From NCBI GenBank assembly GCA_963733745.1, contig CAVTFE010000002.1, positions 70,558-134,557 of the forward strand: a stretch of 64,000 bases of DNA, in the 5' to 3' direction. The translations under genes were made by a program, and so were the position numbers. The notes beneath the pieces were generated by a model. That model worked only from the letters and a program-made list of their open reading frames with translations. It was not told the DNA's origin and did not search any database. Each line of letters starts with the position of its first letter. The first letter of the stretch is position 1. Shown here one piece after another: positions 1-64,000 of the stretch. The DNA is from an uncultured bacterium. Lineage in GTDB: Bacteria; Chloroflexota; Ktedonobacteria; Ktedonobacterales; JADMIN01.

Positions 1-1899
1 TGCGAGAACGAGACCAACGACCGGCTGCTCTTTGGCGCCGCCAACGCCTCACCCTATGTGAAGGACGGCGTCAACGATTTCGTGGTTCATGGCGACGAGA
101 GCGCCGTCAACCGTGAGGGCGGCAGTAAGATGGCCGCTCATTTCACCACGACGGTCGAGCCAGGAGAATCATGGGTGATTCAGCTCCGCTTTACGCCGAG
201 CGATCTGCCCGAACCCTTCGCCAACTTCGACGCGCATTTCGCTCAGCGCAAGGCTGAAGCCGACGCCTTCTATGCAGGCATACAGCCAGCGACGCTGACG
301 CCTGACCAGCGCTACGTGCAGCGCCAGGCCTTCGCGGGGCTACTGTGGTGTAAGCAGTACTACCACTATCTGGTCTATCGCTGGCTCACTGGCGACCCAA
401 CCCAGCCGCCGCCACCGCCCGAACGCTGGAACGGGCGCAATCGGGACTGGTGGCATATCCTCAACGCCGACGTGATTCTGATGCCCGATGCCTGGGAGTA
501 TCCCTGGTACGCGACGTGGGATCTCGCGTTCCACTGTGTCACGATGGCGCTGATAGACCCGGAGTTCGCCAAGAGCCAGTTGCGCCTCATCACCTCGGCG
601 ATCTATCAGCATCCCTACGGGCAGATCCCCGCCTATGAGTGGAACTTCGACGACACGAATCCTCCTGTCTTTGTCTGGGCGGCGTGGCAGGTCTACCTGC
701 TCGATTTCGCCGCCACCGGCAAGAGCGACCGGCGCTTCCTACAGACCATTTTCCGCACGATGCAGCTCGTGGTGAACTGGTGGCTCAACAAGAAGGACGA
801 GACTGGGCGCGGCGTGTTTGGCGGCGGCTTTCTAGGGATGGACAACATCGGCGTCTTCGACCGCGACGAGCCGCTCCCGACCGGCGGCTTCCTGGCCGAG
901 GTGGATGGCACGAGTTGGGTGGCGGCGACGGTGCTGCACATGACCGAGATCGCCACCGAGCTGGCGCGCACGGACCCCACCTACGAAGACCTGCTCGCGC
1001 GCTATGTATGGGATTTCGTCTCCATCGCCACCGTGCTGGAGCAGGGTGTCCAGGGCAAGAGCTTCTGGAACGAGGACGACGGTTTCTACCACGACGTCAT
1101 CGTGTTCATGGAACAGCGCGATACCAATCAATTGCGCGTCTTCTCGCTACAAGGGCTAACGCCACTCTTCGCCGCCATCGCCGTGCCACGTGAGCAAGTG
1201 GAGCGCCATCATGGACAACGCGTCGACGTCGAGTCGTATCTGGCGAAGCACCCGCTGTTGAGCGCCGCGTTTCGCTCACGTCAGGAGCAAGGCGCCGGTC
1301 ACGACACGCTCTATGGCGTCGTCTACGGCGAGCGCCTGCGGCGCATACTGCGGCGCATGCTCGACCCGGACGAGTTTCTCTCGCCGCATGGCATCCGCTC
1401 GATCTCGCGCGCGCGGCTCGACGATCCCTACACCTTTCACGTGGGCGACCAGACCTATGCCGTCAAATACATGCCGGCGGAATCGGAGAACCGCATGTTT
1501 GGCGGCAACTCCAACTGGCGCGGGCCGATCTGGTTCCCGATGAACTTCCTGCTCATCCAGGCGCTAACCACCTACGCGCAGTTCTATGGCGAGACGATGA
1601 CGGTCGAGCATCCCACTGGCTCGGGGAAGATGGTTAGCTTGCAGGCGGTCGCCGACGATCTAGCGCAGCGGCTGGTCTCGATCTTCCTGCGCGGCGACGA
1701 TGGGCGGCGGCCGGTCTTTGGCGGCAATGACTACTTCCAGACCGATCCGCACTGGCGCGATCTTGTTCCGTTCCACGAATATTTCCACGGCGACAACGGC
1801 GCTGGGCTGGGCGCCAGTCATCAGACGGGATGGACGGCGCTGGCGGCGGTGTTGCTTCAGTATGGCGGCGCGCTCCGCTTTGCGCGCCCCAAGGAGTGA
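1..1899 (+). CDS. GH63-like glycoside hydrolase (MGH1/glucosidase family); 5' end lies upstream of the window
   Basis: Frame 1 is open from base 1 (CENETNDRLLFGAANASPYV...) into ORF 58..1899. WWHILNADVILMPDAWEYPWYATWDLAFH and the long C-terminal half match my recollection of GH63/MGH1 glucosidases. Confidence 0.8.
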   Translation, partial: CENETNDRLLFGAANASPYVKDGVNDFVVHGDESAVNREGGSKMAAHFTTTVEPGESWVIQLRFTPSDLPEPFANFDAHFAQRKAEADAFYAGIQPATLTPDQRYVQRQAFAGLLWCKQYYHYLVYRWLTGDPTQPPPPPERWNGRNRDWWHILNADVILMPDAWEYPWYATWDLAFHCVTMALIDPEFAKSQLRLITSAIYQHPYGQIPAYEWNFDDTNPPVFVWAAWQVYLLDFAATGKSDRRFLQTIFRTMQLVVNWWLNKKDETGRGVFGGGFLGMDNIGVFDRDEPLPTGGFLAEVDGTSWVAATVLHMTEIATELARTDPTYEDLLARYVWDFVSIATVLEQGVQGKSFWNEDDGFYHDVIVFMEQRDTNQLRVFSLQGLTPLFAAIAVPREQVERHHGQRVDVESYLAKHPLLSAAFRSRQEQGAGHDTLYGVVYGERLRRILRRMLDPDEFLSPHGIRSISRARLDDPYTFHVGDQTYAVKYMPAESENRMFGGNSNWRGPIWFPMNFLLIQALTTYAQFYGETMTVEHPTGSGKMVSLQAVADDLAQRLVSIFLRGDDGRRPVFGGNDYFQTDPHWRDLVPFHEYFHGDNGAGLGASHQTGWTALAAVLLQYGGALRFARPKE

Positions 1900-2023
1900 T
1901 CACATAGGTGGGGCTAGCGCAGTTCTTTCTGAAGACAGGTTGGGCCGTGCGCATGCTCCAGATGAACCGATAGTTCGGCGATGTGAAGGAATGGGTGGGG
2001 ATATGAGGAGGGGACAGAGCGGT

Positions 2024-3130
2024 ATGAACGACCACAACATCCAGCGACGACTCGACCATAAGACAACCTGGAGCCGAATGCTCACGGGCGGTGTGGCGTT
2101 CGCGCTTATGGCGCTGACGCTATTTGTCGCGCCGTTGGTGGGCGCAACCGCTCGGCGACCAGCGTCCGGGCGAATCTCCGCCCAGGCTGCGCTCCCTGCT
2201 GACACTCCTGGCGCTGGCACACCGGTGAGTACCCTCAGTCCTGGCGTCACCGCTACTCCGAATGCGCCCACCCCAACCTTTACGCCCGCACCGCCAACGC
2301 CGACGTCGATTGCAACCACGGCGCCGACGACAGTTCCAACTCCCACCTCGGGGACCGTGACCACCACTCCTACGCCGGGCGGCACACCCACCACTACTCC
2401 AGGTGCGACGGCAAGCGCGACGGCGACGCTGGGGCATGTGCCTACCGGCACGCTGAGCGTCAGCTATAGCCCCACCACCCATGTTGCGCGAACCACCTTG
2501 AATATGACAGGCCTCGCACAGGGCGGCACAGCGGTGACGGTCGTGATGAGCGGGACCTGCTCGGCGCCAGGCGGGGTCGCCTGGCAGGGCGCTCCCTTCA
2601 CTGCGGACGCCAATGGCAAGGTCAGCAACTTCAAGGTCAACTACCGCAATGTCAAAGGTGTGCCTACCGGCGATGTCGTGGGCATCCAGACGGTCCAGGG
2701 CGGCAATGAGACCCGCGCCAATTACCTGCTGGCCTGCAGTCCCATCGCCAGCACTGGCAATAACAAGGGATCGGTCAACCTTGGCCCAGTGCCAGGCGCA
2801 GTCGACGGCAATATCACCGGCAGCGCGACGCTGGCGCAGGCCAACGGCTCGCTGGTGGTCACGATCAAGGCGTCGGGACTGCAGCCCGGCTCGACCAACG
2901 CCACGGCGTTGGATCTAGGTAGTTGCCAGTGGCAGGATTATGTCCTCTATGACCTGCCGCCCATGACCGCTGACAGCAGTGGAAACGGGCAAGTCGCCAT
3001 GACCATCCAGAACGCGCAGCCCATCTCGTCCTCGAACAACTGGTACATCGCCATTGACTACAACGCCACCATCAATCCCGCCTACTTCATGACGGTGGGC
3101 TGCGGCAACGTCGTAGTCGCTGGCTCATAG
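2024..3130 (+). CDS. Secreted or membrane-anchored protein with a Pro/Thr-rich linker and two tandem beta-rich domains
   Basis: ORF 1700..3130 overlaps the upstream gene. An internal ATG at 2024 follows AGGAGG (2006-2011). Hydrophobic anchor GGVAFALMALTLFVAPLVG, a roughly 70-aa P/T spacer, then two roughly 110-aa segments with a shared pattern. Confidence 0.6.
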   Translation: MNDHNIQRRLDHKTTWSRMLTGGVAFALMALTLFVAPLVGATARRPASGRISAQAALPADTPGAGTPVSTLSPGVTATPNAPTPTFTPAPPTPTSIATTAPTTVPTPTSGTVTTTPTPGGTPTTTPGATASATATLGHVPTGTLSVSYSPTTHVARTTLNMTGLAQGGTAVTVVMSGTCSAPGGVAWQGAPFTADANGKVSNFKVNYRNVKGVPTGDVVGIQTVQGGNETRANYLLACSPIASTGNNKGSVNLGPVPGAVDGNITGSATLAQANGSLVVTIKASGLQPGSTNATALDLGSCQWQDYVLYDLPPMTADSSGNGQVAMTIQNAQPISSSNNWYIAIDYNATINPAYFMTVGCGNVVVAGS

Positions 3131-3271
3131 TGCGCGGAAGCGGAATGCCTTAACGCTCGCCGAGCGTCATAGAGGCGGTTGCGGGGGCGTTCCATGAATG
3201 GTGGAGTGGCGTATACTTGCGTCTAGCGCGGAGCGAGTAGAGATAATTGCGACGTAGAGAAGGGAGCGCCC

Positions 3272-4699
3272 ATGAACCCGGAACTATTGTCACGGATCCA
3301 GTTCGCGCTGACGATCAGCTTCCACTACATCTACCCGCCCATCTCGATGGGACTTGGCATCATCCTCGTGCTCTTCGGCGTGCTCTACGTGCGCACGAAA
3401 GAGCAGAAGTGGCGCGAGCTCTCATTCTACTGGCTCAAGATCTACAGCCTCGTCTTCGCCATGGGCATCGCCACCGGTGTCGTACAGGAATTCGAGTTCG
3501 GCATGAACTGGGCCACCTATTCGCGCTTCGTCGGCAACATCTTTGGGAGTCTGCTGGCCGCCGAGGGCGTCTTCGCCTTCTTCCTGGAGGGCGGTTTCTT
3601 GGGCCTGATGCTCTTCGGGGGCAGCCGCCTCGGCCCGCGCCTCTGGCTCCTCGCCACCACGCTTGTCGTCTTCGGCGCGCATTTCAGCGCGCTGTGGATC
3701 GTCATGGCCAACTCGTGGATGCAGACGCCCGCTGGCTACACGCTCCAGCAGACGCCGAATGGGCAGATCGCGGTGATGCAGAGTTTCGCGTCGGTCGTCT
3801 TCACGCCCTCGTTCGGCGCGCGCATCTTCCACGTCTTCGTGAGCGCGTGGCTGGTCGGCACGTCGCTGGTGTTAAGCGTCAGCGCATGGCATCTGCTGCG
3901 CAAGCGCCACGAGGAGCTGGCGAAGTCAGCCATCCGTGTCGCGCTGCCGACCTTCGCCGTGCTGGCGTTTCTGCAGGTTTTCGTCTTTGGCTCCTGGATG
4001 GCGCTGGTGGTGACCAGCCATCAGCCGACCAAGCTGGCCGGAATGGAGGGCCTCTGGCAGACGACGAGTTGCGCGCCGCTCTATCTGGTCGGCTGGGTCG
4101 ATCCCGCCACGCAGACAACGCACGGGGTCGCGGTGCCCTGTCTGCTCAGTTACCTGGCGTATTTCAATATCCATGCGCCGGTGACGGGGCTGGACGCCTA
4201 CCCGTCTGACCTCTGGCCGCCACTCCAACTCGCGTTCCAGGCCTATCATGCCATGATTGACCTGGGGATGCTCTTCATCCTCATCGGCCTCATTGGCGCG
4301 GTCTACTACTTCTGGGGACGGCGCCTCTTCACCACACGCTGGGTCTTGTGGACGCTGGTCACGACGATCTTCTTCACCGAGTTGGCGACGCTGGCGGGCT
4401 GGTGGACGGCGGAGTTTGGCCGCCAGCCCTGGATCGTCTGGGACTTGCTCAAGACACAGAACGCGGTCTCACCCACCCTCAATACCCTCGATGTCTTCCT
4501 CTCGCTCGGCATCTTTATCCTGATGTACGCCGCGCTTTTTGTCCTCTTCCTCTACCTGCTCAACGGCGCCATCCAGAAGGGGCCAGAACCACTGGAGGAG
4601 CCATCTGGCGAGGAGCCGTTGCCGGACACCTTCCGCGAGATCTTCCGTAGACGGCCACCGCGCACCGATCTGCCTCCAGAGGTATCGGCGCCAGCCTGA
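3272..4699 (+). CDS. cydA: Cytochrome bd ubiquinol oxidase subunit I
   Basis: N-terminus MNPELLSRIQFALTISFHYIYPPISMGLG is the classic CydA start. Multi-TM 475 aa. GAGAAGGGAG RBS upstream. Followed by cydB. Confidence 0.95.
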   Translation: MNPELLSRIQFALTISFHYIYPPISMGLGIILVLFGVLYVRTKEQKWRELSFYWLKIYSLVFAMGIATGVVQEFEFGMNWATYSRFVGNIFGSLLAAEGVFAFFLEGGFLGLMLFGGSRLGPRLWLLATTLVVFGAHFSALWIVMANSWMQTPAGYTLQQTPNGQIAVMQSFASVVFTPSFGARIFHVFVSAWLVGTSLVLSVSAWHLLRKRHEELAKSAIRVALPTFAVLAFLQVFVFGSWMALVVTSHQPTKLAGMEGLWQTTSCAPLYLVGWVDPATQTTHGVAVPCLLSYLAYFNIHAPVTGLDAYPSDLWPPLQLAFQAYHAMIDLGMLFILIGLIGAVYYFWGRRLFTTRWVLWTLVTTIFFTELATLAGWWTAEFGRQPWIVWDLLKTQNAVSPTLNTLDVFLSLGIFILMYAALFVLFLYLLNGAIQKGPEPLEEPSGEEPLPDTFREIFRRRPPRTDLPPEVSAPA

Positions 4700-4743
4700 G
4701 TACGGCCTGAGTTATTGCAGCGCTTGCGGATAGGAGGATCGCC

Positions 4744-5763
4744 ATGTGGCTGAATGTCGTCTGGTATGTGCTGTTCATGGTGATCGTGGGTGGCTACCTC
4801 ATCCTGGATGGCTTCGATCTCGGCGTTGGCATTCTGCATCCCTTCGCCGCCAAAACCGACACCGAGCGGCGCATCGTCCTCAACAGCATCGGCCCGGTCT
4901 GGGACGGCAATGAGGTCTGGCTCGTGCTGGCCGGTGGCGTGCTCTTCGCCGTCTTTCCATTCGTCTACGCCGCCCTCTTCTCGGGGTTCTACCTCGCGTT
5001 CATGCTCGTGCTGCTCTGTCTGATTCTGCGCCCCGTCGCCATCGAGTTCCGCAGCCAGCGCCCTGACCCCCGCTGGCGCGCCACCTGGGATTGGGTCTTC
5101 TTTGGCGCGTCGGCGGGGCTGGCGTTGCTGCTGGGCACGGCGCTCGGCGATATCTTAAGCGGTGTGCCCCTCGACGCGCAGGGCAACATCACGGTCAGCC
5201 TGATCGATCTGCTCAAGCCCTATCCGCTCCTCATCGGGGTGACGACCGTGGCGCTGTTCGCGATGCACGGCGCGCTCTATTTGGCGATGAAGACCGAGGG
5301 CGGGCTGCAGGCGCGCGTCGAGGGCTGGCTGCCGCGGCTGATGCTGGCCTTCTTCGCGCTCAATACCATCGTCGTCATCGGCACGGTCATTCTGCGCAGA
5401 CAGGTGACGGATCGCTACCTCACCCAGTACTGGCCAATCATCTTTCCGGCCGCTGCGCTCGGCGCGCTGATCCTGTCCTGGTACATGCTGCGCCAGGGAC
5501 GCTATCTCGAGGCGTTCGCCGCCTCAGCGGGTGTGATCGCGCTGCTCATCCTCTCGGTCGCGGTAGGACTCTACCCCAACCTGCTGCTCTCGACGATCAG
5601 CCCCAGTTACAATCTGACCGCCTTCAACGCCGCCTCGGAGGCCAACACGCTCGCCGTCTCGCTCATCATCGCCGCGATCGGCATCCCGCTCGTCCTGCTC
5701 TACACTGCCGGTGTCTACTACTTCTTCAAGGGCAAGGTGAAACTCGAGCGCGAGAGCTATTAA
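4744..5763 (+). CDS. cydB: Cytochrome bd ubiquinol oxidase subunit II
   Basis: MWLNVVWYVLFMVIVGGYLILDGFDLGVGIL is typical of CydB. TAGGAGGA RBS upstream. Sits immediately after cydA. Confidence 0.95.
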   Translation: MWLNVVWYVLFMVIVGGYLILDGFDLGVGILHPFAAKTDTERRIVLNSIGPVWDGNEVWLVLAGGVLFAVFPFVYAALFSGFYLAFMLVLLCLILRPVAIEFRSQRPDPRWRATWDWVFFGASAGLALLLGTALGDILSGVPLDAQGNITVSLIDLLKPYPLLIGVTTVALFAMHGALYLAMKTEGGLQARVEGWLPRLMLAFFALNTIVVIGTVILRRQVTDRYLTQYWPIIFPAAALGALILSWYMLRQGRYLEAFAASAGVIALLILSVAVGLYPNLLLSTISPSYNLTAFNAASEANTLAVSLIIAAIGIPLVLLYTAGVYYFFKGKVKLERESY

Positions 5764-5767
5764 CGCC

Positions 5768-7537
5768 GTGAAGCAGAACGCAAGCGCAAGGTCCATGACG
5801 GTTGACCGGCGCATCCTGCGGCTGGACACGCGGGCGCGGCGCTGGATCACGCTCGCCGTCACGCTGATGGCCCTGGCGGCGGTGGCGCTGATCGCGCAGG
5901 CGCTGCTGCTGAGCCAGACCATCAGCAGGGTCTTCCGTGGCGGCCAGACGCTTGGCGCTGTCCTCCCATTGCTCGTTCTGCTGCTTCTGCTGATCGGCGT
6001 GCGCGCGGCGCTCCAGTGGGGCGGCGAGGTCATCGCGCAACGCGGCGCGAGCCGGATCAAGCGCGAAATGCGTCTGCGCCTCCTACGAAAACTGGGGCAG
6101 AGCACGCTCTCTGCAAGCGACGAACGCAGCGGCGAGCTGGCGCATACAGCCGTCGAGGGCGTCGAGACGCTAGACGAGTACGTCACGCAATACCAGACGG
6201 CGCGCCTGCTCGCGGCGCTGGTACCGGCGCTGGTCTTCCTCGTCGTCCTCTGGCTCGACCCGCTCTCGGGATCGATCCTCATCGTCGCCGGACCGCTGCT
6301 CGTCCTCCTGCTCGCCGTCATCGGGTCGCGCACCAAAGAGTTGAGCGAGCGCCGGTTTGAAGAACTGCGCTGGATGAGCGCGCACTTCCTCGACATGCTG
6401 CAAGGCTTGACCACCTTAAAGCTCTTCGGGCGCAGCAAGGAACAGACCGAGATCATCGCGGAGATCAGCGAGCGTTTCGGCAGAACGACGATGACGGTGT
6501 TGCGCACAGCCTTCCAGACCTCGCTCGCGCTCGAATGGGCCGCCGTCGCGGCGACAGCGCTTGTCGCCGTGCAGGTCAGCCTGCGCCTGATGGACGGGTT
6601 GGTCGCCTTCGACCGCGCGCTGGCGGTCTTGCTGCTGACTCCAGAGTTCTTCCTGCCGCTGCGCCAGCTTGCCCTCCAGTATCATGCGGGGGCGACGGGC
6701 AAAGCGGCGGCGCAACGCATCTTCGCGCTGCTGGACGCGCCAGCGCCACATGCTGCCCCAACGCCTGCCAGTGGCCTCATCACGCAGATCCCCGATGCAT
6801 ATGATCTGCGCTTCGAGGACGTTCATCTCGCCTATGACGGCGGAGAGCGGCCAGCGCTGCGTGGCCTGACGCTGACGATGCCGCACGGGCAGACGGTCGC
6901 GCTGGTAGGCGCCACTGGTGCGGGCAAGACGTCAGTCGTGCGTCTGTTGCTGCGCTTCGTCGAGCCAACCTCGGGCGCGATCCTGGTGGGCGAGACGCGG
7001 CTCTCAGCCTTTGATCCCGACGCCTGGCGCGCGCGTATCGGCTGGGTCCCACAACAGCCGCGCCTCTTCTATGGCACGGTCGCCGATAACCTGCGCCTGG
7101 CGCGACCAGCCGCCAGCCGGGAGGAGATGGAAGAAGCGGCGCGCATGGCCAACGCGCTCGACTTCATCCGGGCGCTGCCGCAAGGGCTCGAGACGCCGAT
7201 TTACGAGGGAGGGACACGTCTGAGCGGCGGCCAGCGCCAGCGCATCGCCATCGCGCGCGCGTTTCTGAAAGATGCGCCACTGCTCATCCTCGACGAGGCG
7301 ACCGCGCATCTGGACGCCGAGAGCGAAGAACTCGTTCGCGAGGCGACGCTGCGGCTGCTGCGTGGGCGCACGACGCTGATCATCGCGCACCGGCTGGAGA
7401 TGGCCTATGGCGCCGACCAGATCGTCGTGCTCGATCATGGGCTGGCCGTCGAATCCGGCGACCATCACTCCCTGCTGGCGACAGGGGGATACTATCAGGC
7501 GCTAGTGGCGAGCTACGAGCGGGAGGCGGCGCGATGA
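5768..7537 (+). CDS. cydD: Thiol reductant ABC exporter subunit CydD
   Basis: ABC transmembrane domain plus NBD (Walker A GATGAGKTS, signature LSGGQRQRIAIARA). Synteny after cydAB. GTG start at 5768; the ATG at 5795 is an alternative. Confidence 0.9.
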   Translation: MKQNASARSMTVDRRILRLDTRARRWITLAVTLMALAAVALIAQALLLSQTISRVFRGGQTLGAVLPLLVLLLLLIGVRAALQWGGEVIAQRGASRIKREMRLRLLRKLGQSTLSASDERSGELAHTAVEGVETLDEYVTQYQTARLLAALVPALVFLVVLWLDPLSGSILIVAGPLLVLLLAVIGSRTKELSERRFEELRWMSAHFLDMLQGLTTLKLFGRSKEQTEIIAEISERFGRTTMTVLRTAFQTSLALEWAAVAATALVAVQVSLRLMDGLVAFDRALAVLLLTPEFFLPLRQLALQYHAGATGKAAAQRIFALLDAPAPHAAPTPASGLITQIPDAYDLRFEDVHLAYDGGERPALRGLTLTMPHGQTVALVGATGAGKTSVVRLLLRFVEPTSGAILVGETRLSAFDPDAWRARIGWVPQQPRLFYGTVADNLRLARPAASREEMEEAARMANALDFIRALPQGLETPIYEGGTRLSGGQRQRIAIARAFLKDAPLLILDEATAHLDAESEELVREATLRLLRGRTTLIIAHRLEMAYGADQIVVLDHGLAVESGDHHSLLATGGYYQALVASYEREAAR

Positions 7538-9213
7538 ATACGCTCGCGCGGCTGCTCAAGCTGCTCGCGCCGTTTCGCTGGTGGATCGCGCTCGCGATAG
7601 CGCTCGGCTTCGCCACCATTGGCTCTGGCGTCGGCCTGATGGCGATGTCCGCTTACCTGATCTCGCGCGCGGTGGTGGTCTCTTCGGTCGCCGAACTCTC
7701 GCTGGCGATTGCTGGGGTGCGCCTCTTCGCGCTCTCGCGCGCCGCCTTGCGCTACGTCGAGCGCTATCTAACCCACCTGACGACCTTTCGCATCCTGACG
7801 CGGCTGCGTGTCTGGTTCTATTCTGCTCTGGAGCCGCTCGCCCCTGCGCGACTGCAACGCTACCGCAGCGGCGACCTGCTGACGCGCGTTGTCGCCGATA
7901 TCGAGACGCTGGAAGATTTCTACGTGCGTGTCGTGACGCCGCCCATCGTCGCTGCGCTGGTCACCGCGCTGGCCTGCGCGATCCTGGGCGCGTTCGATGT
8001 CTGGCTGGCGGTCGCGCTGCTCCTCTTCCTGGCGCTAACAGGTGTGGCGCTCCCTCTGGTGACACAGTGGCTTGGTCGCGAGCCGTCGGACGCCCTCATC
8101 GCCACGCGCGCCGAGTTGAACGCGCGCATGGTAGACCAGATCCAGGGAGCGGAGGACCTGCTCGCCTTCGGGCAGGAAGAGACGTATCAGATGCGCGCGC
8201 TGGAGCTGGGCGACCAGTTGAACCAGTCGCAGGAGCGCCTCGCGGTGATCCGTGGGCTGGGCGTCGCGCTCGGCGGCTTGCTGGCGAGTCTCGCCGGGCT
8301 GACAATCCTGTGGCTGGCGATACCGTTGGTGACAAATGGCCATATCGACGGCGTGTATCTGGCCCTCCTGCCACTGACGGCGATAGCGAGCTTTGAGGCG
8401 GTTCAGCCGCTCTCGCTGGCCTTGCAGAACCTGGAGGCGAGCCAGGCTGCCGCACGCCGGCTCTTCGAGTTGATCGACAGCGAGCCAGTGGTCGCCGGCA
8501 ATCTAACCTCCTTTCCGCACCCGAATGACTATCGCCTGGTCGCGCGTAATCTCACCTTCGCCTACGCCGAGGATGAGCCGCCCGCGCTGGAGGACATCTC
8601 GTTCAACGTGCCTGCAGGAGGTTGCCTGGCGATCATCGGGCCAAGCGGCGCAGGGAAGTCCACCATCGCTCAACTGCTTCTGCGCTTCTGGGACTACCAG
8701 CAAGGGGAGATAGTGCTCGGCGGACACGATTTGCGCTCGTATGACCCCGATGACGCGCTCTCTCTCTTGAGCGTCATCGCGCAGGATACGTATATCTTCA
8801 ACGGGACCATTCGTGATAACCTCCTGCTCGCCAAAGGCGACGCCAGCGACGAGGAGATTGAGGCGGCGGCGCGGCAGGCGCAGCTTCACGCGTTCATTGA
8901 GACATTGCCACAGGGTTACGACACACTGGTCGGCGAGAACGGCGCGAGGCTCAGTGGAGGCGAGCGTCAGCGTATCGCCATCGCGCGCGCCATCCTCAAG
9001 GATGCGCCGATCTGGCTGCTGGACGAGCCAACAGCGCATCTGGATGCGACCACAGCTCGGGAGATTATGGAGACCCTGCGAGCGCTGACGGCCACTCGAA
9101 CAACCTTGATTCTGGTCCACGATCTACGAGGGCTGGATTTCGCCGGTCATGTGTTGCAACTCAACGCTGGACGCCTCAGGGAGAACCACGCCTCAAGCGG
9201 CGCCGGCGCATAG
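7534..9213 (+). CDS. cydC: Thiol reductant ABC exporter subunit CydC
   Basis: ATGA start/stop overlap with cydD. TMD plus NBD (GPSGAGKST, LSGGERQRIAIARA). Confidence 0.9.
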   Translation: MNTLARLLKLLAPFRWWIALAIALGFATIGSGVGLMAMSAYLISRAVVVSSVAELSLAIAGVRLFALSRAALRYVERYLTHLTTFRILTRLRVWFYSALEPLAPARLQRYRSGDLLTRVVADIETLEDFYVRVVTPPIVAALVTALACAILGAFDVWLAVALLLFLALTGVALPLVTQWLGREPSDALIATRAELNARMVDQIQGAEDLLAFGQEETYQMRALELGDQLNQSQERLAVIRGLGVALGGLLASLAGLTILWLAIPLVTNGHIDGVYLALLPLTAIASFEAVQPLSLALQNLEASQAAARRLFELIDSEPVVAGNLTSFPHPNDYRLVARNLTFAYAEDEPPALEDISFNVPAGGCLAIIGPSGAGKSTIAQLLLRFWDYQQGEIVLGGHDLRSYDPDDALSLLSVIAQDTYIFNGTIRDNLLLAKGDASDEEIEAAARQAQLHAFIETLPQGYDTLVGENGARLSGGERQRIAIARAILKDAPIWLLDEPTAHLDATTAREIMETLRALTATRTTLILVHDLRGLDFAGHVLQLNAGRLRENHASSGAGA

Positions 9214-9413
9214 ATGGGTGGTCGGTAGACGGTTCTACCTCGTCGCCCTATCAACTATCCTGATCCGCGAGCCACTACACGTCTGGCAAGCTGCTCGGTC
9301 TCATCATCGCGAGAGCCGCCAATGTTTTCACGTAGGTCGCGTAATCGTGGTATGCGAACTGCCTCATCTGTGCTGAGAGAGACCCCTTGAACGCGCTGAT
9401 ACCATCGACCTTT

Positions 9414-9447
9414 GGAGTATGCGGAGTATGCGGAGTATGCGGAGTAT
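9414..9447. repeat. 9-bp tandem repeat (GGAGTATGC) x3.8
   Basis: Read directly: three perfect copies at 9414-9440 plus the partial GGAGTAT. Lies in a non-coding spacer. Confidence 0.95.
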
Positions 9448-9520
9448 ACGGGATGCGCGTATTCTGACCTCACCTTTGCCCGTAGTTTCGCGAACCGTCA
9501 GTTGGCGCCTTCTTAATCAA

Positions 9521-9547
9521 GGCGAGTCCAGGCGAGTCCAGGCGAGT
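9521..9547. repeat. 10-bp tandem repeat (GGCGAGTCCA) x2.7
   Basis: Read directly: perfect copies at 9521-9530 and 9531-9540, then the partial GGCGAGT. Confidence 0.95.
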
Positions 9548-9828
9548 TGGCGGAGAGCGCGCTCGCGCTCCTGATTTACTGGGTAATTCAGGAGCGGCTG
9601 GCCAATGAACGGTTGCTCTACGATGGTGTGCGAGATTGCATGTCTTTATCCTCGACTCGCCTTGACACTCATGCCCATTACAGTTGATACTTGATCTTGT
9701 CTCGGCGATCGCGAAGGAACGCCATGTCGAGGCGCTTCCCCAAAGACCACCAAGCACACATAAGGCGTGCCGCTGCTCTTTGGTCTGCTTCCCTATGAGA
9801 TTGCTCACCAGCCGGAAGGAGTCCCGAT

Positions 9829-10386
9829 GTGACCACGCGCAACTCGCAGTCCACGAACCGTCAGAAGGATGACACGCCCACAACAGGAACGACGACCACA
9901 GGCAGCGCCACGAGCGGCTCCTCACAGGCCGGCCAGGTGGCCGACCAGATGAAGCAGTCCGCAGGCGACGTGACAGAGCAAGCGAAACAGACGGCGACCT
10001 CGCAGATCGCCGTGCGCAAGGACCAGGCGGCGCAAGGATTGAGCACAGTCTCGTCGTCCATGCGCCAGATGGGCGACAGCCTCCGCCAGAACGATCAGAC
10101 GTCCGGCTACGCGCAGTACGTCAATCAGGCCGCCGAGCAGGTTGACCGGTTCTCCGGCTATCTGCAGCGTCATGATGCGCGCGACATCATGGCGGACGCT
10201 GAGGACTGGGCGCGTCGCAATCCGGCGCTCTTTCTCGGCGGCGCGTTCGCGCTGGGGCTTTTGGCCTCACGCTTCCTCAAGAGCGGCATGGGCAGGCAGA
10301 GCCGGTCTTCGGGCTCATGGCAGTCTGGACAATCCGGACAATCCGGGCAATCAAGGCAGTATCGCTACAACGATCGCTATCGCTAG
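9829..10386 (+). CDS. Stress-type protein with a helical Q/A/S-rich body and a C-terminal membrane anchor
   Basis: GTG start 8 nt after GGAAGGAG. C-terminal motif ARRNPALFLGGAFALGLLASRFLKS recurs in the protein at 53554..54393. First gene of a three-gene module. Confidence 0.7.
   Translation: MTTRNSQSTNRQKDDTPTTGTTTTGSATSGSSQAGQVADQMKQSAGDVTEQAKQTATSQIAVRKDQAAQGLSTVSSSMRQMGDSLRQNDQTSGYAQYVNQAAEQVDRFSGYLQRHDARDIMADAEDWARRNPALFLGGAFALGLLASRFLKSGMGRQSRSSGSWQSGQSGQSGQSRQYRYNDRYR
10327..10353 (+). repeat. In-frame 9-bp tandem repeat (GGACAATCC x2, then GGGCAATCA) encoding SGQSGQSGQS
   Basis: Read directly, inside the 3' end of the 9829..10386 CDS. Confidence 0.9.
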
Positions 10387-10517
10387 TCGGGCGCAGGACG
10401 CGTCCAGCTAGCCGCTCCTTCCATATGCCGTTATGCACGCGCATGATGGCGGATGGCGCGCAAATGGCAGACGGCGAACCCAAAAGCGCCTGCTGAGAGA
10501 TCTGGAGGTTCTCAAGG

Positions 10518-10952
10518 ATGGAAACCAGACAGGACATGGAACAAGACGCCAGACAAGATACACGACCACAGGAACGCTCACTCGGCGAGTTGTTCAGTGA
10601 CCTGACACGCAACATGAGCACGCTGATCCGCCAGGAGACGCAGCTCGCCACAACCGAGATGACGCAGAAAGCCGCCCGCATCGGAAAAAGCTCCGGCGTG
10701 CTGGTCGGTGGCGGGCTTATTGCCTACGCCGGGTTCATCGCCCTGCTCTGGGCGATCGCGTACGGGCTGACCAACCTCTTCGGCTGGCCGATCTGGCTCG
10801 GCTTCCTCGTCGTGGCGATCATCGTGCTTGCGATTGGAGCCATCATGGCGTGGCGCGGCTACGACACGCTCAAGAAGACTGACCTCGTGCCACGTCAGAC
10901 AGTTGAGACCATCAAGGAGGATGCGCAATGGGCGAAAGAGCAGACCGCGTAG
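10518..10952 (+). CDS. Holin-X-like (phage holin family, superfamily III type) membrane protein
   Basis: SLGELFSDLTRNMSTLIRQETQLATTEMTQKA followed by two TM helices matches my memory of the actinobacterial Holin-X family (Phage_holin_3_6). Confidence 0.7.
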   Translation: METRQDMEQDARQDTRPQERSLGELFSDLTRNMSTLIRQETQLATTEMTQKAARIGKSSGVLVGGGLIAYAGFIALLWAIAYGLTNLFGWPIWLGFLVVAIIVLAIGAIMAWRGYDTLKKTDLVPRQTVETIKEDAQWAKEQTA

Positions 10953-11980
10953 GTCCTGAAGGCCATGAGACCCCCGGTGACGAGTTCGCGCAGGGACGTG
11001 GCTGGAACGCTGGTGACGAAGAAGATCCGACGATGCGTGACGAACCGGGCCTCGCTGGCCTGGAGGATGACATCAGCGATGACATCAGCGATGACATCGG
11101 CGTGGCGAACCGCGCCCACGACGGCGAGATACTCTACGAAGAGGCGGATGTCGTGGAGGCGCAGCCGGAGGCGCGCGACGACGCCACCGACGAGACGGAT
11201 GCGATCCGCGGCGACATCGAGGATACTCGGGCCAATATGAGCTCGACGATTGATGCCATCCAGGAGAAGTTGAGTCCGCAGCGACTGATGGATCAGGCAA
11301 AGGAAACAGTCGGCGGCGCCGTTCATGATGCAACAGTAGGGAGGGTGCAAAACATGGCGAGCAATATCGCCGATACAGCCAAAGACACCGGTTCGGGGCT
11401 GATGGACAGCATCCGGGAGAATCCGCTTCCGGCGGCGCTGATAGGCATCGGCGTGGGCTGGCTCTTCCTGAGCGCGCGGCGCAGAGCGGCGGAGCGTGAT
11501 CGCTGGCGTCCGCGCGACGAGTCGGGCTATTACGATCAGGGTTACGGCCGCTATGGGCGCTCTGCCAGCGGCTATCCGTATGACCGCTATGGCCAGTATG
11601 GGAGCAGTCAGTATGGCTCCTCTCAGCCGTCTCGTGAGGAGAACGGCAAGATGAGCCAGATGGCCGGCGCCGCCAAGGACAAGATGAGCGATGCCGGTGA
11701 CCGCGCACAGGAGATGACGGACACCGTCAAGGAACGCGCTGGCGACATGGCGGAGCAGGCGCAATGGCAGGCGCAGCGCGCGCGTGGCTGGCTGGCTGGC
11801 GCCTGGGATGAGAATCCACTTGTCGTCGCCGGAGCCGCGCTGGCGGCGGGAGCGCTGGTCGGCCTCTCGATTCCCTCAACGGACGCCGAGCGTCAGATGA
11901 TGGGCGAGGCCAGCGGCAATGTCTTGCAGAAGGCGGCAGACACCGCGCAGGAAGCGACTCCTGACGCCAGTAAGCAATAG
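10928..11980 (+). CDS. DUF3618-like protein with a C-terminal TM helix
   Basis: AAGGAGGA sits 7 nt before the ATG at 10928 (25-nt overlap with the upstream gene). DAIRGDIEDTRANMSSTIDAIQEKLSPQRLMDQAKETV resembles the DUF3618 core. Confidence 0.7.
   Translation: MGERADRVGPEGHETPGDEFAQGRGWNAGDEEDPTMRDEPGLAGLEDDISDDISDDIGVANRAHDGEILYEEADVVEAQPEARDDATDETDAIRGDIEDTRANMSSTIDAIQEKLSPQRLMDQAKETVGGAVHDATVGRVQNMASNIADTAKDTGSGLMDSIRENPLPAALIGIGVGWLFLSARRRAAERDRWRPRDESGYYDQGYGRYGRSASGYPYDRYGQYGSSQYGSSQPSREENGKMSQMAGAAKDKMSDAGDRAQEMTDTVKERAGDMAEQAQWQAQRARGWLAGAWDENPLVVAGAALAAGALVGLSIPSTDAERQMMGEASGNVLQKAADTAQEATPDASKQ
11066..11101 (+). repeat. In-frame 12-bp tandem repeat (GATGACATCAGC x2, then GATGACATCGGC) encoding DDISDDISDDIG
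   Basis: Read directly. Confidence 0.95.
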
Positions 11981-12587
11981 CAGTTTGACACTCCGCACGG
12001 GCTAAAGCCCGGCGGATTCTCAGGCTACGCACAGCCCAACGGCTCACGTTAGCGCCCGAAGGTTCTGCCCGAACCCACTGGAGGTTGACTCCATCGCGGC
12101 GTGGCGTGGTGAGCTCAACGACCGCCGCTCAAGCGGAGCGCACCTCGTCCAAGACGGGTTACGGCTTTTACCCGTGGGAACGACATTCCACGGAACCCCG
12201 TAAGAGGAGGTGCTTGGTGCGGTGCAAAATGTCCTGCCCACCTCTTCTCGCACAACGGGGAGGACACGGCAATGGACGCAGGACGCATGGCGAACGCCCC
12301 CAACCGCCTCACCGCACGGGTTGAAATCCCGGCGGCTTGCGGCGGGCGAAAGCCCAATAAGGTCAAGCAATGGCAGAGTTACGTGGCAGCTACGCCGGCA
12401 CGACGCTGTGCCGGCGTAGGCTCTGAAGCAAACAGCGGGTCAGCGGACTCCACGGCTCATGGTGATTTGCAGTCACGTACCTCGTCCTCGCCCTTTCCAA
12501 AGGGAGGATGAGTGTACTGGATCATACGAAGCCCCATGGTGCGCCAGAAGAGTACTGTGTGCCGCAAGAATAGCAAGGAGCGCCGTG
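11981..12587. other. Highly structured non-coding gap (candidate ncRNA or long leader); class unknown
   Basis: About 600 bp with only short, mutually overlapping ORFs. Perfect 12-bp hairpin 12390-12401/12408-12419. GNRA hairpin GGGCgaaaGCCC at 12344-12355. 10-bp stem 12203-12212/12239-12248. Stems ACGGGT/ACCCGT and CCGTGG/CCACGG within 12154-12193. Confidence 0.3.
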
Positions 12588-13739
12588 ATGAGCAGCTCTC
12601 TCGAAGAAGGACAATACCAGACAGCCGCAGTCGCCGACTCGCCCTCGCGGTGGGAGCGCTGGAAGCAAACGCTTCTGGACTTCTGGAAGAAGTGTAGCAA
12701 CGACTGGATCTTCAACTTCTCTGGTCTGCTCGCCTATTCCCTGCTCATGGCCATCTTCCCGCTCTTCCTTGTGCTGCTCGCCATCGCCGGTCTCTCGCTC
12801 AACAACCTCTCGCCTGACGCGCTGGCCTCCCTCTCCAAGAGTCTCGCCTCGACGCTCCCTGGCGCCACCGGCGGCGCGATCGTGGATGCGGTGCTGACCA
12901 ACCTGCGTAAAAGCACTGGCTGGCTCTTCGTGCTTGGTCTGCTGCTCGCGCTCTTCACCGGCTCACGGCTCTTCATCACCATCGAGAGCGCCTTGAGTGT
13001 CATCTTCCGCCTGCGCCCGCGCGACGCGCTTCACCAGAACATCATGGCCTTGCTGATGGTGCTGCTCTTTGTTGTCCTCGTGCCGATCCTCTTCCTCGCC
13101 TCCTCTGCCTCCGACGCGATCGCACAGGCGCTCTTCTCTGGCGAAGTGAATAAAGCGCTGACGCGTGTGCTGGGCATCGTGAGCGCCTTCATTGTGGCGG
13201 TCGTCCTCTTTGGCGCGATCTACATCGTCGTCCCCAACCGCCCGGTCCACTGGAAAGAAGTCTGGAAGGGAACGCTGGTAGGCGCGGCGCTGCTGGTTCT
13301 CTATGAGCTACTCTTCCCGCTCTACCAAAACAACTTCCTCAAGCCGGGCAACTATGGCTCGGTGGCCGGATTCGCGATCGTGATCCTGGTCTTTTTCTAT
13401 TACTTCGCCTTCATCCTCTTGCTGGGAGCGGAAGTCAATTCCTGGGCTTCCGGACAGCGACAGACCGCCGCCGATCTCGCCTCGATCATCCATGAGGTGC
13501 AGGCGCACAACACCACGCGTGGCGCCGCCGGACCCACGGCCGGCTCGCCGACCGAAGACCTGCAGCATCACGAGGGCGCGGCGGCGATGGAGACCGATGA
13601 GCAGTCGATTGAGCACGAGCGTACGGATCATCACGACGACGCCCTCCCACCCAAATATGAGGAAGCCCAGGCGCCTGATCCCGTGGAGGCTGGGCAATCT
13701 GCTACAGCAAAGGCGCCTCCCCAGCACAGAACCTCGTGA
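12588..13739 (+). CDS. YihY/BrkB family membrane protein
   Basis: AAGGAG sits 7 nt before the ATG at 12588. NDWIFNFSGLLAYSLLMAIFPLFLVLLAIAG and six TM segments are typical of the YihY family. Confidence 0.85.
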   Translation: MSSSLEEGQYQTAAVADSPSRWERWKQTLLDFWKKCSNDWIFNFSGLLAYSLLMAIFPLFLVLLAIAGLSLNNLSPDALASLSKSLASTLPGATGGAIVDAVLTNLRKSTGWLFVLGLLLALFTGSRLFITIESALSVIFRLRPRDALHQNIMALLMVLLFVVLVPILFLASSASDAIAQALFSGEVNKALTRVLGIVSAFIVAVVLFGAIYIVVPNRPVHWKEVWKGTLVGAALLVLYELLFPLYQNNFLKPGNYGSVAGFAIVILVFFYYFAFILLLGAEVNSWASGQRQTAADLASIIHEVQAHNTTRGAAGPTAGSPTEDLQHHEGAAAMETDEQSIEHERTDHHDDALPPKYEEAQAPDPVEAGQSATAKAPPQHRTS

Positions 13740-13996
13740 CCCGCCGAATCGAACGCGACCAGTAGTCGCGGATCGTGCTGGCGTACCATACTGACAGGCA
13801 AAAAGGTCGTGACTAACGAGCGGCTCACAGGAACCAGACGCGCCAGCGGAGCGCGCCGCGCAGCCGCCAGTAGATTGCGAGTGGCTGGATGAGCGCCGAG
13901 GTGACGAGCATCGTGGCGATGTGGCGCTTGCCGGTCGGCGCCGCCGGGAGTCAAAGTATCCGCCTCACGGGCGGATGAAGATGGGAGAGCGCAAGG

Positions 13997-14359
13997 ATGG
14001 CGACAAAACTGAACCAGAGCGCGTTCGAGCATGCGAAGCAGTTGATCGAGAAAGGGCGTGTTGCGCTGGATGAGCGCGACCAGTGGAGCGAGCATCAGCC
14101 GTCTGCACAGGAGGAAAACGCGTTCATCAAAGACCAGGGGTTCCGCGCATACGCGCAGTGGTATCTGGGTGTCGACGACGAGAAGTCCGAGGACACAAAA
14201 GAACGCAACACATTCCCCTACGGGGACTTCGAACGTATGCACCGTTGTGGCGTCTTGTCGGCTGAGATAAGAGCTGGCCAGTACAAACATCACGACATTG
14301 AACGCGCGGCGGCGCACCTCCATGGCATGCTGGATACCGCGAAGAGCAAAAAGTCATGA
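13997..14359 (+). CDS. Conserved hypothetical protein (120 aa)
   Basis: Clean ORF with GGGAGAG upstream. The sequence (KLNQSAFEHAKQLIEKGRV...FPYGDFERMHRCGVLSAEIRAGQYKH) resembles a widespread uncharacterised family that I recall only vaguely. Confidence 0.65.
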   Translation: MATKLNQSAFEHAKQLIEKGRVALDERDQWSEHQPSAQEENAFIKDQGFRAYAQWYLGVDDEKSEDTKERNTFPYGDFERMHRCGVLSAEIRAGQYKHHDIERAAAHLHGMLDTAKSKKS

Positions 14360-14498
14360 TGAGCCGCCATCTACGGCCCTCAGCGCGCCAGCAGGTCATT
14401 CCAAGCGAATATTGCCAGCGCATGGACGCCGCGACACAAGAGCAGCGCAACCGGCTGGTGAGGCAGTTGTGTGAGAAAGTGGCGCCCAGGATGAGTAC

Positions 14499-14882
14499 GT
14501 GACGAAAGTGAAGTTGCGCCTGGAGTTCGCTGGCTTCTTTGCGCTGGATGACGCCCAGCGTCAAACCAAATATCGGACCGGCGGACCCGACGGGGTACCA
14601 ATACGCGAGCGCGATACACTGCCAAGCACCGGCTCGATCCAGGCCGCATCGGAGTTCCCCGCTTACTTCCCGCTCGAAGCGCCACAGCCTTCACGAGGAC
14701 GACCTCCCGTGAGGCGACCACATCGCCTCCCTCCAGAGGTATGGCCTGAGATCCAGAAACGGGCCAAGCGTGAGTCACTCCGGCATCTCGCAGAGGACTA
14801 TGGAGTCTCCCATGAAGCCATCCGACGCATCGTCAACATGAAGCGCACGAAGCGAACCAGTGATCGACGTCGTAGCGCCTAG
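14499..14882 (+). CDS. Small helix-turn-helix protein, paralog family A copy 1
   Basis: C-terminal RRPHRLPPEVWPEIQKRAKRESLRHLAEDYGVSHEAIRRIVNMK is a resolvase/HTH_23-like pattern and a clear paralog of 20693..21037. The non-ATG start is uncertain. Confidence 0.55.
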   Translation: MTKVKLRLEFAGFFALDDAQRQTKYRTGGPDGVPIRERDTLPSTGSIQAASEFPAYFPLEAPQPSRGRPPVRRPHRLPPEVWPEIQKRAKRESLRHLAEDYGVSHEAIRRIVNMKRTKRTSDRRRSA

Positions 14883-15213
14883 CGCAGGCATAACAACCGC
14901 AAACGAGACGTCCCCATTTCCATGTTAGGGCAAAGGAGAACATACGGAACATCATAAGTAGTGGCGTCGCGTCGCGCTGGCTTGCGCCGTTGACTGTATA
15001 TACTACTGACGCGATACCCTCGACGCCAGGTTTGAAGACGTTAGAAGCTTTTGGGGGAGGCGGTAGGTGGTTATGCGAGTGCACGGATTCCCATCGGTAT
15101 CGCCGATGGCTTCTTATTAGTGCCACGAACGGACATATTGCGCGAGCGCTGGAATCTGCACCCAGCCTGTCGGAGGCTGCAAACAGGATTGTCTGAAAGT
15201 AGGCCTGGACACG

Positions 15214-16188
15214 ATGACGTCGGATCCATCCTTTGTCCTTTGCGCTGGCATTCTGGTCGCCGATCTCTTCGTGCCGCCGCTCGTCGCGCTGCCAGAGGCA
15301 GGACAACTAGTCGCCACCGAAGATTTCCTGATGGATTCGGGCGGCTGCGCCGCCAATACCTCGACCACGCTCGCCCGCCTGGGAATACAGGCGCGTGTGG
15401 CTGGGAAAGTGGGCGATGACAGCTATGGCGCGTTCATCACGCAGGATCTGGCGCGCAAGGGCGTCGAGACATCCGGGATCTCGACTTCGCAGAGATTCGG
15501 AACCTCGAAGACGGTGATCCTGCCGGTGATTGGCGAGGACCGGCGATTCATCCATACGTTCGGAGCCAACGCCGACTTCGGCGCCGACGATATCAACTGG
15601 GAGGCACTTGCCGAGGCCAGCGTCTTCTATGTGGGCGGCTACATGATCTTGCCTGATCTCGCGCAAGATGACCTGGCCGCGCTCTTCCAACTCGCTCGTT
15701 CGTTTGGCGTTCGTACGGCGCTCGACGTGGTCGTGCCTGCGGGCAACGCTTCAGCCTCGCTGCGTGATCTTGAGCGCGTCCTGCCCTTCGTCGATGTCTT
15801 TCTGCCCAACGACGAAGAGGCGCAACATCTGACGGGGGAGGAGGAGCCACGCCGCCAGGCCGAGGCGTTCTTGTGCGCAGGGTGCGCGACGGTGGTGATC
15901 ACCAGGGGCGGACGCGGCTCGCTACTGATGGACCAAGCGCAAGTCATCGAGGCTCCGGCGTTCGAGGTGACGCTCGTGGACTCATCGGGCGCTGGCGACG
16001 CCTTCGCAGGAGGATTCATCGCGGGCATGATGCTGGGATTAGATCAGGCCGAAACGTTGCGTTTCGCCAGCGCGATCGGAGCGTCATGCTGCATGCGCCT
16101 CGGCTGCACGACGGGCATCTTCACCCGTGAGCAGGCGGAAGCGTTCTCGCGGGAGCGTCCGCTGCCCTTGCGAATTGACGGGCGATAA
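15214..16188 (+). CDS. PfkB-family carbohydrate kinase
   Basis: PfkB signature DSSGAGDAFAGGFIAG. Ribokinase-like length and layout. Confidence 0.9.
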   Translation: MTSDPSFVLCAGILVADLFVPPLVALPEAGQLVATEDFLMDSGGCAANTSTTLARLGIQARVAGKVGDDSYGAFITQDLARKGVETSGISTSQRFGTSKTVILPVIGEDRRFIHTFGANADFGADDINWEALAEASVFYVGGYMILPDLAQDDLAALFQLARSFGVRTALDVVVPAGNASASLRDLERVLPFVDVFLPNDEEAQHLTGEEEPRRQAEAFLCAGCATVVITRGGRGSLLMDQAQVIEAPAFEVTLVDSSGAGDAFAGGFIAGMMLGLDQAETLRFASAIGASCCMRLGCTTGIFTREQAEAFSRERPLPLRIDGR

Positions 16189-16362
16189 AGCGGCGTGGCA
16201 AGTGGCCGGATGTGCGCGGCTATTCCGCTTGAACAGCGCGCCAGCGGCTTGACGCAACCTGAGGAAAGCCCTTAAAATACGGGGTTGTTCGGGCTCTGGC
16301 TGCGATGATCGACTGGCGCCTACTTTGGACGCGTGCCTGTAGCCAATGGAGATAGAGAAGAG

Positions 16363-17256
16363 ATGTCGCTCGTCCCTATGACCGAGTTGTTCGAGCGCGC
16401 GCGTCGTGAAAGGTATGCGCTCGGCTACTTCGAGGCGTGGGATCTGCACTCGCTGGAGGCGGCGCTCGAAGCAGCGGAGGCCGAGAAATCACCGGTAATT
16501 CTTGGCTTCGGCTGCATGATGGCGGACCGAGACTGGCTGGACCAGGGCGGCGTCGAGGCGCTGGGGGCGCTGGGGCGCGTGGTGGCTGAGCAGGCACGCG
16601 TTCCGGTATCGCTCCTGCTCAATGAGGCGCAGACGCTGGATCAGGCGTTGCGCGGCGTCGAGAGCGGCTTCAACGCGGTGATGTTGGATACCTCAGCGTG
16701 GGGATGGGACGACGCCGTGACGCAAGTTGGCGAGTTGGCGCGTGCTGCGCATGCGCGTGGCATCGCAGTAGAAGGTGAATTAGGGCGGCTGCCCGACTTC
16801 ATCGGTGGCGACGTGGACGAGTCGCAGGCGAGCTTTACCGATCCCCGAACAGGCGGCGGCGTTCGTGGCGCAGACGGGGTGGATTGCCTGGCCGTCTCGA
16901 TCGGCAACGTGCATCTGCTGACCACGCGGTATGCGCCCGTCGATCTGGAGCATCTGGAGGCGATCTCTCGCTGCATCTCGACGCCGCTGGTGATACACGG
17001 CGGGACGAGCTTTCCTCCGGATGCCGCGCCACGCGCCATCGCCGCCGGAGTGGTCAAGTTCAACGTGGGCACCATCCTGAAGCGCACGTTCTTCGCGGGG
17101 CTGCGCCAGAGCATCCAGGCGCAGCCAGAAACGGCAGACGTTCACCTGATCCTCGGCTCGCACAAATCGGCCGACGTGATGAACGCGGGCAAAGCGCGAA
17201 TGAGTGAGAAGATACAGGAGCTGATGCGCGTATATGGCAGCAGCGGACGCGCGTGA
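16363..17256 (+). CDS. Class II (metal-dependent) fructose/tagatose-bisphosphate aldolase family protein
   Basis: MSLVPMTELFERARRERYALGYFEAWDLHSLEAALEAAEAEKSPVILGF is the typical class II aldolase N-terminus. The ATG at 16363 is preferred over the GTG at 16333. Confidence 0.85.
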   Translation: MSLVPMTELFERARRERYALGYFEAWDLHSLEAALEAAEAEKSPVILGFGCMMADRDWLDQGGVEALGALGRVVAEQARVPVSLLLNEAQTLDQALRGVESGFNAVMLDTSAWGWDDAVTQVGELARAAHARGIAVEGELGRLPDFIGGDVDESQASFTDPRTGGGVRGADGVDCLAVSIGNVHLLTTRYAPVDLEHLEAISRCISTPLVIHGGTSFPPDAAPRAIAAGVVKFNVGTILKRTFFAGLRQSIQAQPETADVHLILGSHKSADVMNAGKARMSEKIQELMRVYGSSGRA

Positions 17257-17284
17257 AGCGGGTGGAAGGTGAAAGGCCTGCGAC

Positions 17285-18256
17285 ATGGGTGAGTTGGAGG
17301 GGCTGGAGACCGAGCGGCTGCTGGCGCTCTACCGCCGGATGCTGCTGATTCGCATGTTCGAGGATCGCGTCTACTATCTCTTCCTGCAAGGAGAGATCGC
17401 GGGCACGCTGCACCAGTATCAGGGGCAGGAAGCCGTCGCGGTGGGCGTCTGCGATCATCTCAGCCACACCGACTGGATCACTTCGACGCACCGGCCACAT
17501 GGGCACGCGCTGGCGAAGGGCGTCTCCACGCGCGCTGCGATGGCGGAACTCTACGCCAAGGCGACGGGATGCTGTGGCGGCAAGGGCGGCTCGATGCACC
17601 TCGGCGATCCGGCGGTCGGCATGCTGCCAGCCATCGCCATCGTCGGCGGGGGGAACGCGGTCGTCGTCGGGATGGGGCTGGCGTTCAAGCTGCGCAAGAG
17701 CCAGCAGGCGGCGATATGTTTCTTTGGCGAGGGCGCGACGAATGAGGGAGCCTTCCACGAGAGCCTGAACTTCGCGGCGGTGAAGCGGCTGCCGATCCTC
17801 TACGTCTGCGAGAATAACCTGTACGGCGCCTCGACGCCCTATACCATGACATCAGCGCTCGCCGATGTGGCCGAGCGCGCGGCGGCGTATGGCGTCAGCG
17901 CGCAGATCGTCGATGGCATGGATGTGCTGGCGGTACACACAGCGACCGGCGCCGCGCTGGAGCGGATTCGCGCGGGCGCTGGGCCGATCCTACTGGAGTG
18001 CAAGACCTATCGCTTTACTGGGCATAGTCGCAGCGACGCGCGCGGCTATCGCACGCGGGAAGAGGAAGCGGAGTGGAAGAGCCGCGACCCGATCGCGCGG
18101 CTGGGGGAGGCGCTGGTAACGGCTGGCCGTATGGATGCCAGGGCGCTGCAGCGTGTCGTCTCCGAGGTCGAGGCCGAGCTTGACGATGCGGTGGAGTTCG
18201 CGCGGAACTCGCCTGACCCGACGCCGAAACAGGCGCTGGAGGACGTGTATGCCTGA
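17285..18256 (+). CDS. TPP-dependent 2-oxoacid (pyruvate/acetoin) dehydrogenase E1 alpha subunit
   Basis: E1-alpha motifs (YRRMLLIRMFEDR..., GGKGGSMH, GEGATNEGAFHESLNFAA, YRFTGHS). Confidence 0.9.
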   Translation: MGELEGLETERLLALYRRMLLIRMFEDRVYYLFLQGEIAGTLHQYQGQEAVAVGVCDHLSHTDWITSTHRPHGHALAKGVSTRAAMAELYAKATGCCGGKGGSMHLGDPAVGMLPAIAIVGGGNAVVVGMGLAFKLRKSQQAAICFFGEGATNEGAFHESLNFAAVKRLPILYVCENNLYGASTPYTMTSALADVAERAAAYGVSAQIVDGMDVLAVHTATGAALERIRAGAGPILLECKTYRFTGHSRSDARGYRTREEEAEWKSRDPIARLGEALVTAGRMDARALQRVVSEVEAELDDAVEFARNSPDPTPKQALEDVYA

Positions 18257-19321
18257 AACGACCTCAGAGGAAACAGCTGCTGAAAGCGCGCAGCCAGCGA
18301 GCGCCGAGCGCCGGTTGACGATCGCGGAGGCGCTACGTGAGGCCATCGCCGAGGAGATGCGCCGTGACGAGGATGTCTTCTTGATCGGCGAGGATATCGG
18401 CGTCGAGGGGGGCTTCGGCGGCGCGTTCGGCGTGTACCTTGGCCTGGTCGAGGAGTTCGGCCATGAGCGCATTATCGACACGCCAATCAGCGAGAAGGCC
18501 ATCGCGGGCGCGGCGACTGGTGCGGCGCTGATGGGCATGCGTCCCATCGCTGATATGCAGTACGCGGACTTCCTCTTCGAGTGCATGGACGAGCTGGTGA
18601 ATCAGGCGGCGAAGATGCGCTATATGTCGGGCGGCAAGCTGCGCGTTCCCTTGGTGATGCGCGCGCCGGTGGGGGCGACACATCGAGGCGCGCAGCACGG
18701 ACAGTGTCCGGAGAGCTACTTCACGCACGTCCCCGGGTTGAAGGTGGTCAGCGTCTCGGACGCCTACAGCGCCAAGGGCATCCTCAAGAGTGCGGTGCGC
18801 GACGACAATCCCGGTGCTGATCTTCGAACACAAACTGCTCTATGGCAGCAAGGGTCGCCAGCAGGCGGGTGGGCTTGACTTGACCGCGCCCGTCCCCAAG
18901 GGAAGAGTATCTGCTCCCGCTGGATAAAGCGATCGTCAAGCGCGAGGGCGTCCATGTCACCGTCGTGGCGACACACCTGAGCCTCTATCGCAGCCTTGCG
19001 GCGGCGGAAGAGCTGGCGCGCGAAGGGATCGAGTGCGAGGTCATCGACCCGGTCTCGCTGTTTCCGCTGGATACGGAGACGCTGTGGGCGTCAGTGCGCA
19101 AGACGGGACGGCTGATGATCGTCCACGAGGACACGCTGAGCGGCGGTTGGGGCGCCGAAGTCGCGGCGCGCGCGGCGGATGAGTGCCTGTATTCGCTGGA
19201 GGCGCCGATCAAGCGCGTGGCGACCTATGACACGCCGCTGCCATTCGCGCCGATCATGGAGGCGGCGGTCACGCCATCCATCGAGCGTATCGTATCGGTG
19301 GCGCGATCCATTTGCGCATGA
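18249..19321 (+). pseudogene. 2-oxoacid dehydrogenase E1 beta subunit, interrupted by two +1 frameshifts
   Basis: N-terminal part is in the frame of 18249 up to ...AVRDDNP. The expected VLIFEHKLLYGSKG continues in the +1 frame from 18814. EEYLLPLDKAIVKREGVHVTVVATHL... continues in the next frame (ORF 18965..19321). Each shift looks like an extra G: (ccc)g at about 18813 and (aag)g at about 18900. Confidence 0.85.
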
Positions 19322-19334
19322 CGGGAGAAGCCAC

Positions 19335-20564
19335 GTGCCACAAGAAGTGCGCATGCCTGCGCTGGGCCAGACGTCGGATGAGGTGCGCATCCTCTTATGG
19401 CGCAAGCGCGAAGGCGAGCGCGTCACGATAGGCGAGCCGCTCTTGGAGGTGGAGACAGATAAGGCGGCGCTGACCGTCGAATCCGCCTTTACCGGCACGA
19501 TGGCGAAGATCGAGCGCCAGGCCGGAGAGACTGTCGAGGCGGGAACCGTGATCGCCTATCTGCTCACAGCGGGGGAGGCTGGCGCGTCAAACGGCGCGCA
19601 GACAACTGGGGTGGGTATGGGCGACGAGGCGCATCCCGAAGGAACCTCGGTGAGGCGGCACAACGTTTCCGTGCTGGCGTCACCGGTGGCGCGGCGGCTC
19701 GCGCGGGAGCATGGGATTGAAATCGCCAGTGTGCGTGGCAGCGGACCGGACGGGCGTATCGAGCGGAGAGATGTCGAGGCGCTGATCGGCGCGATGACCG
19801 CTGTTGCAGAACCTATTCAAGCGTCGCCGGTTGTGGCGTCCACTAGGACTGCCTCTGCGACAGTTCCTGGGGAGACAGGGCAGCCGCTAGCCAGGATGCG
19901 GGATCGCGATGTTCCACGCCATCGTCAGGTGATCGCCCAGCGGCTGACACGGTCAGTCCAGATGACTCCGCAGATCACGCTGATGGCAACGGCGGATATG
20001 ACACGTGCGCGGGCCTGGCTCGACGCGCAGCGCGCCGCCGGTCTCGCCGGTCTGACGTACACACACCTCATCCTGCGTGCAGTGGCGCTGGCGCTGCGGG
20101 CGCATCCGAACATCAATACGCTGTGGCGCGCCGAGGGTCCATGGCTACGCGCATTGCCGCAGGCCGACGTCGGGCTGGCCATCGCCGGGAACGATACACT
20201 GCTGGTCACCACCATCGCTGAGCCAGATCAACAAGAGCTTTCACATCTTGTTCAGTCCGTAACAGAGGCGGCGGCGCGCGGGCGGGCGGGCGTGCTCACC
20301 CAGGCAGACCTTGCCCCAGCGGCGATCACGGTGAGCAACCTCGGGATGCATCGCGTCAGCGCGTTCGTGGCGATTGTGGACCCTGATCAGACGGCGATCC
20401 TGGCGATGGGGCAGGTGACGGAGCAGGCGGTAGCCAGAAACGGCGCGCTGTACGCCATTCCACAGGCCTCGCTGACACTGACGATAGATCATCGTGTAGC
20501 CGATGGTGTGGCGTCAGCGAGGTTCTTGGAGACAATCTGCGATTCCTTGGAAAGCGCTGAATGA
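19335..20564 (+). CDS. Dihydrolipoamide acyltransferase (E2) component
   Basis: Lipoyl domain (LLEVETDKAALTVES), E3-binding-like segment (ASPVARRLAREHGIEIASVRGSGPDGRI) and catalytic domain (TIDHRVADG). GTG at 19335 follows GGGAGAAG. Confidence 0.9.
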   Translation: MPQEVRMPALGQTSDEVRILLWRKREGERVTIGEPLLEVETDKAALTVESAFTGTMAKIERQAGETVEAGTVIAYLLTAGEAGASNGAQTTGVGMGDEAHPEGTSVRRHNVSVLASPVARRLAREHGIEIASVRGSGPDGRIERRDVEALIGAMTAVAEPIQASPVVASTRTASATVPGETGQPLARMRDRDVPRHRQVIAQRLTRSVQMTPQITLMATADMTRARAWLDAQRAAGLAGLTYTHLILRAVALALRAHPNINTLWRAEGPWLRALPQADVGLAIAGNDTLLVTTIAEPDQQELSHLVQSVTEAAARGRAGVLTQADLAPAAITVSNLGMHRVSAFVAIVDPDQTAILAMGQVTEQAVARNGALYAIPQASLTLTIDHRVADGVASARFLETICDSLESAE

Positions 20565-20692
20565 TAAGCGCCGCTCTCAATCCATGATCTGCGCTTCGAT
20601 GATACGGTAGCTAGCAACCTCCAAAAGTCACATGACCGACATACGGCGCTTGTCGCACAAGGTGAAGAGGTGTCGGTGAGGCGCCATGTCGC

Positions 20693-21037
20693 ATGTGCAA
20701 TAAATTGGAAGGTACTGGCTCAGCCCACATAGCACCTGACTTTCTAGCCTATTTCCCGCCGCATCTGTCAGAGGCTCGTCGAGAGCAATCGGCTGATCGA
20801 CGGCCACATCGGCTTCCTTCAGACCTCTGGCCGCAGATTCAGAAACGAGCGAGGCGTGAGTCGCTCCGCCTTCTGGCAGCAGAGTACGGCGTTTCCCATG
20901 AGGCCATCCGACGTATCGTCAATATGAAGGGCACAATGCGTAGCGATCGCCGTCGCAGTGCTTGGCAGAGAAATGCGAGCTTGATGCTGTTGACCGAGAC
21001 CCATGACGTCGGAAGAAGGAATACGATGGAACATTAG
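20693..21037 (+). CDS. Small helix-turn-helix protein, paralog family A copy 2
   Basis: RRPHRLPSDLWPQIQKRARRESLRLLAAEYGVSHEAIRRIVNMK aligns with 14499..14882 at roughly 70-75% nucleotide identity by eye over the shared part. Confidence 0.55.
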   Translation: MCNKLEGTGSAHIAPDFLAYFPPHLSEARREQSADRRPHRLPSDLWPQIQKRARRESLRLLAAEYGVSHEAIRRIVNMKGTMRSDRRRSAWQRNASLMLLTETHDVGRRNTMEH

Positions 21038-21040
21038 GAC

Positions 21041-21268
21041 TTGGTCAAGGAGTGGGTCTACTGGACCGACGACCTGACCGCGCAGGAGTTCATGGATTAC
21101 AGCCGTGCACAAGGACATCCGACTATCGGCGCCGCGGTGGATGCGTATGTCGTTGAGATCCCAGGGCTGGATCGTGCGTGGGCGGGGCTGAACGCCGAGG
21201 AGTTGGAGGAGATCCGCGACGTGCTGATGTCATATCTCTTCCTCACGCGTGGCACAGAGTGGATATGA
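21041..21268 (+). CDS. Hypothetical small protein
   Basis: ORF only. TTG start (or ATG at 21092). Protein-like composition (EELEEIRDVLMSYLFLTRG). Confidence 0.3.
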   Translation: MVKEWVYWTDDLTAQEFMDYSRAQGHPTIGAAVDAYVVEIPGLDRAWAGLNAEELEEIRDVLMSYLFLTRGTEWI

Positions 21269-21393
21269 TGTCCTGTGCCCAGGCTAATTCAGACGACCTG
21301 TTGCCCACTTGTCATGATGTCGCTGTGGAGGCACGCATCTCCATCATGCCTGCCCCTAATCCGCATTCACGACCTTCGCCATACAGCCGGGCG

Positions 21394-22500
21394 TCATGTT
21401 ATTGGTGAATAATCAGCAGGCCACCAGTGATAGTGCGTCGCTGATTGGATGGTCGCTCTCAGGGCGGGATCGGTCTGCAGCGCTGCGCAGCGGTCCAGCT
21501 GGAGCGTGTCGAGCTCCTCCAGATCCGCTGGACGGCGGTTGACCAACGGCGTGTTCGAGTAGGTCCACAAGCGCTCGGCCGGCTGCAAGCTCCGGGGTGT
21601 AGGGGGGCAAGGGCACGAGATGCACGTGGGGCGGGATGACGCACCCGTTGGCTCATGTGCCACCCCGCCTGGTCCACCACCAGCACGATCTCCTTGCCAG
21701 GACCTGCTCCTGCCTGCTGCGCAAAGGCGGCCAGCGAGCGGGTGAAGAGCTCGACGTTGATCCCTGAGGAGCCAGATGCCACTGTGTCCGTCCCGAGGCG
21801 GGATGGACATAGCCGCACAGATACCGCCAGCGATAGCGCGGATGAATCGTGATTACCGGTCGCTGTCCTCGCGGCGCCCAGATGCGGCGCAGGATGGGCT
21901 TGAGGCCGATGCGATGCTCATCGCTTGCCCAGACCTCCACCGCCGCCCCTGGATGCGCCTCGTGCACCGCCGCTACCTTGGTTTCCAGCTTTTTTTCCAG
22001 GCGGCGCGCTCCTCTTGGCTGGCCGCCTTGGTGTGGCGTGGTCGCGGGGCTTGGGGAGTGAAGTCGAGCAGGCGCAGATAGTGCAACGCCGTCTGGGCAC
22101 TCACCCGTCGCCCCGCTCGCGCGCTCAGCCACGCCGCCACCGTGCGGCTGTTCCACACATCATCCTGCGGCGCCGGCCCCACGAGCGCCGCCCGCAACTC
22201 CTCGCGGTCGTGGGTGGTGGGCAAGAGCGTGCGGGGATCGGGGCGCCGCGCGGGCCGATGCGCCCGCCGGCGATGATTGACGAGGCCGTCCGCTCCCTCG
22301 TCGTGGTAGCGGCGCGCGACCTGCCCGATCCAGTACGCGGAGTAGCCCGTCATCTGGGCCACGACATACGCCGGGTGGCCCTGCGCCAAGAGCCAGAGGA
22401 GCTGCCAGTGACTGCGCTCCATCCCCTCACTGGCGCGACGGTAGCGCTGCTCCAGTTCGTCCACACTCAGTTTTGTCGAAAGCTTGATGCGTCTTGCCAT
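21394..22500 (-). mobile_element. IS630-family transposase gene, multiply frameshifted (decayed IS copy)
   Basis: N-terminal HTH ORF at 21973..22500. A7 slippery run on the minus strand (T7 at 21990-21996) where ...EERAAWKK joins KLETKVAAVHE... The DDE region is spread over at least 3 further frames (VVDQAGWHMS / HLVPLPPYTPEL / QPAERLWTYSN). Confidence 0.8.
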
Positions 22501-22722
22501 GCCTCTATTCTACATCAACACGTCCTTATTTGGTATTACTCATGCTGGCGCAAGGCGTGCCAGCGCCCGAAGCTCAGCGCATCCTTGGGCATGCCAGCGT
22601 AGATATTACCCATCGACTCTAGGCCCACGCCGTTCCACAGGCGCAACAGCAGGCGCTAAACGCGATGGAGCGCATCCTTAAGGGCGGATAATTGGAAGGG
22701 AAGCGCCCCGAAATGAGCGGCA

Positions 22723-23421
22723 TTATGTGTTGATGTTGCGCCGACGGGCGACCTCGAGCGCAGCGTCGAGAAAGGCGTGGATGACGGGGTGGAGGCTCCC
22801 CGTCTGGCTCGCGCCGACCTGTGGCTGAAAGGCGGTGGCCACAAAGAACGGGTGGTCGCCCAGCTCGATCGCTTCGACACCGGCGTCCGCCGCGCGTGCC
22901 CCAACCGTCACGCCGCGCTGAGTGAGGAGCGGGACATACTGCTCCGAGAGTCCATAGCCGCACCAGTGAAAGCCCTCGAACGGCTCGTCCCCGCACAGCT
23001 GAGCTAGGCGTGTCCCAGGAACCGGCATTACCAGACGGCGCTCTCCGTAGAGGCTACAGGTGAGCGGTTGGACCACTAGCTCGTCTCCACCTGGGTCGCT
23101 CTCCGCATGGCGGGCGGACGGCAGATCGGCCAGAGAGCGGGCCAGTTCGACACACGCATACTGAAAGCCTGCGCAGGTCCCCAAGAAGGGTGTGGTCGTG
23201 ACCAGACAGTGCCGAATCGCCGCATAGGCCGTCTCATCGTCGCGATAGGGGCTGCCGGGGACGAGCCACACGCCACACGCGTCCTCGAGACGGCGCGCCG
23301 CTGGATCGTCTGTAGCGGTCCAGCCAGTTCGTGTGCTGTCGGGGAAGAGCGCCAGGGCGGCATCGAGCTCGCGGTGGGTGAGGTACCGCAGGTCTCGATC
23401 GCCCAGTACTACGATGCGCAC
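22723..23421 (-). CDS. Class I glutamine amidotransferase-like protein (CTP synthase C-terminal domain-like)
   Basis: VRIVVLGD..., nucleophile-elbow-like FLGTCAGFQ and HPFFVATAFQP resemble stand-alone CTP-synthase-type GATase domains. The GTG at 23421 follows GGGGGAG. Confidence 0.65.
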   Translation of the reverse strand: MRIVVLGDRDLRYLTHRELDAALALFPDSTRTGWTATDDPAARRLEDACGVWLVPGSPYRDDETAYAAIRHCLVTTTPFLGTCAGFQYACVELARSLADLPSARHAESDPGGDELVVQPLTCSLYGERRLVMPVPGTRLAQLCGDEPFEGFHWCGYGLSEQYVPLLTQRGVTVGARAADAGVEAIELGDHPFFVATAFQPQVGASQTGSLHPVIHAFLDAALEVARRRNINT

Positions 23422-23554
23422 TGATCTCCCCCTCTCGGCGGGGCCTAATTCCACTCCTTGATCGCGCATCTCAGCAGTCTACCACTGAATGGCGTCAAGT
23501 TGTATTCGTGCAGGCGCCGCCACAGCACAATCACGCAAGCCAATCCAGTAGTTC

Positions 23555-24961
23555 TCACTCGGATGTGGCTCGAAGGCTATCGAGCGCTTGAATCCCAGTA
23601 TTGTCTTCTGCAGGCTTGGTTCTTATCTCGCTTTGAGGCATCTGCACATGGCGGAAAAGCGCCCACAGCACGAGGTCATAGATTGCCTTGAGTCCTCCAG
23701 CGATCAAGAATGGGGCGCCAAGGGCTAGCAGCGAACCGCGCAGCAACGCTCCGGCAAGCGCAGGACTCACCGCTGCGCCTGCGCTGCGGGCGACCGAGGT
23801 GACGCTGGCCGCTGCCGTTCTCTCACCAGGGGTGACCAGCGCCATGGTGTAGGCTTGACGGGTAGGCACATCAAGCTGCGAGAGGCACTGCCGGAGCAGC
23901 AGGATGGCGGCGGCCAACGAAAATGTGGGCATGAGGGGCACGAAGAGCAACAAGATATTGCTGGGCAGGTGCGTGAAGACCATTGTGTTGAGCAGACCGA
24001 ACCGCCGCGCCAGCGCAGGAGCCGCCAGGAAGGACAGTGCGGACAGCAGATTCGCCCCAAAGAACAGCACGGCGAGCAGGCCGAGCGAGACATCAAAGCG
24101 CAGGTGGAAGTAGAGCGCCATCAACGTTTGCGCGATCAGCCCGCCAGCAAAGGCGTCGAGGCTAAAGAGGCCGGAGAGGCGCAGCACGGTGCGTCGCGAG
24201 TGCGGGAGTGAGGGCCAAATGTCCCCGCGTCTCCGCTGGGTTGGCACATCGCCTACACTGGCGTCAGCTCGGGGTGCAACCGCTTGTCCCACGTTGGGCG
24301 CTTCAACTATTGGCGAGAGTCGGACCGCCAGAAATGCCACGAGGAGTGCAGCGCTGGCATAGAGCGCAAATATCAGGGCAAGGCTCAGATCTTGCGGCGT
24401 CCCGTAGTTGGTCAACAGATCAGGCAATCCAGCTGCCAACGCGCCGACTGCCGCCGCCATCACCGCCACCAGGTTATAGGTGGCAAACCGACGTGTGCTG
24501 TCGTGAGCCTCGCCCACCTGGCCCAGCATAGCCTGTTCAATGGGAAGAAACGGCGCCGTCTCGGAGGCGGAGGTTCCGAGGGTGCCAAAGAAAGCGGCGA
24601 CCAACAGCAGTGGATACCACCCGACGAAGCCAAAGACGAGCCCCGTCGCGGCCATGAGAAGCGCCAACACGACCAGTGTGCGCCGCCGTCCCCAGGTATC
24701 GGCTCTGCGCCCAATCAGCAGGGTGCCAAGTAGATCACCTGCCAGCGACACCGAGACAATCACGCCGATGCCGATTGGCGACATACCCTGGCGGCTCAGC
24801 GTCACCGCCAGCACGACCGCGACCATGCTGTAGCCGAATTGGCGCAGCCCTCGCGCCGTCATGATCAGGCGGACATCGCGCACAGCAGACCCTTTCCCAA
24901 GGATGCGTCTGTCTCTAAATCGAAGGCGCTTACCCTGTGCGACGCCGGCGATTAGCCACAT
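23555..24961 (-). CDS. MFS transporter
   Basis: About 12 predicted TM segments. MFS-type loop motif GRRADTWGRRR. Confidence 0.85.
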   Translation of the reverse strand: MWLIAGVAQGKRLRFRDRRILGKGSAVRDVRLIMTARGLRQFGYSMVAVVLAVTLSRQGMSPIGIGVIVSVSLAGDLLGTLLIGRRADTWGRRRTLVVLALLMAATGLVFGFVGWYPLLLVAAFFGTLGTSASETAPFLPIEQAMLGQVGEAHDSTRRFATYNLVAVMAAAVGALAAGLPDLLTNYGTPQDLSLALIFALYASAALLVAFLAVRLSPIVEAPNVGQAVAPRADASVGDVPTQRRRGDIWPSLPHSRRTVLRLSGLFSLDAFAGGLIAQTLMALYFHLRFDVSLGLLAVLFFGANLLSALSFLAAPALARRFGLLNTMVFTHLPSNILLLFVPLMPTFSLAAAILLLRQCLSQLDVPTRQAYTMALVTPGERTAAASVTSVARSAGAAVSPALAGALLRGSLLALGAPFLIAGGLKAIYDLVLWALFRHVQMPQSEIRTKPAEDNTGIQALDSLRATSE

Positions 24962-25712
24962 GGATGGGTTGTGCTCGCTGGCAGCCCAGGCAGAGGCGCG
25001 ATGGAGGCAAGCATATGAGTCCAGATGTCAGCGTACTGCGGCAAGACCGGCTGCCCGCTCCGGCTAGTCATGTGAATCTCGATGGCGACGCCGTTGAGGA
25101 CCAGGTTTAGGTACACTGTATCACCCTGATCGCGCTGCCATGCTGGAATCCGGGTGTTCCCAGCGCCAGCTTGGATGGGGGTTCCGCCCTGTGGGCAGAT
25201 GTTGTGGTCTGTGATCTTGGTCGAGTAGAGCACTGACATCTTGACCCCGCCTCCAGACGCTGAAGCGGCGTAGAGAGGGTGGCCCCATTGTAGGCTAAGT
25301 CGACGCCCTGCCCGCTGAAGTCGTTGATGAAGTAGCCATGTGACGAGCCGAGCACGCCCGGCACGTCCACGCGGAAACCGCCGTCGTAGAGGGTGAACGT
25401 GTCCCAGTCCCTGTTCCCAGGCGTCGCAGTCGCCGCGACGGTGGCTGTCGCCTGAACGCTGCTACTGGACGCAGCGGACGTGGCGGCGGGCAGGATGGTG
25501 GGCGGTCCGGCTAAGACGCTTGCAAGCAGTGGCGCAACCACGCCGTACAAGCACGCCGTGAGCAGTGCGATGGCTGTGAGCGTGACCAAAACGGCCACGC
25601 CCAGCAGCACGCCGCGGCGTCCTTTTAGCCCTCGCTGCAGGCTGGATCCAGATGGATGGGTGTCTCGTGCCCGCCAACCAGCTCTCCCGCTGTCATTCCT
25701 TAAACGCGCCAT
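24952..25712 (-). pseudogene. Membrane-anchored secreted protein. Either frameshifted near 25240-25290 or two overlapping ORFs (25107..25712 and 24952..25239).
   Basis: The upstream frame reads protein-like up to ...FSGQGVDLAYNG and then turns low-complexity. A second frame is open across the same point and reads ...HPLYAASASGGGVKMSVLYSTKITDHN... A C4/G4 run lies at 25283-25286. Counter-evidence: GGAGG sits about 10 nt before the ATG at 25239. Confidence 0.45.
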
Positions 25713-26157
25713 TAGGCTTGCCCTGCGCCACTATCGCCTGACAGTAGGCGTAGAGCGCGTCGTAGACGATCCACTCGGCGGCGTTTTGCTCGTGGTCATT
25801 TGCATAGCCAAGATGACGGAAGCCCTCGGCGATGGCCTCCAATCCCGCTCCCTCAGGCTGATTCCAGAGCGTGTTATCGGTGTCGGCGCCGTTGACAATC
25901 TTGCCCAGCAGGACTAGCGCAGAGTCCTGGTCGAGCTGATACTTCTTCAGGATCGCTTCGAAGGAGCACTCCTTGCCATGATGTCCTAACTCCACGTCTT
26001 TCACATCGTAGGGGGTAGCTCCTTCACGTGTGGCGATCTCCATCACCTGGTCGGCAGGAACGAAGAGGAACTCGGCGTCGTCGTCCACGAATTTCTTGAT
26101 GAGCCAGGGGCAGGCCACACGATCCACCTTCACGTGTTCGCGGGTGATCCACTTCAT
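25693..26157 (-). CDS. ChrB C-terminal (chromate-resistance, rhodanese-like) domain protein, copy 2
   Basis: MKWITREHVKVDRVACPWLIKKFVDDDAEFLFVPADQV...ELGHHGKECSFEAILKKYQLDQD matches the ChrB C-terminal domain pattern. Confidence 0.8.
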   Translation of the reverse strand: MKWITREHVKVDRVACPWLIKKFVDDDAEFLFVPADQVMEIATREGATPYDVKDVELGHHGKECSFEAILKKYQLDQDSALVLLGKIVNGADTDNTLWNQPEGAGLEAIAEGFRHLGYANDHEQNAAEWIVYDALYAYCQAIVAQGKPNGAFKE

Positions 26158-26224
26158 GATCTCGCCTCTCTTCTGAAACACCGCATCTCACGAGCCGCTA
26201 TTTTGCTGGCACGGCTTGCCACGG

Positions 26225-27163
26225 TTACGACGCTGGCGCTGCACGCTCGTCATACACGGCGACACGGCAGGTAGCAGGTAGGAAGACATAGAGCCGTTGG
26301 CGGGCGGGGTCGAACGCGGTGGTATGTGCCCCACGCTCGGTGGAAATCTCTTCCTCGAGGGTCATGGTTTGGGTGTTGATCACGTCAACCACACCAGGGT
26401 CTTCAATAGCTACATACAATCGCTGACGTCGCGCGTTGTACCAGATGGCGTCCGGCGGGCCTGCGATAGGCGCCTGGCCCACCTCGTGCCCATCTTCTAG
26501 CTCGAGTGCGGCCACTACTCCAGCGTCGCAGGCGACGAAGGCGCGTTCTCCATCAGTATCGAGGTCCAAGCCATGCGGTCCTGCCGCGGAAACGGGCCAC
26601 AATGCAACCTGCTCACCGCTGACCGCTGAAAGGACTGCGACACACGCTGGCTCACGAATGTTGACGAGAAAGCGGGAACGTGGGGCATCATAGACGCACC
26701 ACCGTGGCCGACCGGGAAGCGGCACTGTCAGATCAGTCTGCCAGGAGGAGTCCCATGAGGAGCCGACCGGGGAGAGGAGCAGCGCCTGGTTCTCCTGCAC
26801 ATCCGCCACGAGCAGGCGCTTGCGCTGAATGTCCCAGGCCAGCCCATTGGGTCGGGGGCCAACGGTGATCTCGCTCAGCGTTCGCCCGGTGGCCGCTTCG
26901 ATGACGAGCGCCTTCCCCGCGCCGCGCGCCGCCGCGAAGACGATTCCTTCTTCCTGTGCGCACAGCACACCACTACCTTCTGGACAGCCTGGAATGGTCT
27001 TGAGGTGCTTATGGGTGAGACCATCCACGATCTCAACGGTATTCGCTGCGGTGTGTGCGACAAAGACGCGACCGGTGGCCCGGTGGACATCACCATGATC
27101 GAACTCGCTTGTCCCGTCGTTTCGTGGCGGCGGAAGATCGACATATCCACGAAGTTCAAGCAT
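26225..27163 (-). CDS. YncE/YVTN-like beta-propeller repeat protein
   Basis: AAGGAGG precedes the ATG at 27163. Repeated blades of the type GPRPNGLAWD..RLLVAD, GPHGLDLD..RAFVA, PPDAIWYN..RLYVA, GAHTTAFD..RLYVF. Confidence 0.65.
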   Translation of the reverse strand: MLELRGYVDLPPPRNDGTSEFDHGDVHRATGRVFVAHTAANTVEIVDGLTHKHLKTIPGCPEGSGVLCAQEEGIVFAAARGAGKALVIEAATGRTLSEITVGPRPNGLAWDIQRKRLLVADVQENQALLLSPVGSSWDSSWQTDLTVPLPGRPRWCVYDAPRSRFLVNIREPACVAVLSAVSGEQVALWPVSAAGPHGLDLDTDGERAFVACDAGVVAALELEDGHEVGQAPIAGPPDAIWYNARRQRLYVAIEDPGVVDVINTQTMTLEEEISTERGAHTTAFDPARQRLYVFLPATCRVAVYDERAAPAS

Positions 27164-27250
27164 CTCCACCCCTCCTTCCTTGCGCATGTCTGCGCCGCCA
27201 TGCTTGCTCTTGTTCTCAATGCGGTCCGATCAGCAGCAAAACGGTGAGTG

Positions 27251-27631
27251 TCAGATCGTGACGATGTTGACGACGAGCGCGACCAGAACAGCCAGCGCTT
27301 GCGCTGACGCCCACCGTTCTGAAGCGCCACGCAGCCCGGTGTAGACGCCAACGGCGACGAAGGCGACTGGTCCACTGAGCACATCGGCGGGGCTGACGCC
27401 AGGAATCGGATCATCGTTGAGCGCTGGGATATTTGCACCCAACCGCCAGAGCAACACTCCCAATCCTGCGGCAATCCCGATGACGAGCGCGTCCACAAGC
27501 GAGCTTGCGCTTGTTATTGGTGCCTGGCTTGCTGAGTTCGCTCGGCGGCGAGCCATAGTGACCCAGGCCAGCGCCGCAGTAAGCGCCGCGGTAATGAGTG
27601 AGGTTAGCGCAATGTGCCAAGCAGGAAACAT
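27251..27631 (-). CDS. Small integral membrane protein (about 4 TM)
   Basis: GGAGG precedes the ATG at 27631. Hydrophobic segments throughout. Sits 4 nt downstream of the preceding chrB-C gene. Confidence 0.6.
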   Translation of the reverse strand: MFPAWHIALTSLITAALTAALAWVTMARRRANSASQAPITSASSLVDALVIGIAAGLGVLLWRLGANIPALNDDPIPGVSPADVLSGPVAFVAVGVYTGLRGASERWASAQALAVLVALVVNIVTI

Positions 27632-27635
27632 CCGG

Positions 27636-28052
27636 CTAGCCTCCTGCCCCCAACTGCGCGTAGAGCGCGTCATAGAGTATCACGCCGTAGTCAACCGCAA
27701 TGTGATCATCAGAGCTGATGCGACGGAGTCCGCGACAGACCAGATCAACGCCCGCGGCCGCCGGCTCGAGTTCAACGTCCTGCACGGTGTCCGCCTCATC
27801 TACAATGCGCGCAATATGCGCCAGCACCGGATCGTCTAGGTCATATGCTGCGAGGAACGTCGCAAACGAACAGCGTCCCTGGTGATGCGAGAGCCGCGTC
27901 CCTGGGATATCAAACGGCTCCGCATCAGGCGGGAAGGTGGCGCTGCCCTCGGGAATGAAGAGAAACTGTGCCTCGGGATCGATATGCCGGCGAATGAGCC
28001 AGGCGCACGCCATACGATCGATGCCAATGCCAGCCCAGGTGACCCACCGCAT
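27636..28052 (-). CDS. ChrB C-terminal (chromate-resistance) domain protein, copy 1
   Basis: MRWVTWAGIGIDRMACAWLIRRHIDPEAQFLFIP...LSHHQGRCSFATFLAAYDLDDP. The RBS AAGGAGGGA is embedded in the end of the upstream gene (TGAgATG junction). Confidence 0.8.
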   Translation of the reverse strand: MRWVTWAGIGIDRMACAWLIRRHIDPEAQFLFIPEGSATFPPDAEPFDIPGTRLSHHQGRCSFATFLAAYDLDDPVLAHIARIVDEADTVQDVELEPAAAGVDLVCRGLRRISSDDHIAVDYGVILYDALYAQLGAGG

Positions 28053-28053
28053 C

Positions 28054-28557
28054 TCATCCCTCCTTTCGTGTCACTTCTCGTCGTGTCACTTCTCGCCTTT
28101 CCGCCGCAGGGGATTTCACCTTCGCGATCCCCAATGCCTCTAGCCGAGCGCGCGCCGTCTCTGCTGATGGGGCGTGAAAGTAATCACACGCTGCGACGGC
28201 TTGATAGCGCCGCGCCAGCGTCGCTGGCTCCGCTTCCCGCGTATCAAGCGCAGCAAGGATCGCCTGGTATCCCGCCTCGGCCTGCGCCTGAAAGAGCGCG
28301 ACGAGCGCGTCGTCTTGCCCTGGCAGCCCTTGCTCAGCGATCCACACATGCGCCTCGCCACCCGACTCGCCAACCTCAGCCGCGAGCCAGCGAAAATGCT
28401 CAATGAGCGGTGGTCTGGCAGGTAACACCCAGACCGCGTCATGCAGCAGCAGCGCGTTCAGTTTCTTGAGCTTGCGCCAGGCGGCGACGCGCGGTGCAGA
28501 GGGTTCGCGCGGCAGTGTGTAAAGCAGCAATACCCAGGACAATTGCTCGTTCGCCAT
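28054..28557 (-). CDS. ChrB N-terminal domain protein (split ChrB)
   Basis: LSWVLLLYTLPREPSAPRVAAWRKLKKLNALLLHDAVWVLPARP matches the ChrB N-terminal pattern. Confidence 0.75.
   Translation of the reverse strand: MANEQLSWVLLLYTLPREPSAPRVAAWRKLKKLNALLLHDAVWVLPARPPLIEHFRWLAAEVGESGGEAHVWIAEQGLPGQDDALVALFQAQAEAGYQAILAALDTREAEPATLARRYQAVAACDYFHAPSAETARARLEALGIAKVKSPAAERREVTRREVTRKEG
28067..28096 (-). repeat. In-frame 15-bp tandem duplication (CGTGTCACTTCTCGT / CGTGTCACTTCTCGC) encoding REVTRREVTR
   Basis: Read directly, at the 3' end of the chrB-N gene. Confidence 0.95.
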
Positions 28558-28587
28558 GGCGCGCTTGTTCCCATCTCATCGTCTGCA

Positions 28588-28610
28588 GTGAACCGCAACC
28601 ACGGTTACTT
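28588..28610. promoter_or_regulatory. Inverted repeat GTGAACCG-N6-CGGTTAC upstream of the chrB-like operon
   Basis: Read directly. Shares the AACCG/CGGTT half-site with the double palindrome at 29961-29990. Confidence 0.3.
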
Positions 28611-28656
28611 CATAGCATGGTCTTCCTCGGAACGCAAGCTCTGCATCGACTCCCGG

Positions 28657-29937
28657 CTAGTTGACCTCGCGGATGCCACACAAGAACAGCGGAAAGGTAT
28701 AGAGGACGAGATTGAGCAGTCCCGCGCCGAGGAACACCCATAGTGGCCCCAGCGAGTCGGCCACCAAGCCTGCCAGAAGAAAGCCCACTGGCTGCAAGCA
28801 AAACGATCCCAGGAGGTCGATACTCGCCACCCGTCCGAGTTTTTCGCTGGGCGTCAGCTCATGCAGCAGGGTCACCCAGATTGTCTGGAAGGTCCCCCCT
28901 CCTGTGCCAAACACAAAGCCAGCGGCGAGTCCCAGGAAGGGAAGCAGGTGAGCAGGCAGCGGTAGTGTGAAGGCGAGGAGCGCCAAAGCAGCCATAACAT
29001 CGGCGGCGAAGGCAATCATTCCACGCCGACGCAAGCGCAACTGCCCCACCAGTAATGCGGCGCTGATGCGCCCGAAAGCGACGCTAGCGATGACTGCTCC
29101 CAGCAGCAAGGCCCCTCCTCCATACACCTCTTGGATGAGCTTGGGCAAGGTAATCACCATTGCCCCGCCGAAGGCCGCATTGCCAAAGGCAGGAATCACG
29201 ATCGTCGTCGTCAACCAGGTCGAGGCGAGGATGAACGCCGCCGCCTCGCGTAGCTCTCTGCCGGCTTGACGAACACCTCCGTGCCGCTGTGCGCGTGGGT
29301 TCTCGACGAGTTCCTGCTGGAGCGCCGCTTGCTGCCGTGGGAGCCGAATCGCGAGCAAAGACGCTGCCGAGACGGCAAAGGACGCGCTATCGAAGGCAAA
29401 AGCGGCGGCGGGGCCGGTCACGAAGACCAACCCTGCGCCGATCAAAGGGCCGATGAGCAGGCCGAGTTGTCCGCTCAGTTCGGTGAGCGCGTTCGCAGAC
29501 GGGAGCGCCTCACGAGACACGAGCAACGGGGGCATGGCGCGATAGGCAGGAAGGAAGAAGGCGCCGACGACGCCAAAGATCGCGCCAAGTACGACCAGGT
29601 GCCACAGCTGTAGCGCGCCGCTCCACGACAGGATAGCGATAGCGCCGACGGCCAGTGCGCGGCCAGCATCGCTGGCAAGCAGCACCGTACGACGCGGCAG
29701 ACGATCTGCGACCAGACCGCCGACGAGCAGAAAGATGAGCCGTGGGACAATGGTCGCAGCAAGGATTGCAGCGAGGGCGGCGCTGGAATGGGTCAGCGCC
29801 AGCGTCTGTAAGGCGAGCGCCGGAGTGTAGGCGCCATCGCCCAGCGCCGAGATCGTCTGCCCGCCCCACAACAGGGCAAACGGGCACGAGCGGAGTGCGC
29901 GTGCGGCGCGAATGCGTTCCGTGACATCAATGCTCAT
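28657..29937 (-). CDS. MFS transporter (EntS/MFS_3-like)
   Basis: 12-TM layout. N-terminal FALLWGGQTISALGDG is typical of this MFS subfamily. Confidence 0.85.
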   Translation of the reverse strand: MSIDVTERIRAARALRSCPFALLWGGQTISALGDGAYTPALALQTLALTHSSAALAAILAATIVPRLIFLLVGGLVADRLPRRTVLLASDAGRALAVGAIAILSWSGALQLWHLVVLGAIFGVVGAFFLPAYRAMPPLLVSREALPSANALTELSGQLGLLIGPLIGAGLVFVTGPAAAFAFDSASFAVSAASLLAIRLPRQQAALQQELVENPRAQRHGGVRQAGRELREAAAFILASTWLTTTIVIPAFGNAAFGGAMVITLPKLIQEVYGGGALLLGAVIASVAFGRISAALLVGQLRLRRRGMIAFAADVMAALALLAFTLPLPAHLLPFLGLAAGFVFGTGGGTFQTIWVTLLHELTPSEKLGRVASIDLLGSFCLQPVGFLLAGLVADSLGPLWVFLGAGLLNLVLYTFPLFLCGIREVN

Positions 29938-29960
29938 CGGGTGACCCTCTTGAAGGTGCC

Positions 29961-29990
29961 TGTAACCGCGGTTATATGTAACCGCGGTTA
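29961..29990. promoter_or_regulatory. Two tandem palindromic operator-like sites (GTAACCGCGGTTAt and GTAACCGCGGTTAC, 16-bp period)
   Basis: Read directly. Lies 24-53 bp upstream of the MFS start codon at 29937. The second copy is a perfect 14-bp palindrome; the first has a perfect 12-bp core. Confidence 0.5.
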
Positions 29991-30144
29991 CTCATGTCCT
30001 GTCAAGGGGTCTTGAAAGCAGACGCATGCCTACCAGAAATGGGGCAGAGGATCCGCGCCGCTCATGGTCGCACGCGCCCGAGTCGGCTCATCATCATGCC
30101 GAACGACACATAGTCGGCGATGGGACGCCGCTGCGAGATGGGCT

Positions 30145-31899
30145 TCAACCTGTCAAGTCCAGGATGATCGTTTGCCCATCAGTATGAAAGGGATCGCCGT
30201 CGAAGTTGAAGCCCGATTCTGGCGGTGCCAATTGGATGGTTTGGGTACTCTGCACCAGTCCACTGCCCTGCAGACTCGTCACGACAAAGGCTCGCTCGGC
30301 GTCGATGTCTGGATCGATCTGATGGGTTGGCAGGCCCGTGCTGGGAGCGAGCTCAAAGCCCTTATCGAAGCTCGCCGTCGCCAGCCAGAGCGGCTGTCCG
30401 GCGTTGGTCTGCACGTCGGTCGACCAAATCCGGATGTGATGCCGCTCAGCGAACGTCGTCCCGACCGGCAGACTAAAGGCCAGCGCATTCGGCTGTTCGG
30501 CAAGAAACGAGGGCGTCACCGGCCCAGTGGGGGCGCTGTGGTGGGTGAGTACGGCGTTGACTCCGTCGGTGACTGCCCGGAAGCTGAAGGGCTCGGCTTC
30601 CGTCCACCCAGCCGTCTGGAAGGCAGTTTCGAGCTGGGCCTGCGTCCCGACGAAGACAAAGCTGACTGGTTCCTGGCGCACGCCAGTGAGGCCTTCGGTG
30701 TAGTGGGGCAGCTGCTGCTCGACCGTCGATGGCACGGCGTCGGGGGCGATGACCACTGGTGGGATGGGCTGCGGCTGTGGTTGCGATGGCAGTGTGCCAG
30801 CCGTGACACTCACAAAGGCGGCGGTATAGGCGATGGCGGCTATCGCGACAACTACACCGCCAGCGTAGCGCAGGCCGCGTGCTGCTGCTGTGTTTTTCAC
30901 CGGTGCGCGCTGCGCTTGCCAAAGGTGATCGGCGATCACGATGAGGGCGAACCAGAGGACGCCAAACATCCAGCCCGCCAGCACATCGCTGGGAAAATGT
31001 ACGCCCAGGTACGCTCGCGAGACGCCCACCATGAGGACGAGCACCGCGGCCAGTATGCCGACCAGAATCTTGGCGCTGTCACGACGCAGCCCGCGAATGA
31101 GGAAGTAGGCGGCCACCCCATAGAACGCCGCTGAGACGGTCGCGTGAGTGCTTGGGAAGCTAAAGCCAGTCTCGAGAACCCTGGCGTCAGCGAGCGGCGG
31201 GCGTGGCCGCGCAATGACATGCTTCAACCCTTCCGTCGATAGCCAACTGAGGGCGGCGACGAGCGGCAGCAAAAGCGCCTCGCGCCACCGGCGCGCTAGC
31301 AAGGCCAACAGCAGACCGGCCATCGCCAGCGCCGCCACGACACGGATGCTGCCCAGCCATGTCACCGCATAGAATAGCTGATCGAGTGCAGGGGTACGCA
31401 TGATCGCCACCAGGTGCTCAATTCGCCGGTCGAGCGCCGGCACGCCAGTGCCGTATGAGACTTCAATCGACAGCTCAATCACCTGCTCCAGGGCCACCAG
31501 GCCGACGACGACCCACGCGGTGAGGGCAAGGCCGACCGGGCTACCCGGAGTGAACCGCGCGACGAGAAAGCGTGAGAAGCGGGGAAAGCGGCGGGTGAAG
31601 CGCTGTGGCAGGCCCGTTGCCGCCAGGAGCGCGCCAAGTCGCTGCGCGCCGCGGGCCAGCCCAGCCCAAAGCACGCGGTGATAGCGGACCAGCAGCAGTG
31701 GACCAATGATGGCGAGCAGGACCGCAACGATGAGAATCGCGGAGAGCGGGGCAAAGGGACCGAGCTGAATCTGGGCAAACCGGTAGCTGAATACTGCAAG
31801 GTAGCCGAGCAGCAGGAGCCCAAGGAGGCCAAGCACGACCTGCAAGAGGCGACGCAACCGGCTTGGATGCGCGCTGCCAGGTTGGCGCTGGCTAGCCAT
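30145..31899 (-). CDS. PAP2 phosphatase fused to an LssY C-terminal-like domain
   Basis: PAP2 motifs (FPSTHAT, RAYLGVHFPSDVLAG). C-terminal HHIRIW...PLWLATASFDKGFEL...THQIDPDIDAERAFV resembles LssY_C. Confidence 0.85.
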   Translation of the reverse strand: MASQRQPGSAHPSRLRRLLQVVLGLLGLLLLGYLAVFSYRFAQIQLGPFAPLSAILIVAVLLAIIGPLLLVRYHRVLWAGLARGAQRLGALLAATGLPQRFTRRFPRFSRFLVARFTPGSPVGLALTAWVVVGLVALEQVIELSIEVSYGTGVPALDRRIEHLVAIMRTPALDQLFYAVTWLGSIRVVAALAMAGLLLALLARRWREALLLPLVAALSWLSTEGLKHVIARPRPPLADARVLETGFSFPSTHATVSAAFYGVAAYFLIRGLRRDSAKILVGILAAVLVLMVGVSRAYLGVHFPSDVLAGWMFGVLWFALIVIADHLWQAQRAPVKNTAAARGLRYAGGVVVAIAAIAYTAAFVSVTAGTLPSQPQPQPIPPVVIAPDAVPSTVEQQLPHYTEGLTGVRQEPVSFVFVGTQAQLETAFQTAGWTEAEPFSFRAVTDGVNAVLTHHSAPTGPVTPSFLAEQPNALAFSLPVGTTFAERHHIRIWSTDVQTNAGQPLWLATASFDKGFELAPSTGLPTHQIDPDIDAERAFVVTSLQGSGLVQSTQTIQLAPPESGFNFDGDPFHTDGQTIILDLTG

Positions 31900-32029
31900 G
31901 TCGGCCTCCCTGACGCAACAACATCACTGGCAATGGTCTCATTCAGCTTCCACTATACGGCATCCTGAAAACCGTTCGTGCAGCTTTCCTCACCGATTGA
32001 TCTACATCAGAAGCTGAGGCCACCCAGAG

Positions 32030-32533
32030 TTAACTGGCTTCGGCTACCCTTGCCCTGTGCTTGCGGTACTCTACAACGGTCAGCCCGACAATGAATAAAT
32101 CGAAGAGCGTGAGGGCGAGAAGACCAAGGGACAGGTGGAGCGCCAGCCGGTAGATCTGGTACACGATAAAGATGCTCAAAAACACGATCGCCCAGGGATA
32201 GGCCCAGAGTCGTTGTTGGAGCAGGGCCACCACCAAGATGATCTTGATGATGCCGTGGCTGAGGAGATACACGGCCAGAAACAGCGCTGTGGACGCGGTA
32301 AAGCGCTGGGCGTAGGATAGGAGATGGGTAGCGAGAAAATCCGTTGGGTCTTCAGACAGCTCGTGTTGCGTCAGGAACACCACGATGGCATTCAGCCGGT
32401 GTGGGGTGAGAAACAACAGTAGCAGACCGCCAATGACCTCTAAGACCCCGTCAAGACCTTTGAGGGTAATACTCACATCGAAAACACGGTCAAGCCAGGG
32501 AAGTTTTTCAAGCCGTGACAACAGGTTGTTCAT
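32030..32533 (-). CDS. DUF2127-like membrane protein
   Basis: ITLKGLDGVLEVIGGLLLLF plus four TM helices. Confidence 0.75.
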   Translation of the reverse strand: MNNLLSRLEKLPWLDRVFDVSITLKGLDGVLEVIGGLLLLFLTPHRLNAIVVFLTQHELSEDPTDFLATHLLSYAQRFTASTALFLAVYLLSHGIIKIILVVALLQQRLWAYPWAIVFLSIFIVYQIYRLALHLSLGLLALTLFDLFIVGLTVVEYRKHRARVAEAS

Positions 32534-32774
32534 TGGTCTGTAGTATACCAGTCATCTGGCGCTTACATAGAGTAGGCTTGGACTGGCACCGCGAAGAAGG
32601 AAGGGTGACAAACCGTTTGAAACTCCTCTCAGGAGTGAGCGAGACGATCTACTCGCGGTCGTTCCTGCCACTGCTGATCACCTAGTGCTGTGGTGTCGAG
32701 GTGGAGGTTGGTGTGGAGGTCGGCGTTGGCGTACAGTAGTCTTCATGTTCGATCCCGCAGCCACCCGGCGCGCC

Positions 32775-33794
32775 TTACGCCGTGGACAGACCGGGCATCA
32801 GCAGTACTTTGCCCGCTGACATGTTTGCCTCATACGTCGCGATGGCGCGCTGCACGTCCTCGAGTGGGGCTCGCACCTGGATCGTCGCGTGGGTCAAGTC
32901 GCCCAGTTGGTAGAGTTTGCGCTGCATCGATAGGATCGCAAAAGGGTTTTGGTGTGCGATCCAGCGCGCCAGGTAGAAGCCCTCGATGCGCCGCTGATTG
33001 AAGATCAGGTCCCCAGGGTCGATACTGATCACCTCACCTGCGAGCCCGCCGTAGACCACCACGCGCGTCTCGGGTAGCATGGTGGTGAGCAGTCGGGCGG
33101 TCATGGCTCCTCCTACTGCGTCGAACGCCAACCGCGCATTGAGTTGGCGGCAGAGATCGCGCAGCCGGAGATCGAAGTCCGGAGCTTCGCTGTTCAGGAT
33201 GTGTTTGGCGCCGAGGGCGCGCAGTGTCTCGGCCTGAGCGTCGCGGCGCACAATATTGATCACCTGAACGCCGCGTCGGTGGGCGAGCCGATTGACCATT
33301 TGGCCCAGCGCGCTGGCGGCCGCCGTTTGCACGATGGCGCGGGCTCCCATCTGATGTGCGATGGTGAGGTGTGCCCAGGCGGTGTAGGGATTGACGATGC
33401 GCATCGCGCCTTGCTCATCGTCGACACTCTCGGGCAAGGGCGAGCACTGCAGCGCGGGCGCCACCAGGTATTCTGCCCAGGCGCCATCGCCCGCGCCCGC
33501 CGCGCAGGCCACGCGTTTGCCCAGCAGACGTCGCGCGAGGTACCCCGACCCGGTCCTCACGACAGTCCCACAGCCTTCGATGCCCGGCACCAGTGGCAGG
33601 GCCTTTCTCTCGCCATAGAGACCATGGAGCGAGGCAAGGTCGGAGGGATTGATCGGACTCGCTGCCATTCGCACGAGCACCTCACCTCTGCCAGGGCGCG
33701 GTGTCGGGCGCTCTTCAATTGTCAACGACGCGTATGAGCCGGGGTCATATGCATGCAGCACCAGCGCGCGCATCGTCGTCGGGATCGTCGCCAT
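32775..33794 (-). CDS. Zinc-type alcohol dehydrogenase/quinone oxidoreductase (MDR family)
   Basis: MRALVLHAY..., GEVLVRMAASPINPSD, Rossmann segment AAASALGQMV. The ATG at 33794 has GGAAGG upstream. Confidence 0.85.
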   Translation of the reverse strand: MATIPTTMRALVLHAYDPGSYASLTIEERPTPRPGRGEVLVRMAASPINPSDLASLHGLYGERKALPLVPGIEGCGTVVRTGSGYLARRLLGKRVACAAGAGDGAWAEYLVAPALQCSPLPESVDDEQGAMRIVNPYTAWAHLTIAHQMGARAIVQTAAASALGQMVNRLAHRRGVQVINIVRRDAQAETLRALGAKHILNSEAPDFDLRLRDLCRQLNARLAFDAVGGAMTARLLTTMLPETRVVVYGGLAGEVISIDPGDLIFNQRRIEGFYLARWIAHQNPFAILSMQRKLYQLGDLTHATIQVRAPLEDVQRAIATYEANMSAGKVLLMPGLSTA

Positions 33795-33963
33795 CTCAGC
33801 GTGCCTTCCATCATGTGGCGAGGCGCATCCCACAGCGCCCATCCTGGCAGCAGTATAGTTCGGTGTGAGGGATGAGTATCATCTGTATACAAGCCGGCGA
33901 GCTCATCGTGGCATACCCTGTATGCGATGGCGAACGTTGAGCAGACCGTGAAATGGAAGGCAT

Positions 33964-34155
33964 TTGGCGCAACTACTACCGCTCAGGCGCGTCGTGCACA
34001 TGTTGCTCGACATCTTCTCTGCCAAAGGCGTGCTGCCACTGGACTTCAAGCCTGCGTACTCTGTTGGTGATCTCACAACGCAGCACCTCGACGAGCTCGA
34101 ACGCGAGGCAGAGCAGAAGGGTGGTGTGCAGCAGGTGCTCGCCGATCACTTCGCT
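33964..34155 (+). pseudogene. Family B module, degenerate copy truncated at its 3' end by the IS630 insertion
   Basis: MLLDIFSAKGVLPLDFKPAYSVGDLTTQHLDELEREAEQKGGVQQVLADHFA aligns with 39432..39632 and 41835..42032. Homology stops at ...CACTTCGC|TA (about 34155). Confidence 0.5.
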
Positions 34156-35130
34156 AGCATGATCTATGCCGCCTTTCGAGAATGTATAGGTGAGGTTCAT
34201 GGGAGTATCCAAAGTGAGCACAGACGCGGTCAGCCACCGTGAGCGCCGTGAGCAACCGGGCGGGCTCGACGATGGCCCGTTTGCCATGGACCCTATTTCC
34301 GTTCAATCGGGTTGAGCCAGGGACGCTTGATAGGGCAGGAAGCACGGCAGGAAGCGCACCGCCCGCGACGCCCTGCCGCCTGACGTGGGCGGTTGTGCGC
34401 ACGGATCCAGGCGCGGACGCGCTTGCTCACGTGCCAGGAGGCGGTATCCCAGATCAGCAGCCAAACACGTACGCCCGTCTCCTGCAGCCGCGCGCAGGTC
34501 CACGCCAAGAACTGTTCGGTGACGGCGCTCACCGGATGGCCATCCACCAAGCGCAGCCAGACGCGCTCTGCTGCCCGACTGGCGCAGCAGCACGCCCATA
34601 ACACGCCAAGGCTTTGGTATTAGGATCGGCCTTAGGACGAGCGTGATCCACCAGGCGCAGCGGTCCCTGCGCTGGGTCCGTCCAGGGGTGCGCCCGCGGC
34701 CGAGCGAAGCGGCTCCACCAGGTCTCATCCGCAAACCCCAGCGCCCAGTCCGCCTGCTGGCGCGCCACAGCGATCAGGCGGTCACGCCGCCCTTTTTTTG
34801 CGCGTATGCTGGATCCGGGCTCGTGATCCAGTGCTTGGCGCATTCACCAGTTGATGCCCAGGTTGATGCCCAGGTTGATGCCCATTGATGCCCAGCCGCA
34901 ACAACGTCTGGCGGATGGTCTCGCCGCTCACCCGCGTGGAGACAATGCCCTCGGTCACGCTGACCTCGGCGGCAAGGGCGAGGGTCCACAAGCTGGTGGG
35001 GTGGCCGAACTCGCGCGGGCGGCGTGCAAGCGCGCGCAGGTGCTCGGCCTGCCGGGTCCGCAGACCAAGCGCGTGCGGTGGGCACGCGAGGACTTCTTCT
35101 GCAGGCAGGCCAGCCCGACCGCGTTGAAGG
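34156..35130 (-). mobile_element. IS630-family transposase relic (heavily frameshifted); right boundary approximate
   Basis: Fragments in several frames: LLRLGI..AKHWITSPDPAYAQKK, ADWALGFADETWWSR, VWLLIWDTASWHVSKRV, LNPIERKWVHGKRAIVEP. Confidence 0.7.
34850..34894. repeat. 12-bp tandem repeat (TTGATGCCCAGG) x about 3.7 inside the IS630 relic
   Basis: Read directly. It expands the LGIN(W) codons of the transposase. Confidence 0.9.
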
Positions 35131-35321
35131 AGAGCGGTAAAGGGTCTACAAGGTCAGCATGCCGCTGGCGGCCTAATATTCGCTGCCATCAAATAGAGCT
35201 GAAAGTCGTGCTAGGAGAGCAGGACGAGAATCTGGAGAGCGTGTGACTGCGCATGCTCAGCCTGAGACTCCGGTTTCTTCTCTGCTTAGGCTGAATGGCT
35301 GGGTGCGAAGTCCGCGGCCAT

Positions 35322-36146
35322 TCACTGTGCTTTTGACATGGGCGCGTCGAGAAATGGCGCGATCAGGGCAACCAGCAGATCGCTGTGGGCCAGAATGCTA
35401 AAATGTGTGGTCCCTGGTAGGATGGCGAGCTGGGACTGCTGGAGGCCGCCCATCGCGCTTTTCGCCGTGCTACCACCGAGCAGACTAAACAACTCGACTG
35501 CATGCGCAGGGGGAACTGTGTCTGCGTCTCCGAGCACGATCAGCGTTGGCGTCTGCGTTGCCGCTACCAACTCAGTCCAGTCGTAGTCTACAGCGAGGGA
35601 TACTTTCACCTTGGCGATCAGCTGTAGCCAGCCCTGGAAGCTGGGTGTCGCACGGAGGTAGGCGTCGCGATTCGGGGACAGCATAGGGTCATCAGCATGA
35701 AACGACGCCTCCAACGCACGAATTTCGGGATACTCACCATCACTCTTGAAAGGGGCTGAGGCGACCACCAGCTTGCGCGTCACCTCTGGATGGCGGATCG
35801 CGGTCTGCAAGGCGACGCCACCACCCATGGAAAAGCCGAAGACATCGGCGCGTTCGATGCCCAGGTAGCTGATGAGCGCCGCAGTATCGTCGGCCATTTG
35901 CTCGTAGGCCAGCGGGCGATTGATGTCGGAGGTATGCCCGTGGCCCTGCGGCTCGATGGCGATGACTTGCCGGGTCTTGGCGAGAGAAGGCAGGAGCGCT
36001 CCCATCATGTCGATTGTCATCAAGCCACCTGGGAGAAAGATGAGCGGGCTTCCAGCGCCATGGATCTCGTAATACATCTCGAGACCGTTGACGGGAGCGT
36101 AACCGCTCTTGCTATGGGCGCTAGTTGTCTGCGCGTTCGTTTTCAC
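35322..36146 (-). CDS. Alpha/beta hydrolase
   Basis: GLEMYYEIHGAGSPLIFLPGG, nucleophile elbow GFSMGG, C-terminal His region. The GTG at 36146 follows AAGGAGAG; the longer ORF runs to 36173. Confidence 0.85.
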   Translation of the reverse strand: MKTNAQTTSAHSKSGYAPVNGLEMYYEIHGAGSPLIFLPGGLMTIDMMGALLPSLAKTRQVIAIEPQGHGHTSDINRPLAYEQMADDTAALISYLGIERADVFGFSMGGGVALQTAIRHPEVTRKLVVASAPFKSDGEYPEIRALEASFHADDPMLSPNRDAYLRATPSFQGWLQLIAKVKVSLAVDYDWTELVAATQTPTLIVLGDADTVPPAHAVELFSLLGGSTAKSAMGGLQQSQLAILPGTTHFSILAHSDLLVALIAPFLDAPMSKAQ

Positions 36147-36318
36147 GGTGGTCTCTCCTTTGCGCCGATTCATCTTGTCTTCGCAGGAGGTTGCTGCCCA
36201 ATTGTAACGGCAATGGCCTGCGTGCAGCTTTGGTTGCCTTAGTCGCCGTGAGCATTATTGTCCTGCGCTGATGGTCGCACAGGCAGGAGCGCCTATCGTG
36301 AGGCGTTTGCCTCATTTT

Positions 36319-37899
36319 TCAGGACGTCAGAGCGTTTTGTGGGCGTACATCACTCGAATACACGTTAGTCATCAAGCCATACTGCATGGCGAACAGACCA
36401 GCCCTGGCGCGATTCGAGACGCCAATTTTCATGTAGATGTGCTCGACGTGATTGCCAGCAGTCTTGCGCGAGATTGCCAGGCGCGCTGCAATCTCTTTGT
36501 TGGAGAAGCCACACGCCACCAGTTTCAGCACCTCGACCTCGCGCGTGGTCAATCCTGCCGGCCAGTCGCGGCGGCCCGGCGCCCGATGGCCAGCGGCTCG
36601 CAACACAGCGCTCACTGCGTCACCATCCAGGCGACCAGCCATGACCTCTGCGCGCAACTCCACCGCCGCCTCTGCAGACGAGCGCGCGGGCCGATGTGGT
36701 CGTAGCTCGGTCATAGCGCGATACGTATCTGCGGCGGCGAGGATCCGTCCCGCTGGGCTGATCGCGTCGCCTGCCAGGCCGCGAGGATAGCCGGAGCCGT
36801 CAAGGCACTCATGGTGTTGCGCCGCGAGTCTGCCGAGTGGGGCGAGCACTGGCGAGAACGCGAGCATGCGCTCGCTCAGATAGGGATGGAGGCGGACCCG
36901 CTCGAGTTCCGCCTGCGTCAGGCTTCCGCGCTTGTCCCAGATCGCGTTTGAGACTCCCAGACGGCCAATGTCCTGTACCAGCGCGGCCCGGCGGATCGTC
37001 GCTATGGAGTCTTCTGGCATCCCATAAATTCGCGCTGCTTCCGCCGCGAGATTCGCGACAGATCGGGAGTGTCCAATCATGTACGGCGACTTGAGATCGG
37101 CGAAGTCGCCAATTGCCGCTAGGATGTCGTCAAACTGCTCCTCCGAGACGAGGCGCGCCAACAGTGGCTCGGCGGCAATCACCGTGTCCCAGTTCGTCCC
37201 TTCATTTAGGTCATCGAGGAGTGTGGGCGCCTGCTGGCAGAAGAGATCCACCAGCGCGGGATCGAACTGCGCTCCACGGCGCTCCTTCGCGACCGCAACC
37301 GCTGCCTCGACGCCTCCGATGCGATGAAACACTGCGAGAACGTCGGCAAAGGAGACCAGACGCGATGCCAGCCGGATTTCCGTGCCTTTCGCTCCACTCA
37401 GACCTCTTCCATCCCAGCGCTCGAAACTCTCCACAAGGCTCTGGCGTACTTCGTCGCCCAGGCCTAGGCGCTGCGCCAGCGCATCGGCGGCAAGCCAGTG
37501 ATTCCGCAGATCGACGCCATTGCCACGCCGTGCCGCCACGATGAACGCCGCCCCAAGGCGTGCGCGCTCGACGAGGGGCCTCCCCGTGCCGAGGTGACCC
37601 AGCACGACACTTAGCGAGGGCGCGTCGACGTGGAATGAGTCGGCTTTGAGCGCGATGTCGTCTCCGAACCACTTCGCCTGCTCATAGGCGTCGGTGTGGC
37701 ATCCCACCCAGGCGAGAAGCCCTGAGTAGTACACGACCGCGCGCTCAGAATCGTCGAGGCCGAGCTGCTCGCTCATCCGTAGCGCGATCAATGTTTGCCG
37801 AATCACGTGCTCCATCGGCTGGCCAAGCCCCAGGTCGGTCCCCAGCGACAGCGTGGCGACCAGTTCGGCAAGGCGGAATGACTGTGTGCGCTCGCCCAT
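36319..37899 (-). CDS. HD-GYP domain protein fused to a LuxR-type HTH
   Basis: HHECLDGSGYPRGL (HD-GYP). C-terminal LTTREVEVLKLVACGFSNKEIAARLAISRKTAGNHVEHIYMKIG (LuxR/GerE). Confidence 0.85.
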   Translation of the reverse strand: MGERTQSFRLAELVATLSLGTDLGLGQPMEHVIRQTLIALRMSEQLGLDDSERAVVYYSGLLAWVGCHTDAYEQAKWFGDDIALKADSFHVDAPSLSVVLGHLGTGRPLVERARLGAAFIVAARRGNGVDLRNHWLAADALAQRLGLGDEVRQSLVESFERWDGRGLSGAKGTEIRLASRLVSFADVLAVFHRIGGVEAAVAVAKERRGAQFDPALVDLFCQQAPTLLDDLNEGTNWDTVIAAEPLLARLVSEEQFDDILAAIGDFADLKSPYMIGHSRSVANLAAEAARIYGMPEDSIATIRRAALVQDIGRLGVSNAIWDKRGSLTQAELERVRLHPYLSERMLAFSPVLAPLGRLAAQHHECLDGSGYPRGLAGDAISPAGRILAAADTYRAMTELRPHRPARSSAEAAVELRAEVMAGRLDGDAVSAVLRAAGHRAPGRRDWPAGLTTREVEVLKLVACGFSNKEIAARLAISRKTAGNHVEHIYMKIGVSNRARAGLFAMQYGLMTNVYSSDVRPQNALTS

Positions 37900-37983
37900 A
37901 GGTCGCCCACTTCTACAGAGCCGCCCGCATAGGAGGAGAAATGCCGTCTCACCTCACAGCCGCAGTGGAGCTGACGGATGCTG

Positions 37984-38205
37984 CTAGAGGGATCCCGGGT
38001 ATGATGTCACGTGCGAATCCAGCGGGCAGTACTCCTTCAGGATGGCTATCAGCGCACGATCGCCTTCCGGGGTACGCGCTTGCCGCGCAGTCCGCACGCG
38101 CAGTTTGAAACTGACAAGATCCTGCTTCTTGAACTTTCGGGAGTTGATACGTTCAAGAGCCTCAACACACCCAGCTCTCCACGACTCTGTTGTCCTTGGT
38201 CCCAT
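37984..38205 (-). CDS. Hypothetical small basic protein (73 aa)
   Basis: Strong RBS GGAGGAGG 6 nt before the ATG at 38205. No family recognised. Confidence 0.5.
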   Translation of the reverse strand: MGPRTTESWRAGCVEALERINSRKFKKQDLVSFKLRVRTARQARTPEGDRALIAILKEYCPLDSHVTSYPGSL

Positions 38206-38218
38206 CGCAATCCTCCTC

Positions 38219-38234
38219 CGTGGGATCTCCCACG
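38219..38234. promoter_or_regulatory. Inverted repeat CGTGGGA-TC-TCCCACG abutting the RBS of the 73-aa gene
   Basis: Read directly. Confidence 0.25.
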
Positions 38235-38407
38235 TACGCGAGACGCCTGATGAGATCTAGGTGAAGTCGACCAAGAGCCTGCCATCAGAGTGTCGCACAT
38301 ATTCCGCTCATCGTGCGCTAACCCAATATCACAGACAGCCCATGTCTGCCTGGACGCCTGTAGGGCCGGCGGCCAAGCGCTCGTTTGTTCTCATCGTCTT
38401 GTGTTCC

Positions 38408-38656
38408 TTACGGCTCGTCGTTTGCGTTCGTGATGATTTCAAGGTCAGCAGTGGCCATCCGGATCTGCAGCTTCGTCTGTCGCCATTCTCCGCCGCTTCG
38501 GGTAGACACTTTTTCCACCGAGACAATCACCCGATCACCGTAGCGCTCCAATGCCTTGACCACACCGATGTAGCCTCGCAGGGAGATCGTCTCCATCCCC
38601 ACTTTGTGGGGCGTGTTGGCAATGATGCGGACAGGGTCGCCGACCTTGATGTTCAT
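38408..38656 (-). CDS. Hypothetical small protein (82 aa)
   Basis: ORF with GGAG upstream. Beta-rich sequence (KVGDPVRIIAN...GYIGVVKALERYGDRVIVSVEKV). No family recognised. Confidence 0.45.
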   Translation of the reverse strand: MNIKVGDPVRIIANTPHKVGMETISLRGYIGVVKALERYGDRVIVSVEKVSTRSGGEWRQTKLQIRMATADLEIITNANDEP

Positions 38657-38937
38657 GACTCACCATTCTCCAAATCCTGTCGCCGCTCGACATGCCGCTC
38701 CCATACCTATCGCCGTGCTCGACGGCGAATCGCCGCATGCCATGGCGACGCTGTGAACGCCGTGGAGGTGAATTATACCCCGTTGCTCGCTCTCCTCCTT
38801 GAGAAGCGAAAGTTGGTTCGATCGCGCTCTTTGGCGGCTACTTCTTGGAGCCGCCAGGTGCCGCGCCTTGCTCATAACACGCGTTGCTTGACTCAAAGAC
38901 TTCAAGGTCTAGGCTTACCGCGCAGCGCGAGGTTGCG

Positions 38938-39632
38938 ATGACTGGCGACGATGAACTGCGGTTTATCGGCACACTGCCACGCTTCTTCGCCCGTATGGAG
39001 GATCTCTTCCTGCATCTGACTCGACACTGGCTGCGCCTCGTTGAGGGGAGCGAGGATGCCAATCGCTCCCGCTGGCCGATGCATCCCACCTGGCAGCAGC
39101 TGCGCGAGGCATTTGGGACACTCGCGAGCGTCCCTCCCTTGGATGATGAGAAGCGCCAGTTGGTGCGAGGCGCACGCTACCGTGGCAGAATGCGTCTCCT
39201 GCGGCGGATGGAGGCGGGGGTGATCCGCTCACTCGAGGTGGAAGACGCCTCACCGACAAGCACCGCTCTCATGATGCTCCAACGCTGGATGGAGCGGATT
39301 GCCGAGAAAGAGGTGGAGCGTATCACCGCGAAGTGCCGGCGCTATCAAGAGCAAGGAAGGCAATACCAGCATGGGTGCGGGCAGGGATGGATGAACGCTT
39401 CCGTCGCGTGGAGCAGGTCGAGCAGCGCATCCAGATGCTCCTGGGCATCTTTGGCGCACATGGTGTGTTGCCGCTGGAGTTCAAACCTGCCTACTCAGTA
39501 GGCGATCTGCTACTGCAGCACTTGGAGGGGCTGGAGCAGGAGGCAGAGGAGAAGGGCGGTGTCCAGCAAGTGCTCGCCGACCACTTCGCCAAGGTCTATA
39601 AGGTGAACCTGCCACTCACACAGGCAGCATAA
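38938..39632 (+). pseudogene. Family B/C protein, the only near full-length family B copy; apparent frameshift around 39360-39395
   Basis: The N-terminal frame (MTGDDELRFIGTLPRFF...NRSRWPMHPTWQQL...CRRYQEQGRQYQHGCGQG) must switch to the frame of ORF 39333..39632 (GMDERFRRVEQVEQRIQMLLGIFGAHGVLPLEFKPAYSVGDL...) to give the conserved C-terminal module. Confidence 0.5.
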
Positions 39633-39753
39633 CAGGATCAACAGCATAACAGGATCACAGGAGGTTCCTGCGCTGAATGTGCGTTACCAAGGCTCGCGCG
39701 GAGCCAGCGCCTAATCGGGATCACTGTCTGATCCAGGTTCGGATCTCGCAGTG

Positions 39754-40989
39754 TCACAAGCCGTGTAGCTGGCGCAGCGAGGGTGAGGCGAGGCCACTTA
39801 GCCCGGCTACGATGCAAGCGACGCCGGAGATCGCGATCACGAGCGGCGCCGAGAGAGATTGCAGCAGTACCCCGGCGAGCGCGGCGCCCAGAGGAGCGGC
39901 CGCTGCCACCAGCGAATGTCGGGCGCCGAAGACTTGGCCGCGTATCTCGGCGGGGACCAGCCGCTGTAATACGGTGGTCTCCATCGGCGTGTACGGCGAC
40001 CAAGCTGCACCCGCCAGGCCGAGGAACAGCATGGCGAGCAGGAGCTGATGAATGAGAAGCAGCGGGAGCAGCAGCGCTCCCCACAGGACCGCGATCAGCG
40101 GCAGTGCGATGCTTGGGCGCCAGCGGTGTGAGAGCCGCGTCAGCGTGATGACGCCGACGAAGGCCCCCACGCCGAAGCCTGTCCATAACAACCCATACCC
40201 GGCGGCGTCGGAGCCCAATGCCTGGCTGCTATAGACCGGCAGGGCCGCTTCCAATGGGCCGTAGGAGAAGAAGAATACCAGCGAGAGGAGAGTGAGGGCA
40301 AGCACATACGGCACGCTGAAGAGCGCGCCGAAGCCGAGCCAGCGATGCGCCTCCGCGTGCTGTGCCACACCGTGCTGTGCGACGCGCGCTTCACGCCTGA
40401 TCGTGGGCAGGGTCAGCGCCAGTAGCCCCATGAGCAAGAAGCTGGCGGCGTCGATGAACAGCGCCCACGGAGCGCCCACGGTGGCCACCACGAAGCCGGC
40501 CGCCACCGGGCCGGCGAGATAGGCGAACTGCAGGCTAGTCGCAGTGAGCGTATTGGCGCGGTCGAGGTCCTTGTCCTCCACCAGATGTGGCACAAATGCG
40601 CGTACCCCGGCTGTGGTCGCCGGCGAGAGCGCGCCGGCTAACAACGCCAGCACGAAGATCTGCCACACCTGCAACGATCCCAGCGCGTAGAGCGTGGGAA
40701 TCGCCGCGATGAGCGCCGCGCGGGCGAGGTTGTCGCATCCTATCACCAGCCGCGGCTGGTAACGATCCAACGCCCGCCCAAGGATCGCCCCAGTGACGAC
40801 ACCAGGGAGGTCGAAACAGAGAATGACAAGGCCCACCGCGGCGCCGGAACTGGTCACCGCCAGCACGAACCAGAGCAAAGCGATGAGGGTGAACTGGTCC
40901 CCGAGATACGAGACGCTTTGCCCCAGCCAGAGCCGCTGGAACGCAGGATGGCGCAACAGGAGCGCCAACACTTCAGCGGTTCGCGTCAT
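39754..40989 (-). CDS. MFS transporter
   Basis: 12-TM layout. FQRLWLGQSVSYLGDQF N-terminal motif. Confidence 0.85.
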   Translation of the reverse strand: MTRTAEVLALLLRHPAFQRLWLGQSVSYLGDQFTLIALLWFVLAVTSSGAAVGLVILCFDLPGVVTGAILGRALDRYQPRLVIGCDNLARAALIAAIPTLYALGSLQVWQIFVLALLAGALSPATTAGVRAFVPHLVEDKDLDRANTLTATSLQFAYLAGPVAAGFVVATVGAPWALFIDAASFLLMGLLALTLPTIRREARVAQHGVAQHAEAHRWLGFGALFSVPYVLALTLLSLVFFFSYGPLEAALPVYSSQALGSDAAGYGLLWTGFGVGAFVGVITLTRLSHRWRPSIALPLIAVLWGALLLPLLLIHQLLLAMLFLGLAGAAWSPYTPMETTVLQRLVPAEIRGQVFGARHSLVAAAAPLGAALAGVLLQSLSAPLVIAISGVACIVAGLSGLASPSLRQLHGL

Positions 40990-40998
40990 GCGCGGCGA

Positions 40999-41379
40999 CT
41001 AGGACTGAGCCACTGTCCACACGTTGCCATCGGGATCAGTAAGGGCAAACCACTTGACGCCAGAGCCTGGGCCATACAGGTCATCCTTTACGTCGTTGAC
41101 TTTGACACCCTTCGCTTTGAGCGTGTCATGCGCTGCATCAATATCCGACGTCGCCAGATAGAGCCTCATCGTCCCTGGTTTCATGTTGCCATGCATCGTC
41201 GACAACGTCAGCGTGGGCCCTCCACCAGGAAGTGTTAGCGTCACCCAATGCTGATCGCCCTGCCCAACCTCGGTGGTGACCGCCCAGCCCAATTGCTCCG
41301 CGTAGAACGCTTTGGCTGTCGCCATGTCGGTAACGGCCATCTGCACCATCAGCAGTTTTTCATCAACCATCGTCATCAT
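40999..41379 (-). CDS. VOC (glyoxalase/bleomycin-resistance) family protein
   Basis: 126 aa. AKAFYAEQLGW..., ...FALTDPDGNVWTV is typical of VOC proteins. Confidence 0.85.
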   Translation of the reverse strand: MMTMVDEKLLMVQMAVTDMATAKAFYAEQLGWAVTTEVGQGDQHWVTLTLPGGGPTLTLSTMHGNMKPGTMRLYLATSDIDAAHDTLKAKGVKVNDVKDDLYGPGSGVKWFALTDPDGNVWTVAQS

Positions 41380-41792
41380 CTACCCTTCCTGTGTTCACAG
41401 CAGCCGACTCGTTGCGCCAGGCTTCGGTGGGATGTTGTTCGTCGCGCTGACGTTGCTGACTCCCACGCGTCGTCGGCGTCCCTGCCAATGCGGCGTCGTC
41501 GGCGTCGTCGGCATCCTTGCCAACGCGACCTGCATCCGTGCATCGCCTGTGACATCCAAGAGAGGCCGGCGCACGATGAGTGCTCGATCCGCCACGCTCT
41601 GCTTATCACACGTAACAGGGTACGTGATCATGTCGTGGGATGGAATACGAGAATCCCGTAGTCCTCCGCAATGCTATCGATAACAAGAACCATGTGCGCA
41701 GACAGGCCCACACGAGAAACAGAGGCGCTCAGATATGAACATGCCTGCAGTCGTTTTGACCGCTGTCTGGAAGGCCGTCCCTGTTGTGAGTC

Positions 41793-42032
41793 TTGTGGGT
41801 GCAGACCGAGCTGAGGGGATGGATGAACGCTATTGGCCGCATGCTCCTTGGGATCTTTGCCTCCCATGGCGTCTTACCCCTCGAGTTCAAGCCGGCCTAC
41901 TCGGTGGGCGATCTCCTGCTGCAACAACCGTATGCGCTCGAGCCGGAGGCGGAGGAGAAGGGTGGCGTGCGGCATTTCCTGGCTGACCACTTCGCCAAGT
42001 GCTATAAGATCAACTTACCAACGGCCACGTAG
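41793..42032 (+). pseudogene. Family B module, 5'-truncated degenerate copy
   Basis: GWMNAIGRMLLGIFASHGVLPLEFKPAYSVGDLLLQ...EAEEKGGVRHFLADHFAKCYKINL. Shares GGATGGATGAACGCT with the 39378 region, then an internal deletion. No upstream homology. Confidence 0.45.
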
Positions 42033-42213
42033 ACTCAGTGAGGCGTGCTCCAAGGAGCGCTCATGCACTGGGGCATTACGGCATCCTTGTATCATTGCCA
42101 CGACTTCGGCTATTGGGTCGCTCCGCAGAGTGCAGGGTCGGTAAGATACACTGAAGCCAATGCTATACCACCCTCTCGACACTGCGGTGCTCCACAGCGG
42201 CAGAAGGAGTTAT

Positions 42214-44817
42214 ATGGCTTCACTGCTGCTCGAACGTGACGGGGAACTTGCTTCACTGCATGCCCTGTTAAGCGACACGATCACTGGTCATGGCCGCATT
42301 GCCCTGATTAAGGGCGAGGCTGGGATCGGCAAGACGACCTTGGTTGAGGGCTTTCTTGCGCAAACGCAGGAACGACGACACGATTCCATACAATCGTTGT
42401 GGGCTGCATGCGAAGCGCTCTTCACTCCTCGTCCACTTGGTCCTCTCTACGACATTGCTCAGCAATCCGCAGCGCCACTCCGCGCACTGCTTGAGGGTGA
42501 GGCACAGCGCTCAACGATCTTCACTGCAGTCCTCGACCTCCTCGTCCAAAGCCCTTTCATTCTTGTGATCGAAGACATCCATTGGGCCGACGAGGCGACA
42601 CTGGACTTCATCAAATACCTGGCCCGCCGCATCCAGCGCACAACTACATTGCTCATCCTGACCTACCGCGACGATGAAATCGGCCACAATCACCCGCTGA
42701 GACGTGTCCTCGGCGACCTACCTGCGCGAGATGTCGCAGGGCTCCAGCTGCGTCCGCTCTCGAAAGAAGCAGTGGCAACTCTGGAACTGCGAGCCCACCG
42801 TCCGATTGGTCGGCTGCATGCGATCACTGGAGGCAATGCTTTCTTCGTCGTCGAGGCGCTGGCCTCTGATGCGCCTGGAGCGCCAGCGACTGTTTCTGAT
42901 GCAGTGCTGGCACGGATCGCACGCCGGTCGTCGGCTGCGCGACGTCTCCTCGAGCTGGTCGCGGTGGCTCCAAACAGGATCGAACGTTGGGTGATCAAGG
43001 CGCTTGGCGCAGAGGACGAGGGAGCGCTCGATGAGTGTCTCGCCGCGCAGATGTTGCGCCTGGACGGGCAGACCATCACGTTTCGCCATGAGTTGGCGCG
43101 CCGAGCTGTCGAGGGAGCGCTCTCATCCGTACGACGGCAAACGCTCCATTCCCAGATCCTGCACGCTCTCTTGGACCAGGATGGTGGTGAGACACCATTG
43201 GCGCGTCTGGCGCATCATGCTGCAGTCGCCGAAGATGCGCCACTCGTCCTGCGGTTCGCCCCCGCCGCTGCGCAACAGGCGGCGGCGCAAGGCTCTCATC
43301 GGGAAGCGATAGACCACTACCAGACAGCGCTCCACTATGCCAACCAGATGACCTCAGAGCAACAGGCAGAGATGTTAGACGGATTATCAAACGAATACTA
43401 TCTCACTGGACAGATAGAGGAGGCGATAGCCCCATGCGAAGCTACCCTGACGCTCTGGTGCGCTCTGGATCAACAGCACAAAGCGGGGCGCACATTGAGA
43501 CGTCTCTCCCGCCTCAGTTGGAGTCAGGGTAGAAACGAAGAGGCCGAACGCTATGGATTGGAAGCAGTAGAGACGCTGGAGGCGCTGCCGCCGGATCGCG
43601 AACTGGCCATGGCATTCGCAAATATGGCGCATCTCAGCACACGGACGACCGATACAGCTGCTACTCTTCTTTGGGGGGAACGCGCCATCGCGCTAGCTGA
43701 GCGTCTTGGCGATCACGAGACGCTAACCTATGCCCTCAACAGTGTAGGCGCGGCTGAGATTGATAGCGGCGACGAGCGAGGGCAACCGACGCTGGAGCGG
43801 AGCCTCGAGATCGCGTTGGAACATGGCTATGAGGAACATGTCGCGCGCGCCTACGGCAACCTCGCCATCTGCAAGGTCGGATTCCGCCACTACGATGAGG
43901 CTGAGACCTACCTGCGCGAGGGCATCGCCTATTGTGCTGAGCGCGACCTTGATTTCTGGGGACATTTTCTGCGCTGGGTCCAGGCGCGCAAACGTATGGA
44001 ACTGGGTGACTGGGTTGGAGCCGAGGAAGATGTCACTGCGCTACTAGGGGTGGCTTGGATGGCTGTCACGAATCGACTTCCTGCGCTCCTCATCCTTGGC
44101 CGTATACGGGCGCGACGTGGTGACGGCGCTGCTGAAGCATTGTTTGACGAGGCGAGTGATCTGGCTCTCAGCATTGGCGAGCCTCGGCGTATGGAGCAAG
44201 TGGCCTCGGCGCGCGCGGAGTGGAGATGGCTGCAAGGAGATCTCGAAGGATGTGCAGCCGAAGCCAGCGTAGCGATTCGACCGCCATACCGTATCACCCA
44301 CCCATGGTACCAGAGCGACGTGGTGAACTGGGTCTGGCGGAGCGGCGTGTTGAGCGAAGCGCCATCTGGCGTCTTGGAACCCTATGCTTTGGAGATCTCT
44401 GGGAACTGGCGCGCGGCCGCCGGCATCTGGGAGCGGCTGGGTTGCCCCTGGGAGCAGGCGCTGGCTCTCCTACAGGGCGACGAAGCGGCGCAGCGGGCTG
44501 CCCTGGCCATTTTCGAGCAACTCGGCGCCATGCCTGCAGCGCTCATCTCCAAACGACGGCTCCGTGAACGCGGAGCACGCGGCCTCCCTCGTGGACCCTA
44601 TACACGTACGCGTGCGAATCAGCAGGGACTGACCAACCGACAGGTGGAAGTTCTCCACCTGCTGGCAGAGGGGCTACGCGATGTGGAGATCGCTGACCGA
44701 CTTTCGATCAGCCGCAGAACGGCTGAACAGCATGTCGGCGGGGTGTTGATGAAGCTCAATGCACGCACGCGAGCCGAGGCTGTACGTCACGCGTATGAGC
44801 TTGGGGCGCTTCCGTAA
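42214..44817 (+). CDS. LuxR-family regulator with N-terminal AAA/STAND ATPase and TPR-like repeats
   Basis: AAGGAG sits 6 nt before the ATG at 42214. Walker A GEAGIGKT. Long helical-repeat middle. C-terminal LTNRQVEVLHLLAEGLRDVEIADRLSISRRTAEQHV. Confidence 0.85.
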   Translation: MASLLLERDGELASLHALLSDTITGHGRIALIKGEAGIGKTTLVEGFLAQTQERRHDSIQSLWAACEALFTPRPLGPLYDIAQQSAAPLRALLEGEAQRSTIFTAVLDLLVQSPFILVIEDIHWADEATLDFIKYLARRIQRTTTLLILTYRDDEIGHNHPLRRVLGDLPARDVAGLQLRPLSKEAVATLELRAHRPIGRLHAITGGNAFFVVEALASDAPGAPATVSDAVLARIARRSSAARRLLELVAVAPNRIERWVIKALGAEDEGALDECLAAQMLRLDGQTITFRHELARRAVEGALSSVRRQTLHSQILHALLDQDGGETPLARLAHHAAVAEDAPLVLRFAPAAAQQAAAQGSHREAIDHYQTALHYANQMTSEQQAEMLDGLSNEYYLTGQIEEAIAPCEATLTLWCALDQQHKAGRTLRRLSRLSWSQGRNEEAERYGLEAVETLEALPPDRELAMAFANMAHLSTRTTDTAATLLWGERAIALAERLGDHETLTYALNSVGAAEIDSGDERGQPTLERSLEIALEHGYEEHVARAYGNLAICKVGFRHYDEAETYLREGIAYCAERDLDFWGHFLRWVQARKRMELGDWVGAEEDVTALLGVAWMAVTNRLPALLILGRIRARRGDGAAEALFDEASDLALSIGEPRRMEQVASARAEWRWLQGDLEGCAAEASVAIRPPYRITHPWYQSDVVNWVWRSGVLSEAPSGVLEPYALEISGNWRAAAGIWERLGCPWEQALALLQGDEAAQRAALAIFEQLGAMPAALISKRRLRERGARGLPRGPYTRTRANQQGLTNRQVEVLHLLAEGLRDVEIADRLSISRRTAEQHVGGVLMKLNARTRAEAVRHAYELGALP

Positions 44818-45013
44818 GCCTCCTTTACTTCCAGCGGTAAGGTTCCAAAATTAGGTAGTCGGGCCACCAAAACCACGAAGAAATACGGATGCGTTCTCAT
44901 CCTAGGCGCGGATATGCTGCGCCTGGCAACGCTGTTCCTCAGCCTAGAGATAGAAAGCGTAGCTGGCTGATACCTACCGCCCCTCTCGACCAGCCGAAAA
45001 GTATGGTGAAAGC

Positions 45014-46258
45014 ATGGCGGAGCATACACTTTCGCGGCGGACATTTCTGGCTGTGGCGGCTGGGTTAGGCGCGTCGGTGGCGGCTTTGGGCGCATGTGAA
45101 ATCGGCGGGGCCTCCACGATCCTGCTTGCTCCTACCGCTACGCCGAATCCCTCACCTGCTGCGCCGGGTCCATATCAGGTGGGCGAGGTGATCCTGGGCG
45201 AGGGGGGACTGGCGACAAGAGCGTTGCCACAGTTCTTGTCGTCTATCGGGGATCCATTTGAACACAATTTCGGCCTTCAGGATCGGCAATGCCCAGGTGG
45301 TGCTACAGTAGGCCCACGCCTGCAGGAGAACATTCCGGCTGCGGTCTACTATCCGACCGCGCTCGCGCCAACCGCGAACGTGAACAAGCGCAATGCTCTC
45401 ATTCCCACATTCCCTATATCTACCCCTAAGCCGCTGGGTATAGCCACCGGCCCGTTCCCTCTCTTGCTCTACGCGCACGCCTTTCGGGATCCACAGTTCA
45501 ATGCGTGCATGGGTCCGCACACCGCCAACAAGGATTACACCAGTGTCGACGTCATGCTGCGTCATGTGGCCTCGTATGGCTGTGTCGCGGTCGCCCCCGA
45601 CTTGAGCTGGCTCCCTGGAGCCTTCTTTGAGCAGGAGCCCGACTATTACTCCATCGGGATCGTGCTGCGCGCGCAGGTGCTCATGCGCTACTACGACTAT
45701 CTGATGTCGCTCAACAGCGAGCTGTTCGCTCAACAGCTTGATCTCTCACGTCTCGTTATAGTCGGCCATTCGACTGGTGGCCCCGCCGCAGTGGAGGCAG
45801 GGCGTCTCCTACGATATACCGTCTCGTTCCGTTCCCTCTCGTTCGGACTTATCGCCCCAATTCCAGGTGTCCTCTATGGAGCGCATAGCAACTTGCTGGT
45901 CCTCAAAGGCGGCCAGGACGGGGCGCATATTGGCAATGGTCCCGACACGCAATTTAACGCCGGAGGGCCGCCTAAGACGTTAGTGACGATTCCAGGCGCC
46001 AACCACTTTGGCTACACCGACCTGTGTACAGCTGACGATGTCTGCGTCTCCCTTGATCAGCCGGGCACGATTACTCACGCTGCTCAGCAACTGGCTGGAG
46101 CCTCATATCTGGCGGCGCTGGTACGCTACTACGCGCGGGGCGATCCCACAGCGCGCCCTTACCTCAGCGGTGACAAGCTCGTGGAGGAGCTGGAAGCCGT
46201 GCCTAGCATCCAGGTGCAGGCGCAAGGGTTTGACAGGTCAGCATCTTCCGGACCGTGA
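45014..46258 (+). CDS. Tat-signal lipoprotein alpha/beta hydrolase (chlorophyllase/PAF-acetylhydrolase/dienelactone-hydrolase-like)
   Basis: Twin-arginine signal SRRTFLAVAAGLGASVAALGAC with a lipobox Cys. Nucleophile elbow VGHSTGG. GANHFGYTD near the C-terminus. Confidence 0.8.
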   Translation: MAEHTLSRRTFLAVAAGLGASVAALGACEIGGASTILLAPTATPNPSPAAPGPYQVGEVILGEGGLATRALPQFLSSIGDPFEHNFGLQDRQCPGGATVGPRLQENIPAAVYYPTALAPTANVNKRNALIPTFPISTPKPLGIATGPFPLLLYAHAFRDPQFNACMGPHTANKDYTSVDVMLRHVASYGCVAVAPDLSWLPGAFFEQEPDYYSIGIVLRAQVLMRYYDYLMSLNSELFAQQLDLSRLVIVGHSTGGPAAVEAGRLLRYTVSFRSLSFGLIAPIPGVLYGAHSNLLVLKGGQDGAHIGNGPDTQFNAGGPPKTLVTIPGANHFGYTDLCTADDVCVSLDQPGTITHAAQQLAGASYLAALVRYYARGDPTARPYLSGDKLVEELEAVPSIQVQAQGFDRSASSGP

Positions 46259-46429
46259 GACGTCACCTACCTGTCATATGGTCGCGCCGCCAAGGCATCG
46301 ATCTGCTCACCTCGACAAGCGAATCAGTGTAGAGCGTTTTTACCCTTTCATGCTCCTTATTCCCTAGCCACTGTTGCTTGCTAATGCCCCGGCGAGTCTC
46401 TCGCTCGATGAAGAAAGCTGGGTGAACGC

Positions 46430-47533
46430 GTGTCAGAACAGACGTTGTCACGACGACAGCTGCTCGCGGCCGCTGGAGTCAGCGCAGGCGTTGTCATGCT
46501 TGGCTGTGGTCTCTCGAACCTGTCGGTGGTCCCAACGCCGACACCTGATCTTTCGCCCGCCTTGCCTGGCCCTAACCAGACCAGCCGGGTGATCCTTGGC
46601 GAAGGAGGCTTTCCGGCGTTGCAACTCGATAGAGATCAGTTTCCCGAGGCGCCGTCCAAGATCCTCGCCGCCGTCTACTTTCCGACCGACACAGTCATCC
46701 CTTCACCCACTCATTTCAATGGCGCGCTGCCACTCGCCCAAGGCCCCTACCAGTTTCCGCTCATCTTCTATGGCCATGCCATCCGTACCGCCACTGAGCC
46801 GAGCGCGGGACACGACCTGAAACGAGACTTCACCACGGTCAGCGCCATTCTCAGCCACCTCGCCTCCTACGGCTGTGTGTGTTTGGCGCCTGATATGAGC
46901 TGGATCAGCGGCGCTGCGACGAAGGCGGATTGGCAGCGCGAGGCGGTGATCTTCATCAAGTACTACCAATTCCTGGTCGCGACGCTTAACCAGCAGGTCT
47001 TCAACAATCAGTTGCGGTTGGGCAGCGTCGTGATGATCGGTCACTCGCACCGCGCCGGGTCGGTGGTCAACGCTGGGCGAGGGCTGCCCTTCTTCCAGGG
47101 GCCGAAACCGCTCGCCTACGGGCTGATCGCCCCAGAGTCCGACGGAGACATGGGTACCGACATTGCCAACGCTCTGGTGATCGGCGGAACACTCGACACA
47201 GATCAAGGGGCCTCCCCACAGGCCGCCTTCATGCATGGCGCGACGCCAAAGACGCGGGTGACCATTCCAGGCGCCAACCACTATGGCTATACTGACCTCG
47301 TCAGCCCTGATAACATGGCTGTCTGCAACTGCGTTGACGGCACGATCAATCTGCTGGACGAGAATGGGACGATCTCGCGCGACGATCAGCAACTGACCGG
47401 TGCGGCGTTCCTGGCGGCGATGGTACGCTACTACGCGCTCGGCGACGGATCTGTGCATGACTACCTGACTGGCCAACGGCTCGTCGAAGGGGTGAACGTC
47501 CCTAACATTCACGTCCAGGCGCAGGGACTGTAG
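46430..47533 (+). CDS. Paralogous Tat-signal lipoprotein alpha/beta hydrolase-fold protein with an atypical elbow
   Basis: SRRQLLAAAGVSAGVVMLGCG. Collinear with 45014..46258 (ASYGCV.LAPD.SW, GANH.GYTDL, YYA.GD). The elbow reads IGHSHRAG instead of GHSxG. Confidence 0.8.
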   Translation: MSEQTLSRRQLLAAAGVSAGVVMLGCGLSNLSVVPTPTPDLSPALPGPNQTSRVILGEGGFPALQLDRDQFPEAPSKILAAVYFPTDTVIPSPTHFNGALPLAQGPYQFPLIFYGHAIRTATEPSAGHDLKRDFTTVSAILSHLASYGCVCLAPDMSWISGAATKADWQREAVIFIKYYQFLVATLNQQVFNNQLRLGSVVMIGHSHRAGSVVNAGRGLPFFQGPKPLAYGLIAPESDGDMGTDIANALVIGGTLDTDQGASPQAAFMHGATPKTRVTIPGANHYGYTDLVSPDNMAVCNCVDGTINLLDENGTISRDDQQLTGAAFLAAMVRYYALGDGSVHDYLTGQRLVEGVNVPNIHVQAQGL

Positions 47534-47660
47534 CCGCGAGACGTGGCGCTTAAACAGGGGGTGGATGCATCGTCGCCGCTGCTGTGGCTGATGAAGACGC
47601 CAAAGGTGTCAGTCGTCAGCATAGCGGCCCTCCGGTGAGGACACAGGTGTCGTCGCCAGT

Positions 47661-48542
47661 GTGGCAGGTTGCGTGCGGGATGGCAAGGCGTCGGTCGTTC
47701 GCCATGAGGCGCGGCTGCGGCGGGATGCCGTACGCACGCTGGGATTGCCAGCTAATATTCTGGGCGGCTTGGACGATCCTTGGGTGCTCTTGGAGCATCT
47801 CGCTGACGTCTGGGGTTATGTCGTGGGACTGGCCCCCAACGGTTACGGCGCTCCTCGTGATGGCGCTCCCACCGACTGTGCAACGAGTACCTCGCCAGTA
47901 GATGTGGCCTGGATCCGCAGGGTGATTCCCGATGCTGACTCCAATCGCTCCCGCTGGCCGACTGATCCCGTGTGGCAGCTGGTCCAGGCAGCGCCTTTCA
48001 CTGATGTATCCTCCAAAGCACGCCGTCTCATGCGCCGCGAGCAGCATGTCCATGCTGTCGAGCAACTCGATGCGGGCGCGTATGGCTACCTGGTGAGTAG
48101 GACGGCGTTGCTCCATCCCAAGGGGGAGACCTTCGATGTCTCGATGGGACTGCGGGGCTTCTTCGAGGCGCTCACCAAGATCGCTGCGCAGCCAGAGAAG
48201 GACTTCGGCGAACTGGTGCGCCAGCGTCGACGCAAACGTGGACTGGCGGTCGCGCCCACAGGGAAGATTCTTCCCTTGCTGCCGGTGTGGCGCGGTGACC
48301 TTTCAATGGAGGGAATAGCGCTGGATAGAGCAGCAGAGAGGTTGTTTATAGGCGACTGCCCAGCCGATGAGCTACGTGCGGCGCGAATACGGTTGGGCGA
48401 GCTCCGGATGAAGGAGGCACTGCTTGCATTGGACGAAGCGGGCATGCGTGAGGCGTCAACGCACGAGGTGGCGCGACTCGAGCAGGTCTATGAGCACGAA
48501 CTTACTGCATACGGTGCAGCTATCCAGAGAGATCTTACGTAA
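47661..48542 (+). CDS. Hypothetical protein, distant paralog of the 38938 N-terminal region (family C)
   Basis: Shares the DSNRSRWPTDPVWQL motif and a 21-nt identical core with 39059-39079. Start codon uncertain (GTG at 47661). Confidence 0.5.
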   Translation: MAGCVRDGKASVVRHEARLRRDAVRTLGLPANILGGLDDPWVLLEHLADVWGYVVGLAPNGYGAPRDGAPTDCATSTSPVDVAWIRRVIPDADSNRSRWPTDPVWQLVQAAPFTDVSSKARRLMRREQHVHAVEQLDAGAYGYLVSRTALLHPKGETFDVSMGLRGFFEALTKIAAQPEKDFGELVRQRRRKRGLAVAPTGKILPLLPVWRGDLSMEGIALDRAAERLFIGDCPADELRAARIRLGELRMKEALLALDEAGMREASTHEVARLEQVYEHELTAYGAAIQRDLT

Positions 48543-48596
48543 TGAGTTCGTCGTTCCCACTGATACCCACGACCTCGCAGAGAGATTGCGCTAAAG

Positions 48597-48671
48597 TCCT
48601 TAAGATCCTCGTCGTGTGTGGCTGACTTGTTGTGGAGGGGATGGCAGGCTCTCACGAGGATCTTAAGGACG
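48597..48671. repeat. 17-bp perfect inverted repeat (GTCCTTAAGATCCTCGT ... ACGAGGATCTTAAGGAC) with a 41-nt spacer
   Basis: Read directly: arms at 48597-48613 and 48655-48671. Confidence 0.95.
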
Positions 48672-48879
48672 CGATAGTGAGCACGGGAAACGGAGAACTG
48701 GTGGGATGACCTGTAAACTCGTATACTATCACTTCAGTTCCCATCCCCTGAGGCATTCGTGCTTGTAGAGCATGACTGCTTGTCCTAGCATAGAAAAGAA
48801 TGTCGGCTCGTGTGGCTCCCATGAGCCACTATACACAACCTAGGCGCCGTCGGAAATACGCGTTGTCGCAAGGAGGGCG

Positions 48880-50637
48880 ATGATGGGTGAATTGACTTCT
48901 CGCCCTAAGAAAGCTGGCAAGCGGACAGTAGCGGCCTCAGCGGCCTTGCAGGCTAGTAACCACCTAGCTGCAACTGAATCAGCGGCGTATCTGGCGGCTA
49001 TCGTCGAATCGGCGGATGACGCCATCGTGAGCAAGACGCTCGAGGGGACTGTCACCAGTTGGAACGCTGGCGCCGAGCGGATGTTCGGGTATTCCGCGCG
49101 GGAGATGATTGGGCAGCCGATTCTCCTCTTGATCCCGCCTGACCGTCAACGCGAAGAAGAGCTCATACTCGGGCGTCTGCGGGCTGGGAAACGCATTGAG
49201 CACTTCGAGACGGTGCGCGTGAGGAAAGATGGTCAGCTTCTAGACGTTTCGCTCACGATCTCGCCGGTGCGAAACAGATCTGGCGTCATTATTGGGGCGT
49301 CGAAGATCGTGCGCGACATCACCGAGCGACGCAACCTTGAGACGGCAGTACGCGTGAGCGAGATGCGGCTTCGCTTGGCGCTCAACGCTGCCGCGATGGG
49401 CACATTCATCTGGCATGTCGCGGAAGATCGCACCGAGTCGGATGCGCAGATGCTGGCGCTGTTCGGGCTACCTCCTGACGGCGCCATTTCACTCGCGCAG
49501 GCGCTGGCGACGATGATCCATCAAGAGGACAGGAACCGCTACGCTGAAGCAGTCGCTCGTGCGACTGATGTCGAAGGAGATGGAGAACTACAGGAAGACA
49601 TCCGCATCATTTTGCCCGACGGCTCGCAGCGGTGGCTCGCGGTTGTAGGTCGGGTCTTCTTCGAGGGTGAGCCGCGACACCCGACCTACATGGCTGGCGC
49701 TGTGACGAATATTACCAACCGAAAGGATGCTGAGGAGACGCTACAACGCGCGCATGACGAACTTGACCAGCGTGTACGCGAGCGAACACGAGAGCTTGCC
49801 ACTGCCAATCGCTCCCTGCGACGCCTCTCACGCCAGGTGATGGAGGTGCAAGAAACCGAACGGCGACGCATTGCGCGTGAACTGCACGATGAGATCGGCC
49901 AGGCGCTCACTGGTGTCAAGATGATGCTTGAGTCAGCGAGCCTACAAGCGGAAGCGCGTGGGCTGAAAGATACAGCGGATATTGCGCCGCTCTTCGAGGA
50001 GCGCGCACTGATCGAGGACACGTTGAACCGTGTGCGCGACCTTTCACTGGATCTGCGCCCGGCGATGCTGGATAGCCTTGGTCTGTTGCCTACGTTGCTC
50101 TGGCGCTTTGAAACCTACTCGCGCCAGACAGGCCTTCAGATCGAGTTTCATCACTCTGGGCTTGAGGAGCGCTTCGCCTCAGAGGTCGAAACAGGAGCCT
50201 ATCGGATCGTGCAGGAGGCATTGACCAACGTCGTGCGGCACGCTGCCGTTTCTGCGGTACGGATCCACCTCTTAGCGACGGATGAGGCGCTCCACATCTA
50301 CGTCATCGATGACGGGGTGGGCTTCGAGTCCGATGAGGCCATCGCAGCAGGCCTCTCAACCGGCCTAGCCGGGATGCGTGAGCGTGCGACGCTTCTGGGT
50401 GGGGTCTTCCTCCTATCGTCCGCTCCTGGCGCAGGAACTACCATCGAGGTTGAGTTGCCATTCCCGCGTCGCGAAGGCGCCGAACGTGGGAGAGATGACG
50501 AGCGAGATGCGGCGCGAGGTGCTACGAGGGGTGAGGCCAGGGACAGACAACGCGATCTGGAGCGAGATGCGGCCAGGGATGCTGCGCATGACGCCGAACA
50601 TCCTCGAAGCGATAGAGGCAAGGAACAGATGTCATGA
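48880..50637 (+). CDS. PAS-domain sensor histidine kinase (NarL-partner HisKA_3 type) with an Arg/Asp-rich tail
   Basis: AAGGAGG RBS. Two PAS-like segments. H-box ERRRIARELHDEIGQ. HATPase (DDGVGF, GLAGMRERA). Confidence 0.9.
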   Translation: MMGELTSRPKKAGKRTVAASAALQASNHLAATESAAYLAAIVESADDAIVSKTLEGTVTSWNAGAERMFGYSAREMIGQPILLLIPPDRQREEELILGRLRAGKRIEHFETVRVRKDGQLLDVSLTISPVRNRSGVIIGASKIVRDITERRNLETAVRVSEMRLRLALNAAAMGTFIWHVAEDRTESDAQMLALFGLPPDGAISLAQALATMIHQEDRNRYAEAVARATDVEGDGELQEDIRIILPDGSQRWLAVVGRVFFEGEPRHPTYMAGAVTNITNRKDAEETLQRAHDELDQRVRERTRELATANRSLRRLSRQVMEVQETERRRIARELHDEIGQALTGVKMMLESASLQAEARGLKDTADIAPLFEERALIEDTLNRVRDLSLDLRPAMLDSLGLLPTLLWRFETYSRQTGLQIEFHHSGLEERFASEVETGAYRIVQEALTNVVRHAAVSAVRIHLLATDEALHIYVIDDGVGFESDEAIAAGLSTGLAGMRERATLLGGVFLLSSAPGAGTTIEVELPFPRREGAERGRDDERDAARGATRGEARDRQRDLERDAARDAAHDAEHPRSDRGKEQMS

Positions 50638-51290
50638 CGACTATTGTATTGGCCGACGATCACCCGATCGTGCGGGAGGGACTCCGTCGCTTGCTGAACA
50701 CCCAACCGCAGTTCACAATCATCGGTGAAGCGGAGAATGGGCGTAGCGCCCTCGAACTCATCGAGCGACTCCAGCCAGACATCGCTTTCGTCGATCTCAT
50801 GATGCCTGATCTCAACGGGCTGGAGGTCACCAGGCGAGGACTGCGAGCCTCCCCCACCACTCGGGTGCTGCTGCTTTCGATGTATTCCGATGAGCCGCAT
50901 GTCCTCGAAGCGTTACGCGCAGGCGTGATGGCCTACCTCCTCAAGGGAGTGGGTGCTGAGACACTGCTGTTTGGTGTACACGAGGTCCTGGCGGGACGTC
51001 GCTATCTGAGCCCGCCGCTCTCCGATCGCGCGGTAGAGGTGTATGCGTCCCTGGCTGGCGCGACTGACGGTCCAACAGACGCCTATGCCCTCTTGACGGC
51101 GCGCGAGCGCGAAGTGCTGGAACTCCTCGCGCGTGGCGCGAGTTATGCAGAGATCGCCGAGAAGCTCACAATCAGTCCTCGCACGGCCGAGACACATCGT
51201 ACGAACATCATGCGCAAGCTCGACCTCAAAACGTCCGCCGACATCACACTCTACGCTGTCGAGCGCGGCCTAATTGATCCAGATTTGTAA
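50634..51290 (+). CDS. NarL/FixJ-family response regulator
   Basis: ATGA overlap with the kinase gene. REC domain (VLADDHPIVREG...DLMMPDLNG). LuxR HTH (LTAREREVLELLARGASYAEIAEKLTISPRTAETH). Confidence 0.95.
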   Translation: MTTIVLADDHPIVREGLRRLLNTQPQFTIIGEAENGRSALELIERLQPDIAFVDLMMPDLNGLEVTRRGLRASPTTRVLLLSMYSDEPHVLEALRAGVMAYLLKGVGAETLLFGVHEVLAGRRYLSPPLSDRAVEVYASLAGATDGPTDAYALLTAREREVLELLARGASYAEIAEKLTISPRTAETHRTNIMRKLDLKTSADITLYAVERGLIDPDL

Positions 51291-51468
51291 GAAACATGCC
51301 CACATTCATTGAGACAGCTACGGGCACGCCACTGCTGTAGTACAGGATGCCCGTATGTCTTTCGATGACAAGGTCATCTATCCTGTAGTTGGGTTGCGCC
51401 ATACTCATGGGAGTGCGTGAATACTCCAAGCGTGGCTCTATCGCACTCTAGGCGTAGATGGGCTGCAC

Positions 51469-51690
51469 ATGAACATATCGGTTGGAGAGCAGATACACGA
51501 GATCATCGAGTCGCTCCTTCTCGTGGAGGCAAAGTCGAAACGGATGCTCAGCGCCGCCAAGGCGAAACACCTTTCCTTCGGGCTAACATACGACTATGTC
51601 GATGACGACATTGCTCAGATCATTGGGCGGTTGCGGTATATGGAGCTTGTCGCAGATCATCAATACACAGCGCTTGACCTTGATGGCTAA
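51469..51690 (+). CDS. Hypothetical small protein
   Basis: ORF only, no clear RBS, in a lower-GC spacer. Confidence 0.25.
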   Translation: MNISVGEQIHEIIESLLLVEAKSKRMLSAAKAKHLSFGLTYDYVDDDIAQIIGRLRYMELVADHQYTALDLDG

Positions 51691-52192
51691 CCGCATTCAC
51701 TTGGGCTGCGAGAGGACACCTCCCTGCGACGCAGGCCAATGATGTCTCACCAGCATATTCCAAGAGAGTAACGCGTCATAGTCATGGCCCTGCCTTCTCA
51801 GGGCGCGTTTGTGTTGGCCAAGAGGCGAGAGGGTCCTGCTGGCTACGGGCAGCGAGAGGTCGAAGTACGGGATTACCGTATTCTCCTTAGACAGACAAGC
51901 GGGTATCCTTGTCTTCGGTCGATCAATGAAGGAACGAGCCAGGATCTGCCTCGCTCAACCTGCACATCGGTCACGCCGCGAGCACGCAAGGACTGCGTCT
52001 ATGTTGGCAGGGAGGCCAACCTTGTGGCGCAAAGAACAGTTATGGCGCGAGCGCTCATCGGTAGGCGCTTGGGGGATGCGCTACTGGCGTGCATCTCTGA
52101 CAGCTAATTTGTCAGCGAGCGCGAATGTCGCTCGATACCCACCCGATCCGGCGCGACGAGCGCTGGCGCCTTATTGGTCCAAGGAGGGACAG

Positions 52193-52621
52193 ATGTTATC
52201 ACAACGCAACACGCACTACTGGCTCTGGTTCCTGTTGTTCGGCGTCGTCTCGGCGCTCGTCACGGCGTCCAAGGGTGAAGGAATCACCATCGAGACGATG
52301 TGGCTGCTCATCGCCGGATTTGTGGGGCTCGTGCTTGGCGCGTTTCTTCCATCCCTGGCGCGCCCCTTCGATTTGGTGATCGGGCTGCTCTTTACCGCGG
52401 TTGGTTTGCTGGGGATCCTGCACAACTTCGGCTTGAACCTGACCGGGGGTACGGGACTGGCGCCCAACGCGATTGACGACACGGCGATTCTCGGTCTAAG
52501 CCTGAGCCTGCCGTATGCGCTGATTCACACCGTGCTGGGGCTGACCTCGCTCAGCCATGGGTTGCGGGCGCGTGTGGCGACCAGTCGGGTCGCGGTGGCG
52601 ACGCCTGCGATGGTGGAGTAG
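52193..52621 (+). CDS. Small membrane protein (DUF4383-like)
   Basis: AAGGAGG sits 5 nt before the ATG at 52193. Four hydrophobic helices. GLLGILHNFG / HTVLGLTSL are reminiscent of DUF4383. Confidence 0.6.
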   Translation: MLSQRNTHYWLWFLLFGVVSALVTASKGEGITIETMWLLIAGFVGLVLGAFLPSLARPFDLVIGLLFTAVGLLGILHNFGLNLTGGTGLAPNAIDDTAILGLSLSLPYALIHTVLGLTSLSHGLRARVATSRVAVATPAMVE

Positions 52622-52722
52622 CGCGCTCTACGGGCTGTTTTCTCTCTTCTGTCCCGGTGGATGAAGAAGTCCACCATTCGAGATAAGCGTTTGGACACGC
52701 TTGATGCGAAAGGATTCACGCT

Positions 52723-52995
52723 ATGTTGATCAATCTGTTGGTCTGGCTCATCGTCGGTGGGGTCGCAGGATGGCTGGCCAGCCTGCTGGTGCAGGGAACG
52801 GGCATGGGCATCGTTGGCGACGTGATCGTCGGTATCGTTGGTGCCTTTATTGGCGCCTTCGTCCTTTCGCTGCTGTTGCCGGGTACGTTTGGCATCAGCG
52901 GCTTTAATCTGGCCAGTCTGATCGTCGCCTTCATCGGCGCGGTGATCCTGCTCTTCATCGTCAAGCTCTTCACGGGCCGTCGCGCCGTCTCCTAG
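52723..52995 (+). CDS. GlsB/YeaQ/YmgE (transglycosylase-associated) stress membrane protein
   Basis: LLVWLIVGGVAGWLASLLVQGTGMGIVGDVIVGIVGAFIGAFV is the family hallmark. Confidence 0.9.
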   Translation: MLINLLVWLIVGGVAGWLASLLVQGTGMGIVGDVIVGIVGAFIGAFVLSLLLPGTFGISGFNLASLIVAFIGAVILLFIVKLFTGRRAVS

Positions 52996-53154
52996 ACTCG
53001 GCGGTGCGTCAGGAGCGCCTGACAGCACAAGCGGGGAGGGTGTGACAAGGATGTCGCAGCCTCTCCGTTCTCATCTTATGATGCCTTCGCCTGCCTCTTG
53101 GCCTGTACGCACACGAAAGCAAGCAGGACCGAGGGTTATGGGAAGGACTCCGTT

Positions 53155-53457
53155 ATGCAGGGCTTCTTCAGTTTCATTCGCCACCTCTTTGGCGCGATGC
53201 TAAAAGGCTTCTTCTTTACCGGACTGGTCGCTGCGGTCGCGTGCGCCGCCATCTTGTTTGTCACCGAGCCGAATCACCAGCCGACGCTGGACACCTCGAT
53301 GGTTTTCGGACTCGCCATCGCGTTTCTGGCTGGGATCGTGGGCGCAGCAGTGGCGCTGATCTACCATCTCAGCCACCTCGATGGCATTCATCACACCGTC
53401 CAACACTACAGCGAGATGCGCGCCGCCCAGCGCCGACAACGGTCGAGCGCCCGCTAG
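53155..53457 (+). CDS. Hypothetical membrane protein (2 TM)
   Basis: GGAAGGA sits 8 nt before the ATG at 53155. Two hydrophobic helices. Confidence 0.5.
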   Translation: MQGFFSFIRHLFGAMLKGFFFTGLVAAVACAAILFVTEPNHQPTLDTSMVFGLAIAFLAGIVGAAVALIYHLSHLDGIHHTVQHYSEMRAAQRRQRSSAR

Positions 53458-53553
53458 TCAGAAGCGCGATCCTGTCAATCATATGCCAGTGTGGAAGGCG
53501 CACACAGACTGCATGTCATGAAGATAGGAAGAGTGAGGAGAAAGGTCACGAAC

Positions 53554-54393
53554 ATGAACATAAGGGATACGAGCTTCCCTTCTGGCGCACCCGTCTACGA
53601 TGCGGGCGGTGAGAAATTGGGTACAGTGAGCGACCGGCAGGACAAGGACGGCTTCCTCGTCGTGCACAAAGGCCATCTCTTTAGTCGCGATGCGCTTATC
53701 CCCCACGCCGCTATTGATTGGAGCGATATGAACGGCGTCCATCTGCGCGTGCGCAAGGACGAGCTCAAGGGGCTCAACCAGACGCCGCTGCCGGAGTCGA
53801 CCGCAACGATGGCGCACATTACCGGCAATCCCGGCGTGTTCGCCTCTGATCCGCTTCCGGTTCCTGTCGTTACAGGTGTTCCAGAGCCAGAAATGGGGCT
53901 AGCCACTCCACTTCCCAGTGCTGCCTCAGTGAATTCTTCCCCTGCATCCGCGCCAGCCGTTGATGGGATACGCGAACAGGTCGGCCCGCTCGTCGACACC
54001 TTGCGCGAGCGTGTCGGCCCTGTGGTTGGTCCTCTCGCCGATCAGGTGAAGGATCAGGCGTCGGCGGTGGCCCAACAGCAGATGACCTCCGCTGCCGAGG
54101 GACTCGAGAGCGCGGCGGGCGCGGTCAACGTGGTTGGCGACCGGATGCGCGAGAACCATCTGGGCGAGTTATCACAGTATACCGACCTGGCCGCCGAGCA
54201 GATCGAGAAGCTGGCGACCTGGCTGCGCACGACGACGCCCGACGAGATCGCGCACGACATCGAGGACTTCGCCAAGAAGCAGCCAGCGGTCTTCGTCGCC
54301 GGCGCGCTCGCCCTTGGCTTGATCGGCGTACGCTTCCTGCGCAGCACGAGCCAGGATCACAACCAAAATAGCGACGAGACGAAGAATGACTGA
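53554..54393 (+). CDS. PRC-barrel/DUF2171-like N-terminal domain protein with a C-terminal membrane anchor
   Basis: VYDAGGEKLGTVSDRQDKDGFLVVHKGHLFSRDALIPHAAI is PRC-barrel-like. The C-terminus FAKKQPAVFVAGALALGLIGVRFLRST is paralogous to the tail of 9829..10386. Confidence 0.7.
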   Translation: MNIRDTSFPSGAPVYDAGGEKLGTVSDRQDKDGFLVVHKGHLFSRDALIPHAAIDWSDMNGVHLRVRKDELKGLNQTPLPESTATMAHITGNPGVFASDPLPVPVVTGVPEPEMGLATPLPSAASVNSSPASAPAVDGIREQVGPLVDTLRERVGPVVGPLADQVKDQASAVAQQQMTSAAEGLESAAGAVNVVGDRMRENHLGELSQYTDLAAEQIEKLATWLRTTTPDEIAHDIEDFAKKQPAVFVAGALALGLIGVRFLRSTSQDHNQNSDETKND

Positions 54394-54860
54394 ACACGAG
54401 GCTGGACAGCGCTTGGGCGCGAGATAGAATGCCGGAGCAGGCGAAGTGGCTGGAGATCGCTGCGGTGACGGCGATGCAGCTCCTCTTGCGGCTGTTCAGT
54501 CCTCGGCCCAGCGGCACCATGCATGGGCCCACAGGCTCGCACCACATCTGGCTTACATGTCAGGTTGCTCGCTGTCTCGCGTTGCCCTACTGTCCATAAG
54601 CTGACCTCAATCCTCCACTAGGGGTGAGGCAAGGTGATAGAGGTGGGTGAAGATCTTTACTGTGAAGGCCGTCGCGTCACATATATCACCCAAGACCAGT
54701 CGATGAAGTTGACATCAGATGTAGACGAAGCGCAATTGCTGCGCTCCTTTGACAAGCCCAAGTATGATGAGTGGGCAATGCGAAGGACGGTAGCCTTTCA
54801 CCGAGGCAAGCTACCAGCGTGTGCATGGAAAAACCAAGCAGAGTGGAAGGACACCACCCT

Positions 54861-56096
54861 ATGTCTTCGATGGCGCCGCGTTCGACTGATGAGACCATCA
54901 CGACCTGGACACGCCGGTTCCTGATCGCGCTGACGATTCTGGCGTGGTTTGGCATCGCCGTCATGGTGATCTGGGGGCTTCGCCTCATTGGCTCAGTGAT
55001 CCTGCTCTACTCCATCGCCGCGCTGCTGGCCTTCGTCCTCTACCCCGTCGTCAAGGCGCTTGGCCGCGTAATTGGGCAGCGCATCGCGGCGCTCCTCGTG
55101 ATGCTCGTGACCCTCCTCGCGCTCGGCGCCGCGCTCTACTTCCTTGGCGCGACCCTCCTCGAGGAGATCGGCGTGCTCTCCGACCGACTGGCGTTTCTGG
55201 GTCAGCCCGACGCCATTCAACAGCTCCCCTGGCTCGCCGATCTGCTGTCCCGCTTCGGCGTCGACCCAGCGACCGTGCAACTGCCGCTGGCCGACTGGCT
55301 CGGGCAGGCGGTGGGTGGGTCAGGAGGAGTCGCTGCGTTTGCTGGAGGAGCCGTCTTTGCGCTGATCAATGTGGTCGCGGCGTTTACCATTATGATCTAC
55401 TTGCTCATGGATGGTGGGCGGCTGATCTTCTGGCTGCGCAGCGCAACGCCAATGGTGTATCGGCCCAGCATTGGCTTCCTGCTCGATACGCTCAACGAGA
55501 AAATGGGTGGATTCCTGCGTGGGCAGTTGCTTGTCGTCGTCATTATCACGATACTCATTGGGATTGGCTCCTACCTCATCGGCCTGCCCTATCTGGCGGT
55601 GTTTGTCGCGATTGTCTTCATCTGCGAGTTCGTTCCAGTGCTTGGGGGGTATGTCGCGGGAACCATTGGTATCCTCTTCGGCTTTAGCCAGGATGTGCGC
55701 ACGGGCCTGTTCATGATTGCGTTCGTCTCGATCATGTTTGGCGTGGTCGAGGGACAGATCCTCATTCCGCGCATCACTGGACGGGCGGTCCATGTCCATC
55801 CCCTCTGGGTGCTGGCTGGTCTTTTGATCGGAGCCGAGCTGTTTGGCTTGCCAGGCGCTATCTTCGCGCCCATTGTCACCGGCGTCCTCGACGTGCTCGT
55901 ACGCGCCTTGTGGGCGACATACCGCTACCTGCATCCTGAGCAATTCCCCCATACGCCGGAACCGGAGCCGCCTCCACCGCTCATTCCTGGCGTCGCGCCC
56001 ACCGATCCCGAGGCGTTCTTGCCCGAGGTGTTGGCTGCGGCGGCAGGAGTCATCGAAAGGAAGGCTGAGTCCACCGAAGATGAGAACGGCGCATGA
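54861..56096 (+). CDS. AI-2E family (PerM/UPF0118) transporter
   Basis: Multi-TM. Motifs FVPVLGGYVAGTIGILFGF and LIGAELFGLPGAIFAPIV are typical of the AI-2E family. Confidence 0.9.
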   Translation: MSSMAPRSTDETITTWTRRFLIALTILAWFGIAVMVIWGLRLIGSVILLYSIAALLAFVLYPVVKALGRVIGQRIAALLVMLVTLLALGAALYFLGATLLEEIGVLSDRLAFLGQPDAIQQLPWLADLLSRFGVDPATVQLPLADWLGQAVGGSGGVAAFAGGAVFALINVVAAFTIMIYLLMDGGRLIFWLRSATPMVYRPSIGFLLDTLNEKMGGFLRGQLLVVVIITILIGIGSYLIGLPYLAVFVAIVFICEFVPVLGGYVAGTIGILFGFSQDVRTGLFMIAFVSIMFGVVEGQILIPRITGRAVHVHPLWVLAGLLIGAELFGLPGAIFAPIVTGVLDVLVRALWATYRYLHPEQFPHTPEPEPPPPLIPGVAPTDPEAFLPEVLAAAAGVIERKAESTEDENGA

Positions 56097-58018
56097 GGAC
56101 TCCTCATTCTGCGTCGGCGTCCGCTCAGTCCTCACGCGGTGATCTCCCGAGTGCGCAGTCGTCACGTCAACTCGGCGCAGTGTTGTGCTGGGCGATTGTC
56201 TTCGCCGATATCGGCACGTCCGTCTATTATGTCCCCGGCATTCTCTATGGGACGGTTGGGCCACTCACTGGTCTCTTCGTGCTGGGAACCATGCTCATCT
56301 TTGTGCTGCTGGCACTCAAGTATGTCGAGGTCACCTACCGGTTTCCGCAAGGCGGCGGTGTGGTCACGGTCGCGGCTCATGCGCTCACTCCCTGGTGGGG
56401 CGCGCTTGGTGGCATGTTGATTCTCGTCGATTACTTCTTGACCGCCGCGATCAGTTCTCTCTCGGGGGTGCTCTATCTCAGCCTCATCCTCCCTTTGGGA
56501 GGCCTCTCGTTGTCCCTGTTTGGTATTGGTGGCGGCTTTAGCGCTGCAACTTGGCTCGCGCTGGCGATCCTGCTGGGACTGGGGATTCTCAACTGGCTGG
56601 GGATTGGCGTCAGCGCCGTCGTCAGCCTCATTGCCGCGTGTGTCGCCTTCCTTAGCGATGTCGCGATCCTCATCACGGTCTTTACTCATCTCTCGCTTGA
56701 CACGTTCTGGACGCTCTTCACAGGCATGTTCACCAGTGTCACGCTCACTCCTGTCCTGATTCTTGTCGGGTTCGCTGGCTCATTTCTTGCGTTCTCCGGG
56801 TTGGAAAGCATCTCGCAGCTGGCTCCAGACATGAAGTTGCCGCGTCGTCTGGTGAGCCGCAGCGCCATGGCGCTGGTGGTCGTGACGGTGGGACTGACGA
56901 CGCCGCTTCTCGTACTCTTCGCGACACTGGTACTGCCTGACGCGGCAGCTGATCCTGTGAGCTCGTCGCAACTCATCTCATTATTGGCCGGGAAGTGGGG
57001 TGGGGTATCGTTGCAAACGCTGGTCGCGCTGAGCGCTGGCGCATTGCTCATCTTTGCCGCCAACACGGCGATCATTGGGGCGTATCACGTTATGCTGGCG
57101 CTCGCGCGGCTCGACTTCCTGCCAGCGGCGTTTCTGCGCCGCAATCGCTGGCGAGGGACACCGCAATATGCCATCGCGCTCTCAACGCTTATCCCCATCT
57201 TGGCGCTGCTTCTCGTCGGCGGAGACATCGCCACCCTTGGCGCAATGTACGCCTTCGGTCTGCTTGGCGCCTTCGCGCTCACCAGCCTCGGCATGGACAT
57301 CGTCCGGCTACGCGAGCGCCGCGATCTGCGTCGTGGCATCGATCCCGATCGCGAGGTGGCTGATAGCGCGACGCGGTCCAGCGATCCGCCAGAGCCACTC
57401 AGCGCATGGGCGCGCTCAGGTCTCAATCTCGTACTGGGTTTTGTGACGACGGCGCTCGTGCTGCTGGCCTGGGCAATTAATCTGGTCGCAAAGCCGCTGG
57501 CGACTGCCTTTGGCGGAACTCTAGTGATTCTGGGTATGACGCTGGCCGTACTGATCCATCTGCGCCGGACAAGACAGGGACGTCGCCTCGTGCCGGCGAC
57601 AGGGGTCGAGCCTGGCTACGTCACGCAAGTCTTAGCTGTGCTGGCGGGAGCGGATCGGGCGCAAAACGAGGCCGTGATCCGCGCCGCGCTCACGCAGGCG
57701 GCTGGAGGGACGGTGGTGTTTCTCTATCTGGGCGATAAGCGCGCACTGGAGCCATCAGGTGTGTTTCGCCTCGCCGAGACACACCTGCATGACCCGTACG
57801 CCAGAGCCATCTTGGGCCGTGCACACTATCTCGCTCGCGCCGCCAAAACCGAGGCGCGCTTCATCTACCGCCAGTTGGAAGTTGACGCTGTCTCTTCAAT
57901 TTGGCAGGCGCTTCAGCCAGCAGAAGTCGCCTTGGCGCACGAGTGGGAGAACACGGTGGGCGCGATTCCTGCCACTCCGGTCATCGTACGACCTGATAGC
58001 GGCTTCGCTAGCGCATAG
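56093..58018 (+). CDS. APC-superfamily permease with a cytoplasmic C-terminal (USP-like) extension
   Basis: ATGA overlap with the upstream gene. 12-TM APC-like core (ADIGTSVYYVPG). Roughly 170-aa soluble tail. Confidence 0.8.
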   Translation: MRTPHSASASAQSSRGDLPSAQSSRQLGAVLCWAIVFADIGTSVYYVPGILYGTVGPLTGLFVLGTMLIFVLLALKYVEVTYRFPQGGGVVTVAAHALTPWWGALGGMLILVDYFLTAAISSLSGVLYLSLILPLGGLSLSLFGIGGGFSAATWLALAILLGLGILNWLGIGVSAVVSLIAACVAFLSDVAILITVFTHLSLDTFWTLFTGMFTSVTLTPVLILVGFAGSFLAFSGLESISQLAPDMKLPRRLVSRSAMALVVVTVGLTTPLLVLFATLVLPDAAADPVSSSQLISLLAGKWGGVSLQTLVALSAGALLIFAANTAIIGAYHVMLALARLDFLPAAFLRRNRWRGTPQYAIALSTLIPILALLLVGGDIATLGAMYAFGLLGAFALTSLGMDIVRLRERRDLRRGIDPDREVADSATRSSDPPEPLSAWARSGLNLVLGFVTTALVLLAWAINLVAKPLATAFGGTLVILGMTLAVLIHLRRTRQGRRLVPATGVEPGYVTQVLAVLAGADRAQNEAVIRAALTQAAGGTVVFLYLGDKRALEPSGVFRLAETHLHDPYARAILGRAHYLARAAKTEARFIYRQLEVDAVSSIWQALQPAEVALAHEWENTVGAIPATPVIVRPDSGFASA

Positions 58019-58116
58019 AGCAAATCTCCATGCGTCGTATTCCGAGGTCAGGAATATAAAGGCGCTCGACGTTCACAGTTTCTTTCACAAGGAGCTGGCG
58101 ATTCCTTACAAGAATG

Positions 58117-60078
58117 CTACACCCTGCTTCCGATCGTTGCGTGATCAGGATCGCTGATGTGATCATGGGCTGCTGTCTTGTCATCCCCCTGCTCAATAGA
58201 AGGATATGCGATTGCACGGTCCGCATGACTGCGTTCGTAGTGGTCCGCATCTTGTGTCGCCGCCTTCTCAGGCAGGAGTCGATCGACCTCGCTGTCCGGT
58301 ACACCATAGAGCAGGCAGACCTGTGCATAGCGATCGCCGTGCTTCTCCGGATGTCGGTCCGAGAGGTCGACGCCGCTGCCCTGGACGACGCTCAAGCCCT
58401 CAATGTGATACCGCTCAGCGAGCCAGGAGCTCATCCTACTCCTGAATTGCGTGTACTGATGGCTACGCACGGATATAGGCGCGAGGTAATTCACATAGAC
58501 TGGCACACGGCTCAGGTCAAGTTGTCGCGCCATTGAGGAGCCTACTCCAGTCTCGATCATCGCCTGGGTGAGATCCTGAGCACGTGTGAGCGCATCCTGC
58601 CAGAGTACCTCTCCAGGGCCTTCATGCATTCCCCGACTTCCTAGTCTACGCTGCGCACGCGCCGCGACAAGGCCCGTCGAGTCGACGGACAGCGCGGCGA
58701 AATGGTAGCCAGCAGTGTTGAGATTCTGGATGATGGTCAGGAAGGACTGATTGGCCGTGTCGTGTATCGGCGCCAGCGTCATGCCGGCGAGGCCGCGCGC
58801 CAGCGCGTTGTCGTGGTGCAGGTCGCCGAGCGAGCGGTAGAGCGGCGAGCGCCGATCAATCAGGACCGTCAGCGTGACTGGTGGATTCCCCACATGCTGC
58901 TCGGGAGAGGCGAGGCGTGCGAGCTCGTGATAGGGCTGCTGATCCCTGATAATCTGTGGCAAGAAGCACACAACCGAGATTGTGATTTTGGGAAGTGTGC
59001 GTCGAAGGTCCTCAAAGACTCCGAGACACTCGCTCAGCTTCTCGCCATCGACGATCCAGAGCAAGTTCGTCTGCACATCGCCGTGTTTATGATACGCGCG
59101 TATCACATTGTTGCGTAAGATTTGGAGTGGCGCGCCTTCATGTCCGACGGTTCCGATATTGTTCACCCCAAGACGGTTCAGGCGACGGCGCACGTCGTCC
59201 ACCGTGTGGTAGTCGTCGGCGTAGGCGCCTGCGGCGATCAGGCTGGAACGCGTGTAGAGCTGCGTGACGTCGGCGCAGAGCTGCGCCATGAAGTCGCTGC
59301 TCGTGTTGCCGTAGCCGACAACGGAGAGCACATTGGAGGTTGTCGGCGCTGGGCGGGGCGCATGCTCCGGATTGGGGCGGAAGATCCCGGCGACGCCAAA
59401 GATCAGATCAGGCACCAGATGCTCGCCGACGGTGCGTAGCGCCTCATGGATCCAGGTGAAGATCAGCGCGAGGAACTCGAAGACAATGCCGACCAGGCCG
59501 AGCGAGAGCGCGAGGAGCGCGCTCAAGCCGCGGATCGCGCCCCAGGCCGCCAGGAACATCACCAGCACCTGCAGGACGCCGATCAGCGTCGCGATGATGA
59601 GTGAGCCAAGTGGCCAGGTGGAGGCGTACGAGATCAGCGTCTGGCCCGCGAAGAACAGGATCCCGACGACCGCCATGTTGAGCAGGAAGGCGCCGAGGGA
59701 GAGCGCGAGAAACATCCGGCGCTTGTTGTCGTCCATCGTCGGGAAGAGGCGCGCTGGTGGCGGCAAAACGCCGAGGAAGTCGAGCGTGAGCGCGCCAGTC
59801 AGGAACACCATCGAGACAAAGAGGGCGCCGGAGAGGTCGCTCAGATTCGCCAACTCTGGGTTGATAGGGAGATCGGGGAAGAGCACCGCCTGCAGGCGCA
59901 GGACGGTGAAGACGAAGTCAGAGACGACGATGATCACGCCAGCGACGAGGTAGAGCACGTGGGAAATGATGACCTCTCCCACCCAGGTGGCGTGGATCTC
60001 CGGCTCTTCGGGCTTCGCTGGCTCAACTGGGCGCTCCGGCAGTGGAGGACCCCCGAGGAGCGCCGCTATTGACATCAT
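58117..60078 (-). CDS. Multi-pass membrane protein with a large cytoplasmic domain resembling a divergent, signature-less FtsZ/tubulin fold
   Basis: ORF 58117..60300. The first 74 codons are Arg-rich and overlap the upstream gene, so ATG 60078/60075 is preferred. 4-6 TM helices (aa about 105-290 in ORF numbering), then a soluble region (59331 down to 58117) collinear by eye with FtsZ. See findings. Confidence 0.65.
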   Translation of the reverse strand: [653 protein letters not shown]

Positions 60079-60679
60079 TCGGCGCGGCGGGCTGGATGGC
60101 CCGCGATGACGAACCATTCCCGTTCGTCGCCGGCGTCCCATGGGCGCCATAGCCACCGTACGATGGATCGCCATACACGCGATCGCCCTGCTGAGACGGC
60201 GCGCCAGAATAGGACCCAGAGTTGGACGAGCTGTCATTGTGGTTGGGATAGGGCGTAATCGAAGGCGATGTCTCCGGCTCATATGGCGCAGGCTGGACAC
60301 TCGTAGATGAGTACGGGCTCACACTCGTACTGTCACTCGGTCCTACCGTAGTCTCGGAGGCAGGATGCTCCAGAATTCTCGCCTGATAGGTAGACGTGGA
60401 CGCTGATGCCTGGGATGCCGACGTGGGCACCTGGTCTGCGGCTCTCGAGTGTTTTTCCACGGGATGGCCAATTAGGAAGACGCTCTTCACGAGGGCAAAG
60501 AGCTTGTCAGCGCCTTTTTGCAGCCAGTCCGCGATGGTCCCCACCAGTCGCCCGATGAGGGAGAATGGCTCGCCAAGGAGGTTGGCAATTGCCTGCGGAG
60601 CAAAGATCATGAGGAGCAGGCTTACCACCACAAGCGCGATGACGATGAGCGTGCGTCCATCAAGAAGGAATGGGATCAT
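60023..60679 (-). CDS. Single-pass membrane protein with a long Ser/Pro/Thr/Gly/Tyr-rich disordered tail
   Basis: GGAAGGAGG sits 8 nt before the ATG at 60679. TM helix TLIVIALVVVSLLLMIF, a short helical segment, then a roughly 140-aa low-complexity tail. Confidence 0.6.
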   Translation of the reverse strand: MIPFLLDGRTLIVIALVVVSLLLMIFAPQAIANLLGEPFSLIGRLVGTIADWLQKGADKLFALVKSVFLIGHPVEKHSRAADQVPTSASQASASTSTYQARILEHPASETTVGPSDSTSVSPYSSTSVQPAPYEPETSPSITPYPNHNDSSSNSGSYSGAPSQQGDRVYGDPSYGGYGAHGTPATNGNGSSSRAIQPAAPNDVNSGAPRGSSTAGAPS

Positions 60680-61190
60680 GTAGGCGCCTCCTTCCAAGAA
60701 GGGGTAGCTAACGACTTCGAAGTCGCGGCGTCGGTGATCGTGACAAGGCAGCGCCTGAACTTGTACATACGTGCCTATGGATGCCGCTGAAAGCCACTGC
60801 GCTCTTCAAGCGCTGGTCACGGTGCGATCACCTGCTGAGGCTAGTCTTTCAGCGGTGATCTTCTGCTTGACATCGTTGAACTGTATCCTTACAGCCGCTG
60901 TCTTGTCACCGTAGGTTCGCATCTCGTCGTCCTTCCTCTCGTCCTGTTGGAATGGAGCACGACCTTCGGGCAAACCCGCATGGAACATACGTATCAACCG
61001 CCTGGTGGGTTCGAAATGTACGAAGGCGAGTGTGCTTATTTGGACTAACGAGTGTATCTGTGTTACGCAAGGATGTGTTGATTTTGCGGCAGGGTACGGT
61101 GATTCTGTATAGAGTGGCTTGGGGTGGGGTCGTATCACATCACAGGCTGCGCAATTGGAAGAAGCAAAGATGCTTAGGGCCGAAAAGGAA

Positions 61191-61220
61191 GAACTCTCTC
61201 GTCAGGTGACGAGAGAGTTC
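61191..61220 (-). terminator. Perfect 13-bp stem with a 4-nt loop; possible minus-strand intrinsic terminator
   Basis: GAACTCTCTCGTC aggt GACGAGAGAGTTC read directly. On the minus strand it is followed by TTCCTTTTC. No upstream minus-strand gene identified. Confidence 0.3.
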
Positions 61221-61841
61221 TGGAGAAGTGAGAGTACCCACTCGGGGAACGGCGGTCACGAGAGACAGGCGTCCTTCCCGTTCGCTCCGCATCCCTGCGG
61301 AAGGCTCGTGACCTGGATGACTCTGGTGAGAGATGAGCAGTTGTCCTGCACACCCGTCACCCCGATCCACTAAGAATCAGGATAGCCCAAGTGAGCGGGT
61401 AGGGGAATACGGGATCCCCGTATTTCGTACCGCCGTAAATCCGACGTCCGGGTTATGCTGCGAACCTGGGATTGCCCCGGAAGGGCGGTTCTCGAATCCA
61501 ATTGCTCCATCGAAGGGAACAAGGGGAACTGTGGAACGCCCCTCATGTGGACAAGTTTGTGGATAAGTAGAGGCGCGCTGAGCAAGAAAATGGCCCAGGA
61601 TCTCGATGGTATCGAGGATACTGGGCGCTTGTCACGGCAATTGCAGCAAGTACAGACTGGCGGACCCGACGGGACGTGGATCGCTGTGCAAGCAGGCGGC
61701 GTAAAAAGTGTACGGAGAGGGTTCTGCCCTGAATGATATGCGCTCTTAGCGTTGGAGTGTCAACGTCGAGGGCGTTTTTTGTTGCCCGCGACTTGGCGGG
61801 CAATCGCAAGTCAACCGAACACGAAAGAGGAACGAACGACC

Positions 61842-62291
61842 ATGGCGAACTTTGTGATTACGGGCAAGGCGGAGCAGACCGACGAGTCGAGCTACACCGT
61901 GCAGTCCACCGGTGAGGTGGTGACCAAGATCCAGCTCACCCTCAACGTCCCTGGCATGCAGGATCGGGTGCTGTGTGAGATGCCACTCGATGTCTCTCCG
62001 AAGCCCGACATCCTGGAGCAGTGGGAGATGGAGGAGAGCTGGCTGGTGGTCTCCGCCAACACCATGCGCGCGCTGGGCTTCACCCGCTCCAATGCGCGAC
62101 CAGGGGAGAAGGCGGTCGGCGCGCTGGTGATCTTCCAGGCGACCGACGTGCGGGAAGCGACAGCGGATGAGCGGCGAGCGCTGATGGAAGCGCGCAAGGT
62201 CAGCAAGCTCCAAGCCAAGCAGCGCCGTGCGGCGCGCAAGGCGGAACGCGACGCCACCAAGGCGCAGGCCGCTGAAAAGCAGTCCGCCTAG
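61842..62291 (+). CDS. Hypothetical protein with a Lys/Arg/Ala-rich C-terminal tail (possibly phage/ICE-borne)
   Basis: ATG at 61842 preceded by AAAGAGGAA and by an 8-bp hairpin (TTGCCCGC/GCGGGCAA, 61781-61802). No family recognised. Confidence 0.55.
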   Translation: MANFVITGKAEQTDESSYTVQSTGEVVTKIQLTLNVPGMQDRVLCEMPLDVSPKPDILEQWEMEESWLVVSANTMRALGFTRSNARPGEKAVGALVIFQATDVREATADERRALMEARKVSKLQAKQRRAARKAERDATKAQAAEKQSA

Positions 62292-62319
62292 CGCGGCCAA
62301 GCGAGATCGGTAGGGAGGA

Positions 62320-63060
62320 TCAAGGGCGCGAGGTGATCAGCAGAGGGAGCGCCTCGATCAGACAAGGACAGCGAGCGGGGCAAATAGACGCGCCAAGACT
62401 GCTTGTAGCCGAGCCCACCTGCCTCTCGCGTCGGCGCAAATGCGAGGATGGCAAAGGCGAGCGCACCGAGGCCTGCGCACCACCGACTGTGCGAGCGGAA
62501 CCAAGCGTGGATAGCGGAAAGCCTTCGCCGTCCACTCGTCTATCGCGGTTCCGCCAGGCGGGCGGCCAAGGCGCAACACCTCCTGGGTGACGACGCATGG
62601 CAACAGTCCGGCTGCGATGAGAGCGCCAATCCGAGGTGCGCAAGGGAGGAGAAGATCCGGTGAAGGGGTCGCCGTAGCTGGAGATGATGATGCCTGCCGA
62701 GAAGACGAGCAGCCCAGGAACAGATACAGCAGTGACATCGATCCCAGCAGGCTGGCGACGATGGCCCGGTGGCTGGAGATCGAGTCGTCATAGCAGCGAC
62801 CTTCATGAGGAAGCGCGCTCGAAGGGTGGAGGCGACGAGCAGTATAGCAGATCGAGTCCACGGAGGCTGAAATGTAGGCGAGAGAGGATCGCACCTGCGC
62901 CCGCAGCAGGAAGGAGAGGATATCGAGATGGAGAAGATCGGAAGCGAGGACGCCACCGTCCACTGCTGTTCGTCGCAGGGCGGCTGCAGGCGTGGCGGGT
63001 GCGCTGGTTTGGGGAACGCGATGAGGTGGCGGATCAGCTCGCCGACATCGCGCGGCAAGG
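62320..63060 (-). pseudogene. Possible decayed membrane-protein gene (protein-like hydrophobic fragments spread over three minus-strand frames)
   Basis: Fragments AIVASLLGSMSLLYLFLG, LLVFSAGIIISSYGDPFTG and IGALIAAGLLPCVVTQEV lie in different frames. No intact ORF has a convincing composition. Confidence 0.25.
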
Positions 63061-63067
63061 ATCAGGC

Positions 63068-63820
63068 ATGGCGCGGCTGGCGCATGTCTGCGCCTCGCTG
63101 ATGCTGGTGTTGTTCTCGGCTGGCTCACTGGTGGCGCTGGGTGGAGATGCGTTGCTGAGCGTGCTGGATGGCGCACAGCAAGGGCATGTGGATCTGCCAG
63201 CGGCGATCTCGCTGGGAGTCAGCACGCTGCTGGTGCTGTGTATGGATGTGGCGATGCTCTACGCCGCCTCGATGCTGCGGCTGCTGGGGATGCGACGAGC
63301 TGAGCCACGGTCCATGCGGCTGCATCGTGGGGTGATGGCGACGGTGGCAGTCCTGGAGGCGGGAACCTACGCCTACATGGCGTGGCGCTATGAGACGCCA
63401 GTCAGTGTGGTGGCGTGGGCGCTCATCCTCTCCCGCGCGCTCGCGGCTCCGCTGCTCTCGGTCTATCTGGCGATGGCGCGTCCCTTGCCGGTGACCGCGC
63501 GAGACATTCTGGCGCAGGTGGAGCTGGCGAGTGGGCTGGGGTTGATCCGAGATGCGGTGACGATCGCCAATGACGCCTCAGCGTCGCTGAGTCAGAAGGT
63601 GGCGCTCTTCGGCGCATCGGCGGTGATGACACCGCAGGATCGCGAACGGCTCGATGGCTTGCTCGCGGCGGTTGAGCGAGGCCAGCGTGAGGCGCCAGAG
63701 AGCACACCTGCGCTCGATGCGCCAGAGGATGCACAGCGCGAGTCGCCGCAAGAAGCGATAGCAGTCAAAGCAGCGCAGAACGGACATGCTCACCCTTTGG
63801 CGCTGGGGCCGTTGCGCTAG
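63068..63820 (+). CDS. Integral membrane protein (weakly DUF2637-like, as seen in actinobacterial phages and ICEs)
   Basis: ATG at 63068 with AAGGA upstream. 3-4 TM helices (LVLCMDVAMLYAASMLRLL). Acidic tail. Confidence 0.55.
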   Translation: MARLAHVCASLMLVLFSAGSLVALGGDALLSVLDGAQQGHVDLPAAISLGVSTLLVLCMDVAMLYAASMLRLLGMRRAEPRSMRLHRGVMATVAVLEAGTYAYMAWRYETPVSVVAWALILSRALAAPLLSVYLAMARPLPVTARDILAQVELASGLGLIRDAVTIANDASASLSQKVALFGASAVMTPQDRERLDGLLAAVERGQREAPESTPALDAPEDAQRESPQEAIAVKAAQNGHAHPLALGPLR

Positions 63821-63858
63821 ACGGCCCGGCCAGCAGGAAACGACGAACACCAGAGGAG

Positions 63859-64000
63859 ATGGATGCCTTGCGTGCACAGATGGCGCTGCAGGGCTACGAG
63901 GTCCCTGGCCTGACACCAAAGGAACGTGAGCGGGTGTGGTACTCGCTGGCGGGGAGACGACGTCGAGCGCAGTTGGCGCGAGCGCTGCAACTCGACGAGG
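63859..64000 (+). CDS. Hypothetical protein, 3' end outside the window
   Basis: Open frame MDALRAQMALQGYEVPGLTPKERERVWYSLAGRRRRAQLARALQLDE runs to the window edge. RBS spacing is poor. Confidence 0.3.
   Translation, partial: MDALRAQMALQGYEVPGLTPKERERVWYSLAGRRRRAQLARALQLDE

Follow-up and report, generated by a model that had tools for sequence, protein, structure and literature searches.

What occupies the 607 bp (positions 11981 to 12587) that separate a DUF3618 gene from yihY/BrkB in the DNA analyzed here, a 64-kb stretch referred to below as the window, which we assigned to the Ktedonobacterales (Chloroflexota) from its YihY protein? An earlier note on this locus had seen no credible open reading frame (ORF) and many strong local helices between the two genes, and had proposed a large structured RNA of unknown class. 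We found that the gap is not a single unit but consists of an inserted element together with a native spacer. The explanation that we consider very probable is that a native spacer of 230 bp recently received, on the minus strand, a 377-bp gene-less IS200/IS605 element, a MITE resembling the palindrome-associated transposable elements (PATEs), and that this element contains an omega-RNA gene. The coordinates of the features are collected in Table 1.

The view that the gap lacks a credible ORF was borne out, as the five ORFs of 69 to 108 amino acids found there gave no match in a Pfam search. The comparison with known RNA families that the earlier note had suggested also agreed with what had been concluded by eye. 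A cmscan search of Rfam 15 at the gathering score gave no match in the 64-kb window or in eight related loci, and the ykkC, ydaO, cobalamin, RNase P, tmRNA, OLE, GOLLD, ROOL, and HEARO families were all without a match at the gathering threshold. When the gap was searched in E-value mode (E values up to 10), only noise was returned (BM-sr0117 with 17.7 bits, the threshold being 112, and DUF3800-VI with 16.6 bits, the threshold being 35). A loose resemblance to the ykkC 3' element, which had also been remarked upon, received no support from cmscan.

Close relatives of the window, retrieved via protein look-ups, clarified the organization of the gap. In three of them (L005, L006, and L099), window position 11984 is joined seamlessly to position 12362, and the 377 bp from 11985 to 12361 are absent. 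The filled site of the window reads AGCAGT/TTGACACTCC...CCAATAAG/GTCAAG, whereas the empty site of the three relatives reads AGCAGT/GTCAAG, with slashes marking the joints. The flanks in L005 are 94 to 98.6% identical to the window; L099 is about 85% identical, and its remaining spacer is collinear. Comparison of the insertion junctions with the empty sites revealed no target duplication, and the joint is free of a scar. The segment from 11985 to 12361 is an insertion. In L006, a related element of 232 bp is present at another position, between the equivalents of 12471 and 12472, which is 110 bp beyond the 11984/12362 joint. Its first approximately 96 nucleotides are 77% identical to window positions 11985 to 12080, and both elements start with TTGACACTCC and directly precede GTCA. 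Strains that are 98.6 to 100% identical in the spacer differ in the presence of the insertion, so the element has moved recently.

These observations bear on the proposal that the entire gap of about 600 bp is one large structured RNA on the plus strand, or a cis-regulatory leader of yihY, of unknown class. Such an RNA would suit the lack of ORF family and Rfam matches, and the minimum free energy of the whole gap does lie below that of shuffled sequences, with z-scores of −4.5 (plus strand) and −2.5 (minus strand) from 20 shuffles each. With 200 shuffles, the values were −3.4 (plus) and −2.3 (minus) for 11985 to 12217, and −2.9 for the native spacer from 12362 to 12587. The gap thus folds moderately better than shuffled sequences, on both strands, and the thermodynamic z-scores do not favor the minus strand. 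However, 377 of the 607 bp are missing in relatives in which yihY and the spacer are otherwise collinear, the 377-bp unit recurs in unrelated contexts, and the conserved G.U pairs described below point to the minus strand. Conservation of the spacer in relatives, to which the earlier note had looked as a check, failed on two counts: near-identical strains lack the 377 bp, and a lineage with an 88% identical YihY (L001 and L007 to L010) has a spacer of 1.16 kb that is unrelated to that of the window. A large RNA spanning the gap is already contradicted by these data, and we consider it very improbable.

We regard it as practically negligible in probability that the region is the remnant of a protein-coding gene. 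Several ORFs of 69 to 108 amino acids do overlap the gap, and the lineage represented by L001 and L007 has a called ORF of 95 amino acids in its different spacer. Against this reading, the ORFs of the gap are without a Pfam match, tblastn and tblastx comparisons with the spacer genes of L001 found nothing beyond the DUF3618 C terminus, a blastx comparison with TnpB was not significant (best E value, 0.16), and the element together with the spacer accounts for the region. For the small ORF of the L001 spacer, membership in the Transgly_assoc family was considered and dropped, as Pfam gave no match.

The native spacer of 230 bp consists of positions 11981 to 11984 and 12362 to 12587. The perfect 12-bp hairpin at 12390 to 12419, one of the strong helices singled out in the earlier note, is present and belongs to this spacer; in the uninterrupted spacer it begins 33 nucleotides past the DUF3618 stop codon. 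It is unchanged in L005 and L006. In L099, T-A has become G-C at one pair and C-G has become T-A at another, compensatory changes that keep the stem paired; the loop differs. In L098, another hairpin stands at its position. The hairpin is compatible with a terminator-like or stabilizing role; a consensus scan of 11700 to 12800 called no terminators, this hairpin included. A consensus scan of the same interval for sigma-70-like promoters found none on either strand. A second hairpin, in the yihY leader, is partly kept in L099, and the Shine-Dalgarno and start sequence of yihY is identical in L005, L006, and L099.

The inserted element proved to be one of many. As a query we used the 18-mer TGCGTAGCCTGAGAATCC, the reverse complement of 12013 to 12030, which is common to the elements of the window and L006, and it retrieved 87 metagenome stretches. 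About 80 of these share one architecture, in which a conserved block of approximately 95 nucleotides is followed by a variable but always paired hairpin, by GGAGTGTCAA, and then by unrelated sequence. At many of these loci, an ORF of 370 to 445 amino acids on the same strand stops at or shortly before the 18-mer. The three ORFs of this kind that were tested (L083, L024, and L022) have HTH_OrfB_IS605, OrfB_IS605, and Cas12f1-like_TNB domains and are TnpB proteins. One locus, L083, additionally has an IS200-type Y1 transposase (Y1_Tnp; E value, 7e-42) upstream of tnpB, and another, L024, has a left end, tnpB, and a right end inside 1.3 kb, as a tnpB-only element. Full-length homologs of the window element, 365 to 390 nucleotides long and 70 to 75% identical, were found in six stretches (L067, L049, L050, L027, L030, and L085), each with nTGAC on the left and GTCAA at the end. 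The left end of the window element (its positions 8 to 58) also matches the left ends of the 1.3-kb tnpB-only element of L024 and of MITEs of about 220 nucleotides (L016/L051), and the weakly conserved block of its middle segment is present in the short MITE type as well. The middle segment may possibly have a promoter role.

The top strand of the element is the minus strand of the window, opposite to the flanking genes. When read in this direction, the element is located 3' of TGAC and terminates in ..GAAT-CC(hairpin)GG-AGTG-TCAA. It displays one hairpin twice in direct orientation, as CCGCACGGGCTAAAGCCCGGCGG (11993 to 12015) and CCGCACGGGTTGAAATCCCGGCGG (12312 to 12335), with one unpaired base in each, and in the L006 element, a hairpin of its own occurs twice, also in direct orientation, as CCCCACGCCTGAAGGCGGGGG and CCCCATGCCTCAAGGCAGGGG. 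Both subterminal imperfect palindromes, IP_L and IP_R, covary in the family; the IP_R hairpin (helix 10 of the fold described below) differs in sequence between copies with its pairing retained. TGAC adjoins the left end of both the window element and the L006 element, and it does so at about 10 of some 15 left ends of the family; in some family copies, the left flank is not TGAC or the left guide tetranucleotide is mutated. Terminal inverted repeats were not found in the 377 bp, nor was any similarity to tnpA or tnpB. Neither tnpA nor tnpB is encoded in the 64-kb window, and a second copy of the gap in the window was not detected by blastn of the gap or by a covariance model search of the 64 kb.

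The ends could be compared with those of IS608, for which the rules of end recognition are known (PMC3201880, PMC5934647). In IS608, cleavage occurs 3' of TTAC, which is external to the element and 19 nucleotides 5' of its left hairpin, and 3' of TCAA, which is internal to the element and about 10 nucleotides 3' of its right hairpin. Tetranucleotides located 5' of the hairpin feet, AAAG on the left (G_L) and GAAT on the right (G_R), recognize these sites; T-4 pairs with A+17 and T-3 with A+16 (PMC3201880, PMC5934647). The left guide CAAG and left cleavage site (C_L) TGAC of the window element obey the IS608 rule (PMC5934647), in that T-4 would pair with guide position 2, G-3 with position 1, and C-1 with position 4. 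The right guide GAAT and right cleavage site (C_R) TCAA also satisfy the scheme, such that three of three positions are Watson-Crick pairs at each end in this sequence-level test. By its sequence, the 377-bp element belongs to the IS200/IS605 family. We base this assignment on the lack of terminal inverted repeats and of a target duplication, the TGAC target, the hairpins on the same strand at both ends, the pairing between guides and cleavage sites, and the linkage of the right ends to tnpB and tnpA. It has both ends, no gene, and a length of 377 bp against at least 1.3 kb for the parent type (L024), as is expected of a PATE or an IS605-derived MITE.

Table 1. Features of the gap between the DUF3618 gene and yihY and of its surroundings (positions in the window)
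Feature	Position	Strand	Basis or remark
DUF3618 gene	10928-11980		Pfam E value, 4e-13; stop codon 11978-11980
Flank adjoining right end, ACUGCUAUUGCUUACUGGCG	11965-11984	minus	Candidate guide by position only; antisense to DUF3618 stop
Gene-less IS200/IS605-family element (PATE/MITE-like), 377 bp	11985-12361	minus	Absent in L005/L006/L099; homologs elsewhere
Right cleavage site/transposon-encoded motif TCAA	11985-11988	minus	Last 4 nucleotides of the element, which ends ..GGAGTGTCAA
Right subterminal imperfect palindrome IP_R, CCGCCGGGC-UUUA-GCCCG-U-GCGG	11993-12015	minus	One unpaired T in 3' arm
Right guide tetranucleotide G_R, GAAT	12016-12019	minus	5' of right hairpin foot; invariant in the family as GAGAATCC
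Conserved structured domain, 233 nucleotides, 10 helices	11985-12217	minus	Right end and omega-RNA-like scaffold; covariance model, covariation
Middle segment, left end to structured domain	12218-12311	minus	Weakly conserved block ..CCGT.TTC...GTGCGAGAA..
Left subterminal imperfect palindrome IP_L, CCGCCGGG-AUUUCAA-CCCG-U-GCGG	12312-12335	minus	Contains GGGTTGAAATCCC; upper stem covaries
Left guide tetranucleotide G_L, CAAG	12336-12339	minus	Directly 5' of left hairpin foot
Small left-end hairpin GGGC-UUUC-GCCC	12344-12355	minus	Conserved as GGGCTTT(C/A)GCCC in family left ends
Target/transposon-adjacent motif (TAM) TGAC (GTCA on plus)	12362-12365	minus	Flanking DNA 5' of left end, outside the element
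Native-spacer hairpin, 12 perfect bp	12390-12401 with 12408-12419	plus	6-nucleotide loop; terminator-like, without U-tract
Second native-spacer hairpin, CCUCGUCCUCGCCCUUU-CC-AAAGGGAGGAUGAG	about 12478-12512	plus	yihY leader; minimum free energy and centroid folds
Shine-Dalgarno AAGGAG (12575-12580) and yihY start ATG (12588)	12575-12590	plus	Sequence, ORF, Pfam
yihY/BrkB gene	12588-13739		Pfam E value, 2e-39

Other kinds of small mobile repeat were also considered, namely a REP/REPIN repeat mobilized by a REP-associated Y1 transposase (RAYT), or a MITE belonging to some other IS family (e.g., IS110, IS91, or IS630). The element is short, gene-less, and rich in hairpins, as such repeats are, and RAYTs are likewise Y1/HUH enzymes. 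However, tnpB (IS605 OrfB) is flanked by the same ends, as is a tnpA of the IS200 type at one locus. The element's hairpins are directly oriented and 320 nucleotides apart, not inverted as in a REP doublet, the lack of terminal inverted repeats and target duplications does not fit an IS630/Tc1-type MITE, and the single copy in the 64-kb window is unlike typical REP families. An origin of this kind seems to us hardly credible, and the IS200/IS605 assignment is retained in what follows.

The right part of the element contains a conserved RNA-like fold. An alignment of 12 copies yielded an RNAalifold structure over the last approximately 230 nucleotides, with 61 pairs in 10 helices, and 24 of the 61 pairs show compensatory changes on both sides. 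In this structure, 96.6% of the alignment cells are able to pair, versus 37 to 50% when the partners are slid by 1 to 3 columns, and the 24 pairs with changes on both sides compare with 2 to 7 for slid partners; none of 500 shuffles reached any of the observed measures. The strand can be told from the pairing as well: 96.6% of the cells pair when the minus strand of the window is read and 84.3% when the plus strand is read, with 92 cells being G.U, and in the window copy 58 of the 61 pairs are formed on the minus strand versus 50 of 61 on the plus strand. Because of the conserved G.U pairs, we place the fold on the top strand of the element, which is the minus strand of the window. A covariance model (R1) built from 12 metagenome copies, with the window left out, matched the window from 12217 to 11985 on the minus strand over its full length (1 to 233) at 225.8 bits (E value, 1.7e-59), and this was the sole match in the 64 kb. 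The model also matched the tnpB-linked ends at 50 to 112 bits, mostly via the shared 3' core, and returned nothing in L005, L099, L001, or L098. The last 95 nucleotides or so are shared with the tnpB-carrying copies; for the upstream 135 nucleotides of the domain, no similar sequence could be detected in the sampled copies that carry tnpB.

The domain of 233 nucleotides is probably a TnpB omega-RNA scaffold, an assignment made from its position and structure and not from a known scaffold model. Three features suggest it. First, covariation across the gene-less copies extends to eight helices besides the pair of TnpA hairpins. Second, the fold stops exactly at the transposon boundary (..GTCAA). 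Third, autonomous copies have the fold at the 3' end of tnpB or beyond it.

With the fold in hand, the remaining helices of the earlier note can be sorted. The GNRA-capped GGGC-GAAA-GCCC hairpin at 12344 to 12355 is indeed there and, on the minus strand, is the conserved small hairpin of the left end. The CCGTGG/CCACGG stem within 12154 to 12193 is also real and is conserved in the family as helix 2, but the ACGGGT/ACCCGT stem that had been described with it is specific to the window copy. The 10-bp stem of 12203 to 12212 with 12239 to 12248 can be formed, albeit with one G.T pair, and it too is confined to the window copy. The T-loop-like GGGTTGAAATCCC (12318 to 12330) is present and forms the conserved top of the IP_L hairpin, although its likeness to a T-loop has no cmscan support. 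As for covariation, which had been recommended as a check with orthologous spacers, those spacers lack the element or are unrelated, and the covariation was found across paralogous or xenologous copies of the element. The central proposal was thus correct in that a covarying domain without an Rfam family exists, but this domain covers 233 of the 607 nucleotides, is on the opposite strand, and would belong to a known class of RNA.

It is possible, though in our view rather unlikely, that we are dealing with an inert fossil. In that case, the hairpins of the element would be sites for TnpA on single-stranded DNA, or would have no role, and no omega RNA would be made from a fold that was simply inherited. 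The lack of tnpB and tnpA in the 64-kb window, the lack of a promoter-like site in the 11700-to-12800 scan, and the degenerate left flanks or guide tetranucleotides of some family copies are in line with this. However, the window copy is full length against the covariance model (1 to 233, 226 bits) and has 58 of 61 pairs intact, both of its ends and both guide/cleavage pairs are intact, and it is polymorphic among nearly identical strains. Moreover, the eight helices beyond the TnpA hairpins covary, and recognition of the DNA by TnpA does not call for such covariation.

Under the explanation that we prefer, a recently inserted element with an omega-RNA gene, the following model may be drawn on the pattern of IS608. 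A TnpA protein (Y1/HUH) from another locus of the genome would bind, on single-stranded DNA, to the hairpins of both ends. The cleavage sites TGAC and TCAA would be paired with CAAG and GAAT, respectively, which stand just 5' of the hairpin feet, and neither excision nor insertion would leave a scar. The right 233 nucleotides would constitute an omega-RNA gene that is transcribed on the minus strand and reads through into the flank. TnpB guides are known to be the sequence that flanks the right end (PMC10055086), and the read-through RNA would here gain the guide ACUGCUAUUGCUUACU.., which matches the flank and is antisense to the DUF3618 stop. TnpB supplied in trans could then cut the emptied site, consisting of TGAC and the flank, which would favor copying of the element back into it, as has been shown for other IS605-family elements. 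We assume that a trans-acting TnpA/TnpB partner exists in this genome. Transcription of the element, its use by TnpB, its current mobility, and any polar effect that it may have on expression of the neighboring DUF3618 gene and yihY are likewise inferred.

More tentatively, the 365-to-390-nucleotide type found in the window and in soil metagenomes could be a free-standing guide-RNA gene that turned into a mobile element. Its 5' domain of 135 nucleotides might have evolved without an overlapping tnpB, and its RNA might parasitize, or cooperate with, a protein encoded at another locus, either TnpB or a TnpB-like regulator without nuclease activity. We rate this idea as doubtful. If true, the element would represent an omega-RNA scaffold that is naturally free of an ORF and that may constitute a novel scaffold variant.

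Several consequences follow for this locus and beyond. A false lead has been removed, in that yihY is not preceded by a new large RNA or riboswitch, and the region now has a correct annotation in a poorly studied phylum. Very recent activity of an IS605-type MITE is documented in a natural population of Ktedonobacterales, and one 230-bp spacer has received two different elements in sister strains. A further outcome is the definition of an omega-RNA/right-end family that has about 80 members in metagenomes, the TAM TGAC, and the IS608-like TCAA and GAAT motifs; it is absent from Rfam 15 and could be added. Gene-less copies reveal which parts of the scaffold are kept without an overlapping coding constraint, which may be of some use for the engineering of TnpB guide RNAs. 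The element is of a known kind and the RNA of a known class, and it is the sequence family itself that is new to Rfam.

The known system that is closest in its ends is IS608. The right cleavage site TCAA and right guide GAAT are identical in the two elements, the G_L/C_L pairing scheme is the same, and both have subterminal imperfect palindromes at both ends. The strand-specific layout of the cleavage sites, as read from the sequence, also appears to be shared, with the target outside the left end and the right site inside the right end. The elements differ in the target and left guide, which are TTAC and AAAG in IS608 and TGAC and CAAG in the window element. The distance from the left cleavage site to the hairpin foot is 26 nucleotides in the window element and 19 in IS608, and the distance from the end of the right site to the hairpin foot is 8 nucleotides versus about 10. 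The hairpin sequences are unrelated, and the window element, unlike IS608, is without tnpA and tnpB.

With respect to its RNA, the element resembles the TnpB omega RNA (reRNA) of elements of the IS605/IS1341 type, ISDra2 and ISGst among them. Like that RNA, the region is structured and noncoding, sits at the 3' end of tnpB or beyond it in the tnpB-carrying copies, and ends at the right transposon boundary, such that the adjoining flank would become the guide; a multihelix scaffold is likewise conserved. The putative window scaffold differs in standing without an overlapping tnpB reading frame and has no counterpart among the Rfam 15 models.

The closest likeness overall is to the PATEs, gene-less IS200/IS605 derivatives first described from Haloquadratum (PMC3119063). 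PATE-like ISGst elements occur in Geobacillus stearothermophilus (PMC10055086), and Meers et al. noted that PATE-like gene-less elements "often encode omega RNAs," for which the TnpB of other elements is needed in trans (PMC10055086). Like these, the window element is short and without a protein-coding gene, has subterminal hairpins at both ends, and is inserted next to a specific TAM without leaving a scar. It also appears to have kept the omega-RNA region, use of which would require TnpB encoded elsewhere. The window element differs from known PATEs in coming from a Ktedonobacterales (Chloroflexota) MAG and in belonging to another sequence family, with the TAM TGAC and the end GGAGTGTCAA; its 365-to-390-nucleotide type, furthermore, adds a covarying 5' extension of 135 nucleotides to the RNA fold.

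The spacer between the DUF3618 gene and yihY has received insertions more than once. The sister strain L006, whose site for the window element is empty, carries in the same native spacer a second, shorter gene-less element different from the one in the window (see the table). One short spacer hit by two independent insertions, in the window and in L006, suggests either that the element family is active or that insertion here is preferred. The L006 element has a matched hairpin pair of its own and, like the window element, has TGAC directly 5' of it on the minus strand. The window element is inserted in the first unit of a 16-nt tandem duplication. All relatives with the empty site have this duplication, and it runs uninterrupted in L005 (3262-3290) and L099 (669-700).

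Features of the spacer, its insertions and the element family
Feature	Location	Strand	Remarks
IS605-type gene-less element, 232 bp	L006 3153-3384 (window 12471/12472)	minus	different from window element; same 230-bp spacer
16-nt tandem duplication, AAGCAATAGCAGTGTC / AAGCAATGGCAGAGTT	window 11972-11984 + 12362-12380		spans DUF3618 stop codon
Predicted long-range helix AUACU/AGUGU	A2 (alignment of element copies) columns 156-160 with 381-385; window about 12203-12207 with 11988-11992
Right-end/omega-RNA fold, two copies	L016 1077-1254 + 2057-2238
Right-end/omega-RNA fold, two copies	L031 4717-4888 + 9017-9167
Right-end/omega-RNA fold, two copies	L085 1307-1541 + 2181-2373

In the lineage of L001 (2286-3447) and L007-L009 (2644-3501), the spacer is 1.16 kb long and unrelated to that of the window despite 88% identical YihY proteins, and DUF3618 extends about 60 aa further at its C-terminus, which together indicate that the spacer was remodelled between close lineages. 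The 95-aa hydrophobic ORF called in that longer spacer had no Pfam match. In L098 (2576-4506), a relative at 84% identity, the DUF3618 gene has shrunk to a 94-aa ORF, and YihY is 501 aa long with a weak PQQ-repeat match at its C-terminus.

The predicted long-range helix would enclose the entire 230-nt fold and adjoin the cleavage site. Its sequence is nearly invariant, so that covariation speaks neither for nor against the pairing; the corresponding positions are mostly unpaired in the window copy. In some tnpB-carrying copies (right ends in L012, L061, L081, and L083), the ORF continues across the conserved RNA core and ends within the conserved 18-mer as TGC GTA GCC TGA (C-V-A-stop). The ORF stops earlier in L024 and L063, and the coding/RNA overlap is thus variable within the family. 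Finally, the paired fold copies lying within a few kilobases of each other on several metagenome contigs indicate that the family is multicopy in its hosts.
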